Assembly (NCBI GenBank): GCA_905178155.1
Contig: CAJINV010000001.1
Coordinates: 16,182,142 to 16,246,141, forward strand
DNA: 64,000 bases
From: Amoebophrya sp. A120
Taxonomy: Eukaryota; Protista; Dinoflagellata
Reading direction: 5' to 3'
Translations under genes and position numbers: made by a program
In this document: positions 1 through 64,000 of the stretch, one piece after another
How positions within the stretch are numbered: the first letter of the stretch is position 1
Layout of the letters: every line of letters begins with the position of its first letter
Notes under the pieces: model-generated
What the model was told of the DNA's origin: nothing
Databases searched by the model: none
Seen by the model: only the letters and a program-made list of their open reading frames with translations

Positions 1-1032
1 GAGCTGCAGGCTGACTTGCTGGGGCTGATCGTGAACCAAAACGGGAACCACGTGGTGCAGGCCTGCGTCGAAAACATGCCCGCGGAAAACACCACCTTCA
101 TCGTGCACACGCTGCAGGGCTCCGTCGTGCGCATGGCCCGCCACACCTACGGCTGCCGCGTCCTGCAGCGGATCGTGGAGCGCTGCCAGACCGCCGATGT
201 GGAGCCAATCATCGAAGAGTTGCTACCGGAGTTGGACGACCTGATGCGCGATGAGTACCTATCCACAAGCTTTTTCCTATATTTAACCTTCCGCTTCCCT
301 AAATTTCCAAGGCAACAAAGACGAAAATTTTTTGATGACTTCGACCATAATTTTCTCTGATTCTAACCGTCCCAGCCAAAAATCACGACTTTTTTTTTAC
401 TAGGTGCGCTGTCATCAACCCAAAAATAACCACTGCACAAACAAACCAGGTACGGAAATTACGTGGTGCAGTCCATTGCGGAGCGGATTGGGGCGCCCCG
501 ACGGCCGCAGGTGGTGGACTACGTGTGTGCGAACCTGACGAAACTGGCCACGAACAAATACGCGAGCAACGTGTGCGAGAAGATCATGATGTACAGTTCC
601 GAGGACGACGCCAACCGCATGACCAACATCATCCTGGGCGAGGAGACCGAGCCGGAGCCGCCGGTCCTGACCATGATGCGGCACCGGTACGCCAACTACT
701 GCGTGCAGAAGATGCTGGAGAAAATGTCCGTGGAGTCGCCCTTCGTGGACCGGGTTCGCACCCTGCTCCGCGTGTACGTGCCCCAGATCCGGACCTTCGT
801 GTACGGGAGACACATCTTGCAGTCCCTGTTCCGCCTCGGCGTCATCAACGCCGAGGAGTTGCAGCAGGCGCTGGACGCGTCCCCGGCCGCGCAGAACATC
901 CAGGGGGTCCAGCACACCTCCGCGGGCCACCAGGTCATGGGCCAGCACGCCACCAAGCAGGACACGCACCCGCATCGGACCACCGGGAAAACCCCCCGCT
1001 CGACGCCGCGCGAGCAGCAGGGGCAGGCCTAA
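1..1032 (+). CDS. Pumilio/PUF-repeat RNA-binding protein, C-terminal part (5' end outside window); exons <1-254, 450-1032
   Basis: PUF repeat motifs NQNGNHVVQ, HTYGCRVLQ, DEYGNYVVQ (rebuilt across GT-AG intron 255-449), NKYASNVCEK, HRYANYCVQK, YGRHIL. Confidence 0.93.
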
Positions 1033-3975
1033 GGGAGCGGATTCTTCTATAGTCAGGACTAGGAGCAGCATGAGCATGTTTCTTGATGTTTCTGAGAATG
1101 TGCGTCGTGCTAAAATAGATAGTACTTACACAGGGCTTGCTCGAGAAGTAGAAATTTGTTTCGAGTACTGCGCGAGGTTGTGAACAATATACGTCTGCTC
1201 TACGTAGAGATAGAGATAAGAGGTGGAACGACATGATATATGACCAAGCAGCAGTAAGAAGGCTCTGTTTTGCGGAGTATGAGTATGCACGACATAGTGC
1301 TATGAGAAAGTAGTACAGTAAAACATCAGTAGTCGACCGAACATGATATTCAAAAGAAAATTTTCTAAGCACCTAATTTTATCACGATGAGAATCGGAAT
1401 TCTTTGTAAACTGGTGTGTAGTAGTTGGGGTACTTTTATTTGTTATGACTTCTCATCCTAGACAAGCACAAGAATCTGCAAAGGTCGAAAGAAGAACCTG
1501 TCACACACTCTTTCTCTGAATGAATTCACCGCATTTTTCCGTACAAAGACACCAATTCGCCACAGAAGTCTTACAACCACATGCGCAGAATGATAGCACT
1601 ATTTCCCAGTTTTTTACCCAAATATGCATGGTTTGTCCAATATGTTTTTCTAATTAAGTTTTTATTTTGAAATGTATTGAACGTAGACGTACATATTGTT
1701 TTTGCACTGATTGGTGTCCCTATCACGGTTGTTGCTGGGATAGAACCAGAGGTCCTTACGCTATGTCTCTTAACGAGTCCAGCCGAAGCCCATAAACTCC
1801 TACGTACGGCTATATGCCTAGTCCACCCTTTTTGTTTAAAGCGTAGAAGAAGTTTTACACTTCGAACCTATCCGGCGTTAGTAGGACGGTCGTTTAAAAT
1901 TTTGTTGGGCTGCCGTTGACTTTTCAGCATGCCTTAACGATGTCGCTGCCGTCCTCCTGTGCCGTATTCAACCTGATTTTTTGGCCACAACCTTCCGCCC
2001 TATTTGCTTAGCGCGGGAGCACGTTGCTGGTTCTCTTGTCAGGCCTAGTGCGTCGCTTCGAAGTTTTTTGCAATTACCACAAGAGGCAGAGACTCAAGTG
2101 AATAGCGGGGGGCAGGAGGTTACTAACTTCCATGCGCAGTCTACTTTCTGGCTGCAGCAGAAATTTACAGTATGTATGTTTAGACGTCCAATGTGAATGT
2201 ATGTTTAGATCTTTATTTCGTGACGATTTACCCCGTTTTTATTGCAGTGTGCCGCGCGGGATTTTCTTTGTGCCGGTGAATTGAGCATTGTCACTATGTT
2301 TTTGATCCCAAGCCTGTGGACATTCACTGAATGCGTCGGCAGCTGGTGATCGAACATTTTTACTCTATGCCTACACTAAGACAACTTCGATACTCGGCAT
2401 CTACTTTTCGGCTACACAAATACGTTTTCGAAGATGAGCGTTGGTGTTCTGTAGGATAAGACAACTAGATATTTTCCGGACAAGATGAAATATGAATGCT
2501 CTATACTTTTGAAATGAAACGAAAGATAGAAAGCCAAAAATATTTTTATCGGGGGTATTCCACCAGCTCGAAAGCAAACAGGTAGTAGAGGTAAACATTC
2601 TTGTTGCCAAGGCCTGTAGGGCTCCTTGAAATTGATTTTGTGAGGGGCATTGACGTAAGACAATTTTAATTTGTTACGTAGACCAACGTCCTCACAGGAC
2701 AACGAATGGCTGAAAACAACTCGGGGTACAGTACCGAAAAGTTGTAGAAGAAATCAGCTATTCCTATTCCGCTTGAGGAGTGCTGCTGCACGTATGTAAG
2801 ATTCGGCTTCAAGCGGACGTCCACTTTTGCGACGCCGGTTTGGCTACTACAGATACAGTTTCGTTTCAGAAGATAGTAAGTTTCCATTGAAGCACACTAG
2901 ATGCTTGCCAAGTAAAAATCAATGTCCGGAGAAGTAGAAATAATAAGAAGTAATCCGACAGAACAACATTTAGGAACATACGAAGTCGGTCAAAAGTAGA
3001 ACAAAAATAATGACGTCGCCCCTCTCACTGACAGCGCCGCCGCAGCACGGGTAACCGCGTAGCCTCGTCGTGGAGTTAGATAGAAGGCCGCGGATAGCAA
3101 AAACTATAGTAAGAGTAAGAAAGAAAGTAAAGAAACCGGGCCAATAAATAATAGAGAAATAGCGCATAGATTAGCTTATACACTCCACCCGCGCCCGCCG
3201 TGGTCGTGACCTTCGTGCCGTGATCGAGCGACGCGACAAGGGCCTGCGTTTTTCTTAGGGACGAGGGCGCCGGACATGTCAGTGAGAGGAACCCGTGGGC
3301 TTGTCCTTATCGATCTTTTGTCGTTCCCCTGGTTATTCCTTTGATTCCACCCATGCTATCTTTCTTTGTGCATCAGCACAGCCAGCGTGCTCGAGAACAT
3401 CGCCCCTCTTAACGACGTCGGATGTGGACGCGCCTACACGCGCGACAGAAGGACCTCCGCCAACGACGGGGGAGGGTCAACCGAGGATCGACGACGGGGG
3501 AGCTTTCATTCTGTACTACGTCGGAGCGGGCGACGTTTTTATAATATCATCATGCTGCACTACTTCATTTCGACGGTGGAGGGATTGGGAGTCCTCCACT
3601 GCGGGCTTCAGCCTACAGGTAACTCTGTTGCTTCGCCCTCACAACCATTCGACACAGTAGTGGCTCACTTCTTCTCGACGAACAGGCGTGGCGTCTGGGC
3701 ACTCTGGCAACGGGCTTCGGTCTCGACCCTGTTGTGTGCCAGCGCTACAACTCCAAACTTTGCGCCCCGAGCCATCTGAGTGGTTTGACACGCATCGCGG
3801 TGTAGTAGCTAGTATGTTGCGTTGTCTCTCCATCGGAAATTACGACATCAAGTGAAGACGCACAGCAAGCGGACACAACTACTGCCGCGGATCCAGCGAG
3901 CCACTACACTCAAGCGGCCTGCGACACCATGGGGGCGCTTGCAGTACAGACCGGCAGTTGGGCTTTGAGCAAGGA

Positions 3976-4060
3976 CCGAGGAAGACAACGCCCTAGTGGT
4001 TTACAGACCTACGCCGAGGAAGACAGCGCCCTAGTGGACCGAGGAAGACAGCGCCCTAGT
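3976..4060. repeat. Three near-identical 22-bp direct repeats CCGAGGAAGACA(A/G)CGCCCTAGT
   Basis: Copies start at 3976, 4014 and 4039; spacing is irregular. Confidence 0.9.
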
Positions 4061-4911
4061 TTAGGGTATACCTACAAGCAGCGTTACAAGTTCAAAGGCA
4101 GAAAAGTTTTCGTACAAGAATCTAGCACGTAATATGAGGATGATACAATACACAGGGTTTAGGAAAAAAGTCTGTGTTCAGACTTGGCGCGCTAGTTCGA
4201 CTTTTGTTTCATTACAAGACCACTATGCGTGGCCCGCACTGCATACACGCACCGGGAAGCAATAGTCTTATTAGTGTAGTGTTATGGTGGAGGGTTAACT
4301 GCTCTGCGGTGCCCGAGTCTGTCGAACACAAGTAGTCGTACTTGGCGCAAGTTTTAGGCGCTACGCTACTCGCCACACCGCACCCGTACCCGTACCCTTT
4401 GAAAGGCATGCCTGCGTGTGACGGACCAGAAGTGGCGTAGTTCTGTTCAAAAGGTTGTAATCCCGGATGCTGCGATAGACTTTTATTGTCTGGTCGGCGC
4501 CACTGTGAAAACACGCATAGAAAATGATGGGTTCAGGGATTTACTTACAAGGCAGCGCTACTAGCACCAGAAGAACAAAACTTCCACGGGGAAAGCACTT
4601 CTACACTAATATGAGGATGATACACTAGACAGGGTTTAGGGAAAAAAGTCTGTGATCAGGCTTGGCGCGCTAGTTCGACTATTGTTTCATTACAAGACCA
4701 CTGCTGGTGGCCCGCACTGCATACATGCATCGGGAAGTAATAGTCTTATTAGTGTAGTACTTTGGCGGAGGTGCGTAACACCACCCGAGTCGGGTACAAG
4801 TGGTTGTACTAGGCACAATGATTAGGTGCTACACTACTCGCCACGCACGCCCATACCATACCATACAGATCTACGGTTCGTCTTGCTTGGCTAGTCAACT
4901 GCGAAAACATG
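4060..4911. repeat. Diverged tandem duplication, unit ~480 bp (copy 1 ~4060-4515, copy 2 ~4531-4911)
   Basis: A highly similar core TAATATGAGGATGATACA...GGGTTTAGG...GGCGCGCTAGTTCGACT...TTACAAGACCACT...AATAGTCTTATTAGTGTAGT starts at ~4130 and ~4607; weaker similarity extends on both sides. Confidence 0.9.
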
Positions 4912-5419
4912 TCCTATGGTTAGCTTAAAAGAGAGAATAGCTTAGTAGATAGAAGCTGACTGTAGTGGTTTCCTCCTCCTCCTCCTCCGACAGAACAATC
5001 GGAATGTCAAAATGAATATCTTACAGTAACAAGCAACATCCTCACCTTTATTTAGATAATAAATTGCTGCTGTTGTGGCGGGATGAAAACGTTTCCAATT
5101 CAATCAACTAAAAAAGAACAACCGAAATGGCGAGAAAATGGTAATATGGAGAGACGGAAGTAGATAAACCTAACTTGACAATACGACTCGACAAGTTGCT
5201 GCACGACGTAAATACAAGAAGTAGCAGCAAGCAATGGGATGCGCAATGCGAAGATCGAATTCGACTTGCAGCACGCATCAGTAATGGCTCGGGGCGCATA
5301 TTAGTCGATTCTCGTGTAAATTCTGCCGCGATATTCCTTCCTTGGCCTCAAGGAACGGGTCAATATAGCGCATCAGTTCGTTGTCAATACTCAGCAACTT
5401 TTTTTTGGATATTTTGACA

Positions 5420-5810
5420 ACAGCCGAGGTGGCCGACAGTCTTTTCTTTTTCGACATTTTATTCCGCGCCCGACTAAAAGAGGACAAGAAGCGGTTCACT
5501 ATAGAAGTGGGCGGTGGAACTGGAAAAGGAAATGCAATTTAGGGACGGAAAGACGAGGGGGCTCTGGCTCGCTCGGTCGGGGGGACTTACAATGGAACCC
5601 TTCTCCGAGCTCATCTGCGCCATTTGCAGCCCTCGTCTTACAGGGTCCAGATAAATTGCTACGTTCCGCGTGACGCTTGATCCTTCTGATAGAACCCTCT
5701 TTACTTTTTTCGTACGGGAAGTGGAGGATGGGACAGGGAGAAGCAACTTCAATTTTCTCGCAGATATGAATAGGCGGTGACAAACAAGGTGGAACCCAGG
5801 GAGCGAATGA
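5420..5810 (+). pseudogene. Possible decayed coding sequence of unknown family
   Basis: One frame reads protein-like (ADSLFFFDILFRARLKEDKKRFTIEVGGGTGKG...) but has several in-frame stops; no recognisable motif. Confidence 0.2.
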
Positions 5811-6697
5811 ATGAACAATGAGATCCTATGTTATGGCGGCATGTCAGGACTTCCCCAATGTATTTTATCGGAGGATAGATAAAGAGACGTTGACGTCCCG
5901 TGCGTGATGCGCACTTCCACCGCGCGCAAGAGCGAGCAGCAGATTTGCTGTTGCGTTGTTTGTGCGTACTTACATACAATCTTCGAAGTATGTTCATCAA
6001 CCAGATCCGGTGCGAAGCTAGACGAAAATGGAGCAGACGCACTCGAGGTGCTAGAGACCATCGGATTAGAAATGGAATCGGTGCACCTCCAAAAGCTGTA
6101 AATTCGTGTGATCTCAGACCTGTGACAATCTGCCTAGATTTATAGTAGAATAGATCTGCGTGACCATCCACTGCCGTTCCCTTTCGGCGGAAGAAGTACC
6201 ACTTGCAACGATCCTTTGTAAGTTGAAAGAATCGCGAAGCAGCACTAATTTCTTGCATGAGCTGAAGATCTGTAACGAGCAAAATAATGGTGATCCAGCA
6301 GACCGAAACGGTAAAATTCTAGTTCTAGTTCTAGTTCTCCTGTTAACACCGTGGGCAAACCACGGTAACCGGTGTATTGTGCTGTCTAAGTCTACTCACG
6401 GAATTAAAGCAGATGAGATCGCTGTCGCTAAATAAAATGAGGATCTTCAATGAAGTCGCGTGGAGATAACGAAGTTAATACCACCTTGCAGTTTACCATA
6501 AATTGTGCTGCTGCCGTTTCGCAAACATTCTCAGGTGATTTAGCAGATACTGTGAACAAGAACAATTGCGAAGGAAAATGGCATCAATTTGTTAGCACTA
6601 GAAAAAAATATACTCGGGCCTCGCTTCTTAGGAATAGTAACCAACAGCAGGTACTGCTATTCATTTACATTTCGTTTGACCAAAAAGACGCGACGGA

Positions 6698-8650
6698 ATG
6701 GCGAAAAGTGCGAAGGTGAAGGGCGCCAAGCGCACGGTGGTGGTGAAGGCGAATGAGAAGGCGGTGAAAACGAAAACTGCCGGAGGCCAGAAGCTGAAGA
6801 GCAATAAGCAGCAGACCGCGCCCCTCTCCAAGCAGCTGTTGGCCGACAAGAGTTTCGGGCAGAATTTTCTGAAGAACCCGGGGATTCTGGATAAGATCAT
6901 GAAGGCGGCGGACGTGCAGGGCTTCGAGATCGCCTACGAGATCGGCCCGGGTACGGGGAACCTGACCTCCCGACTGCTGAAGGAGGCCAAACAGGTGATC
7001 GCGCAGGAGATCGACCCGCGCATGGTCGCCGCGGTGCAGAAGCGGGCGCAGGCGGAGAACCAGAGTCACAAGTTCACCATCAAGCAGGGGGACTGTCTCA
7101 AGGCGGACTGGCCGCCCTTCCACGTGCTGGTGGCGAACCTTCCCTACCAAATCTCCTCGCCGTTCACGTTCAAGTTGCTGGCGCAGAAACACAAGTGGCG
7201 TTGCGCCGTCATCATGTTTCAAAAGGAATTCGCGGAGCGCCTGGTCGCGCAGCCAGGAGAAAACTTCTACGGCCGGCTGGCTCTCAACTGCAGGCTCTTT
7301 GCCAAGGTAACTTCGACTTTGCTGTAGTGCATTTTTATTTTTTCGTTTTGTTTGGTGTCACTCTCACTCCGCCTGGGTCATGCAGAAATCCACCAGATGC
7401 ATTTATTTCCGGAGAAGTTTCTTGGTGCATTGTTATTGTTGTACTTGACAACTTTCAGGGAACTTTGAGGTACAAAATTTCTACAGGTGCAGCGCGTGTG
7501 CAAGGTGGACCGGAATTCATTCACGCCGCCACCGAAGGTAGACTCTATGGTGGTGAAGTTTGTGCCGGTGGATAGACCGATTGACGTGGACTTTAAGGAG
7601 TGGGACGGGATGCTGCGGGTCGCCTTTTCTCGGAAGCGCAAGACCTTGGCCGCCAGCTTCCGGAACAAACCGATCTTGAAAATCTTGCAGCAGAACTTTC
7701 TGGCGCTCTGCCAGCAGAAGGGCGTGCAGAGCGAAGGTGCCATTCTGGACCTGCTGAGAAAAGAGATCACTGCCGTGGCGGAGAAGCAAAATAAATCACC
7801 TAACACCCAGAGTGCTAGCGGGCCCCGTGCTGGTTCTTCGAGCGCAAGCAGTACCAGTGGGCTGAATTTCTTCGAAACTACGACATCCACCACGCCAGCT
7901 GCGTCGACGGCTCTTGCGGCACCGACCTCGACCGCCACAGCGACCCCACCAGCAACGTCTTCTACTTCTTTCTCGAGCGGTCTATGCCTCAGTCTCGGGG
8001 GGTCTTCGACAGCCGCAAGTTCCAGCAATGCCCCCGTCAAGCTTGCGATGAGCACCGGAACTGAGGAAGCTATGGACGTCGATGGCGCAAGTTGCGATCC
8101 GAACCTCAGTGGCAAGAGCGCAAGTGGTGCGGCAATAAATCCAGACGACGCGTCGAGTTCTCCGCCGCAAAAGAGAAAAGCCCGGGGGCGGGACCGCGCC
8201 GCAAAGAAGGTGCAGCAGCACGACGACTCCACGGATGACGACGCTCCGGCATGGAAGCAAAAGGTGAAAAAGCCAAAGAACACGAACCGGCCCGGACACC
8301 AACTGCAGCGGGCTGCGGACGGAGCCCTGGTTTATGCCGCCACCGCCGCCCACCAGGGTCTGCAGCTGCTTCAGGAGGCCGAAGAGCAGCGAAAAAACAG
8401 TACCTCCATGGTCATTTCTTCCGCGTGGCAAAAAGAGCACTTTACGAAGGTGTTCTCCGCCTATTGCGTCACGGTGCTGGAGGATTCAGGCGTGGCCAAC
8501 AAGCGCGCCATCACCCTGGACTTGAACGAATTTCTAGCACTTCTGCTCGCGTTCAACCGGCGCGGAATCCACTTCTCGAACGTGACGGACGGCACCGACG
8601 TCGCTATGGACGAAGAGGACGAGGAGGATGACGATGATATGGAGCTGTAA
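6698..8650 (+). CDS. DIM1: 18S rRNA adenine dimethylase DIM1 (KsgA/Dim1 family); exons 6698-7306, 7487-8650
   Basis: FGQNFLKN, EIGPGTGNLT, EIDPRM, VANLPYQISSP, MFQKEFAERL, FTPPPKVDS, C-terminal FLALLLAFNRRGIHF; GT-AG intron 7307-7486 joins in frame. Confidence 0.96.
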
Positions 8651-9192
8651 GTTTTGTTATGGTCTTTAAACGCAGGGCCAAAAGCAAAACTGTAGATTCC
8701 TGCTCTGAGATGCAATTGACGACTTTTCTTGAAATAAACTTCTTTTACTTCCGATCGCCAGGCGTGATGATCATGTAATTGCTGCGCTGGATGCGATGCA
8801 AGTTGAGGAGACATCATGTTGTTCAAGGAGACTGAGTCCGTCTGTGATTCGGCGAAATATTGCTGTGGTTGTTGCAAAAACAAATTATGTTGGAGCAACG
8901 CAAATTCTTCGTCTTCCCGTGTCTGACGTCCAATTTCTTGCGACGCTTGATAGATGGCAGAGTCATTGCAGCGCGCACAGTCGTCTTGTACGAACATCAT
9001 TGAGTTATTTGCACTGTTCGAACGAAGCCAAAGCTCTTGAAGAGTACCAACTTATCGGAAAAGCAGTTTAGTAGTTCTTGGGTGTATGTCTCTAGCAGAA
9101 AAAGTCGTCGACTTGACATAATTCCGTGTAAGATATTTGTCAGCTCATAATTTTTTTCTGTGGCACTAAACTTGACCTTTGACCGAAAGGAA

Positions 9193-10122
9193 ATGACGAC
9201 GGCCGCGAGCAGCGCATCTGGCACGACGACGGCCACGAAGCGGCTGCGGGTGCTTTGCTTACACGGGTTTCGCACTAACGCCGACATTTTGGACATGCAG
9301 CTGGCCATGTCGGTGTTCCACACGCCCAAAATCCACAAGCTGGTTGACTTGGTCTGCGTAAGCGCGCCACATCGCACCGTGCACGAGCAAAAAGTTCCCG
9401 CGGTGGTGCGCGAGGCCTTCGGCGCGCAGCGAAACGGGTATCGGGAATGGTGGAACCGCAACGACGCCACCGGTGTGCTCGACGGAAAAGAGGAAACGAT
9501 GCAGTACCTAAGAAATTTGCTGCGAACCGGGGGTTCGTCGGGACCCGTCGCGGCGTCGCAGGCGCAGAATCCGGCCTTCGATGGCATCTTAGGATTTTCG
9601 CAGGGCGGCGCGGCCTCCCTGTTGCTACTGCAGGAGCTGTATACGCCGGACTTCGGGGTGGCATCACCAACGCCAGTCGCAGCGGTACCGCACTCGTGCA
9701 GACCAAAATTCGGCGTTATTCTCTCCGCGTTCGCGCCCAAGGGACTGGAGCTGCCATCGCCGTTGGACTGCACGTCATCGGAGGACGAAAATAGCGGTAT
9801 GGGTGTGTCAGACAAAGAGCTAACCCTCCGCACGCTGCCCATGCTGTTCATGGGTCAAAAGGACGACCAAGACGTTGCGCTACACCGCCTACGAGCAGTG
9901 GCGCAGCGGTTTGCAAACAGCGTGCTGATCGAAAACCCCGAGGGGGGGCACAAGATCGCGGGCCCGCAGCAAGTGGGTAGCGAGCACATGGAGCAAATTT
10001 TCCGCTTCTTCCGCGCTCGGTGGCAGGAGCGATTTGGGGTGGAGCCAGATTCCGACGACGAGAATATGGGTACAACGCCAACTTCTGCCGGCGGAGGTAC
10101 CCACACGGCTTCGAACATGTAG
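9193..10122 (+). CDS. FSH1/OVCA2-family serine hydrolase (alpha/beta hydrolase), intronless
   Basis: LRVLCLHGFRTN, REWW, FDGILGFSQG nucleophile elbow, GQKDDQDV acid, GGH histidine. Confidence 0.9.
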   Translation: MTTAASSASGTTTATKRLRVLCLHGFRTNADILDMQLAMSVFHTPKIHKLVDLVCVSAPHRTVHEQKVPAVVREAFGAQRNGYREWWNRNDATGVLDGKEETMQYLRNLLRTGGSSGPVAASQAQNPAFDGILGFSQGGAASLLLLQELYTPDFGVASPTPVAAVPHSCRPKFGVILSAFAPKGLELPSPLDCTSSEDENSGMGVSDKELTLRTLPMLFMGQKDDQDVALHRLRAVAQRFANSVLIENPEGGHKIAGPQQVGSEHMEQIFRFFRARWQERFGVEPDSDDENMGTTPTSAGGGTHTASNM

Positions 10123-11124
10123 GGATTTTCCGCGTTATTTCTTCGCGTTACAGGGACTCTGAAGGATGTTTCTAAGTAGCTCGAACGGTGCTCGTTCCCA
10201 CCCCTGCGCAAAGTAAGTAAAGTGTGCGTGTGTTTGATCGCACAAGCTTGTATTGCCTTGGTCTTGTTTTGGATGTGCAATGGCATTTATTTTTCAGCAG
10301 CTTTCTTGTCAGGGATACTAGATTGAATCTGTTTTTTGTAACCCAGCTTTTCATGCACATGCTAGAGATAGGCATACGCATAGGGTCATAATTCACTTGT
10401 GCTTCATTGCTCAGTATCAGGCAAATGAAAAATCTTTTGAGAAGATTCTCTTTCTATCAAAATAGCGCGACTCTTATTGCGGAAGCGGACGCGCTATTCC
10501 GATGCCTGTAATTGTTTTTTTTTGTTTCGCTTTCGTCATTCAGGTAGAGGTAAATCGATTCTACTCATCTTCCTTGCGCTTCGGTTGAAATGCCACCAAA
10601 CCGACAGAAGGCACTTTTTGTCTCTAGCCGTTGATTGGCTTTGACTTTGATGGCGATCTGGTTGCCGGTGATGTTTCTTCCGTGTGATTCCGTAAATCGT
10701 GGCTCTACAACGCTCAATCTGTGCCTTTTTTTCTGTCGTGATTTTTTTCCCGACCATCTGGCGAGCGAAAATCAGCGAGAGATGAAAATAAAAGGAAAAA
10801 TAAGGCCACAGCAGCAATTTTTTTCTGCGCATGTTTCAGTAATGTGAAGGTGAAACCCCAGGACACAGCTCGTCGCAATCGTGCCTGTGTCACGTAATCT
10901 CTCTTACCTCCGTTTTCGTTTGTTGGTGGAATTCCTTTTGAAAAATCCCCTTCTTTCTATAGCGCTACGGACACGCGCGAGCGAACTTGAAAGTATGAAA
11001 AGATGTTGAAGCAAAGAAGCCGTGCACGCCGCGCAAAACTACTTGGAGCCCAGCACCAAGCCGAGTTCTGAAGATAGGAGACCTTTGAAGGAGACAGGCC
11101 CAAAGAGGGGCGGCAGCCGCAACC

Positions 11125-14100
11125 ATGGCAGCGGAGCAAGCATACCGCACTCACGATGAGTATGCGGTCACGCTCCAAAACCTGCTGGCCACCGAGTCTG
11201 CTGAAAAGGAAATGTCCCAAGGAGAGCTTCACAGGTACTAGTATTTCCATGGTTTAAGATTACCATTGTTGTCGTCGTCATCGAATGTTGTTTGTATGTT
11301 CATCGTGGACCGGAAAAAGCACGGCCTGTATGGGATCGTGGAAAAATAAATTGGCGCTTTCAGGTGGAAGAAGACGATTGACAGTCACCGGCGACAGCTG
11401 GTGAGCTTGATCCAGGACGGCATAAATCGCAAGGGCGAAAATGTGTGGAAAAGGCTGCAGGACGAGGTGCAGACATTTGAGGAGGATCTCCGGAAGCTCC
11501 AAAGCAAGGGCGCCGACGCTGACGGAGAGGGCGGTACACTTTGATTTGATGTACCCGCGGAAGTTCTGGAAAGGGCAATAAGTAGAATTGTTGCGTCGAG
11601 CTGATGTTTGTTGTGGGTGCTTTCGGTTTATTTATTAAGAAGAGCGCATCATGAAACTCACCGCGCAACATCAGGGTCCCCCCGGCGCACGTACGATGTG
11701 CTACGAGCAAGTTTGAATGAGACGCAGCGACGGTGCGAGAGCCTGAATAGCGATATGATGTCCCAACAGGAAGCGAACGGGCAGTTGGTTTCGAGTCTAA
11801 ACACCTGCAAAAACAACAACAAGGAGCTGCTGCAGCAGATTCAGCAACAAACCGCCGAAATCACGCGGCTCACCCAAGAACGCATCGCGGACGAGCAGAA
11901 GATGGATTTGATGCAGAGGCATCACAGACAGGAGGAAGAAACGTGGAAGCAAGACGGCTATCGCCGGCTCCATGTGCTGCGGGACCAGGGGGATGAAAGG
12001 TATATTTATTTTCAACATCTTGCGGATTCACTTCGCGAATGTGCAAACAAAAACATTCACACGTTGTATTCTGATCCGCAATTCTTTCCCACCGTGAGGA
12101 TTTCACCAAAAAGGTTTTCTACTACCGCCACGCACTTGACATCCAAGTTGAAGTTTGTGCAAGCCCGAGGCGCGGTTCTACAGGAGGAAACGGAGGGTCT
12201 TCGCGCACAGACGGGCGAGCAGCGCTCGCAGCTCTTGGGGATGAAGGACAGCATGCTGAACTCGTTTCAAGGAGTCAATGTCCGAATGCTGCAAGAAATG
12301 GACGCCAAAGAGAAACAGCACCGCGCCACCAGAGAAAAGCTGAAGGACCGCATCAAGGACCTGGAGCTCAAGCTTATGGAGGTATCTAGTACACCCAGTC
12401 AATTTTTTTCCGCATTGCTGCGCGACGGCAACACGCGCATGAATCTTCTAAAGCGTTTTGGTATCTTTTTGCATATGAAGATCATGATGTGACACGAAGC
12501 GTGCTCCTTCCCATTATGAAGTCGAAACGTCACCCCCAATACCCCAACAGGAACACGAGTTCCACGGGCACGAGGTGAGTTCGTGGTCGCATCGCTATGT
12601 CGGCGTGCAGGCGGAGAAGGAAGATTTGCAGGCACGCATGGACCGGGAGCTGAGTATGCTGACGGCGCAGAAACAGGGGTTGGACCGCAGCGTGAAGGCG
12701 GAGCTGAACCTGTACGAGACGGAGCTGGGCAAATTGAAGAGCACGATTCAGGACTGCCAAAAGGCGCGATCCGACCTGGAGAAGCAACTGGACGACGCGA
12801 AAAGGGAGGTGTTTCGCTTGCAGTCGGTCTACGGCAGCATAGAGACGGAGGTGCAGTGCAAGGACTCGGTCGTGAGCGACCTGCGGAAGCAGCTGCGCGA
12901 CGCCGACGACGCGCTGTCTGCCGCCGTGGCGGGCAACGAGCACTTGCGGTGCCAGATGGAGGAGCAGCGGCTGCGGTTCCAAGACATGAACGAGGGCGAG
13001 GCGGCCCGGCTCCGGAACTCCTACGAGGAGAAGGTGCAGAAGCTGCAGGAACAGCAGCAAAACGAGACCCAGCTGCTCGAGTTCCAGATCAAGAGCCTCG
13101 ACGAAGTCCTCGGCGAAAAGGACCAGCAGCGGGAACGCCTCCTCAAAATGATGGAGCAGCTGCAGTCCGAGTGCGGCGTTTTGGAGCGGGACGTGGCCAT
13201 CTGGAAAACCACCTTCGACCAGGGGGTGCGGAACCGGCACGACCTAGAGCGCGAATACGCACTCTGTCGCCAGGAGTGGTACTCGCATTTTTGTTTTTGC
13301 TTGTTCGTGGAGTAAAGTAGCCCTGGTTTTGTTTATTGTGTTGATTTCAGCGAAGATAACTTATGATCTGTGCCTTAGGTTTCATCCGTCTTGCAGCCAC
13401 AGTAGCGATGACGAAAACTTGACGTGCGTGCTGTACCATTTCGGCATTAAGCTAGTGTGGTTAATAGCATCTAGCGAAAGAACTTATCGAATCATCACAA
13501 CAGGGCAAGACAGAAGCTTACGGTGATTGAGACCACAGAGACAAACGACAGCAAGCGACAAACGCTGGAAACGGAGCTGAAATTCCTTACCGACAGTTTT
13601 ATCGATTACAAACGCCAGGCTGCCAGCAAGGAAACGGAACTGCAAGGTAGTTTTACTCATCATGTATGCGACGTAGCTTCATATGCATGCTGCGAGCGCT
13701 CCTGGGTCATCTGAATGACTTGGCACGTCCAATCGGCCGATCGGTTGAACCAAAAACCGCAATCGTTCTCCAGGTCGCATCAACAGTTTCGAAGACGTTC
13801 TGAAGACCACGAAGGCACACCAGGCGGAGGCGCAGGCCTCCCTCACGGACGTACTCGACGTGATCGGCAAGACGAAGCAGGACGCCAGCCTCCAGTTGCA
13901 GATCTCCACGGAGACCTGCTGTCAACTGGAGCGCGACCTCGAGCAGAAGAAGCTGGAGTGGGACGAGGAGCGCAAGCGCCTCGACGTTTGCCTCGAAAAC
14001 GAGCGCCGGGACGCGTCGGATAGCAGAGAAAAGTACTAACAACATCTTCGAGACGTCTTGTTTCTACTAGTTTGTCGTTGCAAAATTGCTCTTCTGGTGT

Positions 14101-15010
14101 ACTGCTGATTTAAGGCATCCAGTCGTATCTTCAGGACAAGCCTCGTAAGTACAACAACTACTTCATGCTAGTATTTTACTGACTCTCGTCTTCCACTTCT
14201 ACGCACTAGCTGTAACCGTATCGCTCCCTCAGGTACGAGAAGTGGCGGGAGCAGCACGCGGTGGCGCTGAAGCAGGTGTCAGAGGAGAGCTCGGCGAAGA
14301 TTGGCGCGCTGGAGGACGAGAAGAAGCGGCGCGAGGAGCAGTTCGCGAAGGAGGAGGGTGGGTTGCAGGCGTCCATCCAGCAGAACCTCGGCAAGGTGGA
14401 GTCGCTGAAGCAGGAGGCCGGGCGGTTGCGACACACGGTGCAGGACGCGAACAACAAGTTCGCCCAGCTGCGCCACGAGGTGGAGCGGGAGGAGCGGGAG
14501 ATGCAGTTCCAGCACAACCAGTACTACGAGGAACTGAAAACGCTGGCCGCACAAGTCGAGGAGTCGAAGCGCAACGAGGCCACCATCTTGAAACACTTGG
14601 AGGCCACGGCTTTGCGGAACGACCTGGAAACCAAGCGCCTCGTGAAAGAGCTTGAGGAAACCAAAGGTAGCCACAGTGAATTGGTTTCCAGTGTGCATTC
14701 ACCTAGAGGAGGTTGATTTATTTGAAGTTTCAGTCGCACGGTATATGGAAAATAAAGAATGCTTTATTTTTGAGGATACTGTGGTCAGAAACACGCATGA
14801 AAATGAAAAATAGAAATCGGCGGCACGACGCTGGGCCAAGCGGAGCACAAGCTAAGCAAGTTCAAAGAGACTTACGCCGAGACGCTGGAGGGTACTTCGC
14901 AAAAGTACAGTCAGGAGCTGGGGAAGGAACAGCAACGCCTTGACACGCTCAGCCGCGAGAACGAACAATTGAAGACGTTTTTGCGTGAAGACATGGGCAT
15001 TGTTTCCTAG
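11125..15010 (+). CDS. Long coiled-coil protein; exons 11125-11234, 11364-11533, 11675-11999, 12114-12381, 12551-13278, 13504-13646, 13774-14032, 14233-14666, 14814-15010 (true start may lie upstream)
   Basis: Eight GT-AG introns each restore one continuous E/K/Q/L-rich heptad-like frame ending EDMGIVS*. Confidence 0.85.
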
Positions 15011-15882
15011 ACTCATAGATTTGAGCAGCTGTCGCGAAAGCGAAGCATTTTTTTTACCGGAATAGAAAAGTTTAGAACAGTAGTGAGAATAACCTTGTTA
15101 ACTGAATCGAGTATACTGACAGAAAAATTTAGAATTACTTATTTTAGCAAAACAGCGTTGACCGACGCGAAAGCCGCTAGGCGGCGAGAGAGAGAATAAT
15201 TAGTGAGAAGGAAACACGTCGCCTCTGTACCTCCCCTGGAGGTTGGTTGCGCTTTTATGTCTTTGGTTGTGTGCTCTCGCTTCTTTATCATGGTCCTATT
15301 TTTCATTTCGCATATTTCGACGCAGGAAATCGAAAACTCGTGAGGCATGAGGATTTCCCATTGAGTTTTTTCACTGACGCAAAAACAAAAATGAACGACG
15401 CTATTAAATACCGACTTTGAAGATAGCGGGGAGCAAACTGGTACTTGCATGATGGAACTAACGCGGCTTTGGTTTGTACATATGCGCAATTGATGAAGAT
15501 GAACACAACTACCTTTACATGAGTGAGAAAGTGTCGATATTCAAGCCAGCGAGTCTGACACGCGCAGCAACGCGTCGTGAGCCACAAGGCTTCTCGCAAA
15601 CCGATGTTTTTGAGGAGAAGGAATGAGCGAAGGGAAGTATTTGTATCTCCACGAAGAGATGTAGTACAGATGATGAAGCAGATTCAGTCCAAAAGATCTC
15701 TGATCTCGATGGAATGCCCGAGAACGTGAAAACAAAAAGTCAGCACCGACCATCTGTGGAAAGTACAGCAGAACTCGGCGCTTGAGTCCGGCGGGGGGAG
15801 AGATGAGAGTCTGAATTTGAGGTCCTCTAGGAGCATGTTCATGTTTGCATAGAAGCTCGATTTTGCCCCCACGGTCAGCACC

Positions 15883-18800
15883 ATGTCCCGTTTCCTGCGT
15901 TGGGAGATCGACGCGGTCTCGGAGACCGTCGTGAACTACAAGGTCTTTCTCTTGTCGTTCCTGTACGAGTTGACTCTTGCCCCCTTTTCGGGTTTGCTCT
16001 GCTGTCTGTTGGAAGGTGATAATTCCGCACGGAACCGCTACCTTATCCTCGACCGGAAGCAATTCGATATGTTTTGGGGCAACAACCGTTTCGAGACGCT
16101 ACAGAACATGGTTTGGATATTCAATGATCACTTTATGTGCGTCTTGTTCGTCTTCTATCTGTGGGCGAACATGGACGTGCGGAGGAAGATTGATGAACTT
16201 AAGTCGTCCAATGAATTCTGGTGCCGCCATTTCCTCTTCGAATGGTTCTTTGTTCACGACTACAAGTTCTACGCAGGAGCTGCAACCCGGTATCGAGAAC
16301 TACGGTGATAATTTAGACGCGGTGGACGGGATGCTTTCGTATCTGATCCTGGTGGACATTCATTACTATGACTTGCTGTTTTTGCTGCTGGTCAAGGTCC
16401 ACAAGTCGTCTTGCATCGCGCTCAAGTACGCGACTTTTGGACTGTCGGAGATGCGGTTAGTGCGGTCGGACAACAACTTCTACGTGGACATGGGGTTCAC
16501 CGAGCGCAGAATGGGGTTCGATTTGTTCTACGACGGCAGCGGTTGTTACGAGCAGCACGTGCTGGAGCAGCTTTTGCTCAGTTGCTTCCGCACGGCCGAG
16601 CTGATCCGCGGCGTCGACTGTGTGCATTTCCGGTTGGACCCCTTGAGTGCGTATGACGTCGAGGAGGAGTTAGAGCAACTGATGATACGGGAACAACAAG
16701 AGCAGCAGCAGCAGCTTGGAGGTCTGCAGTTCCAAAATCATGACGCAGAGCTGCACAGGGGCACTATCCCCATGGATGCACGGTCCTCTGGAAGTTTGTA
16801 CGCTGCGCCAGAGGTTTTGCTGCTCGCACAAATCGTTGAGGGTCTCGTGGACAGATTGCTCGCGGAGAACAAGGGATTGCGGGCAAGGATCTTGCTAGCG
16901 GAACAGCAAAGTCCTCGAGCTGGATATGAAGTAGAGGCGGTTAAAGGCAGCAGGTCTCTGGCGGATAAAAAGTTTCTCGCGTTCTCGTGGCTGGACCATT
17001 CGAAACTCTTTCTGGACTGCATCAACCTGCCCGAGGTCTTCACGACCGTCAAAAAGGGGGCTTTGCCGCTCACGCAGGAGGCTGCCGTCAAGTCGACCCT
17101 GAACAAGTGGGGAGATCTCCAAGCCTTGCTTGGGGTGTCCCGGGAACTGACACGCGAGATCGAGCGGCAGTGGCCGACGATCGATGCGGAGGCTGTGTTC
17201 GGTCAGGAAAGAACCGCAGACGAGGTCGACGTCCAGCTTGGTGGCGAGGCACTAAATGAAGGCGGAGGTGAGTTTTCAAATAAGCCGTGGCAATGGTATA
17301 TGCAGTCACGAAAAGACGTGCAAAAGCTCGTAGTTAAGGTATTTTTCAATGCGGCGTCCTCATCAAAGGCACGTGGGGACGAGGCAACATCATTGGACGG
17401 CTCGTTACTGCGGGCGGTGTGTGCGCGGCTGGGAGTCTTCGTGGACGAGGAGAACCATGGGGAATCTGCTGACACGAAGATGCCGTGGCCGGGGAGTGTT
17501 GATCACTATGCTCCATCTTCTGCAGACGGCGTGCCCAAGCACGCAACCGACTCATCCGCCGCCGGCGTGGCGACGCTCTCGGTTCCCCTGCCGGCGACCA
17601 CAGTGTCGTACGTTCTTGCTTGCCTGGCGTGCAAGCCCGATGACATGATGGGGGCAATCTCGGGATCGATCATTCTCTTCGCGCTCGTGGCACCTATGTT
17701 GCTGAACAATTTGGTTCGACTCATCCAGACCGGCGCTTTTCTGAGTCAGTACTCGCACATCGGTTCGATCCTTCATTTATGCCGGCTTTTGCCGATGTGG
17801 GGCATCGGGGGCGCGTATTGGGCGTGCATTAGCTTTTTGATTTTCACAGTTTTGGAGATGAGGAAGCGTTACCGCATGGCAACGCTCTTCCTGGCCACCT
17901 TCGGCGATCGGGAGGCTTTGCTGGAAGTTGTTCAGGAACAGTTTGCCGACGGAGGTGATTCACGCGGCAGCGATGAGGCCCGAAGCGACACTTCTCCTGG
18001 TGATGACGACTGGGATCATTTAAATGGATCCGACAGTGATCCTGATCCTCTCGGCCTTGGAGTTTTGTTTCCAGACCGAAAAAATCGTGCAACCAAGAAA
18101 AACTCCGAAACGGGGGCGAACAAAGTGAGTCCGAATCCGGTCCCGTTTGCGCGGGCACTCAACATAGACGCAGTCCTCGATCGGGAGATAGAGCGCAAGA
18201 GAACTACAAAGACGGCAAATAAAGATGTTGGCGCTCCGTCCGTTGCAGGGACCTCTCACCCGCTAGGTTTGTCCGAAGAGGCCCAGGCGGAAATCAAGGC
18301 CATTTACGAGTCGCGGTTCCGCGATTTCCGGCTCGCGACGAATCTGCTCGCCCTGAATTCCCCCGAAGACCTCCTCGCGTTCCGAGTCGTGGCGATGCTG
18401 ACGGGCGGAACCTTTTTGGGTAACGCCGCCGCGCGGTATTCAAATGCGGACGCTATTGCGCATTGGTGCTTTCTCTGTCTCTGTGTTGGCCTCATCGTCC
18501 ACATGATCCTGGCTATGCCCGACCTTCAGGAAGATGATGGTAACTCGAACACCGCCTCCGAGTCCGATGGCAGTGCTAGGCCGTTGCTCTTCCCGCACCT
18601 GGCCTCTCCGCGGCCCATCCATCGCGAGTACGGTCTTTACTGGCCGCCGCTTGTGGAAGCGGGTTTTTTCGTGTGTTGGTTCAGTCTGGGAACGGCCGGG
18701 GCCGTGTTTTACGGGACGCAGGTGAACAGAGGCGCTCCGAGAATACTGAGCATCGTCCACCGCGCGAAGCGAAATTACGACAAAGTGTTTTTTAAGAAGC

Positions 18801-19756
18801 TGGAAATGTACGAAAAGTACGTATCTATGCGGAAGGGGAGCACGAGAGCTGACGCAGAGGACACCATAGACGCTACCCTAGAGGTAGACGGCAGCAGTAT
18901 TTTTAACAGTGGCCGGCCTCAAGCGGAGCCGATCGCGGGATTCTCGTCGCGATTGAATGCCGAGGACATTCAGAAGCTGGACAATGCTCCTGCGCTGCCG
19001 GTGGGGTTGTCTGGAACTACTGCTGTGACGCTAGAACCGACGACAAGAAGTACGGCTCCCAGACGCTCGGCGTCCTCGATGTCACGTGGAGGGATGTCCA
19101 CGGTGTCGAGCTCGTCGCGATCGTCGGTTCTCCGGAGTGTGGAGTCGAGTCTGATCGGAAGTGAAGTTGAGGAGGGCGCGTTGAGTCGGCAACCAAATCT
19201 CGTGGACACCGTGAAGGACCAGTACGAGCGCCGCTACAGGGCCAGCAAAGAAAAATTCAGGGTGATGCAAACGTTGCAAGAAGAAGACGAGGAGTTTGAG
19301 GTCGCGCCAACAGGAGCACAAGCGGGCGCAGAGGAGAATATCGACGGAGCACTAGAGCCGCGTGGAAATAACGGACTCTACGGGAAGATGAAAACTGGGC
19401 GCCCCTGGTCGTACCTGGATTTGGGCCTAGTCGAAGATCCCGAGCCACTCGCAGCAGTTGCATCTCCGAATGGGTTCGGTTTTGCAGACTTCGCGCAACT
19501 GAATGTCACCACCGACGACATCAAGCAGCTGAAGTTGGACCGCGAGCTTTTCCAGGACACTGCCACCAGCGTTTTGGCCGACCTGGACCAGTATTTCCAA
19601 CAGCATCCGGCAAAGATCATGTTTATGCCGTGCACCGTCGAGTTGTTCCGGGTCATTTACGCGGCCCTCGCCACGCTCGCCGGTGTCATCCTGGCCGCTC
19701 TATACTCCAAAGGAGTGCTCTTCTCGCCGTTCGCCTTTCTCGACTCTGGCGCCTGA
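15883..19756 (+). CDS. Large multi-pass membrane protein of unknown family; needs a +1 frame change between ~16170 and ~16290
   Basis: A 141-aa ORF overlaps a 1259-aa ORF with several hydrophobic TM-like segments (SIILFALVAPMLL, WACISFLIFTVL, WCFLCLCVGLIVHMIL, VIYAALATLAGVILAALY). GT-AG introns such as 16177-16276 or 16203-16266 could join them. Confidence 0.75.
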
Positions 19757-20832
19757 TCCCAGTGATGTTGAGAGGAAATCAGTAGAGTGTGGTTGTTTCT
19801 GTTATTTCTTGTTGTTTCCGCAGTTTGATGTTTCTGGAGGCGATCTTAGATTAGCGCTCGGTTGGGTGAGGTCGCCGCCGCTATCGTCAGCCGGTGGATC
19901 TAGTATGTTCGCAGCAAACCTCCGAAGTGGATATTTGGAAGCCCGGAACTTTCTCTATTGTAAAGACCGACGAACACAAGAATATTCACTTCATAACTAC
20001 ATTTGTGCTTCTTGGAGCAGGGAAGGGGCAGTTTAGTAGATTCTTCCTTGCAAGCATTGGGTCGAATTGTTTGTAAAGTAACTTAGCTGCGGAAGCGCCG
20101 CGCGAGCCCTGAAGCTTTGTCACCGAACAAAAGATTACGAGGGATGAAGCTGATGCTGAAGATACATGTTTGTTTCCGTATTCTGGTAATGTCAGTTTCA
20201 ATTGCTGCTATCGCAAAATCCCTGCGGCTGTTGCAGCGACTCACCTGCCATTTGTTTGTACCGGATCCATATCTTGCACTTCTGATTTTCAGAAGTTTCG
20301 ACTGAGGGCGTGATGCTCACTTTGTCCGTGATGAACTTTAATTTTTCTGATGGTTGACCTCGACAGAACTTGTTTCGATCCACGTCTTCAGCACACAAGC
20401 ACGACATCAAGGTGAACAAGATCATTGAGGCGTACAGATGCGACGTTTTCCCCTTGCGAAAGGCGTGCAGTTTTTGCACTGTGAACTTTGTTGATCGTTC
20501 TGCGCTTTTTCGATTTTTGTTGAGCAAAGTTTTGACGTAGACGTTTTTGTTTGCGCAAGGATGGAAGAAAAACAAAAACTGTGTGAAGTAGCACATACAC
20601 CAATCGGATCTCGTCCACATCGCGACGCACTTATTGCTTGTCACGAGATCATACACAACATACGAAGAAATTCAGGCACCAGGTCTGGATCGTCACCGCA
20701 TGCTATTGTAACTTAAGAAAGTGATAATTCAACAACACCAGCATACGCAAGTAGATTTGCCTTTGCCGCAGCATACTTGTTCCTTTGTACGCGTTTTGGA
20801 TTAATTCCATAAAGAACTTACCAAGAGGAAAA

Positions 20833-22935
20833 ATGTTGTCCACGTTGCGATCCGCGGGTCTCCGAGGTGCGAGCCGGCAGGCCGGGAGTGCGATGCGCAC
20901 TGGCGCCCTTACACGGTTGAATGCGGTACTTGCTCCTTCATCGCAGAACGCGTGCAGTAGCTGTCGTAACGGATGCGCGGCATGCAGCAGCGTGGCGCGA
21001 GCTTTCTCTTCTGCCGCAGTGAAGAAGCTTCAGACAGGTTTGTGAAGAGAAAAAACAATAATGCTTTAAGTAGACTTCTCGACCCGCAGAGCTTTAGCAT
21101 CCCCGCCTGGCTGTTTCATCCCCTTGCATACGGATTTTATCGTTTTAGGAGCTACAACTACTGAATTATACGCACTCACCTTTTGTTGATGTTTTCATGA
21201 GGTTTCCTAAACCTACATGCGAAGGAATTTAGTCGTGTTGCTATCCACCAAAACCAGGTTTGGCGCAGGAGCTCCAGCACGAGAAGGACAACTATGAGAA
21301 ACCCGCAGAGCTTTCTAAGGTGCCAGCCGGATGGAACTTCACAGAGGATGCAGGAAACGTGAACATGAAGCTCGAGAAGACGCTTGGTAGTGCAGTCTTT
21401 TTTCACGGACAGTGTTTTTTCTCTCGTGGGAAGTACGTATTTTATACACCTACATGCACAGTCTTCAGATCCTACTTTGGTCTACTTTTATGTTAGCGCC
21501 TCTCTATTCAGATGCACCTCTTGATGCCATCTTGAAAAAAACAGCTGGTGACCGAGTGTGTAAGGTTGAGTGGCAGCTGGTGAGCCCGCCAATGGCTTAC
21601 GAGGACGATCCGGAGTATCAGGAGGGGGAGACCCCTATGGATTGCAAAAGTGTCTGGGTCTGGAAGATTGCAACTTGTCATGGTAAATCTGAAGCATGCA
21701 AAAATCTGTTTTGCATGAGCGGCAAAAGCTGTCCACTTTTGACCAAGTTGGAAGGGAGTTTCTCATGCAGGACAGGCATGGCGGAGACTTCGCAGAGTCT
21801 GTCATGCTAAGTCCCGCATTCCAGACCTCATGGGTCATGGAAAATCTGCATGACAAGTCTACACTCTTCCAGACCCAGACATTTTTACATTTGATAACCC
21901 CAGAGGAGCCGACGGAAGTGGAGCTCACCGTCACCGTGGAAACCAAGGATGGAGCCGAAGGTACTTACAACTTCGAACACTTATTTCGACGTGGGAGCAT
22001 ACTTCTACTTGTTTAAGCCTCGTCACGAAACGTCCTTGTAGCAGGAGCCAGACTTCTTGCTTTTTTTTTCATTCGTTTGAGTGCAAACAAGCATGCTGAT
22101 ACTGCATCAAAGGTTTGACGTATTTCTGCTCGACGTCGAGCATGGAGGGGGCGAAGGAAGGTCCCAAAACGTCGCTTTCCATCGGGAACTTGAAGACGTG
22201 GAGCTCCGTCGAGGAGCGCGACAATGCCGCAGCTTACAACGGTCCGGAGTTCGATGACCTGGATGACCGATTGCAGGAGGCCATGGAAGAATACCTCGGT
22301 ACTACACATACAATGGGAGCTGCGCATTTTCTCTGATTGTGCTAGAAAATTATTCGTATGAAAATGAAAATGTTCTCAATCAGTGCATGATGGGATGATT
22401 GTCGTGTTGCAGAAGTAGCTCGATTTACGTCGACTTTATGAACCCCACCATCTAGAAATGCAAATGATTCGACATCACAAATTGAATGAAAACAGCGGAA
22501 ATCGGAGTCTCGGAGGAGGTACAGGAGTTTGTCAATGCAAGTGCTGCGGACAAGGAGCAGCGCGAATACATGCGGTGGATGGAGAATCTGAACAAGTTCG
22601 TCAAGGTATTGTGAGGAAAAATCCCCCCTCCCCATATTGAAATATTTCGTCTGAAAATTTGTGATGCAGATTTGAGGTGACAAATCCTGTCTGTCTTGCA
22701 AGAAGGCAAAGCCAGAGAATCCGCCGCATTATGCCGGCGGTTTGTGATGCGGTTGGGCTTACAGAGCCGACATCTGTCACGCTAGTCCCCTACGTCAAAA
22801 CCTCTCGACCCAGGCTTGGCATATGCCTGCAGTCCTCTCCAGCAAGACAGGCCTGATTTGTGTACGCAAATCCAGCATCAGAAACTTCGTTTCGATATGG
22901 GGAGGGGGGATTTTTCCCTTTGATGCAAGGCCTAG
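20833..22935 (+). CDS. MAM33: Mitochondrial acidic matrix glycoprotein MAM33/p32 (C1QBP family); exons 20833-21037, 21258-21386, 21545-~21635, ~21902-21960, 22113-22298, 22496-22605, probably 22930-22935
   Basis: Arg/Ser/Ala-rich transit peptide ending RAFSS; LAQELQHEKDNYE; YNGPEFDDLDDRLQEAMEEYLAEIGV; DKEQREYMRWMENLNKFVK. Confidence 0.92.
21636..21896. mobile_element. MITE-like introner occupying MAM33 intron 3
   Basis: ~47-bp imperfect terminal inverted repeat with perfect 17-bp core TGTCTGGGTCTGGAAGA (21651-21667 and 21865-21881); flanking 5-bp direct repeat ACCCC (21631-21635, 21897-21901). Confidence 0.85.
22606..22926. mobile_element. Second, unrelated MITE-like introner at the 3' end of the MAM33 CDS
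   Basis: Perfect 23-bp inverted core GGAAAAATCCCCCCTCCCCATAT (22615-22637 and 22895-22917); imperfect pairing extends ~100 bp inward; flanking direct repeat AAG (22603-22605, 22927-22929). Confidence 0.85.
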
Positions 22936-23904
22936 GTGACAGATTTTTTCGAACACGGCTGAAATGTATTTAGAGCAATACTGGTTTTGCCAAAACCACG
23001 ACGAACAGATGACATGACACCGACGACAGATACAAATGTGCGTGTACTTATTTTCAATGTAGGGGCTTTTTTGGCATTGAGATTGATGCATAACAAAGCC
23101 GTCATAAAATTTTCCGATTCTGTTGTTGTCTTTTTCTTTTGCAACAGCACGTCATAGCTGCCACACGCAGCGCTTCTTAACTTTTGACACACTTTAAGTG
23201 GCCGTTCCGAAAGGATCAGGCTACAATTTCCTGCTTTTGAGAACTCAGAACATACTGGATCCACTAAAGAAAAACTCGTTGCCTTTTTGTAGCGAGAATT
23301 CGTATGACCACACAAAAATGACGACTCTCGACGGACTCTTCTTTGTAGCGTTTTTCTGATTAGCGACCGACCACGTCTTCTTCTTCTAGAAAATGATAAA
23401 TCAGACCACAAATTATCCATCGCTCTAGAAGGTTGAGGCGATAAAAACGCGAGCCACCTTTGAGCACAGACCGAGCGCTGCTCGCGCATGGGATTGCAGC
23501 CACCTTTGGAGCAACGTGTTTTTCCGTTTCCAAGCGTGAATTTCAGAACTACACAAAATTTTTCTCTAGACTCATTCACGGCCTTTCTATGTATCTGCGA
23601 GAGAAGACGGAGGCTAAAGAGCAAGAGGGTGAGACTGTGTCTGACTTGCAACTATACTGGTAGTAGTGGTTCTTGTTCCAGATCTAGCTAATACATGCGG
23701 TTTAAGGAACGAATGCTCCAAAGTAATGTATTCCAACTTTGATTTACACCCATTTCATCTAAAATCCAGCTCAGAAGTGTTGGTTTGAGGAGCAGCTGTT
23801 TATACAGAGACGTCATGGAAATACCAGGCGACTTGTGGTCGCATTTCACGTTTTCTCTGGTGTCCTGATGGACCCCGACGGACACGTTCACAAATCGCGG
23901 CAAT

Positions 23905-24512
23905 AGGGGCTCTGTCTGCGCGGGTGCAAGCCCGGAGCACTGCTTGAGCGCAGGATGTATTTGTGCAGGTTGTCTGTCCGGTACCTGTTCTTCGGCGTAT
24001 TCATCCGAAAAAATTTCGTTTCCGCACTTCATGTCCTGCGAAATGTCGGGAAGAAAAACTGGGGGACGCGGCAGCGGCTTCAACAGCGCGTTTCTGTCGC
24101 CCGAGAAAATGATCATGCCGTTGCAAAGGAGCAACAGACGCCTGGTAGCGTGACGCTCACGGCAAAATTCGCCGTGTCCACCGCGTCTAATCCTAATCAA
24201 GAAAAGAATGCGGACCCCGCGTACGCCGTGTTTCTGGACGCGCTGCGTTCCACCTGGTTCCCACTTCCAAATTCGGCTTCGTCAGGTACTACTGCCCTCC
24301 ACGAAAAATCACGGGCGGATCCGAAGTGTGGCCCCCCCGCAGACGACGTGCAGTTCCCGTCTTCGGCCGACGTTCAATGGGTGTGCGACCTCATGACGCA
24401 GAACAACAGTTCGTATCTCGGGCACCTGCACTACAAGCGGCTTGGCCCGACGGAAGCGTCGGACTACGTCGGGGATCCCCCAGCGCGGTCGGAGCTAAAC
24501 GTATCCGACTGA
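23905..24512 (+). CDS. Hypothetical protein, terminal exon or pseudogene
   Basis: ~200 open codons with exon-like GC/codon usage in the 3' half; the same frame stays open ~45 codons upstream past a single TAG; no motif. Confidence 0.35.
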
Positions 24513-25525
24513 ACATGAAAATTGTTGCTCTTTTTGCAACATAGACACCCAAAGCAACATGACTTGGTGCAGCGAATCTTGTGTTTCCAGAGGACTAGCT
24601 AGTACTTGCGACCTGTTTATAGTGGGCAATTCGCTTGCACACACTGCAACTCGGACGTGCAGTAGTAATTTAAGTTGCGAAACAAGGAGAGGTATGACGG
24701 CTAGGAGCGTCAAATACAATTTTCAATTCGATAACGCGTCACACACAATTTTGTTTTCTGCAAAAACGACGATGTGGACGTGCAAAGTTGCACCGTGAAC
24801 CAGTACTGCCAGCCGTGCATGAATGCCATAGATCGGTGCTACGATAAAGTAAATCGCATGATTATCACCGTCGACTGCGAAACTGCGTAAGTAGAGCTAC
24901 AGTAGGGGCATGTCCTCTACGACGCACTCGATCTCGAACTACTACGGCGTCCTCGGAGCACATTAACCTGCACGACCGGGAAAATGGAATACCGCTACGA
25001 GTTCTCTTTGGGAGACTCCTGCACCGCCCGTTTTGAGGTGATTTCAAGAATCACTCGGAGAGTTTCGGTTTTTATAGAGAAATAATGTCGCAATAACGGG
25101 TGAGAAAACTACTCTATCTGGATCTGTTGTATGATAGTAGAAAATGACAAGGATGCCGACGTTTCATATGGACCGAAAGAAAAGGTCAATGTCATGTGGC
25201 CTCAGTGAAAAAATGAATGCAGCATTGGTGTCAATGTTGTTGAAAATTTGGTCCCGCTCCTTATGAAGTTGCGGGAAAATCTCGCCGATAGTTCAAAACT
25301 AACTCCGTGTTCGTCCACTCCATGCCAAAGAAAGTGGGAATAACAAACCTGCTTCGTAGTTTCTTGTTTTGAGAAATTATCTGATTCGCTGCGTTTGCCT
25401 ATCGTTCTTACCAGGGAGAGGGGATAGTCATTGCATGCTCGTCGATGCTAAAAAGATGTGCGAGCGCGCGTTGTTTTGAGCCACTTCCTTCTTTCTGCTT
25501 GCGTCACCGCTGATGAATGTAGGAA

Positions 25526-26783
25526 ATGTACGCCAAGTTTGGGAATTTCGCGAGCAGCATCGCGCAGACGGGACAACGGTTTTCGTGGCAGAGATGTAGG
25601 TACATGGCGCAGCAGTGGCGGGATCGCTGGTCGTGGTACCGCTTCTGGCAAATCAGGTACGGATCTTCCTCGAACGCATAAGCTGCACTGTAGACATTTT
25701 TGCACTTTGAGTGCGCTCTGGTGAAGATGCAAATACCTCTGTGAGTCGTGTTAATATGTAGTGAGGTCACCGAACGGTTCTAACCAGGGAGTTTTTTTGA
25801 CAGCCAGACAGCAAAACGGCCGTCAGTTTTCAAGCGGCCGGAAGCGTTTTTTGACATAAAAAATTTCCAATTATCAAGCGGGCGGGGCTTTGAAGTCAAA
25901 CAAGCCCGGTCGAAAACTATCGATTCGCACTTGATAAAACGACGCAGGGGAGCCGGCAAAAGGGGCGCCCTTCTGAGGCGCCCACCGCCTTGATTTCTGG
26001 CGGTTTGGGCCGCCAAAAAAGGGGCACGCAAAAAACTCGCCCAAAATCAGAACAGCGAAACAGCATGGCACGGCCGCGATTTCGGAGCATTTTGGGCGGC
26101 CGCGAAAGCGGCCGCCTTTTCGCCGGTTTCAGAGCCTGGGAAGCTTTGCAAAAAGCGCCGGCGAGGAAAATAAAGACGCAAAAAAGAAAAAGCGCGCCAG
26201 ACGCGCAGAGCCAATCCGCATGCTACGGGCCCGATTTTTCCTCGCTTTTTGGACGCCCCCCGTGGCGCCCGGATCGGCCCCATAGCATGGGGGCTGGCTT
26301 TCGGAAAGGAATTTCGGAAATTTGCCAAAATTTGCGACGCTTACCAAGCGGCCGCCATACCGTGCGGCCTAACGTTACTCACGGCGGTATGGCGAGCCCA
26401 GAAAAAGCAAAGCCGCGGCCAAGGCGACGGCCGGCAAGAAAACGCCCACGACCTCACTACCCCCGCCCCGGCGGCTATATTTGGTTTGCTATTGGATCTT
26501 TTTCCGTAGGCGATGAATGATTTTCTCTGAAGCGGAATGTTGCTTTGGGCGATTATATCACAGAGAAAATTTCTGGGAAGGATGTACTTACGTGATCATC
26601 GGGGGGTGCGTCCTCTGCAGCGCCTTCTCGTTGTTCGAGGTCCTGCGGCTACAGCGCAACAACATCCAGCGCATGTGGATTGCGTACGTGCGGAAGGAGC
26701 GCGAGCGGTCCGAGTTGATGGAAATCATCAAGCAGGCACGTGCTGCGGGCCTCATACCGCCCACCGAAAACGAAATGCAGTGA
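25526..26783 (+). CDS. Small (~116 aa) single-TM protein, possibly mitochondrial; exons 25526-25656, 26564-26783
   Basis: MYAKFGNFASS...WSWYRFWQIR joins in frame through GT-AG intron 25657-26563 to ENFWEGCTYVIIGGCVLCSAFSLFEVL...; strong coding-like codon usage. Confidence 0.7.
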
Positions 26784-27334
26784 CGGATATTTTTCGATCT
26801 CTGGTACGCAACAGGATATGATAAACTCTCATACTTGCAAAACCACTCTGCACTTTTGACATCACCAGAAGGGTCTGGACATTGATTCTTACAGCAGCAT
26901 GCGGGGCTGTGACAGAAAAACAAATGCTGACTGGACGGCGCCCCGAGGTGCTGAAAAACAAAAAAGTAGACCTGACTCTCCGTCACGTTGGGTGGTTTTC
27001 AGTAGAGCATTGCGCTGAGTGGGTTTTGGTTTATTTTCTGTGTGCTCGGACCAAGAAAGAGAAGCACGCGGGGGACGAGAGTCGATTGTCGCCAGAGCAG
27101 CACTATCTGCGCAAATAAGTAGGCACATGCAAGAATGCACGAGAGTAGTTGACACCACAGTAAAAGAAAGTGCGGGGGCGCTCATGCTCATCTCGAACTA
27201 CGCGCCTGCCACTGGAGCGATGAGTGCTCGTGTCCGGAAACAATGCACAGGTGCAGTAACACCAGATACCGAATGATTCTGAAGGAGCATCAGAGCGCAA
27301 GATCATTATGAGTGGGCACGGGAGTCAAATATGA

Positions 27335-30300
27335 ATGTTGGGCGCCATGTTATCCTCGCCCGCACGTCCGAGGATCCGCTTGCGGGCGAGGCGGCGGAGG
27401 ATGTGCGCTCCTGCCACATCGTCTTCAGTGGCTGTGGTCTGCTCGAAGAACCAGCACAGCCATTCCTTTACCCTGAAATTGGCGGCGTGGGCGTTGCTCG
27501 CCTGGTTCCCAGCTGGTGTGGGTGGGATTTTGGACAACCGCAAGGGGTATCGGCTGTTCCAGCTCGCGGAGGAGCTGTACCAGCGGTTCCACTTGGTCCG
27601 CCCCGCCGACGAGGACGACGGCCGGCTGCTGGTGCTGCGGAACGAGGTCCGCAACCAGAACGAGCTGTGCACCCACTACGCGACCTACCACGAGTTCATG
27701 AATCTGAAGCAGTACCAGGAGGGGTGGCGGTTTGTGTACGAAAGCGGCAACAATCTGAAGGCGGTGTGGAGTGAGCCGCGGAAGTGCTTTCTTGTGACCT
27801 GGGAGGGGGTGTGTCTGGAGAACCTCCAGGCCTGCGGGGGGGCGCCGGCGGGCAGTGTCGTGCCCGTTACCGACGTATTTCAGAACGGGGAAACCGACCC
27901 CGGCTACGAGGCCTACGGCAACTACCCGCACACGGGGTCGGTGAACGGCCAGGCCACCTACATGCCGCGGCACGCCTGGTACACGGAGGGCGAGGAGACG
28001 CTGCGGCTGCTGGAAGAGGTGTATTTTCTCGTGCAGGAACAGGTGTCGTGGCGCGTGTTTCTGCAGGACGGCACCCCGAGCACCGAAAAGCAGGAGGAGG
28101 CCGCTGTGCAGATCAAGTCAGGCGTGCAGCAGGTGATCGCGCTGCTGCTGCGCGTGCGTGACGAGCACTGGAAGCGGCGCCTGACGAAGCTGACCGCGTT
28201 CGTTGAACAGCAGTCCTTCCAGACGGCCGCGGTGAAAACGCACCTGACAAACTTCCTCGGCGTGCTCAACAGCTTGTTCGACGCGGGGCTCAACGACTGG
28301 TCCACCGCCTCCTCCTCCGCGACCACGCAGCAGGACCTCGAGACCAGCATGTGCACGCCGGTCGACTGGGCGGCGCGGTTGACCGAGTTGTACGCGAAGT
28401 TCGACGCGGACGTGGTCAATGGCGCTGGCGCGACCTTTGTGGGCCTCGACAACCTGTATACCGAATGTGCTAAGCACGCGGCACTGCAGGAGGCGCTGCT
28501 GACCGCGAGCAGTCTATTCTTGGCTGCGTCCGCGTACGTTAGTTTTCTGGAACTAGAGTGCAAATTTCTCAAGGAGGAGACCGGCACGGGCGCGGCGGTC
28601 TTCAACACCGATCTGATCACGCACGTGCAGAAGGTGCAGGGGATGGTGAACTATTACGCGACGACGCAGCTTGGCAGCGCTGCCGAGGACACCAATATTG
28701 GGCCCGCCGCGGCGCGGCTGCGGCGCTGCTACCACACCCGGCTCGCGCACCTGAGCGGGGTGCTTTCCAGCTGGGAAAACAAAGCCGGCTTGGGCACCGA
28801 AGACGCGTCGTGGTTCGAGAACGAGGCGGAAAGCCTGCTCACCTTGGACTACTGCCTGCACCTACACGGGGCGCTCGGTGGGGGAACGACGTCAATACTT
28901 CTCGATACGCGATCGGATGTTGGGCTCTTGGGCGCAAGTGCTGCCACTGAAGTGGTGCAGGTGCCCCGCGGCGGGGGCGCGGCGCGCGCCGCGCCCTCCT
29001 TCGCATTCGGAACGGGGGAGACGGCGGTGACGGTACTAGATCTGTTCGGCGACAACAACAAGGCACTGCAGATCGGGCCGTTGCCCGGTGCCACGGACTT
29101 GCTGCGGTCCAAGAAGGCCAGCCTGGCGGATAACTTCGTGGAGATCTCGTTGTATGAAAATTGTCCGCCGCTGCAGGACATTATCAACAAGCAGACCATC
29201 TCCGGGCTCCCGATCGGTCCCAGCAGTCGCGGCAAATGGCACGCGGACAACTGGGAATGGCTCAAGGAGGACGCGTTTGACTGGTGCGACCTCGGGTATT
29301 TCGAGGGGTGGCAGCGGGACTGGGCGAAGCAAATCAACACCCTGTGCACGGGCGCAACGCAAAAGTGGTGCTCCGCCGTAGACCCGGCGCTCTGCGACTA
29401 CGACCGCGAGTACTCGTCCTTGCTCGAGAGCCTCGATTTCGGCCTGTGGGACTGGATCAACGATCATTGGCACCGCATCGTGCGGGGTGTCGGTCACAAC
29501 TTCACGGTGACACGGGGCAACATGCGGTTTGCGCACCACCAGAATCCGAACCCGGGCTGGCACTTCTACAGCCTTCCGGAGCACCCCGCCTCGTATTCCT
29601 GCAAGAACCACACGCCCGTCAGCTACGATCCGAGCGCACAGAATGGGTGTGGCATGCCGGACACGCACAAAGCCTCGTGTCGCAGCGAACCCGGGTACTT
29701 AAGTAAGAAGTTGCTTGCCCTGCTACAGTAGGGGGAACTAGGTAGCGTAAAGTTGATGAAATGATATTGTTCATCCAGATCTGCGTTTCTAAAACACCGA
29801 ACATGATTGAAAGTGGTACGCGGCGTTTCTTCTATGTGTTTCCACCATAAAATCATACTCATACACAAGTTGCTACGTGAAACCGTTCACCAAGCCGGGA
29901 TGGCCGTCACCTCCGGAGAACGAGGACCAGAGTACCGCCCACATGGTGCAGCACGCCTGGTATTGCCGCGACGCGCAGAACAATGCCGAGGCCGCCACGT
30001 GCGAAGCCGCGCCGCCAGGTAAATACGCGGATCCGAGCAGCGGTATTGTGTCCTGTCCGTCTTCCGCGGGGTCCTTTTTGAAGTACGATTTCTGGGGTGC
30101 CACCACGGAGGACGAAGCGTGCAAAAGTAAGCACGTCACGACCGCGCGGCACTACTGCGAGAATCCCTCGGACTGCGGCACGCCTAGGGTGTTGGAGGCG
30201 GGTTGGTATTCCGACGTGTGCATGAACGAGAAGTTTCGATGCACGTACTCGGCGAAACCGGGCCCGCTCTGGCGATTCTCCTCCAATTCGGAAAGCGGGA

Positions 30301-33300
30301 CCAGTGACGGTTGTGCCGTCGGGTGGGTCTTCGTTGGCGGCGTGCACATCCCGCAGCAGCAGCTCACGCCCGCAACAGCTCGGCGCGCGAGGCTGCTTGC
30401 GGCAGAAGAAGCGAGTCAAGAAGGTGAAGTCGCGATGCAGGAGGGGAGTGCTGTCGCCCCGGCACGTGATGTCGGACAACTTCTTGGCGCTTCGGTGGCG
30501 AAGGAAATAGAGGAACAACGAAAGACGAAGACATCTGAAAAGAACCTCGCTGATGATGATTCCAAGCGGAGTTCGCGTGCACAAGAGGAAATTACCTCCC
30601 CGACAAGAAGAACCGACGAACAGAACCTCGCTGATGTCTCCTCGCAGCATCCGGAGAAGCGCCGGCGGAGGCTGGCTTCTTGGGTCGACCAGGGTCGGCA
30701 GCCCGCGTCTCTCTGTGGCGTCGGAGCTTTGTACCAGCCGAATCACCGGTGGCCACACCCCATTCCGGGTTACTACAATGTGAGCGACAAAACTAAGTAC
30801 CTGTGGGACTCGCAAGGAACCGTGGTGAAGCCTTACTATGCGGGGCTGGTGGGTATCCACGACAGCGCCCTCGCTCCGCCGCCCTGCAACTACTACTTCA
30901 CCAAGTACCGGACACTGTACGACACCTATACGAGTTACGGAGACTTCATCGCGGGTCGGCACTCCACGCGAGCGATGAACATGTATACTGCAGGCTCCCA
31001 CCTGAGCAGTAGTTTGTACAGCGCGACGGGGTTTTTCTTCGACGGGCTCGATGACGACCAGGATGGTTCCGACGCGAACACCGCTGGGCGATTCGGCTGC
31101 TATCCCGACCCCGACAACCCGGGGGAAGAAATCTGCAAGTGCGGTTTCGGGCCAGACTGCTGGCAAAGTGAACGCATTGCGCCGTTGTACTTTCGCACGG
31201 AGCTGCTCACTCTCGCTCAGTGTGGCGGCGAGTGGCGTACCTACCACAGAAAGAACACGAACTCACTGTGGGACGGAAGCGCCGACTGTGCCACCGTAAC
31301 GTACCGACAGGCAGATTGCCAGGAGTGCAAGTGTTACGAGTGTGACCCTGCTGCCGAGCCGTTCTACTACTTGAGCGACTATGTGAATGACCCGCAGGCT
31401 TTGATGCGCACCCACGCGAGTAACTACTTTGCGCTGCAGCCAGGGGAGTTTGCGACGCGCTCCCCAATCTGCAGCGCGGCAAACACGTGTCAGAGCCCGT
31501 GGAACGCCTTCCAGATGGACCCAACGATATCAGCGCCGATGACCCCGTCGCTGCATGCGAACAACTCAGAGTACGGCCGCTACCTGTTTCCGTGGCAGGA
31601 CACTGCCATTTGTGAGGTTTATCCGTTCATCCCCCCCTTTTTTGCGAATCTGTGGGTCCAGTCGGAGTGGGACAAGTTCAATTGTAAGTGCAACACGGAC
31701 CACTGGCTGGCGGGGACAAACATCGAGTTTGGGCGTCTGCGAACGCTGTGGCGGTACGACACCATGAAGGGCAAACACAAAGTGGTCGACAAAATGCACA
31801 AGAACTGTGGGAACGTGAAGCGCCACACGCCGCAGCCGGTCAAGCGCGACCTGAAGGCCGCGTCGGCGATGGCCGCAGACTACGCGAACCAGCACCGCGC
31901 GTCCTCGGCGACGCCGACTGTGCCGACCGCGGACGGGGCGTTCAGCGTCTCTGCGCTCCCGTTCAGTCTGGAGCTGTACTTCAAGCTGGTGCAGTCGGAC
32001 GCCTTTCCGGCGTCCTCGGCGGACGAGGCAGCCACGTGCGCGACCCTGGCGACCGACACCGATCTCAAACTGTTGCCGCTTGCGGGGCAGTTTCCGCATT
32101 GGTTCGTGGGGCTCGCGAAGTTTGGCAGCAGCAAGTTTCGCGTGGCCTTCTACCATCGGGAGTTGTCCCTGAGCAACAACAAACGAACCTCGGTGTACTG
32201 CTCAAAAGCGTTCACGCTGGAGCCCGACCCCGGGGGAACCCTTCACACCTCGCACTGGCAGCTGCTCAGCCTGGTCGCAGAGCAAGGCTCCTCCGCGAAC
32301 ACCGTGCGGATTCGTTTTTACGTGAATAAGGTAAGTACGTGCACACTACACTAACCAGAATTGCAGCTGCTCGCTGTCGCGCTCCTGTGCGTCGTTCAGC
32401 CACGGCTGCCAAAACCAAGATCATAATGGAACATTTGTAACATGGTTTTGTGCAAAGTTGATGAGGTTGTGCTGTCGGTCCTAAGAATATGATGGTCAGC
32501 ACCACAGCAAACAACTATAAACAGGCCTTCGTGTGCTGCCAGGAACCGTTTCCGAAACGCACATCGGCGAACTTTGCGGCGGCGGCGGACGCGGTGAATA
32601 GTCGCGAGGCGTCCACCGATTTTCATCGGGACCCGCAGACGGGCGCCTCGACCGCGGCACAGCACTCGTGGATGCAGCGCGTCGGCCAGTACAAGGATGT
32701 GTACCATGTGGGTCCGCTGAACTACGAGCTGCTGAATGGCGAGAGTCCGGGGGCGGGCACGACAAGTTTGTTCCAGAGCCAGGCGTTTGCGATCGACCCC
32801 AATTTTGCGTTACCGTACTGGCCTCTGGCGCAGATGAGCGCGCTGGGCACGAATTTTCGCCTGCTTCTCGACGAGGTTCGCATTTTCCCCAGCTTCGCAC
32901 TGCCGCGGGCGAGTTTCGGGTTTGCGGAGCTGCTACAGGACCGCCAGTGCAACAGCGGCAGTCTCTTCGACCGTCTTGCGGGCGGCGGCGGCGGCATGAC
33001 GAGCGTGGTGCAAAAGACCAACCTGCAGACTACGCTGTATGACGAGTCTTTCAGCTCCAGCGGCCTGTGCAACCCGGCTGCGAAGCTGTACCGGGATTCG
33101 AACGGCTTGGAGACGACCGGCGCCGGGGTCACGAAGTGCAAAACCGGGTACGAAACGCTGTCGCGGTACCCGAATACGTGCGTGCCCGAGTGCGGGTCGC
33201 TGCCCGGCGGGCTCGAGTACATCCGGGCCTCGGGCAGCAGCAAGTGCGACTGCCCGCCGGGCTTCTTCGAAGTGTGGCGCACGTCCAAGATGAAGCTCAC

Positions 33301-36300
33301 CTTTAGCGGCACGCTGAACAACGTGACGGCCTACGCTACCAACGTGGATACCGTGGTCTTCACGTCCAATCCGCCGCAGGTGACCGGCGACCCGTTCTAC
33401 ACGATCGAGTTCAAAGATGCGCAGGGGCAACCGAAGGTGGAGGAGGTCCCGCTGCTGGTGCTGCGGGTCGACGGCACGGCGACGAAGCTGAACCGGTTGG
33501 AGATTATGACGACGCAGGGTGACTGGGAGCACGTGCCGGCCTACGAAAATTTTGAGTTTGCGGACCCGGTGCTGCCGGCGACCATGTCGCTTCGGTATCT
33601 CCACCACAGTCCCACAGCTGGCTACGGGGGCGGCACGGAGGTACTCTCGTGTGCCGCCTGCCCGCACAGCGGCCTGAATGCAGGCGAATCGCTCGGAAGT
33701 GTGTCCCCGCGCACGAATCTGACCAGCTGCAAGTGCAAAGCGACTGACGCACGGAACCTGCTGGGAAAGTGTGTGACGCGGCAGGACCATCTGGGACCGC
33801 CGACGCTCAATCCGGGCCCGCAAACGCCGCGACGCTACGTCGCACTGAACACGAACATCCAATTTACGATCCCCGCCGTGTGGGACAGCGTTGAGTCGCC
33901 GTGGTTACGGAAAATCCTGTTCACGACGGATTTGTCCGATCCCAGCTGTGCCACCAATGCCGGGACGGTGTGGGACGGCACCAACCACCCACAGGTACGG
34001 GAGCGGCTGCCAGTCGATTTTACGCTGAAGTACACGCTGTGCCATCCCTTGTTTAAGGACCGGGCCGACCAAGCGGTGTACGCGGGCCGTGGCCAGTTAG
34101 CCGATCCGTCCGTACGCTTTGACGCAGTCGGTAAGCAACCGGGCGACCTGGCGAACCACCGGTTTGACCTGAACGTCACGGTGGATCTTCTCAGCGTGGA
34201 CGTGGTGCTGCCAGCGAGCGCGCTGGCCACGGGTTTGACCCAGACCGGGCACACGGACCACGGCAGGCTGGAGTACTGGTTCGCGACCGACCCCACCGCA
34301 CGGTCGCTCTACACGGGCCCGTTCCTGCTCACCGGTGCTGAACAAACGCTAGTGGTGCAAAGCGTGGCGAAAGACTCGGCGCTGGAAGAGCAGTACGACC
34401 CGTCGCAAGCGCTTTCCTTCGCGGTCAAAATCAACCAGCAGCCGGACTTTCACCTCGGCTTCGCGTGGGCAAGCGGCACGAGGGACACGCTTCAGCGCGT
34501 GCACTTTGTGACGCCTTCGCCCGGTGCGACAGAGGACAGCGACTGGGTGTCCCCGGAGGCGCACAACAAATACTACTTCCGCTGCGGGCTGGCCCAGACG
34601 GAAGCAAAGTTCACCCTGGCGGTGCCGGGCGCGTTTTCGCTGCAGACTGATGCGGTTGAGTACTTCGTGGAGTCGGTCGCGACCGCGGGCTTGCTCCCGA
34701 ATGCTGCAAATTACCGGTACACGAGCGCGCTCTCCTGGAAAACGTTAGCGCTTCCGAACGCCGTCGTGCAGACAGACGTGGTGACAACGCCTAAATTGGA
34801 CATCAAAAGCAGTAATCTGGGTACGGAGATCGAGTTCCGTTTAGGACTGACCGCGTACGCGGAAGAGCGCACGGCCGGAGACAACTTCTCGCTGCGCATC
34901 TATTGGCGCCTGCACAAGCTCGGGTACGTGTGGGCTAGCAACGAGCACGCGCCGCTGCGGCTTGACGTGTTTCAGCAGCGCAGCGAGAAAAACGATCTGC
35001 AGGTGCTGCTGCACCCGCAGTATGACATTGACGCCACGGATTTGTGGAACGCGCAGTGGCCCACGACGCCAGCCCCTGCGGAAGCGAAGAGCTTGCTGCA
35101 AACGCAACCCTACCGCGTGGAGATTCAACCGCCCGCTGCGGCACCGGTGCTGAGTCCAACCGCCGTGCGGTTTTTTTTCGTGGCGGCCGCGCCGATTGGT
35201 GACAGCGGCACCGGCGTGGATGCTGCGTTCGTGCAGTCGGAACTCGCGTTCCTCTGGCGGGATGTTGGCTTTTTCCTCAAGCTGCAACCGGGCACGGTGG
35301 TCTCTTCGGGCAGTGCGTCCTCATTGTTTCAGCGGGACTTTGACCTGGTTTCGGGCAACAACTACGACGCGGCCTCGCGGGCGGGCATTTTCGCCGCTTG
35401 CGGGTACCAGTTGCGCAGCAGCCAAGACGTGAACGAGCTGAAGCTGGCCAAGAAATTTTGCGAATACGAAGCGGGTGACCAACTGGCGCTGCGGGCGGAC
35501 GACGTTCTGTTCGTGTTCCACTACGATCCCGGGGAGCAATTGCTCGTATCGCATCCGCGGGTGGTGGGTATCGCACGCCAGACCGTGTTCGCCCAAGCCT
35601 CGCCGATCACTGCCAACACCTGGACACAGTACAGCGCCACCCTTTTGACGGTGCCGCGCCCGCCGGGCGCGCCCACGGCGACGCAGCACGTGTTTGACGA
35701 CCCGGCAAACCTGCGGAATTTTCAGTTTGGATTAGCGGAGCCTGCGGTGTCCGGAACGAGCTTTCACCGGAAGTTCTGCGCCGTTGCAGTGTACTCCTCG
35801 TCTTACGGCAGTGTCGAGGTTGGTGCGGGTCGGCTGCCCGGTAGCGCAGCCGGCAGTTCAGCAGCGAACGAGACAAAAGTTCGCTTTTGCGATGAGCCGC
35901 AGTCGGCCACCGCCCCGGACGCCCCCACCGTGCACGCGGACGGCCGCTTCTTTCGGCTTACAAGTGCGTCGCTTGCGAGCGCGGAAACGGTGTCTGACTT
36001 TTTGGAGCGGAGCAACGCGACGCTGTTCTACGAGAGCACGGGCTGGCAGGACTACAGCGACGTCGTCGTCGACGCTAACCTGCAGACGCTGAAGTTTTAC
36101 GGCCAGTTGAACTTCAACCTGACAGTGTTCACCAGCACAAAAGCAGCGACACCCTGGGCTGCCGACGAGTACACCCTCAGCCGCAGGGGGCGCCGCCTCA
36201 CGATGCACAAAGTGGCCGACGATGCGAGTCGTGACCCGCGAAAAGCGCGGAACCAGTTGGCTCATCCTGACTACAACCATCGTCACGGGACCGACCGAAT

Positions 36301-39300
36301 CCTGTCGCAAATTGCAGATGTAGTGTTTGGCCGAAGCAGCGTAGGGGACGAACAGCCGACGGTGCACGGCGGTTCTTCTGAGTCAGAGGGGGCTATTGCA
36401 ATGGAAAGGGACATCAACGCAGCAACCGAAGGCGCATTTGAATCTTCGGAATTGGACGACACTGACGACGAGAAAAGCGAAGAAAATGCGTCCGTTCGAG
36501 CATTGACTGCGTCCTCCGGGTCATCTCACACGCAGCAATTGTTCTCCACCCCGTACGAGGAGTCGGTAGTTTTCCTGGCACAGAAAGCGCCAAAAGTGGC
36601 CGTCTCGGTGTACGGCCAACCGACAAACCTTTTGTTCGGGATTCCCGAGTACGACGCGCTGGTTGGTCCGGGACCACTGACCGCGCAGGGCGTGCCGCGA
36701 CCCAAACCGACATTGTACTGGAGTCTGCAGGGCGCAGTCACCGGCGCCGCGTCTCAGCGCTGGTACCGTGTCAGCCAGAGCGACGTGCCCAGCAGCTCAA
36801 TTTTGGATCTGCTGGTGCCCACGACGTACTTCGAAAACTCAATTTCCGGGCGGCTTCCCGCGCTTGAGTACGATCCCGCGGCACTGTGCAAGCTGTTGAA
36901 GGTCGAGGAGCGCATTGCCAACCTGACGAAGGCCGGAGCCGTGTTTGCCGGCGCAGCGCAAACCACCGAGGCCTGCTTTTGGGTGCAGATGCCGGGGCTG
37001 TTCAAGTCCGACGCGGTGTGTGTGGACGTTGGTACGACCTCCCCACAGCTGCACTTGTCCCTCAACATGCGAACGCACGATCGCACCCTCGACGCGCTCC
37101 TCTTCTCCACGCGATTCTACCGGTACTACCCTGGCTTCGTTTCAGCGCGCGCGGACCAGACTGCCCCGGGCCTCCCTGGCCGCGCGCAGGCTGCGGGCGG
37201 GAACCCCGGCGACCTCACTGACTCTGCGTTTTTCTTCTACGACGTCGCTCGTCTCGCCATCCAGGGCAACTTTTCGATGGTTCAGAATGTGCCGTTGAGT
37301 TGCTTTCTGGTCACGGATTTCGAAGAGGCCCAAGAAGAAACATTATCTGCAACGGAAGGTGCAGCCAGTCGTGTTTCCGAACGCCAGGCCCTGACTACGG
37401 TCAAGGTGCACTTGCGCGAGACCCAGCAAGCTCCGGCGTTGGCGCAAGCAGCACCCAACTACGCGGAAAGCCGGCAGTCGAGTCCAATCGACTTAACCAC
37501 CAGCGACACGCTTGTCCTGGAGGATTCTCTTTCAGCCGCAACTGCGACACCCGCGGAAGCATCTACTGCAGCTTCGCTCGTTTTGCAGAGCTCCGCGACG
37601 TCGCTCACATCCGTCGAGCAGCAAGCGGTACTTGCGTCCGGGGTCGGAGAAGCTGGCTCCGAAGTTGTTTCCACGACCACCGCGAGAAGCCTGCAGTCCG
37701 TGAGCTTCGTGACCAAGTTCGCACAAGTTTTAGCGCCCTTCGGCACGTGTGCGGCCCAGGCGGCGCAGCTGGTGCAAAAGCACCGGCGATTCTCAGTGTA
37801 CATGTCCGCGCCGGGCTACGTGCCAGACACCTTCCGCTACTTGCAGTTCACCCTCATGGGGTACACCAAACCCGTCCTGCCGTCCCTCAACGGCGCCGCG
37901 ACTTCGGTGGCGCACGAACCCGGGGCGTTGTCCACCACCCACGTGTCGGCGCCGAACGATCGCCGAGAGTTGTTTTTCCCTGCAGACAACGACAAAGTGT
38001 ATTTTTACGTCGCGAGCGTCGAAAAGGTCACAGACAGCACCAGCCTGGCGTTCGCGAACTTGCACAATGCTTCTTCTACCGTCGCAACGACGCCTACCTC
38101 GGGGACCCCACCGCCAACGCTGCAGGAACAGATGGCAGCTAGCTGCCGCGCTCACCTAGTGAACAATCTGGTGGAGATCCAGGAGCGCAGTGCGCTGTCC
38201 GGGTGCGCTAATTTTCGGAGTGCCATCTTTCAGGGCATCTCGGACCCGTCGCCCGCGTTGCGGGGGCGATTCGAAGAGGTGTCCGGGTCCGTCGAGGCGC
38301 TCGCAGAGGGAACTACGCACGAGCTACCTCCCGCAGTTTCAGCGGGGGACGGCTCTACTGCGAGTGCTAACACGGGAGACGGAGACTCCGTTGCAGTCCT
38401 CCCGACGGGACTCGTGTTCAATCAGACGTCATGTTTCGGTTCGGAAAAGGTGTGTCGGGTCGCCCGTCACACCAAGTTTCGCTTCGCCGAAGGGTACCGG
38501 TACGAGCTGTGTTTTTTGACCTGGGCCGAGCCACGCATGCCGTCTTTCATGTCCGCAGCCGCGGTGACCGTGTCCAAGCCTCCCGTTCGAAAGGTACTGA
38601 AAATCCAGTTGTCGTTCGAGTACCAATCAACTGCCGCGTATGAAAGTTGTAGACAGATTTTTTGCGCAGCGGTGATGCAGAGTACTGCGATCTTTCGGTT
38701 TTTGACAAGACTGGTGACACTGCGCGTCACTGCAGAACAAGCTGTCAGCACTATATTGGAAGCAGAAGTACTTTAGACTTGCACAATCGATAATTTCTGA
38801 CCTCTCAACAGTTGTAGAACCAAAATAACACTTTTTGCCGCTCCTGCGCGAAAAATACGTCTCTCTGTTCCATACTTCCGCGGTTAACGTGACCGACGTG
38901 AACGCTAATATCAATGGGGTCCTGCACAGTCCGTCCACCTACGGCAGCCTCCGTACCCGCGTGGAAAACCGCATTGTTAACTTGTACGGCGTGCCAAAGA
39001 GCTACATTGCCAAGCTGGCGTTTTCGACCGGATCCCTCGTGATCGAGTTGCACGTGCGGATGCTCGCGGCCGACTACGAGCGCGTGGAGGCGGAGCACCA
39101 GGGCGCCGGGGGTGCAAACTGGCTCCAGCAGCTGCTGTTCGAAGAGATGAAGACGCAGGTGGTGCTGCCCGCGATCCAGACCGACTACATCGACCAGAAC
39201 GGACTGTCCCTGAGCTTGAACGATGTGACCGCAAGCCTGGTGGTCTTGGACGTGGACGATCCATCGATCGCGGACGTGCCACGGGTGGCGCTCACGGAAA

Positions 39301-41222
39301 CGACGACCACGGAAGCGCCGGGAGCCGACGGCTCGGGCGCCGCTGCGTCGGAGGACACCGGGCTTAGTGGCGGGGCCATCGCGGGTATTGTGATTTCCTG
39401 CGTGCTGCTGGTGCTGATCCTCGCCGTGGTGATTGTTTTGTGGTACCGAAACAAATACTTACGCGACCAGCCAGGCGAGGACTTCCTGCACATGCCGCGC
39501 ATGTCTCGCAAGTACTCGGAGGATGACGTGGAAATCGTGCAGGAGGAGGAGCCACGGTACCTGCTGCGCAAGTGGTTCCACATTTTGATGGAAGTGGACC
39601 AGCCGCTGACGAAAACTTGTGTGTTCTGCTGCCAGAGTCCCGAAGACCTTGCCTGTACGGAGCTGCTGTGCTTCCGTGACTCGGGGGAGGTACCCGCGCC
39701 CGAAACCACTTTCCCCGGGCGGCTGCTGCAGCTGGGCACCGCGCACTACGGACGCGTGCAGCCGCCCGCGGCGGGCAGCACCCTGTATCTGGTCGACAAC
39801 GCGTTCGGACGTCCGCTTCCGCGGAATATCTACAATTCTGGCGCCAACGCCGATTTTGAGACACGCGACGAAATGGACAGTGCTGGAGGGATAGGCGCTG
39901 TTTCTGATGGCACAGCAGCTCGTTCGGAGCATGCCGATGAAAACAATCTGTTCCACTTGACCGGCGAGCAGGAGGCCGGATCAACACATCTCGGGGAACA
40001 GCAGATAGTGCAACCAGGGGGGGACCTCGGACCATCCGAGGAGGCACACCTCCCAACGTTGCTGGACGAGCGATACGAAAACGCAGACGGGTCGTTCCCT
40101 CGCGAGCCGCAGCAGGGCCCCCTGGCTGTGGAGAAAAAACGGTCGGGCACGGTTCCGCGAATGCAGTTGGCCGTGTTTGTGTCGCGATCGAATCCGGACG
40201 TCCGCATCACATGCTGCAACTACTGCATCAAGTTGGTCAACACGGTGTTCCGGGGTCCGAACCCGGACGACCCCGACGAGTGGCGCAAGTTGAGCGATGT
40301 GGACATCCCGCCGGACGAGATCCAGCGGCTGGCGGACGAAATCCTGGTTAGCCAGCAGCCTGCGCTAGCGGACGGGCCGCTGCTGGAGCCGGCGCCCTCT
40401 GCGGACGGCGGGGGCTGGTGGCCGTCGTGGTTGTTCGACGGCGGTGGGTGGAAGCAGCCGAGCCCTCCGGTGGTTGGAGGACAGGTGGACACCTTCAATC
40501 TCACCGGCGCCGCGCGGCTTGCCCCGGTGGCCGCTATACAGGACGCACAAGGTGGTCCTGCTTCCGACGGACAGCGAACATTTGCCGTGGGAGACGCAAC
40601 GAGCAATGTCGCCGCAGGCACAACGGAAGCAGTTGCTGCTTCTTCGTTCTATCAGAAGGAGCCGTCGCCGTTGCGCAGCGAGCAGGGCAGCAAAATGCCC
40701 TCGCCGATCGTGGTAGACATGCAGTCCCCGGTAGAGGGAGGCGTCACAGGTGGACCAGAACAGGGTGTCGTCGCATCCTCGGGAACTTCGGGGGAAGCAG
40801 ATGCAAACCCAGAGATGGTTCTCGACGATGGTGGTGGAGGCCACAGTGGGGGAGCCGGGGTGGGTGCCGACGCGGCGCCGGGGGAGCACGGGCGTAAGAC
40901 CCAAGCGGAATCGGAGAAGAAGAAACGCAGACTGCGGAAGAAGCAACGAAAGACGGGAATTGGGCAAAACATCTTTGCGGACCACGACCAGCCGCCCGGA
41001 GGGGCGAGCAGTCCCGACAACCAAAGCACCAGCCCCACCGGTGGTCGGCGGAGTCGACGACGGAAATCGCGGGCGGCAGGTGCGGGCACGGAAGAAAATA
41101 CCGAGAGACCACGCAGACTAAGTGTGCGTAATAAGAACATCGAGCCACGCACGGAGCGCCGTTCCGCATCGGGGCTGCGCGTATCCACGACTCGGACTGG
41201 CGACAACGCTTCAGGGTCCTGA
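27335..41222 (+). CDS. Giant (~4,400 aa) type-I membrane/surface protein; exons 27335-29694, 29870-32330, 32525-~38640, ~38832-41222
   Basis: N-terminal hydrophobic signal-like stretch (LAAWALLAWFPAGVGG); Cys-rich modules; LamG/ConA-like motifs (FSLELYFK, WQLLSLV, IRFYVN, LLDEVRIF); ILFTTDLSDP Fn3/chitobiase-like motif; SEA-like FSTGSLVI; TM LSGGAIAGIVISCVLLVLILAVVIVLWY followed by basic residues; introns 29695-29869 and 32331-32524 are in-frame GT-AG. Confidence 0.8.
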
Positions 41223-42426
41223 AAGCAGTGGCACGAAAAAATAGATGTGATGAATAACAAAAGGCATCAATAGGTGAAGTTTGAGAATGTTTGCGCATTC
41301 AGGTCAATTTTTTGCTTTTACAAAATCATCGACTTTGCACGACAAGCTGACACTGTTCGATTCATAACGCCAAGTAAGTGTGGGTATTTCATACTGAAAT
41401 ATCAGCGCTGCTCGCAGCTTAGACGTCTACGCATTCGCAGAAAGAAAGTGCTCGCAGTGTCTGGGCGTGCGTGATAGTAATGTGGTTTCGTACAAATCAT
41501 GGAGGTTGTAGGCATTCCAGTGAGATAGAGTTTGAGTAGCCAAAGGATGCGTTGCAGCAATGTGAGAAAAGTAGAGGAGTAAAGAAGCTTGCTTTTGTTG
41601 CTTCGGGTTTTTTGGAAAAGCACTTGATACAAGTTAGCCACTGTGGAAAACAGGGACATGATGAACAGTGTATTTGGCCTAAATAGTTGATATTATTTAG
41701 CGTTCTGCTTATTGCAAAAGAATACAATAAGAAAGTACGTCATCAAAATAGTGCAAGAATATAGTTGCAGAGGAGCCGTCCTTTTTGCGGACAGGAAACT
41801 ACAAGCAGAAAGAAATTACTTTATTTGAAGTTGTCTTACCGTGCGGCAAGCAGGTAGTGTCCAAATTTCCCGCAGGAGGGACGACGAAAGCACCGACAGA
41901 ACACTTGCAGCGCAGACTCAGACGGCCAAAGATCTTCTTTACCCGATCCTGATTTCATCTTGATCTCGTGTTTTTACTTATTCGCGTCGGTTTTAGAAGG
42001 AGTGTGTGTGTATCAAGGTCTTGCAGGCAGTGGACCCCATGATATGTTGACTTTTCGCGAACGAGATCGCTAGTTTCGGAAGTCCGCTCGGCGTCATATT
42101 GATGTGGATCCCATGGTGTGCTCATTATGTCGATGTGGCGACGAATTTGTGTAGCTAGCATGAGCAATTTGTTCTGTGCTCGGTAGTAACTCGACTTCAG
42201 GAAGGATTGGTTCGTACTAAGTAGCTGTACGCGCAACATTGAATTTGCTTCGAGGTTTACTGAAGATCTATCAACATATGCGGGTGTAAGTATCTTGTCC
42301 TTTACAGCATTGTTCTGTTCTGACTAGAGTAAACAGCGGAAAAAGGTTTTGTTTGTTTTGATTCTTGTTTGATGCATAAAGACGAATTTTTCACGACCCG
42401 AGACGGAAAAGAAACTGCGTTGCAGC

Positions 42427-43431
42427 ATGGGCGGACAGGTTAAGAAGGACAACTACAAGTCCTGGGGTCCCCCTGGAGGAGGGTACTGGGTATGGAAAGG
42501 CAAGAAGGGGAGCGGCAAGGGCGGTGGCAAGAAGGGAAACAAGGCTGGGAAGGGGTGGGAAATGCAGATGTCCAAAAAGATCACGAAGTGGTTGCGTTAC
42601 AACATGCGGGACGAGTTCCCTGAAAACGAAAGTAATTGGGTACACCACACCGCCGTCCCCGGGTTTGGAGAGGAGTTTACGGAGCCGCAGCTGCGTGCTA
42701 TCATCAAAGCTGACCCGGACCACTTACACGCCTGGGACCAGTATGATAAGGAGGATAAGGAGAGAATGGACATGGGAGAGGAGCTACGGAAGTTGAAAAG
42801 TGCGGGCACATTCCTTCATGGTTGCTTTGTTTTTGCCAGATGCTCTTACTCAGTCTGACTTGACGTTCGACCGTTATTTTGTGAATTACCAATCTTCCTC
42901 GTAGAAGATGCAACGAGTTTTTACGGACCGGTCAGAAAAATGTGCCTCGTATCTACCAATGAATGCAATTACGTTCGTTGATGATGAGAATGCTCTGCTC
43001 TTGCGGGGAGATCTACTAGAATTCATTGCTTGGTGTAAAAATAAGAATGTCGCGTACTTTTCGGTTGCATAAGGGGGACCGCCAACCGGATTGTACGTGC
43101 GATCAGTGAAGAAGAACAAGATCGAAACCAAGGGCAACGACCTGGACGCGTACTGGAAAACCGTTGACATTGCCTACGCAGTCAAGAACCGGAAGGAAAA
43201 GGAGAGGGAGGCTCTGGAGGAGAAGGTATCTTGATATGATTCCACTTTTTGTTTGGTCGCCTACCTAAGAGTACCTACTAGGTAGCGGAAGTTACCGCTC
43301 ACTTGTTGTGCTCTTCTTCCTCTATCTATGATGAGCGTCTGTGTCGCTCGCAGAGAAAGTTCCTATGGCTGCATTAGAAATTGCCATACATTCAACACGT
43401 ACAGGAGAAGGAGAACGCTGCGGAGGAGTGA
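42427..43431 (+). CDS. Gly/Lys/Trp-rich protein with a divergent Tpt1/KptA N-terminal-like segment; exons 42427-~42799, 43074-43225, 43405-43431
   Basis: MSKKITKWLRY, NWV, LRAIIKAD, DKERM and GLYVRS loosely match Tpt1 SKxLSxxLRH, GWV, KxRF and IRA; introns join in frame. The gene is well supported; the family call is tentative. Confidence 0.6.
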
Positions 43432-44507
43432 AATCGTGCCCATCTTTTGGAAGCTTCGACCTGTGACAATACATTAGTGCACCCCCGCACCGTCTCGACG
43501 CAAATTTGGTTCACTATCGGCAAGTTGTGCGTCTGTGACTCTAGCTAAAACTATTGTAATAGGCAAAACTACAATTGGGCATTTCATAAGGTGACCGGTT
43601 CAATGCTGGATCCGCTTGCACGTCGCAGTGTTCATATGTAAGTGCAGGCTTCAGATCCGAATCAGTCTTCACAGCACATTGCGCCTCTGATGGCGTTCTT
43701 CAAAACTTGAATCGGTGGACTATTGCTAGTCTTTGTAGTTTTCTGCCGAGCTGCCGATCTCGATCGGTCGTTCCCCAAGAACCAATATTGCTGCCGCCAA
43801 GCCGTGCGATCGATACTCGATGAAATCGGTTCCCTCGTGCTGTGAACATGCGACCATGTTTATCTTTTCGGTTGTTTCGTTCACCGAACAGAATATCTCG
43901 GTTTGAATCCCGGAATTTCTTGTCGGTATATTCAAGTAGAACATTTTTCGTTCGTTCAGGTGGAAGGTTTGTCGTGCAACTCCCTCGTTTTTCTCACCGA
44001 CCATCTGCAACCGTTCGCAATTACGATTACCTATTTACGTAGACGTGCCCACCATTGTCGTGCGAAAAACAAAAAGAGATGCGCTCTCGTTCTACAACTT
44101 ATTTCACTATTTTTACGACCATAGTACGAACAAAACCAAAACAGTACTGTCTCAGTGCCAGAACATCTACTCTACCCTGCCCTGACATACGCGTACATTA
44201 TGGTTGTAATTAGTCCGACTTGTGCCCGCGAAGAAAAAGCGAAGGATGGCGAGGCTGAAAATAAAAGTCATCCAGCACAGCAGCGAAAAACTGTTGACTA
44301 ATCACTCGCCTGAGATTCAGCTTTAGAAAGTACACAGGGTCTTCGTGCAGAGGCACTGCGGGCCTAATGCCAGTGCTGCGATTCAGCAACGCTCCTGCTG
44401 CGACTGCTAATTCGCGGCGGTAAAAATCATCGGCAGCTCCAGTGAAGCCGCTTGGTAGCGACAAGCAAGTACCGAAGCGGGATCCTCGACTCCGCAACCA
44501 CGCCGCC

Positions 44508-47500
44508 ATGGCTTCGGCGCCGGAGACCAGCACCTCAAGTGGGGGGGGGCAACGGCAGCAGCAGGGGACTATGAAATTAGAAACACGGAAACAGCGTCGG
44601 CAGCGCGCGCTCGCGGTCGCGTACAATATCCCCCGGGTGACGAAGACGATTCCCGATTACTCGCAGCAGCCGGAGGGGCGACGACACCACACGCTGGTGG
44701 GGGGCGTCGGGTATACCACGCTGGCGCGCGGCGAGCGAACCAAAAGCGTGCGGCTTGCGAACCAGCAGATGCAACTGGAAGCGGATCGGCCCGCGCTGGA
44801 GGAAGAGACCCGGAGCGACGCAGTGCTCGCGCGGCTCTGCCGAGCTTGCGGGGAATTCATTCCCGAGTCCGAGCCGTTGATGCGGGGCCACGAAACAGAT
44901 GTCTTCCACGCGCGCTGCTTCCAGTGCGCCTGCTGCAGTGTGCCATTCTCCGACGCGCAACCCTTCTTCACTAGCCCGACCAAGTTTAGGCCCTGGCGCC
45001 CGCGCTACGTCCGGTTTGAGGACCTCGAGAAACCGCACCCGTACATGTGCGCGGACTGCGAAGACCGAGAGGACGATTTTCACGCGAAATTTCGCAGCGA
45101 CTTCTTGCCCAGCGAGGCCGAACGTCTGGCGCAGGAGTTCGGCGGCGCCAAACCGCGGGTGTGCGACCTGACGAAGAAACTGCCTGCGCTCGAGGGGCCG
45201 CTGGCGGACGCGACGTTCCGGCGGCAAGAGCTGCTGCTGGTGAACAAAACCTTCGACATCCAGGTGGACCCGGCTGCGGTCATCTGCAAGGTGTGCGACC
45301 AGACGCTGCAGCAGGTGCGGGCGACGTCGTCCGCCGACAAGTGGCTGGCGCAGACCGATTCCATCCTGCGCGACGCCAAACACGCGGAGCGGATTCTGCG
45401 CCACGAGTTTATCTGTCTGAACTGCGACCGAAAGATGGACGAGGACGCTCGCCGCCGCGAGGAGGAGGCTGCGGCGGACCGCGCCGCGAAGTTCCAGAAG
45501 GAGGAGGCCGAGCGCCGGCTGCTGCAGTCCAAGTTGCAGGCGTCGACCGCGCCTCCGGAACCGGAGCCGGAGGTGCTGGCCGCGCGCCGGGAGGAGCTGC
45601 AGCGCCTCACGGCTGAGATGCAGGGCCGGGATGCGGAGCGCGAGAAGCAGTGGCTCGCGGCCCACGTGCCCACCGAGGACCAACTTTTGATCGCCCTGGA
45701 GCGGGCACCGCACGTGCTGCAGGGCTACGTGCTCGCGAAGCAGGAAACCCACGAACACTTTCAGCGGTTACAGACCTCTTTGCTCGAGAATGCGAACACC
45801 CAGATCGGGGCCAAGTACACCGAGAATCTGGCAAAAGACCACTCCGTGCTGTATTGCGAAGTGGAAACGGAGCAGCTGCGGTTCTCTCTGGCCGAGCAGG
45901 TGGGTCTGCTGCAGCAGCAGTCGCGGGACGCGAAAGACGCCCTGATCGCGGACTACCAAGCAAAAGCGCCGCCGCCCGGGCCGCCGGCCCACCCGGCGGA
46001 GGACGCGCGGCTCCTAGACACGCGCATGGACGCGCAGCACCTCATTCTGGAGGGCGACTACGTGGAGTTGCTGGTAGCCAAGAAGTCGTACAAGTACGGC
46101 ACGATCTTCCCTGTCGGGAGCAAGGCCGTCGTGCGGCGCGTGTTGTACAACGTGCCCATCCGCGGGCAGGCGGAGGACGAGAACGCGCTGGCCGCGTCCT
46201 CACAACGGGACGAGGAGACGCGGCTCGCCTCGATGCGGCAGCACCGCGCGCAGCGGCGCGAGGAGCTGATGATGCTGAGTCAGAAGGGCTTGGCCGAGCA
46301 GCTCGAAGAGGCCAAAGCGGAGAAGGTGCAGCGGCGGCAGGGGCCGCGGGTCAAAATTCCGTTTCGGGGGGAGATGACAAGCAAGGACTACGCGGGCACA
46401 GTGTCCGGAGAGGCGGAGGTGTCTCTGCAGGAAATTTTTGAGACGGACGTGAAAGAAGTGTACTACGAGGGCAGTAGGCCTCCTTCGACGCGCGCGTCGC
46501 GTCGGGCCGGGCTCAAGAACGTGCAGCGGGCCTACTTGCTCTCGTTCTTGCCCCCCGGGTTGGATCCCCGAAACCCGGACTCCTTCAACCCCTTTCGGCC
46601 CGGTTTCCCGGAGCAATACAAGGGACACGGGATCTTTCGGGACCTGGAGTGGTACTGTGGCGACGGTTTGTATCTGGACGGGGGCAAGATGAACAAGCAA
46701 TTTCTCACCAAGAACATGTGGGTCCGCAAGGTCGACATCCAGAAGTACGCGGGGGCGTGGGACCCGGTCACCGGAGGCAGCGGCGTGCAGCCGCTGTTCC
46801 GCCCCCTGGGTGCGCCCGGGGGTGGCCGCAGCAGCGCCGGGCCGCTTGTTCCGGGAGGAGGCGGATTGACGCTGGAGAACGTGCTCGCGCAGCTCGCCGC
46901 GGCCGGAGACGGGACGTCAGATCCGGTGGTGAACAACATGCGGGCTTCGGAGCTGATGCGTTACATCGTGCAGCCGTGGCAGGCCGGGCCGGACGCGGCG
47001 TCGAAGCCCCCCAAACGGAGCTACGGGGTACAGTACGACCTGGAGGAGCCCGGACGAGTCTCGACGCGCAGCGCTGGTGTCGGTCCTCGGGAGCGGTCGG
47101 TAATTGATACGCTGCAGGAGCTAGGCGTGCAAGCGAGCCCCGCCGCCCTGGAGGTTTTGGCGGAGCAGGTGAGTCAGGTGCTGGATGAAATGACCGAGGA
47201 CGGGGGAGGAGCCACAAGTAAAAATGCAGTCGCGCCGAACGCCGGTGCCGGTGCCGCGCCACTGCCCGCCCGGCAAAGCGGAGCAGCGCCGGTGACGCGA
47301 GAGAGTTCGTCGTCCGCCGCTGCGGCCGTCGTGGACGAGATAATGGCCCTACCCGCTGCGGAGGTTCCGGACGTGCTTGCCGCCGTGGAGGAGATCGTGC
47401 AACAACAGCCAGAAGCGGCCGCTCAGGTTCTTGCAGCAGTGGAGCAGCGACTGTCGCAACCAGGAGACCTGGCAGGAGGCCTGCCACCAGCGGAGATACC

Positions 47501-50500
47501 GCCACCCCCGGTGGCGAGGCGGAGCAGTGGGCGGGCAGCTGCACCTGGTTCGAATCAGGGGTGGCCCGGCTCAAATGTGGTGCCGCAAGGTCCACCATCC
47601 GGCATGGGGGTGGTCCGTGCGCCCTCCGCTGCGCCCGGGTCGCAACAATCTCCGATCATGTCTCCATCCAATCCCTCGGTCTTGCGGAATTCCAGCAGGG
47701 GCCTAAAACAGCTCGCAACGCCTACGGAGGCCGAAAAGGTGTCTTTACGTCCGACCACACGCAATGTAACGGAGCTAAATCACGACGGCATACCAGGAGA
47801 ACGAGCTATGTCACTGCGCACTGGCGCGGGGCAAAACGAATACTCGCCAAAACCGTCCGTCCTGGAGGGGATGCCAAACCTCAGGTAATCATACGATATT
47901 TCTTCATTGATGAAATTCATGTAAGTAGTATTTTCCCACGTTGGGTTCGATTTTTCACAGACGAGACCTTTTATTCGGAGCTCATTTTTCACATTACGAT
48001 TACGAACTGAGCCGGACGAAATTTCTTGTGCTTGATCCATGTTTCAGGAATTTTTGGATCTTTTTTGCTTACTGTCTGCGATGTTCCTTGTGAAGCCTGG
48101 GTTCACTTTGTCTTTTTTGATCACCTGACCCTGAGCAAACTTCAACGCAAATGACGATCACTGACAGGCCGACGGACAGGATACACAGGAGTATTGACGA
48201 CGAGGCACAGTATCCGCGAGCCCATTCTCTGCGCCCCGTCGAGGTCTCACCTAATGCGTCGGCGATCGCTTCGGAGCAGGACGGGCGGCGAAATTTGTCT
48301 TTGCGCAGCGTGTTCCCGAAGCTAACCGGAATGATGCAACAGCGCCCGTCCGCGACCGAGAGTCCCTTTCACAACGCTCCAGCGCTGAAGGAGCGCTTTC
48401 TTTCTCTGAAACAGTCCCTTCTGGGAAAAGACCCCACAGCTGATGCCGATAGAAATGGAGGCCCCGGGGGGCGGCGGAAGTGGCGCATCATTGCTCTAAT
48501 GGGTGCTGCCATGCGGGGCCTCGGGCGCGTCGCCGTCGGCATCGACGAGATTGCGCCTGAGCAAGCAACTCATAAGCAAGAAGCGAACGCCCAGGACGAT
48601 CTCCCGTCTGGACCGCCGCAAATGCGAAACCAGACGTTATCAGGTGACGCCGCGTTTGTGCCAGAATCTCTACGAGAGAGCATGCCGCCCGGTACAAATC
48701 AATTGGTTTCTGGAAAGTAAATGAGTTTATCTTTTTTCCGCTTATCTTGCTTATCTAGATTCATGCTACTGTGAGGCTGGGAAGACGACATTCATTTCGC
48801 ATGCTCAGTATCCATGAGGATGCAAAATAAAATTCGGATTTCATACGAAAACGACAGACGCGAAGATCACGGTGCGAGAGAGGATTCGCACGAACCGAGG
48901 CGTGGTCGGGGGAAGCGTTAGACAGTTAGCTACGCAGTTCGAGGAGCGCGACTTGAATCCGTACCCTGAGCTATCGCTGTGAAAAAAGTGTACCCGGAGT
49001 GCCATGTTTGCATTGTCGCATTTGAAGGATATTAGCAGTTACAGCTGATCTCTGTTTTCTCCGAGGAGGACCTTCTCCTTCGGTCTGCTTTTCGAGATTA
49101 TAGCACCCCGGGCACAGTTTTCATAGCGATATCAGCCTCGCGCACCCCGGTCTACGCGTGCCTCTGTAGCCTCGGTCGGGAATACCGCTGACGGGCTTGC
49201 CATGTTGGCCGGTGCCCTGCAAAATGACGCTTTGGCGCGCAGCTCGACCGGCTCCTCGCTCGCAAGCCAAACGCTGGTTGCGGACGCGGCGGCTCGGGCG
49301 AGCCAGGCCCTGGCCCGCGATGCCGATCGGCCTTCCCGTGGTGGCAGCCCGATTCTGCACAAGCAGCTGACGCACGGTGCGCCATCGCTTGCCGATATCA
49401 GTGCCGCTCTTGACGAAGTCCAGAAGAGGAGCTCTTTGACGTCCGCCGAACGGTATGAAAGCGGTTTGGTGGTTTGGTTCGAAAACTCAGCCAAAAACGG
49501 ATCTTTTGTTTTGGCATTGGGTATGTACATCAATCATGCAAGTACAACTTGAGGACGAATTAATTTCATGGGACATCAGTGGCGTAAGTACAGCTGCACC
49601 GCATCAGCTCACATATTATATTTGCAATCAACAACCCAAAGTCGAGCTCCCTGCGACGTTGGTTGTCGTTTCTAGGTACACTTTCGCATTTCCGTACCTT
49701 TAAGTGTAATATCATCATGAAAGAAATAAAGGATGCCATCGAGCTAAATAAGGACTATGGGTGGGCACACAACAGAGTGAATCGGGAAAAAAAAAAGAGC
49801 AAAAGATCCCGGTTATACACTTGACGTTTTTGCAACCGTGAGATTTTCGTTGCATAGAAGGATGACGAACTCGAACGGGACCTCCAACGCCAGTGGGTCA
49901 GGAGTGTTTTCCAAGGCGACGACGGGGTTGCTAAGCAGCCTCAAGGCCAACGCGGCAAAGGTCTCCGGACAGTTCGCAAAGCTGACGACCCGCGATCGTC
50001 TCACGGACCAACGCGATCGGCTCACGGACCAGCAGAGTTTGATTAAGATGTCGCGGCAGAGCCCTTCTCCTCTGCCGCATGCGGATGTTGACGCCGATGC
50101 GGCGGTCGCCGCGTTTGAAAACCAATTTGCCATGACCCCGGCGGCACAGGCTGCGTTTGCGGAAGAGAACTACGTGCAACTGGCTGAAGTGACAGGGCCA
50201 CTGGCCTCCACGAACGCGCCAACCAGCGCCGCCTTCGGCGGCTCCGCTTCTGCGCACGAGCCGGTCTCGTTGGGTGACGTGATCGAGGGAAATTATGACT
50301 CTGGCAGCCCAGGGCAACTACAAGGCTACAACCCGTATCGCGGCTGGACGGGGTACTACAAGGGGCCGGCGCTTCCGGGCTTCGGCAAGGGGGGCGGGGG
50401 AGGCCCAATCAGCGCAGGCAGTCCCGACTACTCAGCTGGGAATGGGATGGGAGCAGTCGCTGCTGCAGAAGAGCCGCAGTCGGAACACCAGTTTGTCGTG

Positions 50501-51639
50501 TACAACAACGGAGGCTACTACCGTCCAGGCTGGACGGGGTACTACAAGGGTCCGGCGCTCCCGGGCTTCGGCAAGGGGGAATGGGGCGCCAACTGGCGGG
50601 GCAGCGCGGCGGAGTTCGCTTTTCAGTCCGGGATAGATGACTCGGTGGACCGCATGTCGGGCGCCACGGTAAGGAGCGGAACCTCGCAGGCCACGGGTTG
50701 GTCTCCCGCGGGCGGCAAGAACCGTAAAAGCTACGATCGGTTGCTCGACACTACGCGTACCGACGGGGGCGCAAGAGCAAGTCTGCAATCCGCCGCGGGG
50801 CGTGGACAGCAGAGCAACGCCATGATCGGCGGCCAACAACTTCTACCGCCGGGCAACTACAGCTACGACCCCACTCCATTTGTTCAGGCAGACCCGGGGA
50901 GCTTCGCGGGCCCTGGCTCTCAGATGGGGGGCAATACAGACCTTAGCAGCAACGCTGTCGACGGCGCTTCCCCGGCGAATCGGGGCAGCTCCGGCCCTTC
51001 GACGGTGGTGGTGACGTTCAGCGATGGACACGAAGAGGCCGTGGCAAACCCTGCCGGCGTGTATGAGTACGCCAGCAGTAATCTGTGGTGGCGGATCACC
51101 GTCCTACCGAGCCTCGAGTCTTGGCTGAACTTATCGACTGCAAACTACCGGTCTGGCTCACGAAGAAGCTGCTACGTCGATACATGACGCCAGAGCTACT
51201 TGCAATTTTGCATGAAAATTACACGGAGGTGCTGATTTCACCTCGCACAACGTGCGCTTCGGGCTGCGCGGCTCCCGCACGATCGGCACCGAAGCAGAAG
51301 TCATGCTTTTGCCAAATGTCTGCATGCAAGGCGTACACAAGTACATATACTTTTTGCATCATTTATTCCCAGTCAGTCCGCGAAGTTTGTGCAGGATAAA
51401 GCTATGGGTATTACGATTCTCGAGAGGCTGCGGAAAGCCAAATGGTGTACCACGAAGGCGAGTGCAGCCTGTCTTTGCTGTTTGTGTCCAAGGCGGCGGT
51501 CGAGTTTACACTGGAGCGAGTGGACGCAACCGACAGTTTCCGACGGAGCTGTGGGCAGACGTTCCTGGTCGCCTGCCACCCCGAGACGGGCGAGCTGCTC
51601 CCCGACAAAGCGCGCATGCTGCAGCTTGTACGCAGCTGA
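44508..51639 (+). CDS. Large LIM-domain protein with coiled-coil and low-complexity regions; probable exons 44508-47884, 48168-48691, 48858-48960, ~49127-49452, 49858-51150, 51402-51639
   Basis: LIM pattern CRAC...FHARCFQCACC...MCADC, a further CKVC...CLNC pair; most junctions are in-frame GT-AG; the 48960/49127 junction is unresolved, so this could be two genes. Confidence 0.75.
50342..50579 (+). repeat. Intragenic duplicated motif GWTGYYKGPALPGFGKG (two copies, ~51 bp)
   Basis: Near-identical DNA at ~50342-50392 and ~50528-50578. Confidence 0.9.
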
Positions 51640-53054
51640 AGAAAACGAGACCGCCGCATTTCTCATGTAATCACACTTCTGCTTGCCTGAGCCTTGATGC
51701 AGCACAAGTGGGCATGTGTTGTTCTAGCAGTAGAACAAACGCGCGACCCACTCACGGGGCAAGTGTTGATTGTAAAATATACCAAGGCATGATGTATACG
51801 CGAGGTAGAACCAAAAGCAAAAGTTTCACAGCACGAACAAGCTGTGGAGAAGTGATTACTCCACGTACCTTCATGACCAGGCGCTGGTTTTCTTCCATAA
51901 CTCTTGTGCGACGTGTACTAACCTGTGCGAATGACATGGAGGGAATTTGTGAAAAGCCTGCGCCCACCTTCTCTGCAGCGCACTCATCTTGACTCGATTT
52001 CGTCACATACTCGCAGCAATTTCGTCCGGGTTCCGCGGAGTCATCAACCAGAAGAGTAGGCAGAGTCAGTTGTCTTTTTTTCTCTCGTTGCGCACAGAAG
52101 TTGTCGAAGCAGAGGTACAACTGATTAGAGAGTGTACCGACTAGAACGCCATCGATCTGATTGCGAGTACCCCTCGGAGATCATGGGTCCTTGTTGGTAA
52201 AGTAACTACAGTGTTTTGTTGTAATTTGTGTCATAGTACATGATACATAGAGAGGAATCAATTCTGTATCATTTCTACCTTTTTTTTGCTCTTTTTCTTC
52301 CGCCAGGACGATGGTCAATTCATACAAGGCAAAGACGGACACGTTTTTTCCGCAACAACCGTAGTGAAAGGTGCTCTGCCTCTGCACCCTGACCACCAAG
52401 TAACATAACGTTGTAACCCAACGCCAATCCAAGATAAGAACATGAGCTTCTTTTTTCTTTCACTCACTCCAACGACTTACCTTGTGCATTGACGATTGAC
52501 TTAGTCACACTGAAAACGTATTTTTCTGTTGCAGTTTTCCTAACCTAGCTGTTCTGCGAAAATTGTGCACAGTGGAAAGCATGGTGAGGTGACACTAACC
52601 TAGCTATGCAAGAAGACCACGAACACGATCTATAAAATGATGTCCAAAAGAAAAGTAAAGATAGGGAAGCGATCTAATACAAATACAAATGTAATCAATG
52701 CAAGTCAGTGAATACGGTCAAGAAGATCTTTTCTGCAATGAATATGAAAGCAACTTCGAACGCCGATCACGAAATGAGTTCACAAGAAAAACACTTCAAC
52801 TTCTTGATCAATTGCTTTTTCTTGTGTATTACCTGCAGGTCTCCATTGTTAGTGAATCCCCCAACCATCTTGATTGATAAAGAACCGTGCGTAAGTTGAC
52901 ATATTTCTCCATCCACATTTGGAGCATTTCCTATTATCTTTCTTCAGTCCCCCTTCCACCTACCTAGATCTGGCCAGAATTTTTTTAAACAACAACTGAA
53001 ACACAGAAAATTATAATCGATTTTGTGTGTGTATATTTTCGATTGTCCTCCAAC

Positions 53055-55502
53055 ATGACGCGCAACAACAGCAACACTCAAGCCGCATGGTCGCCGGCAC
53101 GCACTACACCTGTAGTCGCTTTTTTTCAGTGCGTCGCGCTCCTGTGGTGTACACCGGCGGCCCCCCTGGGAGTCGCCGCCGGGGTGGTCCTATCGGAGCT
53201 GAGCAAGAGCGCAACATCTTTTCTTAAACAGGAAACGACGTCTCCAAATGCGGGAAAAAAGTTTTACGAACTGATGACACAACGGCATGTGGAGGAGCAC
53301 GACGAGTCGGCTCCCCGCCCCTTGCACATTTTGTTTGAGACCCAGGCCAAGACGGCGTTAGCGGGCGCTTACTCGGTAATGAAGTTTTTGGCCAGGAACG
53401 AGGGCGTAAAGGTCACGTTTTTGGCTCCCGTCGGGAAGTTGGTAGAAACCCCAAACGGCCGGATCGAATACGCCGACCAGCTCGTTAGCCAACAAGAGTT
53501 GGGCGAGGCCGCCGAGGAGACGCTGTTAGCTCGGCAATTGCGAAAGTACGATTCTTTACAGCAACAAGGCCGGGTGTTCACTGCGGTGCTCCAGAATCCA
53601 AACGGGTGTGCATGTTCATCTGGAGATGCAGATGACGACACTTGTTCCAGTACCGCGGGTGGGAGTAGGAGAGCCAAAAAATTGGTCTGGGATTTTTCCG
53701 TGTCCGACCGTGAGATCGCTAGCCTTTCCGAGGCGGGCGTGGAGTTTGTGCCGCAGCGGCCCCGGGCTGCACTGGGTGGGGCCGCGAGCTCAGTGAAGAA
53801 AGGCCTGGCGCACTTGTACCATTCTTCATCCGGTCGTGGTGCACACAACGCCGAAAAGTTGTCTCTCGCAAGACGGAACGGAAGCAATGACGGCTGGACT
53901 GTCCGCTCGTCAGAAACGAAAGAGTGGTCGCAGGCTTTTGTTGCGCGAAAAATTTTCGGAGGTCGCCTTGGCCCGGTAGATTTCGTTGTGATGGACCCTT
54001 TCCTGAAAAGTGATTCGGTGAGCCGCATTTTGGTCGACCGGTTCCGCGTCCCGGGGTCGCTCTGGGTAGGAAACTTCTCGGACAGTGTACCGCGCGCCCT
54101 GGGGTTGTACACCAAAGCCGAAAATGGTCTGCAATTCCCCACGTTTTCCGCACATTTTCTCCCCTGGACGCAGTCGAACGGGTTGTCACACAACGTAAAA
54201 CGACCCGATAACGCCAGGCCTCTGCGGGCGGAGCTCCGGGAAGAGGACGTCGGGCCCGTTGTTTCCGCTGCCGAGGCGAAAATACGAAACGTGCCGGTGA
54301 CGACCGATAGGGAGCGGGAACCCCAGCTCATGCAGACGGCGCTGGTCACGGAACTGTTGCATCCGAGCAACGATGCTGCGGGTGGAGCGATCGCGGCCGC
54401 CTCGAGTAACCCGGAAGTCCGGAAGGTCCAGGAGATGATGCGAAAGCATCGCGTTCACACCCTGCTGTACATCGCGTTCGGCTCTCAGGGCTTCCGCCTC
54501 TCTTTAGGGGCGGTTCGCGAGCTGATTCAAGAATGGGAAACTAAGCTGAAGCAAAAAGGCGTTGGTTTGTACCTTGTGCTTCCCCCAACCTACGATGTTG
54601 TAGACGCCGCCCTTCCAGAGGGTGGCCGTGCGTTGGACCACCAGAGGGCTTCGGGCCACCGTGACCACAACGGTGAGGAACAGCACAACAGCAGTGACGC
54701 GAGAATTCGGCAGGAGCTGGAGAATCTGCGGGCCCACACGGACGGTGTGCTGTTTTTCGTACAAAGGTCCCCGCAGAAGGACGTGTTCGCAGCTTTCGAA
54801 CGGGCGCCCGACCTGCAGCTGATCTACGTTTGCCACGGCGGCGGGGCCTCTTTGGCCGAGGCCATTGCGGCCACCGTTCCCGTCCTCTGCCTGCCGATGA
54901 TGAGTCTTGACCAGCCGACGAACTGCCGCCAAATCGAGAAGGTCGGTCTTGGCGTGACTCTGAATGCGATCACGCAGCGATGGCTCCTGCAGGAGCGCGG
55001 TGCGTGGTTGCAGCGCCCGGGAGCAGGGACCGCGCTGGAGCAACTGCGGGGCGCGCTCACACACCCGCACAAGGACTACTGGCAGTCCTCGTGGGACCGA
55101 AACCGGCCTGCCCTTTTGCCCTTCTCTCCGGAGCGATTTGTGGATGACACGTTCCTCTTCACTAAGGCGAAAGACCGGACCCTCGGGGGCGCGGTACTGC
55201 ACGTGATGAAAAACAAGCAGCTGTACGCGTCCAACCTACGCGAGGTCCAGGAAATGCTGCAGCAGGAAACCTTTGCTGACGTCCGGGAACTTGCTTCCCT
55301 TCTCGTCGATTTCGCCACGTTTGACTCCGGGACGCGACGCATGCTCTTTGGCGATTCGCTGCACTCTCAGAGCGGGAAGTTCGCGCAGCTTCCCCGCGAC
55401 CATTCAGAGTTGCGAATGTGCCGCACTCTGAATGACCCGAAGCAGGACCCGGAACAGCGCAGTAGTACCGAAATACGCCCTCGGAAAAGAATACACGATT
55501 AA
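53055..55502 (+). CDS. UDP-glycosyltransferase (GT1/UGT, GT-B fold) with signal-peptide-like N-terminus, intronless
   Basis: LYIAFGSQ and a UGT signature PQKDVF...VCHGGGASLAEAIAATVPVLCLPMMSLDQPTNCRQIEKVGLG; DFVVMDPF. Confidence 0.9.
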   Translation: MTRNNSNTQAAWSPARTTPVVAFFQCVALLWCTPAAPLGVAAGVVLSELSKSATSFLKQETTSPNAGKKFYELMTQRHVEEHDESAPRPLHILFETQAKTALAGAYSVMKFLARNEGVKVTFLAPVGKLVETPNGRIEYADQLVSQQELGEAAEETLLARQLRKYDSLQQQGRVFTAVLQNPNGCACSSGDADDDTCSSTAGGSRRAKKLVWDFSVSDREIASLSEAGVEFVPQRPRAALGGAASSVKKGLAHLYHSSSGRGAHNAEKLSLARRNGSNDGWTVRSSETKEWSQAFVARKIFGGRLGPVDFVVMDPFLKSDSVSRILVDRFRVPGSLWVGNFSDSVPRALGLYTKAENGLQFPTFSAHFLPWTQSNGLSHNVKRPDNARPLRAELREEDVGPVVSAAEAKIRNVPVTTDREREPQLMQTALVTELLHPSNDAAGGAIAAASSNPEVRKVQEMMRKHRVHTLLYIAFGSQGFRLSLGAVRELIQEWETKLKQKGVGLYLVLPPTYDVVDAALPEGGRALDHQRASGHRDHNGEEQHNSSDARIRQELENLRAHTDGVLFFVQRSPQKDVFAAFERAPDLQLIYVCHGGGASLAEAIAATVPVLCLPMMSLDQPTNCRQIEKVGLGVTLNAITQRWLLQERGAWLQRPGAGTALEQLRGALTHPHKDYWQSSWDRNRPALLPFSPERFVDDTFLFTKAKDRTLGGAVLHVMKNKQLYASNLREVQEMLQQETFADVRELASLLVDFATFDSGTRRMLFGDSLHSQSGKFAQLPRDHSELRMCRTLNDPKQDPEQRSSTEIRPRKRIHD

Positions 55503-57126
55503 ACAACTACGAAGGCCGTTGTAGCGAATCAGCAGCGTGGAAACTTCTCCCGTGAAAACTTTTTGTTCTCTCGTGGCACTTCCGAATGCAACTCTACAAG
55601 CAGTTAGACTTAGAGTAAGTGTAAGTAGCAGTAACTGATTGAAGATTTATTTTCAATACGATGACCACAAAAGGCTGAACATGTGAAGACGTAGAAATGG
55701 AAGCTTTTTTCCCTTCTATGTCTCCTCTCGGCGCTTCTATCGTTGAGACAACTGAAGATTTTTGTATATCATATAGCGCTTTATGAGCCCGAAGCACTCT
55801 CGTGTTACACGAGTCGTGTAGCACCGCCAGGACGTAAGCGAGCTGCCGGGCAGCGCCTCAAGCATTTCCTCTTAAGAAGAGACCCAACTACGCCAACATT
55901 CGAAAATAATATTCTGTGTTGACATGTATGATTTATCGCACCCTTCATCTTCAAATGATTTTTGCGAGCACGAAACGGAAGCACGTGCGTCAACCATTGG
56001 AAAATACTTCACGATACTTAGTCATCGAGTTTTCGACCCCTTCATCAACCCATCAGGAGACTACAGCATACAGATACCTGTGCGCGGATGCATCAGGTTC
56101 AAGGAGATAAAGAAACCGTTGTGTTCACAGCCGTAATCATCAATTTATTTTATTCTGGCAAAAGTGATACCAAGCGCTCAGAGTGCTTTGTGTCAGATCT
56201 TTTGCGAAAGATCATTCCTCACAGTGAACAAAGGCGGGCGTTGTGCTTCAAATGTCGATTCCGCGGACAGCCACGCAAAAGGTCTACCAAAGTTCTTGCA
56301 ATCGGTGGACTTTTATGTGCAGCCCCCTGCTTCGCATACAAATGCAATTGGTTGGTTCAAGCTGGCGTGCAAGGGGTTGTAGCAGCGCGGTGCTGCTAGC
56401 AACGTGCGTATCATTCGCCCTATGACATCGATCCGATTATCGGTATAGAAGCAACGTGTATTCATATTCAATCATCGGAAGATGTCGTGAGTCTTAGGTT
56501 AACGCCAAAAAGCTTATCGCCTCCTGAGGCATACTCCTCGCATCATCTTTTTTCAGTATTTTTGAGTGTCAAAATTGAAATCCTTCGTGAATTTTTTTTT
56601 CCAAGCGCAGCGATCCTTCGTGAAAAACAAGACAAATCGTTCAGATCCGTCTCTTAGGTTGACATGAAGAGAAGCGAGAATTGGATCGGGATCCAAGGCA
56701 TAGATCCGAACTCGAAAATAGGATCTTCTGCTGGACACGTTCATACCAGTTGTTTCGATCCTGATTTGAAAGCCCTGCGGCACTTCTGCACAAAAACAAC
56801 ACCTGAGGCGCAACACGTCGACAGTAGCAATCCTTTAAAAACGATTTGTTGTTCCAATGGGAAGATGCAGGCAGGACGATGAAAGTAACTCAGGTGTAAC
56901 GTACGTTTGTCAGTCGTTTAGTGCTCAGTATCTATAACATCAGGTGACATTAGACTTTAATAGCGACGACACTGTACTGAAAAACAAGTTTTACGATCGA
57001 GCAGACGCAGCTTCCTACGACTTACTTACTTGGTCTTACGTACTTGCGATCATCATCATCCTCCTTGCAACAAGTCATTCAATTGTACGTAGCCTCGATT
57101 TTTCATCTACTCTGTTTTCCTGCAAC

Positions 57127-58702
57127 ATGGCGAAGAACATCCGGAAGAAGCAGGCGGTCCGCAGAAAGGCTGAGGGAAAGGCGACCGCGCGAAGCAAAAA
57201 GACGGTAACCAAAGACAACAACCCGCTCGCAGATCGAAAGGTCGCCAAAACGCACCGAGGCCGACGGGAACTGAAAGCGCGGGAGCCAAAGGTGGTGGAA
57301 AATGCAAAAACAACACTCCTGATCCGCGGACAACGAACAAAAGAGGAGGTATCTATTTGAATGAGTTCAAGAAAATGTCTGTATCTATGATTGTTCTCGT
57401 CAACTCAACAATTTGTACTGAAATTCACTTGCATTACAGCAAGGATGAAGTAGAAATATTCTTGCGACATGGTGCGCTGAGCCGGGTGATGAGACCGTGG
57501 TAATTGCATTGTGTATGATTTACTTCTTGATGCCTATCCTTGAACTTGACAGCTGCACCAAGTGCTGAAGGACATGCACGACCTAAAAAAGCCGTTGAGC
57601 GAAGCGCTCTTTCGCAAGCACGAGGACGCGAACCCGTTCGAACCGGAGGGCGCGGCGAAGATTGTAGAGATGTGCAACAAGAAGGACGCCGGGCTCTTTG
57701 CGTACGGGTGCTCGACCAAGAAGCGTCCGCACCGACTGGTCCTGGGGCGGCTCTTCAACCAGGAGCTGCTGGACCTAGTGGAGTTTGACGTGCAGGACAT
57801 GCACACCTTCCTGCCCAAGGCGAAGCTTCCCACCCTCGGCGCGAAGCCGCTGCTGCTGTTCCAGGGCGCCGGGTGGGAGCTGTCCGAACCGATGCAGCAG
57901 GCAAAGTCGCTGCTGATGGATTTTTTCCGGGGCGCCAACCCGGAGCGGGTCAGTCTCCACGGGCTCGAGCACGTGCTGGTGTTCACCTGCGACCACGCCT
58001 TCGGCGCGCTTCCCTCCACTGCTGCAGCCACCGCCGCTGCGGGCGCAACTAGTAGTGCCGCGACGGGTTCCTCGGCGAAAAACGGTAAGATCCTCTTCCG
58101 AGCCTACCGGGTGCAGATGAAGAAGAGCAGCACTGGAAAGTTGCCGCGCGTCGCACTAGAGGAGACAGGGCCCCGATTCACGCTGGCCCTCGATCGCGTC
58201 AAAGAAGCTGACCCTGCAGTCCTGAAATTGGCAATGAAGGTATAATAAGAAATGGAATGTTTGAGTAGAGTGTTGGGTGCGGGTACGGGTTGCTACCTAA
58301 CTATCTGGAATTTGCAGTTTTTCCCGCTTAGAATGCAGTTGCAGAGTTGTGGTTGTGCCTAGACCCACATGACAAACGTAGCTCATCTACATCGAGCTCA
58401 TGATCCACATGAAGATAGCAGGTTTTAGATTTTTTCTGCACGGCATGGCAATGGTCACATGATAAATACAACAGGTTCCTGCCGGTGCCGAGAAGAGAAA
58501 AGTAAAGAACGAGGAGAGCAGCGGGGTCGGGAAGAAATTTGGCCGGTTGCATTTGGGACGACAAGATTTCAGCAAGATCAACACCCACGGTGTGGGGATA
58601 GCGAAAAAGCGGAAGACCGCGACGGATCAAAGTGGAGCATCTTCTACCACCGCCAGCACTGCAGACGCGGCTATGAACGTCGACCAGCCAGCGGTCGCAT
58701 AA
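57127..58702 (+). CDS. RPF2: Ribosome production factor 2 (Brix domain); exons 57127-57348, 57553-58239, 58475-58702
   Basis: REPKVVENAKTTL, LKDMHDLKKP, NPFE, STKKRPHRLVLGRLFN, KPLLLFQG, LPRVALEETGPRFTL, GRLHLGRQDF; in-frame GT-AG introns. Confidence 0.95.
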
Positions 58703-59967
58703 AGACAACCTACTTGAAGATGTCGACCACTTCGCTGCAATGTCAGCTGCATAAAAAAGATGCTGCAAAAAATCAATGCAGTCGTCGTGAGTGTGTGATG
58801 TGCTTTTTTGGTCTTGATTCTCCATGTTGACATCTGCGTGTCTATCGATCTGTCTGTGCTACTGGAGGGCGGATCAAGAAGAATTTCTGCGAATGTAAAG
58901 AATCTGGTGCATGGATATGCTGCAATCCCTTTGCTTGGTTCGACACGTGTGTTCGATCGCTCATTCATCGTAGGTCCCGTGCTATTCGTGAAATCGGAAA
59001 CAGGGGAATGATCTTCGTTGAAGAATGCTTCTGCAAAGGACCAGGATCGCGTGGGTCGTCAATAGTTGTGTTCGTGCGGAATGATATCAAAAGCCAATCG
59101 AAGGGTCATCGATGGTTACCGAATAACTACAAGTAAGAATTTTACCACGACTACTATAGTCAAAATAAAAACCGCGGCCGGGATGTTTAGAATAGAACAG
59201 AGAAACTAAGAGTTGCCTTTATTTTCACAAGAAGATGCACTGGTGAGAAAGGCAATGCTGTAGTTTTTACGAATCACTAGACCTCAGCAGGCTCAGTTTT
59301 TCCACAGGATCGAAGTGTACGCGTGATCCACCGCTATTGTTTTTCACAATCGCAACATTTATTCAGCATTTTTTTCTTTGGTAAAACTTCGTTAATAACC
59401 GACTTTACGAAGGATCAGCATTTCCAATTTCAACCCTGCGCTCCGCTACTTGTGAACAGGCACCCGCAGAAAAAACGCTATCGATCCTCCTGAAAAACCT
59501 TGCACGTATTACCTTTCTAAGATTTCAAAAACTTTCACTTTCTGGTCACCCGCGTTTTCATTCCTTTTTCAAATTTTGCTCAAGAGATCTATCGGCATTA
59601 ACCCTAGGGCGATAAATTTTTTGACCACCTCCGAAAAAGTACTACAGCCAGATATCAAGCGAAAAAATATAGACGAGTTTTTTTTCTGCGCGAGATCGCG
59701 TGTACGATCAAATAGTCGCTCCACCCACAATAAGGTGGTCTGATAATCCAGCACTATACGGGTCGTATTTTACCTCTCGCCGCCCATCCATCATTCAAAG
59801 GGGAAGACCGAAAAATAAAAAAAAACAGCGAAGGGGATTTGGAAAGTTTTGTTTTATTTGACGACTCGTAAATCTTTATTTCACTCTCCCGAACCAGAAG
59901 AACAATCTAATTTCATCCTTTTTATTCGTCATAGCCTAGTAGACCCCCAAGGAATAAAACGAAAACC

Positions 59968-62299
59968 ATGTCGAACGCTTTGGACGCGAGCTTGGACGAC
60001 TTAATCAAGTCGAAGAAGATGAAGGGTGCCAAGGCAAAGGCAGGGGCCGTGAAGAAGAGCGGGCAGAAGCAGAAGGGTAAAGGGAAGGGCAAGGCTGCGA
60101 AGAAATCTGGCGCAAAGGGTGCCGGAAAAAAGGATTCCTCCAAGAAGGTTCTTAGCTGATTCGATTTCCTGATTTGCATTTATCGACGTAGTTCTCATGC
60201 GTACTTATGCCCCCTGTTTTATTAATGTCGTTCCACTACTGATCCAGATCCAGTAGATGGGTCACGCAGGTTTGTTTGAAGCATGAGCTATCTGGTTTTC
60301 CTCCCTCAAGTTCGCCAGGACACGCGACGGGCTTTTTGTCGTGCCTTTGAAACGAACTTATGATCAGGCATTTCGTTCACCACAGTGAGCGACTGCGATT
60401 CGACATGGACAATATTTATTGTCATAGATGAACTGATTTTTCTTGTCGAAAGTTGGCAAATTGAAAATGAAAAAACGAAAAGGTTTCGGCGGAAGACAAA
60501 ATGAACATGAGCCTCGACGGGGTGATGAAGCTGACGAAGCCGATGAAGAAGATGAGCACTGGGGGCGGTGGCGGGCCCAAAACCACCAGCATGAAGAACA
60601 AGACGAGCATGAAGAAAATGGCCGCGGGAGCGAAGAAGTCGCTGGCCGCCAAGCGTCAACTGGTGAAGAAGCTCAAGTCCACAAAGAAGGGCAAAGGCAA
60701 GGGTAAGGGAAAGACGGCCATAGCAAAAAAGCGAACTGTTCGCAAAACCATCCAGAAAAAGAAGAGCGCCGGGAAGGGCTCCGCACAAAGCAGCAAGGTG
60801 AGAACAGCACGGCATTTTATTATTTTGCTAATTTCATTTGTTCACCTTGTAAATTGAAATGTCGCCAGAAGCTTTGGACAAAAATCCTTGGTATCCTTGC
60901 ATGCTTCTCGGAGAAAAAGTATATAGTCACACGAACACGTCGCACAGGGCTCAAAGGGGAGCAGCTACAGCAGCCAGAAGGGCGGCAAGAACTGGGCATC
61001 CGAGGGCAAGGGAAAGGGAAAGAAGGGCTCGTCAGGCAAGGGCTCCAGAAATTCTTGGAACGATGACTGGAGCGGCAAAAACTCGGGCGGAAAAAGCTAC
61101 AAGGGTACTATATCAAACAATATGAGAAAGATGATTACGCTTGCAGGACAACATCAAAGATAAAATTAATCGAACTGACAGGAACTTGCATATTTGATTT
61201 TGCAAAATCTTTGCCCACACTTGACAAAAATAACTGTCGTGAATGTACAGTACACATGAATTTCATCTTGTAAACAACGTCCATCACAGGCGGCAAGGAC
61301 AAGAGCTGGGGTAGCAGCTGGAACGGCGGCAAGAGTGGCTACGATAGCTGGAACAACGACTGGGGGAAGGGCAAGGGCAACGGCTGGGGCTCTGTAATCT
61401 ACTCTACTGTAGTACACATTTTTATCGGTTCAACGGAATCATTCATACTGGAGTGATCTTAATCTCTGTGTCACATGTAGCATTGTCGTTGATCATACTT
61501 ACTGAATTCAAGCCGTAAATACGGAATTTTAGTTGTCTTGTGGTGGTTTCACCCCAATGCGAAGTGTGTACAGGGTGAAAAGGAACGAAAGCGAGCGTGT
61601 GCGTGTTCAGCACACAACTTTTTTTTCGTTCGAACAACAAACAGAGCAACAAGTGGGACGGAAAGAACGACGATCGGGACTTTCTCCGGGACTCCTACAG
61701 CTCCAAGCCCTACGGCAACCGGTCACATCTCCCGAACAGCATTGCCAAGCACAAAGGAACGGGTAGTTTCATCAAAGTCATGGATAAAATTTTTGCCTTT
61801 CTGCTCCCTGCGCATTTTTTCTGCCTGTGACACTTGTAGAGGAGAGCGTGTTTCTTTGTGATGTAAAAATGTTGTGATACGATTTTTTTTTCTCGGGAAA
61901 ACAGGTAAAATGATCCAAATCGCGAACTGCCCAGCCAACTTGGCGAAGGAGGAATTGAAGGGCGCGTTCCAAGACGTGGGAACCGTTACGAACGTGGAAC
62001 TCGACAAGAGCGCACAGGTATTGACGAAATTTTGTGAGTAGATAAAGAAAGCTCGCGCTCGTCAGTGTGACAGCACCTGCATCTTCAAGGCTACCTTCAG
62101 TTTGTGGTCACCGGATCGATAGAGCCAGTTGTACCACCTACTTTTTTCTTGATGTGCTCTTCTTGATCACGAAGATTGAAACAAAACTATACAGCTTGCC
62201 TGGTTGGTATTCGAGCAGAGCCGGGATGCGTACGAAGCCGAGCATCAGTTTGACGGAGGGGAAATCAACGGAAGCACGATCAAAATCACGATTATCTAA
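59968..62299 (+). CDS. ALY/REF (Yra1/THOC4)-like or FoP-like mRNA export adaptor; exons 59968-60147, 60483-60797, 60948-61104, 61290-61393, 61645-61762, 61905-62017, 62195-62299
   Basis: UAP56-binding-like motifs LDASLDDLIK and KMNMSLDGVMK, a K/G/W-rich linker, C-terminal RRM (IQIANCPANLAKEELKGAFQDVGTV...AWLVFE...FDGGEINGSTIKI); six in-frame GT-AG introns. Confidence 0.8.
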
Positions 62300-64000
62300 T
62301 CTGCAATCGCAGATACAACTTGTCTCCGTTTCTGCAGTTCATCAAGATTTCAATACTACAACTACCTCCAAATGTATCAAGTTCAAGTATCACCAGAAAG
62401 AGCTCCATTATGATTAAATGTGTTACATCTCTAGAAGCTGTTACTGTTACTTTCCATTATGATAACCTCCTCGAGGACTACAACGGCGCGTAGTCTACTC
62501 TACTGACACCAGAATTATTCTACACAAAGAGAATACCTGTATAGCTTGTTGTACTTGTAGAACTCCACCCCGGACGAAGTACCAAAACACGGCGAGTCCT
62601 GTTGTTACATTTTGTGACGCTTCGACTCGGACTACTGTAGCAGTGAGCAAAGGACGTGTCTGCTCCAGCTCCACCCAAAAAAAACAAACTCTTGCAAGAC
62701 ATAGATTAGAAGGAGATTAAATCGCCTTTCCTTTCGTAAACGTTGTGATGTACGTATTTCCTCGCCGGCAGCTTCGGCCCTGCCTGAAGAGGCGACTCAT
62801 TGCAATTTCGGAAGCAGCGGCATGGGAACAGAGATCACTTAATGGGTCGCGTGGTATCGTTGTGTCGTGATACGTTCTCGTCCGGCCGCGGACCCTCGGT
62901 GACTCGGTACTACGACATGAGACATCCGGCAGATAACACAGTACTTCGATAGAGATTCTGCTAGCTTGTCTACACTGACAGAGCTGCGGTGCATGTTTTG
63001 GAGCAGATGAGATCTTCTGACATCGCAGACGGAGGCTCGAATCAAGAAACTCAGATTCAACCCTGCCAGGACGATAGCGGCATATGTCTCGGTCGCACCA
63101 GACGCCTGTGTGCCCCTTACCTGCTTCTTGCTAGGTCATATTCTAGTGGCCACTAATCTCATTGCACAAAACGATTTGTGCTTTGTGGTGCGTCTGCTCG
63201 ATGTACTAGAATGGTACTAGCACGGTAACTAATCACTACAGCTCTTGCCCCTGCCAAGTACAGCCAATGCAATGGATTGACATATCACACTTTCTTTTTG
63301 CCGAACCAGCATGGCCCGCCACAGCCGTGAGTTTTGCGGTTCAATAGCAGAAAGAGCGCGAACTTGCTATCGGACTTCAGGCACGGCAAAGTGTCAATAG
63401 TTTTGGAAGTCTCGCAGGATGTTTTTGCACGGTTTTCGAGTTCTGAATTTCATAGTTAGTACGACGAACCGATGCGATGACGCGATCTTTGTGGCCTATA
63501 TAGAAGAACGACGTATAGTAACTGTTCATTGCCGCTGCGCATTTCTGCGAAGCGCGCTCGCTGGATATTTATCATCTCATTCTTCTACGCCGCAATTCAG
63601 TATTCAGCGTCTGGCAGATCCTGCACGTCGGCCTCTCACTCTTGCGCTGCCGCGGCAAAAACTCTCCTTGACCTGGCAAAATATGTTGTGCTGCAAACAC
63701 ACACGACACTGAAGTATTTGTAACGGCAGCAGGGTGTGGATGTGGTCCTCTACTCTTGTTCATTGATATTGATGTTACAGTAAATGACTCTACAAGTACT
63801 GACACTGAGATTGGAAATGGAACAACATGCAGCACCCTATGTATATGCATGTTGCGGCCAGCAAAAGGCTCCTGATGCAAGATTAAACAGCGTGCCACTT
63901 CTTTCCATTCAAGGGAGGAGACGAAATAAAGCGAACCAAAGTTCTTGTAGACCATTTTGATTTTCCCCCTTGAGATCGAGCGCGGGACTCGTCTGGTGCA

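What the first reader, a model, noticed from the sequence alone, without database searches (positions are those of the whole stretch)
21631..21903. MITE inserted in coding sequence and apparently removed as an intron (introner 1)
Seen: a 261-bp element with TIRs (TATGGATTGCAAAAGTGTCTGGGTCTGGAAGA... / ...TCTTCCAGACCCAGACATTTTTACATTTGATA) and a 5-bp ACCCC duplication splits MAM33 and changes the frame. Removing the element plus one duplication copy (266 nt) restores ...QEGETPEEPTEVELTV, with no GT or AG at the boundaries. A canonical alternative also exists (GT 21650 to AG 21903), which leaves a footprint, ETPMDCKKEPTE. Known: TIR/direct-repeat non-canonical introners are described in Amoebophrya. 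Inference: splicing may be guided by the TIR hairpin.
Basis: partly seen in the sequence, partly recalled or inferred. Interest (0 to 1): 0.8.

Follow-up and report, generated by a model that had tools for sequence, protein, structure and literature searches.

The report
Transposon intron spliced without GT-AG
A small hairpin-shaped transposon sits inside a mitochondrial-protein gene of the plankton parasite Amoebophrya and is cleanly missing from transcript assemblies although it lacks normal splice signals; this intron class and this gene model are already published, and a loosened spliceosome that reads the hairpin ends likely removes it.

Summary
Confirmed, and already known. The 261-bp element (21636-21896) has 35-nt inverted ends and an ACCCC duplication. 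Fully spliced contigs in 2 of 2 RNA-type runs that cover the site (one sample code) lack exactly 266 nt, with no GT-AG in any of six registers. The canonical alternative was not seen, and a DNA-type run keeps the element. The spliced 261-aa protein is identical to the published Amoebophrya sp. A120 model GSA120T00011758001, and orthologues lack the 4-residue footprint. The ends match the A120 introner motif (TAT, 7 nt, AAA; Farhat 2021). In another assembly, 79 of 96 relatives have exact 5-bp duplications, and they lie in both orientations in host genes. The splicing mechanism is still open. A second introner in the same gene is GT-AG when cut 1 nt before and 4 nt after the element, and a third fits that cut in a gene model. 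This favours a relaxed spliceosome with a fixed 1+4 cut, but my direct tests of that register were inconclusive. Earlier notes of this scan report the same class and register on other DNA of this genome.

The parts
20833..22935 (+). MAM33 (mitochondrial glycoprotein, PF02330) coding region, 7 exons, 261 aa; product identical to Amoebophrya sp. A120 model GSA120T00011758001 / CAD7929568.1
   Evidence: exons from transcript contigs; Pfam; identity
21631..21635 (+). left copy of the 5-bp target-site duplication ACCCC
21636..21896 (.). introner 1: 261-bp non-coding TIR element with TAT-N7-AAA ends; member of a large family
21636..21670 (+). left terminal inverted repeat
21862..21896 (-). right terminal inverted repeat
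21897..21901 (+). right copy of the duplication ACCCC
21635..21900 (+). 266-nt removed intron, drawn in the inferred 1+4 register (CT..CC); six registers from 21631-21896 to 21636-21901 give the same mRNA
   Evidence: length shown by joint 21630/21897 in X4 and X5; register inferred
21650..21903 (+). in-frame GT-AG alternative that was not observed; its GT is predicted to be paired inside the TIR stem (probability about 1.0)
22607..22925 (.). introner 2 in the same gene: 319 bp, different family, same end grammar, TSD CAAGG (22602-22606 / 22926-22930); removed as 324 nt and reads GT..AG at 22606-22929, between the last two codons
48972..49131 (.). introner 3 in another gene: 160 bp, TSD copies TGAGC / TCAGC with one mismatch; the published model P0008 keeps the upstream letter, so the cut lies 2 or more nt into the duplication; CT..AG in the 1+4 register
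   Evidence: gene model only, no RNA laid here

Best explanation
This is an Amoebophrya A120 introner: a 261-bp inverted-repeat element flanked by a 5-bp direct repeat, missing from transcript contigs together with one repeat copy at a junction without GT-AG, and likely excised by a relaxed spliceosome that measures its cuts from the predicted hairpin ends. Shown: the anatomy, the 266-nt skip, restoration of the orthologue-like protein, and a multi-copy family with 5-bp duplications at unrelated targets. Inferred: (1) a transposase supplied in trans inserted it, probably an integrase-like DDE enzyme given the 5-bp stagger; no partner was found; (2) the TIRs pair in the pre-mRNA, bring the exon ends together and bury the competing GT at 21650; (3) the cuts fall 1 nt before the first TAT and 4 nt after the last ATA, so the element supplies intron +2 U and +3 A, and possibly a branch A 7 nt from the 3' cut, while +1 and the last two bases are whatever the target held. 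Because both ends carry the same motif, either orientation would splice and no footprint is left. Odds: about 0.95 for a precisely removed non-canonical introner, about 0.6 for spliceosomal removal, about 0.5 for the full 1+4 reading.
For: Joint 21630/21897 (266 nt, 5 nt ambiguous) in one fully spliced contig each of X4 (1355 nt, depth 57.3) and X5 (1374 nt, depth 161.7). In X4 the record coordinates leave 148 = 87 + 61 nt between the flanking exons, so nothing is inserted; the canonical form would give 160. X1 (DNA-like) has contigs running into the element from both exons and depth 0 at this joint. The product equals the published model. Four of five close homologues have the same spacing at the site, A25 has one extra residue, and none carries the footprint. 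Family: 96 distinct copies with both ends, 79 with an exact 5-bp repeat (77 different targets), and no exact repeat at 4 or 6-10 bp. Orientation in strand-called hosts: 16 same, 19 opposite. Only 5 of 92 exact-TSD copies offer any GT/GC-AG register. Two family-1 elements interrupt an RPB1 gene in L069, and removing each plus 5 nt gives one open 379-aa frame. Register: introner 2 is GT..AG at 1+4; introner 3 has the cut 2 or more nt in and ends in AG at 1+4. Farhat 2021 found nearly all spliceosomal proteins and U2/U4/U6 but no U1, and the same repeat layout in 15% of canonical A120 introns.
Against: The RNA evidence is assembled contigs, not reads. X4 and X5 share one sample code, and the tool labels them RNA only by guess. 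Contigs drop rare isoforms, and 87 joint rows were hidden. The other 5 RNA runs laid (X16, X17, X18, X9, X10) do not bridge the site. The cut register cannot be seen at this element because the duplication is perfect. There is no selection toward canonical letters at 1+4: G at +1 in 28 of 92 (28.2 expected) and AG in 10 of 92 (7.9 expected). The end asymmetry predicted by the model is not significant (terminal T changed 0 times at 5' and 3 times at 3' in 116 copies, p = 0.25). A TATG donor-like end is not favoured at the sense 5' side (22 against 29 of 110). Many copies of other families end without a TGAT-like motif. The symmetry of the ends is equally explained by transposase recognition. 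No lariat evidence exists here.
Confidence: 0.6

Rival explanations
1. Same element and same precise removal, but by a non-spliceosomal nuclease-ligase that recognises the hairpin base, as proposed for euglenid nonconventional introns or as in tRNA-type splicing.
For: No GT-AG in any register; no enrichment of canonical letters; symmetric ends used in both orientations; very stable stem; U1 not detected in A120.
Against: Introner 2 and 15% of canonical A120 introns share the layout and read GT-AG; the spliceosome is nearly complete; the Euglena signature is absent in all six registers; no candidate enzyme was identified here.
Confidence: 0.28
2. The skip is a reverse-transcriptase template switch across a strong hairpin between two short direct repeats (a known artefact, recalled and not from a call), and the real mRNA retains the element.
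For: The hairpin-plus-direct-repeat anatomy is what promotes this artefact; all RNA evidence here is presumably cDNA-derived.
Against: Retention cuts the protein to 199 aa and removes the Pfam-matching C-terminal part; the skipped form is the assembled, otherwise fully spliced contig in 2 of 2 covering runs; relatives interrupt RPB1 twice; more than 60% of A120 introns are non-canonical.
Confidence: 0.05
3. The transcript comes from an element-free allele or paralogue, or the element is excised from DNA.
For: The family is mobile by its anatomy; no RNA-level intermediate was seen.
Against: The DNA-like run X1 shows both exon-element junctions and depth 0 for the joined form; the listed transcript pieces have 0 differences from the window exons.
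Confidence: 0.04
4. Transposon-derived but canonical intron, spliced at GT21650-AG21903 with a 4-residue footprint.
For: The pair is in frame.
Against: Not among the 8 joints or the 15 shown; the donor is predicted to be buried in the stem; no homologue has the footprint; such pairs are common here (167).
Confidence: 0.03

Closest known systems
Introner elements among the non-canonical introns of Amoebophrya sp. A120 (Farhat et al. 2021, PMC7789003; TIR DNA introner families in Gozashti et al. 2025, PMC12130899)
   Same: Same organism and gene model; IR motif TAT + 7 nt + at least 3 A; 3-5 nt direct repeat; repeated; hairpin; length near the 240-nt A120 mean; non-GT-AG junction.
   Different: The pairing arms here reach about 35 nt against the 8-20 nt motifs reported. 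The repeat resolves as a strict 5-bp TSD. The paper leaves the border position variable or unknown (Fig. 3 legend), whereas the window's three elements fit one 1+4 cut.
MITE-derived introners of Micromonas and Aureococcus (as summarised in PMC11282704 and PMC7789003)
   Same: Non-autonomous TIR elements with a TSD that are spliced out; part of the splice junction is taken from the duplication.
   Different: Those use canonical splice motifs; this element has none in any register.
Euglenid nonconventional introns (PMC12501133 abstract; PMC11282704 passages)
   Same: Non-GT-AG ends, terminal pairing, TSD-like repeats, cut set by spacing from a paired motif.
   Different: The signature N3CDG ... 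CH'GN5-6|R is not present; unrelated lineage; no copy family is implied there.
Fritillaria borealis non-canonical introns (PMC11282704 passages)
   Same: MITE-derived non-canonical introns removed by an adapted U2 spliceosome.
   Different: They have preferred ends (AG-AC, AG-AT); here the end letters follow the random target.

Membership tests
Amoebophrya A120 introner element | Host is Amoebophrya A120 | tested here: met
   Spliced protein identical to CAD7929568.1
Amoebophrya A120 introner element | RNA-supported intron without GT-AG | tested here: met
   Contigs in X4 and X5; six registers checked; contigs only, one sample code
Amoebophrya A120 introner element | Inverted repeat starting TAT, 7 nt, at least 3 A | tested here: met
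   Both ends against section 11 of the paper
Amoebophrya A120 introner element | 3-5 nt direct repeat at the borders | tested here: met
   ACCCC; 79 of 96 relatives exact at 5 bp
Amoebophrya A120 introner element | Repeated in the genome | tested here: met
   9943 X1 contigs laid, piled on the TIRs of introners 1 and 2; 96 copies in another assembly; no second copy inside the window
Amoebophrya A120 introner element | Predicted hairpin joining the exon ends | tested here: met
   z = -8.46; 75 of 96 copies pair from base 1; prediction only
Amoebophrya A120 introner element | Position strain-specific (empty site in orthologue DNA) | tested here: inconclusive
   Protein homologues only; no MAM33 match in the 145 loci; no orthologous DNA
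MITE (non-autonomous TIR DNA transposon) | Short, TIR-bounded, constant TSD, many copies at unrelated targets | tested here: met
   251-293 bp, 77 distinct targets among 79
MITE (non-autonomous TIR DNA transposon) | Autonomous partner with the same TIRs and a transposase | tested here: inconclusive
   7 TIR pairs over 450 bp in 253 kb; the two longest show no ORF of 100 aa or more wholly inside; whole genome not held
U2 spliceosomal intron | GT/GC-AG ends | tested here: not met
U2 spliceosomal intron | Lariat with branch adenosine, spliceosome dependence | not testable with these tools
   No raw reads of this strain covered the gene
Euglenid nonconventional intron | 5' N3CDG signature | tested here: not met
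   Read by eye in the six registers against the abstract

The most novel reading that the evidence does not exclude
A120 introners are spliced in one hidden register, 1 nt before and 4 nt after the element. The transposon's own symmetric end serves as donor (+2 U, +3 A) when read forward and as a fused branch point-acceptor ruler when read at the 3' end. A U1-less spliceosome can then excise any insertion, in either orientation and at any target, without a footprint, even when an in-frame GT-AG pair is available as here.
Probability: 0.4. Interest if true: 0.7.

Novelty: already known. Interest (0 to 1): 0.27.

Why it matters
The element itself adds little: the class and this gene model are published. 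It is useful as a test substrate for an open question, namely how Amoebophrya removes tens of thousands of non-GT-AG introns. This one well-expressed gene holds four ordinary introns, one introner with no canonical end and one introner that is GT-AG by luck of its target, and it has an unused in-frame GT-AG pair. If the fixed 1+4 cut and a branch A at the element end hold, the system is a relaxed spliceosome that makes transposon insertions harmless.

Tried and rejected
The whole genome was not held, so no direct genome-wide copy count was possible. Raw RNA runs X16, X17 and X18 laid only 17, 3 and 2 reads, all on element ends, and do not cover MAM33 at 90% likeness. X9 covers 20700-21352 and X10 covers 21918-22298, but neither bridges the site. 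In all, 8 of the 18 listed runs were laid. The TIR pattern found 0 matches in viral contigs, and Rfam found 0 matches in the window. The frame-restoration control was weak: an open frame existed in 90 of 97 cases for element + 5 nt, but also 90 for +2, 87 for +8 and 75-83 for the other offsets. Register tests on mismatched duplications in the loci were inconclusive: mismatches spread over all five positions (6, 3, 2, 6, 2 in 18 strand-called copies), solved-structure homologues were too distant or ended before the informative residue, and the last homologue search returned one 100%-identical protein from a contig of the same length as the query's. A donor-like TATG bias at the sense 5' end was rejected, selection for GT or AG in the duplication was rejected, and end asymmetry was not significant. 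No autonomous partner was found. In one search, 12 of 15 candidates scored 9-12, like the shuffles (1-12 per shuffle), and were dropped; the three kept scored 18-26.

Full report
Observation. The sequence holds a 261-bp element at 21636-21896 with ACCCC directly on both sides. Its arms are 35 nt and 83% complementary, the longest of 49 inverted pairs in the window. The strand folds far better than 200 shuffles (z = -8.46). The host exons match Pfam MAM33. Retention stops the protein at 199 aa, removal of 266 nt gives 261 aa, and the GT21650-AG21903 route gives 265 aa. None of the six equivalent cut registers has GT/GC-AG or AT-AC ends.

Is it removed? I laid 8 of 18 listed runs. Two RNA-type runs cover the site, and both show the same result: one contig that lacks all six introns of the gene and joins 21630 to 21897 (X4, depth 57.3; X5, depth 161.7). 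The X4 record coordinates leave exactly 148 nt for the two exons beside the element, which excludes the canonical form (160 nt). The DNA-like run X1 has contigs that run from each exon into the element and depth 0 for the joined form. Limits: these are contigs, X4 and X5 carry one sample code, their RNA label is the tool's guess, rare isoforms are dropped, and 87 joint rows were hidden. The three raw-read runs and the two environmental runs do not bridge the site.

What gene and organism? The spliced protein is identical to Amoebophrya sp. A120 GSA120T00011758001 / CAD7929568.1, so the published annotation already contains this intron. That model may rest on the same RNA data and is not independent. 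Among five close homologues, two AT5 proteins and two environmental proteins have the same spacing at the site, A25 has one extra residue, and none has the 4-residue footprint. This is protein evidence; the empty site in DNA was not obtained.

Is it a mobile family? There were 113 alignments of 180 nt or more, giving 96 distinct copies with both ends, 67-91% identical and 251-293 bp long. Of these, 79 have an exact 5-bp repeat, 12 one mismatch, 2 two mismatches and 3 no match; no exact repeat appears at 4 or 6-10 bp. The 79 targets are 77 different 5-mers. In the window's own organism, 9943 X1 contigs were laid, piled on the arms of introners 1 and 2. A wider scan found 224 such elements in the loci, 110 with a host-strand call. 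Family-1 copies lie 16 in the same and 19 in the opposite orientation, and only 5 of 92 exact-repeat copies offer any GT/GC-AG register. Two family-1 elements (262 bp, and 972 bp with an internal insert) interrupt an RPB1 gene; removing each plus 5 nt gives one open 379-aa frame. No autonomous partner was seen.

How it likely works. Insertion by a trans-acting transposase with a 5-bp stagger is inferred. Gozashti 2025 describes an A120 TIR family with LTR-element-like ORFs, a lead that I did not link to this family. In the pre-mRNA the arms are predicted to pair (75 of 96 copies pair from the first base), which buries the competing GT at 21650 (pairing probability about 1.0). The cut position is hidden by the perfect repeat. 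Two other elements in the window constrain it. Introner 2 (22607-22925, repeat CAAGG) is removed as element plus 5 nt and reads GT..AG when cut 1 nt before and 4 nt after the element. At introner 3 (48972-49131) the repeats differ at position 2 and the published model keeps the upstream letter; at 1+4 it ends in AG. In that register introner 1 is CT..CC, the element gives +2 U and +3 A, and a TTGAT motif places an A 7 nt from the 3' cut, resembling the general branch consensus (recalled). I favour a relaxed, U1-less spliceosome, because Farhat 2021 found most spliceosomal parts but no U1, and the same layout in 15% of canonical A120 introns. My tests of this register in the loci gave no support beyond consistency: no enrichment of G or AG in the repeat, no donor-like bias, end asymmetry 0 against 3 (p = 0.25), and inconclusive homologue tests. 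A hairpin-reading nuclease-ligase remains a serious rival.

Comparison with what is known. Six of seven testable features of A120 introners are met and one is inconclusive (see membership table). Papers: PMC7789003, abstract, sections 5, 10, 11, 12, 16 and 32, and passages of its supplement; its figures, including S19-S25 on repeat positions, were not visible and may bear on the register. PMC12130899, passages and 21 of 58 A120 rows of one supplementary table; two files were not searched. PMC11282704 and PMC11453091, passages. PMC12501133, abstract and outline. Roy et al. 2023 was not held. I did not find a fixed 1+4 cut stated in what I read (searches); Farhat's Fig. 3 legend calls the border variable or unknown. 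Earlier unreviewed notes of this scan report the same class and the same register on other pieces of this genome. I had noted the register from introner 2 before that look-up, and the notes are not counted as evidence.

Verdict. Interest 0.27. The remaining value is as a compact test case for the unsolved splicing mechanism.

Noticed in passing
window 22602-22930: Second introner in MAM33 (319 bp, repeat CAAGG) that looks canonical only because its target supplies G and AG; 7 of 8 relatives in the loci have exact 5-bp repeats.
   Followed up: yes
window 48967-49136: Third introner (160 bp) with a mismatched duplication, in the 1947-aa LIM-domain gene model P0008; a natural probe of the cut register. 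No RNA was laid there.
   Followed up: partly
window 25755-26485: About 730-nt stretch 89% identical to L067 2118-2848; a repeat of another type, with no TAT..ATA inverted ends seen.
   Followed up: no
L069 468-729 and 1491-2462: RPB1 interrupted by two family-1 elements; the second carries about 700 nt of unique internal sequence and still has intact ends and a 5-bp repeat.
   Followed up: partly
L029 267-2050: Fatty-acid oxidation multifunctional enzyme gene with three elements; at the first, the two repeat copies differ at two positions and the left side reads like a normal donor.
   Followed up: partly
run X1, table 5c: Element ends joined through only 25-40 nt of other sequence, which suggests neighbouring introners separated by micro-exons elsewhere in the genome.
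   Followed up: no
run X16 on 21646-21896: A run with the same species label has related element ends but no MAM33 reads at 90% likeness; the loose sequence beyond both ends looks like an extended inverted repeat.
   Followed up: no
window 21034-21258: The first ordinary GT-AG intron has an 8-nt repeat at its borders, possibly an old insertion scar or a repeated intron boundary.
   Followed up: no
runs X4 and X5 at 22274-22569: A second, divergent MAM33-like contig touches two conserved patches; a host transcript or a paralogue.
   Followed up: no
window 4130-4844: Two-copy direct repeat with about 478-nt spacing (139 nt at 88% plus flanking blocks).
   Followed up: no

What the first reader, a model, noticed from the sequence alone, without database searches (positions are those of the whole stretch)
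22603..22935. Second unrelated TIR element whose target duplication supplies the AG acceptor (introner 2)
Seen: a 321-bp element with a perfect 23-bp inverted core and ~100 bp of imperfect arms. It starts with GT right after ...GTCAAG and is followed by a duplicated AAG. Intron 22606-22929 is therefore GT-AG and restores KFVK-A-stop exactly. Unspliced, the frame ends KFVK-V-L-stop, so the insertion is nearly neutral either way. Inference: a snapshot of intron birth, from a different family than the element 700 bp upstream in the same gene.
Basis: partly seen in the sequence, partly recalled or inferred. Interest (0 to 1): 0.72.

Follow-up and report, generated by a model that had tools for sequence, protein, structure and literature searches.

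The report
Known parasite introner, GT-AG by chance
This 319-base jumping-DNA copy near the end of a mitochondrial-protein gene is missing from assembled likely-RNA contigs and belongs to an already published class of transposon-born introns, likely of the marine parasite Amoebophrya; its normal-looking GT-AG ends both come from a 5-base insertion scar and are likely a coincidence, so the finding is ordinary.

Summary
Real and spliced, but mis-measured and already known. The perfect 23-bp inverted core is there, and contigs of two likely-RNA runs (one sample) skip exactly 324 nt, so the MAM33 frame ends KFVKA-stop. The duplication is 5 bp (CAAGG), not AAG. The element is 319 bp and starts TAT, not GT, so the scar supplies the donor G as well as the AG. 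A closely related assembly gave 83 full-length copies: 67 have an exact 5-bp duplication, 1 a 3-bp one. The upstream element is another family but shares the same ends and scar length, and is spliced with no GT-AG placement possible. GT-AG is placeable in 10 of 175 oriented elements, against 3.7% expected, so it is likely incidental here. The anatomy matches the published Amoebophrya A120 introner elements (PMC7789003, PMC12130899). No empty site and no autonomous partner were found. This scan has noted the same element class many times elsewhere in this genome, with a proposed fixed cut that equals 22606-22929; I could not confirm that cut.

The parts
22602..22606 (+). Left copy of the 5-bp target-site duplication CAAGG; its last G is the G of the GT donor
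   Evidence: (both = 5)
22607..22925 (.). Non-autonomous TIR element, 319 bp, begins TAT, ends ATG (family consensus end ATA)
   Evidence: boundary also marked by loose ends of 30 contigs of X1 at the matching end of a sister copy
22615..22637 (+). Left perfect 23-bp inverted core, 8 nt inside the element end
22895..22917 (-). Right perfect 23-bp inverted core, 8 nt inside the element end
22615..22706 (+). Left imperfect arm (pairs with 22834-22917); predicted long RNA hairpin
   Evidence: z -8.15, 0 of 100 shuffles as stable
22926..22930 (+). Right copy of the duplication CAAGG; 22928-22929 is the AG
22606..22929 (+). Intron as placed GT..AG (324 nt = element + one duplication copy); five other placements give the same mRNA
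20833..22935 (+). Host gene, MAM33 mitochondrial glycoprotein, six introns; transcript contig runs on to at least 23364
   Evidence: PF02330 on two exons, profile ends at the last full exon
21636..21896 (.). Upstream element of another family, TAT...ATA, 261 bp, 5-bp duplication ACCCC (21631-21635 / 21897-21901); spliced with no GT-AG placement possible

Best explanation
This is a 319-bp non-autonomous inverted-repeat element with a 5-bp insertion scar, absent together with one scar copy from likely-RNA contigs, and likely removed by the same element-guided splicing that removes its non-GT-AG relatives, its GT-AG ends being likely a chance product of the target CAAGG. Shown: the anatomy, the 5-bp scar across the family, the 324-nt skip, and the spliced non-GT-AG neighbour. 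Inferred: a transposase encoded elsewhere inserted it two codons before the MAM33 stop with a 5-nt staggered cut; the paired arms bring the ends together in the pre-mRNA; the spliceosome cuts relative to the element ends. Because every element starts with T, any target ending NNAGG yields G|T...AG, which a few percent of insertions do by chance. Untested: whether this copy also uses its GT and AG.
For: Skip of 324 nt with 5 letters fitting either side in one contig each of X3 and X5. 67 of 83 distinct full-length family copies have an exact 5-nt duplication, 78 of 83 at least 4 of 5, 1 an exact 3-nt, 0 a 4-nt. The upstream element is skipped in the same contigs although none of its six placements is GT-AG. 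Removing element + 5 leaves an open coding-like frame at 125 of 207 sites, against 38 (+6) and 26 (+4). GT-AG at the register of this copy in 2 of 56 oriented copies of this family; any GT-AG placement in 10 of 175 oriented elements of all families, 5 on the mirror strand, 3.7% expected from coding 5-mers. PMC7789003 describes A120 ends as TAT, seven variable bases, then As, with 3-5 nt repeats, also in 15% of canonical introns.
Against: The cut position inside the 5-nt repeat cannot be read from the contigs. No RNA joint across a non-GT-AG copy of this same family was shown. GT-AG placements lean to the sense strand (10 against 5), a small excess that could reflect mild selection. Strand calls in the related loci come from my own codon model, not RNA. 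The runs are 'RNA?' by the tool's guess, contigs only, and X3 and X5 are one sample. The family counts come from a related strain, picked by an exact 21-mer. The organism is inferred from the element signature, not from a protein search.
Confidence: 0.8

Rival explanations
1. Same element and 5-bp scar, but this copy is an ordinary U2 intron: the spliceosome reads the GT and AG that the scar supplies, and the element ends are irrelevant to its removal.
For: 22606-22929 is GT..AG and starts GTATTG, like other donors of the gene. The terminal A of this copy has changed to G (family consensus ATA in 78 of 83). Sense GT-AG placements 10 against 5 on the mirror strand.
Against: 54 of 56 oriented family copies lack GT..AG at this register. 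The neighbour is spliced without it. G at scar position 5 is nearly strand-symmetric (24 against 20 of 56), as a target preference would be. ATG ends also occur in copies without GT-AG, such as L059 and L069.
Confidence: 0.15
2. One reading: a 321-bp element carrying its own GT donor, with a 3-bp AAG duplication that supplies the acceptor, as in Micromonas-type introners, and unrelated to the upstream element.
For: Read alone, 22606-22926 is also symmetric about the core and flanked by AAG. The interiors of the two elements do not align (scores 24 and 25, maximum 26 in 300 shuffles).
Against: Exact 3-nt duplication in 1 of 83 copies against 5-nt in 67; the base before TAT varies from copy to copy. 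Right ends of the two elements are identical at 13 of 16 positions.
Confidence: 0.02
3. The insertion persists because it is harmless unspliced (V-L for A at the C-terminus), and the transcript mostly reads into it.
For: The unspliced frame changes only the last residues. Low-depth contigs lie inside the element (depth 2.9 in X3 with no differences).
Against: The full-length contigs skip it at depth 161.7 and 253.3, and the X3 contig runs on to 23364. Most family copies with a coding call sit inside open frames.
Confidence: 0.03

Closest known systems
Introner elements of Amoebophrya sp. A120 (Farhat et al. 2021, PMC7789003; read: abstract, passages, sections 10-12 and 16, supplement legends, no figures)
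   Same: Inverted repeats at both intron ends, short direct repeat over the exon-intron boundaries, ends starting TAT then seven variable bases then As, hairpin, no transposase inside; the paper reports the same organisation in 15% of A120 canonical introns.
   Different: The inverted core here (23 bp perfect, about 100 bp imperfect) is longer than the 8-20 nt the paper quotes. The paper leaves the cut position unknown and lists no sequences that I could match.
Amoebophrya A120 TIR DNA introner families (Gozashti et al. 2025, PMC12130899; read: passages and 38 of 58 A120 rows of supplementary file 8; files 13 and 14 not searched)
   Same: fam160 and fam183 are listed with lengths of about 319-349 bp, TIRs of about 93-96 bp, a 5-bp duplication and 'co-opt both' splice sites; fam38 is annotated '5-bp TSD, TA/TA Termini'.
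   Different: Match is by length and anatomy only; no sequence comparison was possible, so the family number is not assigned.
Micromonas pusilla IE1-type introners (review PMC11282704, passages; PMC9860276, passages)
   Same: MITE-like element with TIRs whose target duplication supplies a splice site, leaving the mRNA unchanged.
   Different: Those carry one splice site, have 3-nt duplications and take the other site from the duplication; here the duplication is 5 nt, supplies both the G and the AG, and most copies have no GT-AG.

Membership tests
Amoebophrya A120-type introner element | Inverted repeats at the two intron ends able to form a hairpin | tested here: met
Amoebophrya A120-type introner element | 3-5 nt direct repeat overlapping the exon-intron boundaries | tested here: met
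   CAAGG; 67 of 83 copies exact 5 nt
Amoebophrya A120-type introner element | End motif TAT, seven less conserved bases, then at least three As | tested here: met
   Left end fits; right end has CAT for TAT; 80 and 78 of 83 copies TAT at each end, ends refined with a pattern drawn from the window's elements
Amoebophrya A120-type introner element | Repeated in the genome | tested here: met
   83 distinct full-length copies in a related assembly; 30 contigs with different flanks at the element end in X1, a run that holds the window's stretch
Amoebophrya A120-type introner element | Removed from the transcript | tested here: met
   contigs of two likely-RNA runs of one sample
Amoebophrya A120-type introner element | Host organism is Amoebophrya | not tested
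   Inferred from the end signature; no protein homologue search was run
Amoebophrya A120-type introner element | Strain-specific position (empty site in an orthologue) | not testable with these tools
   No own genome, records not searchable by handle, no window flank among the 131 loci
Micromonas-type introner (carries one splice site, 3-nt duplication) | 3-nt duplication | tested here: not met
   1 of 83 against 67 of 83 for 5 nt
Micromonas-type introner (carries one splice site, 3-nt duplication) | Element carries its own GT or GC donor | tested here: not met
   Elements begin TAT; the preceding base varies
A named DNA-transposon superfamily (Ginger-like or hAT-like) | Cognate transposase in an element with the same TIR | tested here: inconclusive
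   No long element with this TIR and an intact long frame among the loci; no transposase family among 66 frames scanned; loci reach at most 2.5 kb from the TIR

The most novel reading that the evidence does not exclude
Copies like this one, whose scar happens to write GT...AG at the very register the element dictates, are the route by which non-canonical introners turn into ordinary spliceosomal introns: once canonical signals exist, the element ends are free to decay (this copy has already lost its terminal A), and such copies would be slightly favoured. The two neighbouring elements in one gene would then be a ready-made paired test of element-guided versus GT-AG-guided splicing.
Probability: 0.15. 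Interest if true: 0.5.

Novelty: already known. Interest (0 to 1): 0.15.

Why it matters
As a single copy it matters little: PMC7789003 counts 29,850 such elements in A120 and notes canonical ones. Its use is as a control. One expressed gene holds a GT-AG and a non-GT-AG element of the same end class, which allows a direct test of whether the unknown splicing machinery reads element ends or the usual dinucleotides.

Tried and rejected
Viral contigs: 0 matches to the 21-mer. Five of the 131 metagenome loci (L014, L053, L062, L105, L113) come from other records and have the 21-mer without TAT ends; treated as chance and left out. RNA test of a 95%-identical non-GT-AG sister copy (L032): coverage was low, only 15 of 97 joints were shown and none crossed it, so no verdict. 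Raw reads X12 and X13 did not cover the exons (17 and 3 reads, on the upstream element only) and X12 laid nothing on L032, so no raw-read test. Orientation bias of this family: 20 same, 36 opposite, p 0.044 with 10 ambiguous; upstream family 17 to 14; not pursued. G-U over A-C bias on the sense strand: not seen, it ran the other way in this family. Asymmetric conservation of the two ends, as a test of the fixed-cut idea: non-TA ends 1 at the 5' side against 5 at the 3' side of 175, p 0.22; third position 5 against 2, p 0.45; inconclusive. First frame test was too weak to use (3 informative sites). Long TIR pairs in L006, L036, L042 held no frame over 137 codons. The motif was not found in the searchable supplements of the two papers, whose figures and two files I could not see.

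Full report
Observation. The perfect 23-bp inverted core lies at 22615-22637 and 22895-22917; these are the only 2 matches in the window at up to 3 mismatches, with none in 100 shuffles. Gapped arms extend to 22706 and 22834, and the transcript strand is predicted to fold into a long hairpin (-145.2 kcal/mol, z -8.15, 0 of 100 shuffles as stable). The flanking direct repeat is CAAGG at 22602-22606 and 22926-22930, 5 bp, not the 3-bp AAG of the finding. Between the repeats lie 319 bp that start TAT and end ATG.

Splicing. One contig in each of two likely-RNA runs (X3, X5; one sample; RNA is the tool's guess, but both skip all six introns of the gene) joins 22601 to 22926, a skip of 324 nt with five letters fitting either side. 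The spliced frame ends KFVKA-stop, the unspliced one KFVKVL-stop. Two exons match Pfam MAM33, and the profile ends at the last full exon. The X3 contig runs on to 23364, so the main form is not ended inside the element. Contigs inside the element have depth 2.9 to 7.3 against 161.7 and 253.3 for the spliced form; some differ in sequence and are likely other copies. The contigs cannot tell which of six placements is cut; only one, 22606-22929, is GT..AG.

Family. That assembly is a close relative, not the same strain: X1, which holds the window's stretch, covers L032 in 30 of 30 bins with scattered differences. Of 94 full-length hits, 83 were distinct. 67 have an exact 5-nt duplication, 78 at least 4 of 5, 1 an exact 3-nt and 0 a 4-nt one; 80 start TAT and 78 end ATA. 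The ends were refined by up to 4 nt with a pattern taken from the window's two elements, so the TAT counts are partly circular, but the duplication match is independent. The closest copies are 93-96% identical. In X1, 30 contigs with different flanks leave the sister copy exactly at its terminal base, and summed depth over it is 38,659-66,242 against about 28 in the flanks; this is no copy number but shows an abundant family in the window's own strain. So the element begins with T, and the scar supplies both the donor G and the AG.

Relation to the upstream element. The interiors do not align (scores 24 and 25, shuffle maximum 26), so they are different families. Their right ends agree at 13 of 16 positions, and the upstream family also has 5-nt scars (37 of 47 exact) and TAT...ATA ends. 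A general search for this end pattern found 301 distinct elements of many families in the loci, 243 with exact scars, and none in shuffled loci. The upstream element is skipped in the same contigs though none of its placements is GT-AG.

Is the GT-AG needed? I called gene strands with a codon model trained on the window (held-out confident calls right in 146 of 149, 112 of 113 and 73 of 73). Removing element plus 5 nt left an open coding-like frame at 125 of 207 sites with exact scars, against 38 and 26 for one base more or less. Of 87 copies of this family in the long loci, 56 got a strand call; 2 have GT..AG at the register of this copy, 1 on the mirror strand; the upstream family 0 of 31. 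Over all families, 175 of 254 elements got a call: any GT-AG placement in 10, mirror 5, against 3.7% expected from coding 5-mers. The slight sense excess is the main result against my reading; it is small. A direct RNA test on a non-GT-AG sister gave no verdict.

Mechanism. Shown: insertion anatomy, family-wide 5-bp scar, exact removal of element plus one scar. Inferred: insertion by a transposase from elsewhere; arm pairing in the pre-mRNA; a cut set by the element ends. Earlier notes of this scan propose a fixed cut one base before TAT and four after the end. My test of that idea by end asymmetry was inconclusive (1 against 5, p 0.22), and two oriented elements lack the A that the notes place seven bases before the cut. 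No autonomous partner turned up in loci that reach at most 2.5 kb from the TIR; earlier notes name 11-kb candidates, which I did not check.

What is known. PMC7789003 (abstract, passages, sections 10-12 and 16, supplement legends) describes A120 introner elements with inverted repeats, 3-5 nt direct repeats, TAT-seven bases-As ends, 29,850 copies in 1,954 families, and the same organisation in 15% of canonical introns; a supplement legend shows a 5-bp example. PMC12130899 (passages; 38 of 58 A120 rows of file 8) lists families of about 320 bp with TIRs near 95 bp, 5-bp duplications and 'co-opt both'. PMC9860276 and PMC11282704 (passages) describe splice sites taken from target duplications as a general introner mechanism. 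Figures and two supplementary files were not visible and might give the exact family. The organism is inferred from this match; I ran no protein search for it.

Verdict. Already known; interest 0.15.

Noticed in passing
window 21038-21257: First intron of the gene is GT-AG with an 8-nt direct repeat (CAGGTTTG) across its boundaries and no element-type ends; the fourth (21961-22112) has a 5-nt repeat AAGGT. Could be duplication-born or chance around AG|GT.
   Followed up: partly
window 48972-49131: A third element of the same end class, 160 bp, TAT...ATA, scar TGAGC / TCAGC with one mismatch; informative for the cut position if RNA were laid on it.
   Followed up: no
window 25755-26035: Repeat shared with L066 and L019 at 81-84% identity, without TAT ends; unclassified.
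   Followed up: no
window 3021-3289: 23-bp inverted repeat pair 223 nt apart, not of the TAT class.
   Followed up: no
window 4130-4844: Two-copy direct repeat with about 478-nt spacing; part (4753-4869) matches L068 at 96%.
   Followed up: no
window 1-64000: The window is poor in these elements (3 found in 64 kb) while the related loci, picked for holding one, often hold several in 5 kb. The long coding frames I used all lie on the + strand.
   Followed up: partly
window 22274-22569: X3 and X5 also hold a second, divergent MAM33-like contig, likely from another organism in the library, such as a host.
   Followed up: no
L019:2493-2784 and 4215-4476: Elements of both end types interrupt an RNA polymerase largest-subunit gene, neither with a GT-AG placement.
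   Followed up: partly
L007, L015, L016, L075: Single TIRs with no partner found within about 2.5 kb; could be ends of long elements or decayed copies.
   Followed up: partly
L032:2785-2954: One X1 contig spans the ends of two neighbouring family copies, so both insertions are shared between the two strains.
   Followed up: no
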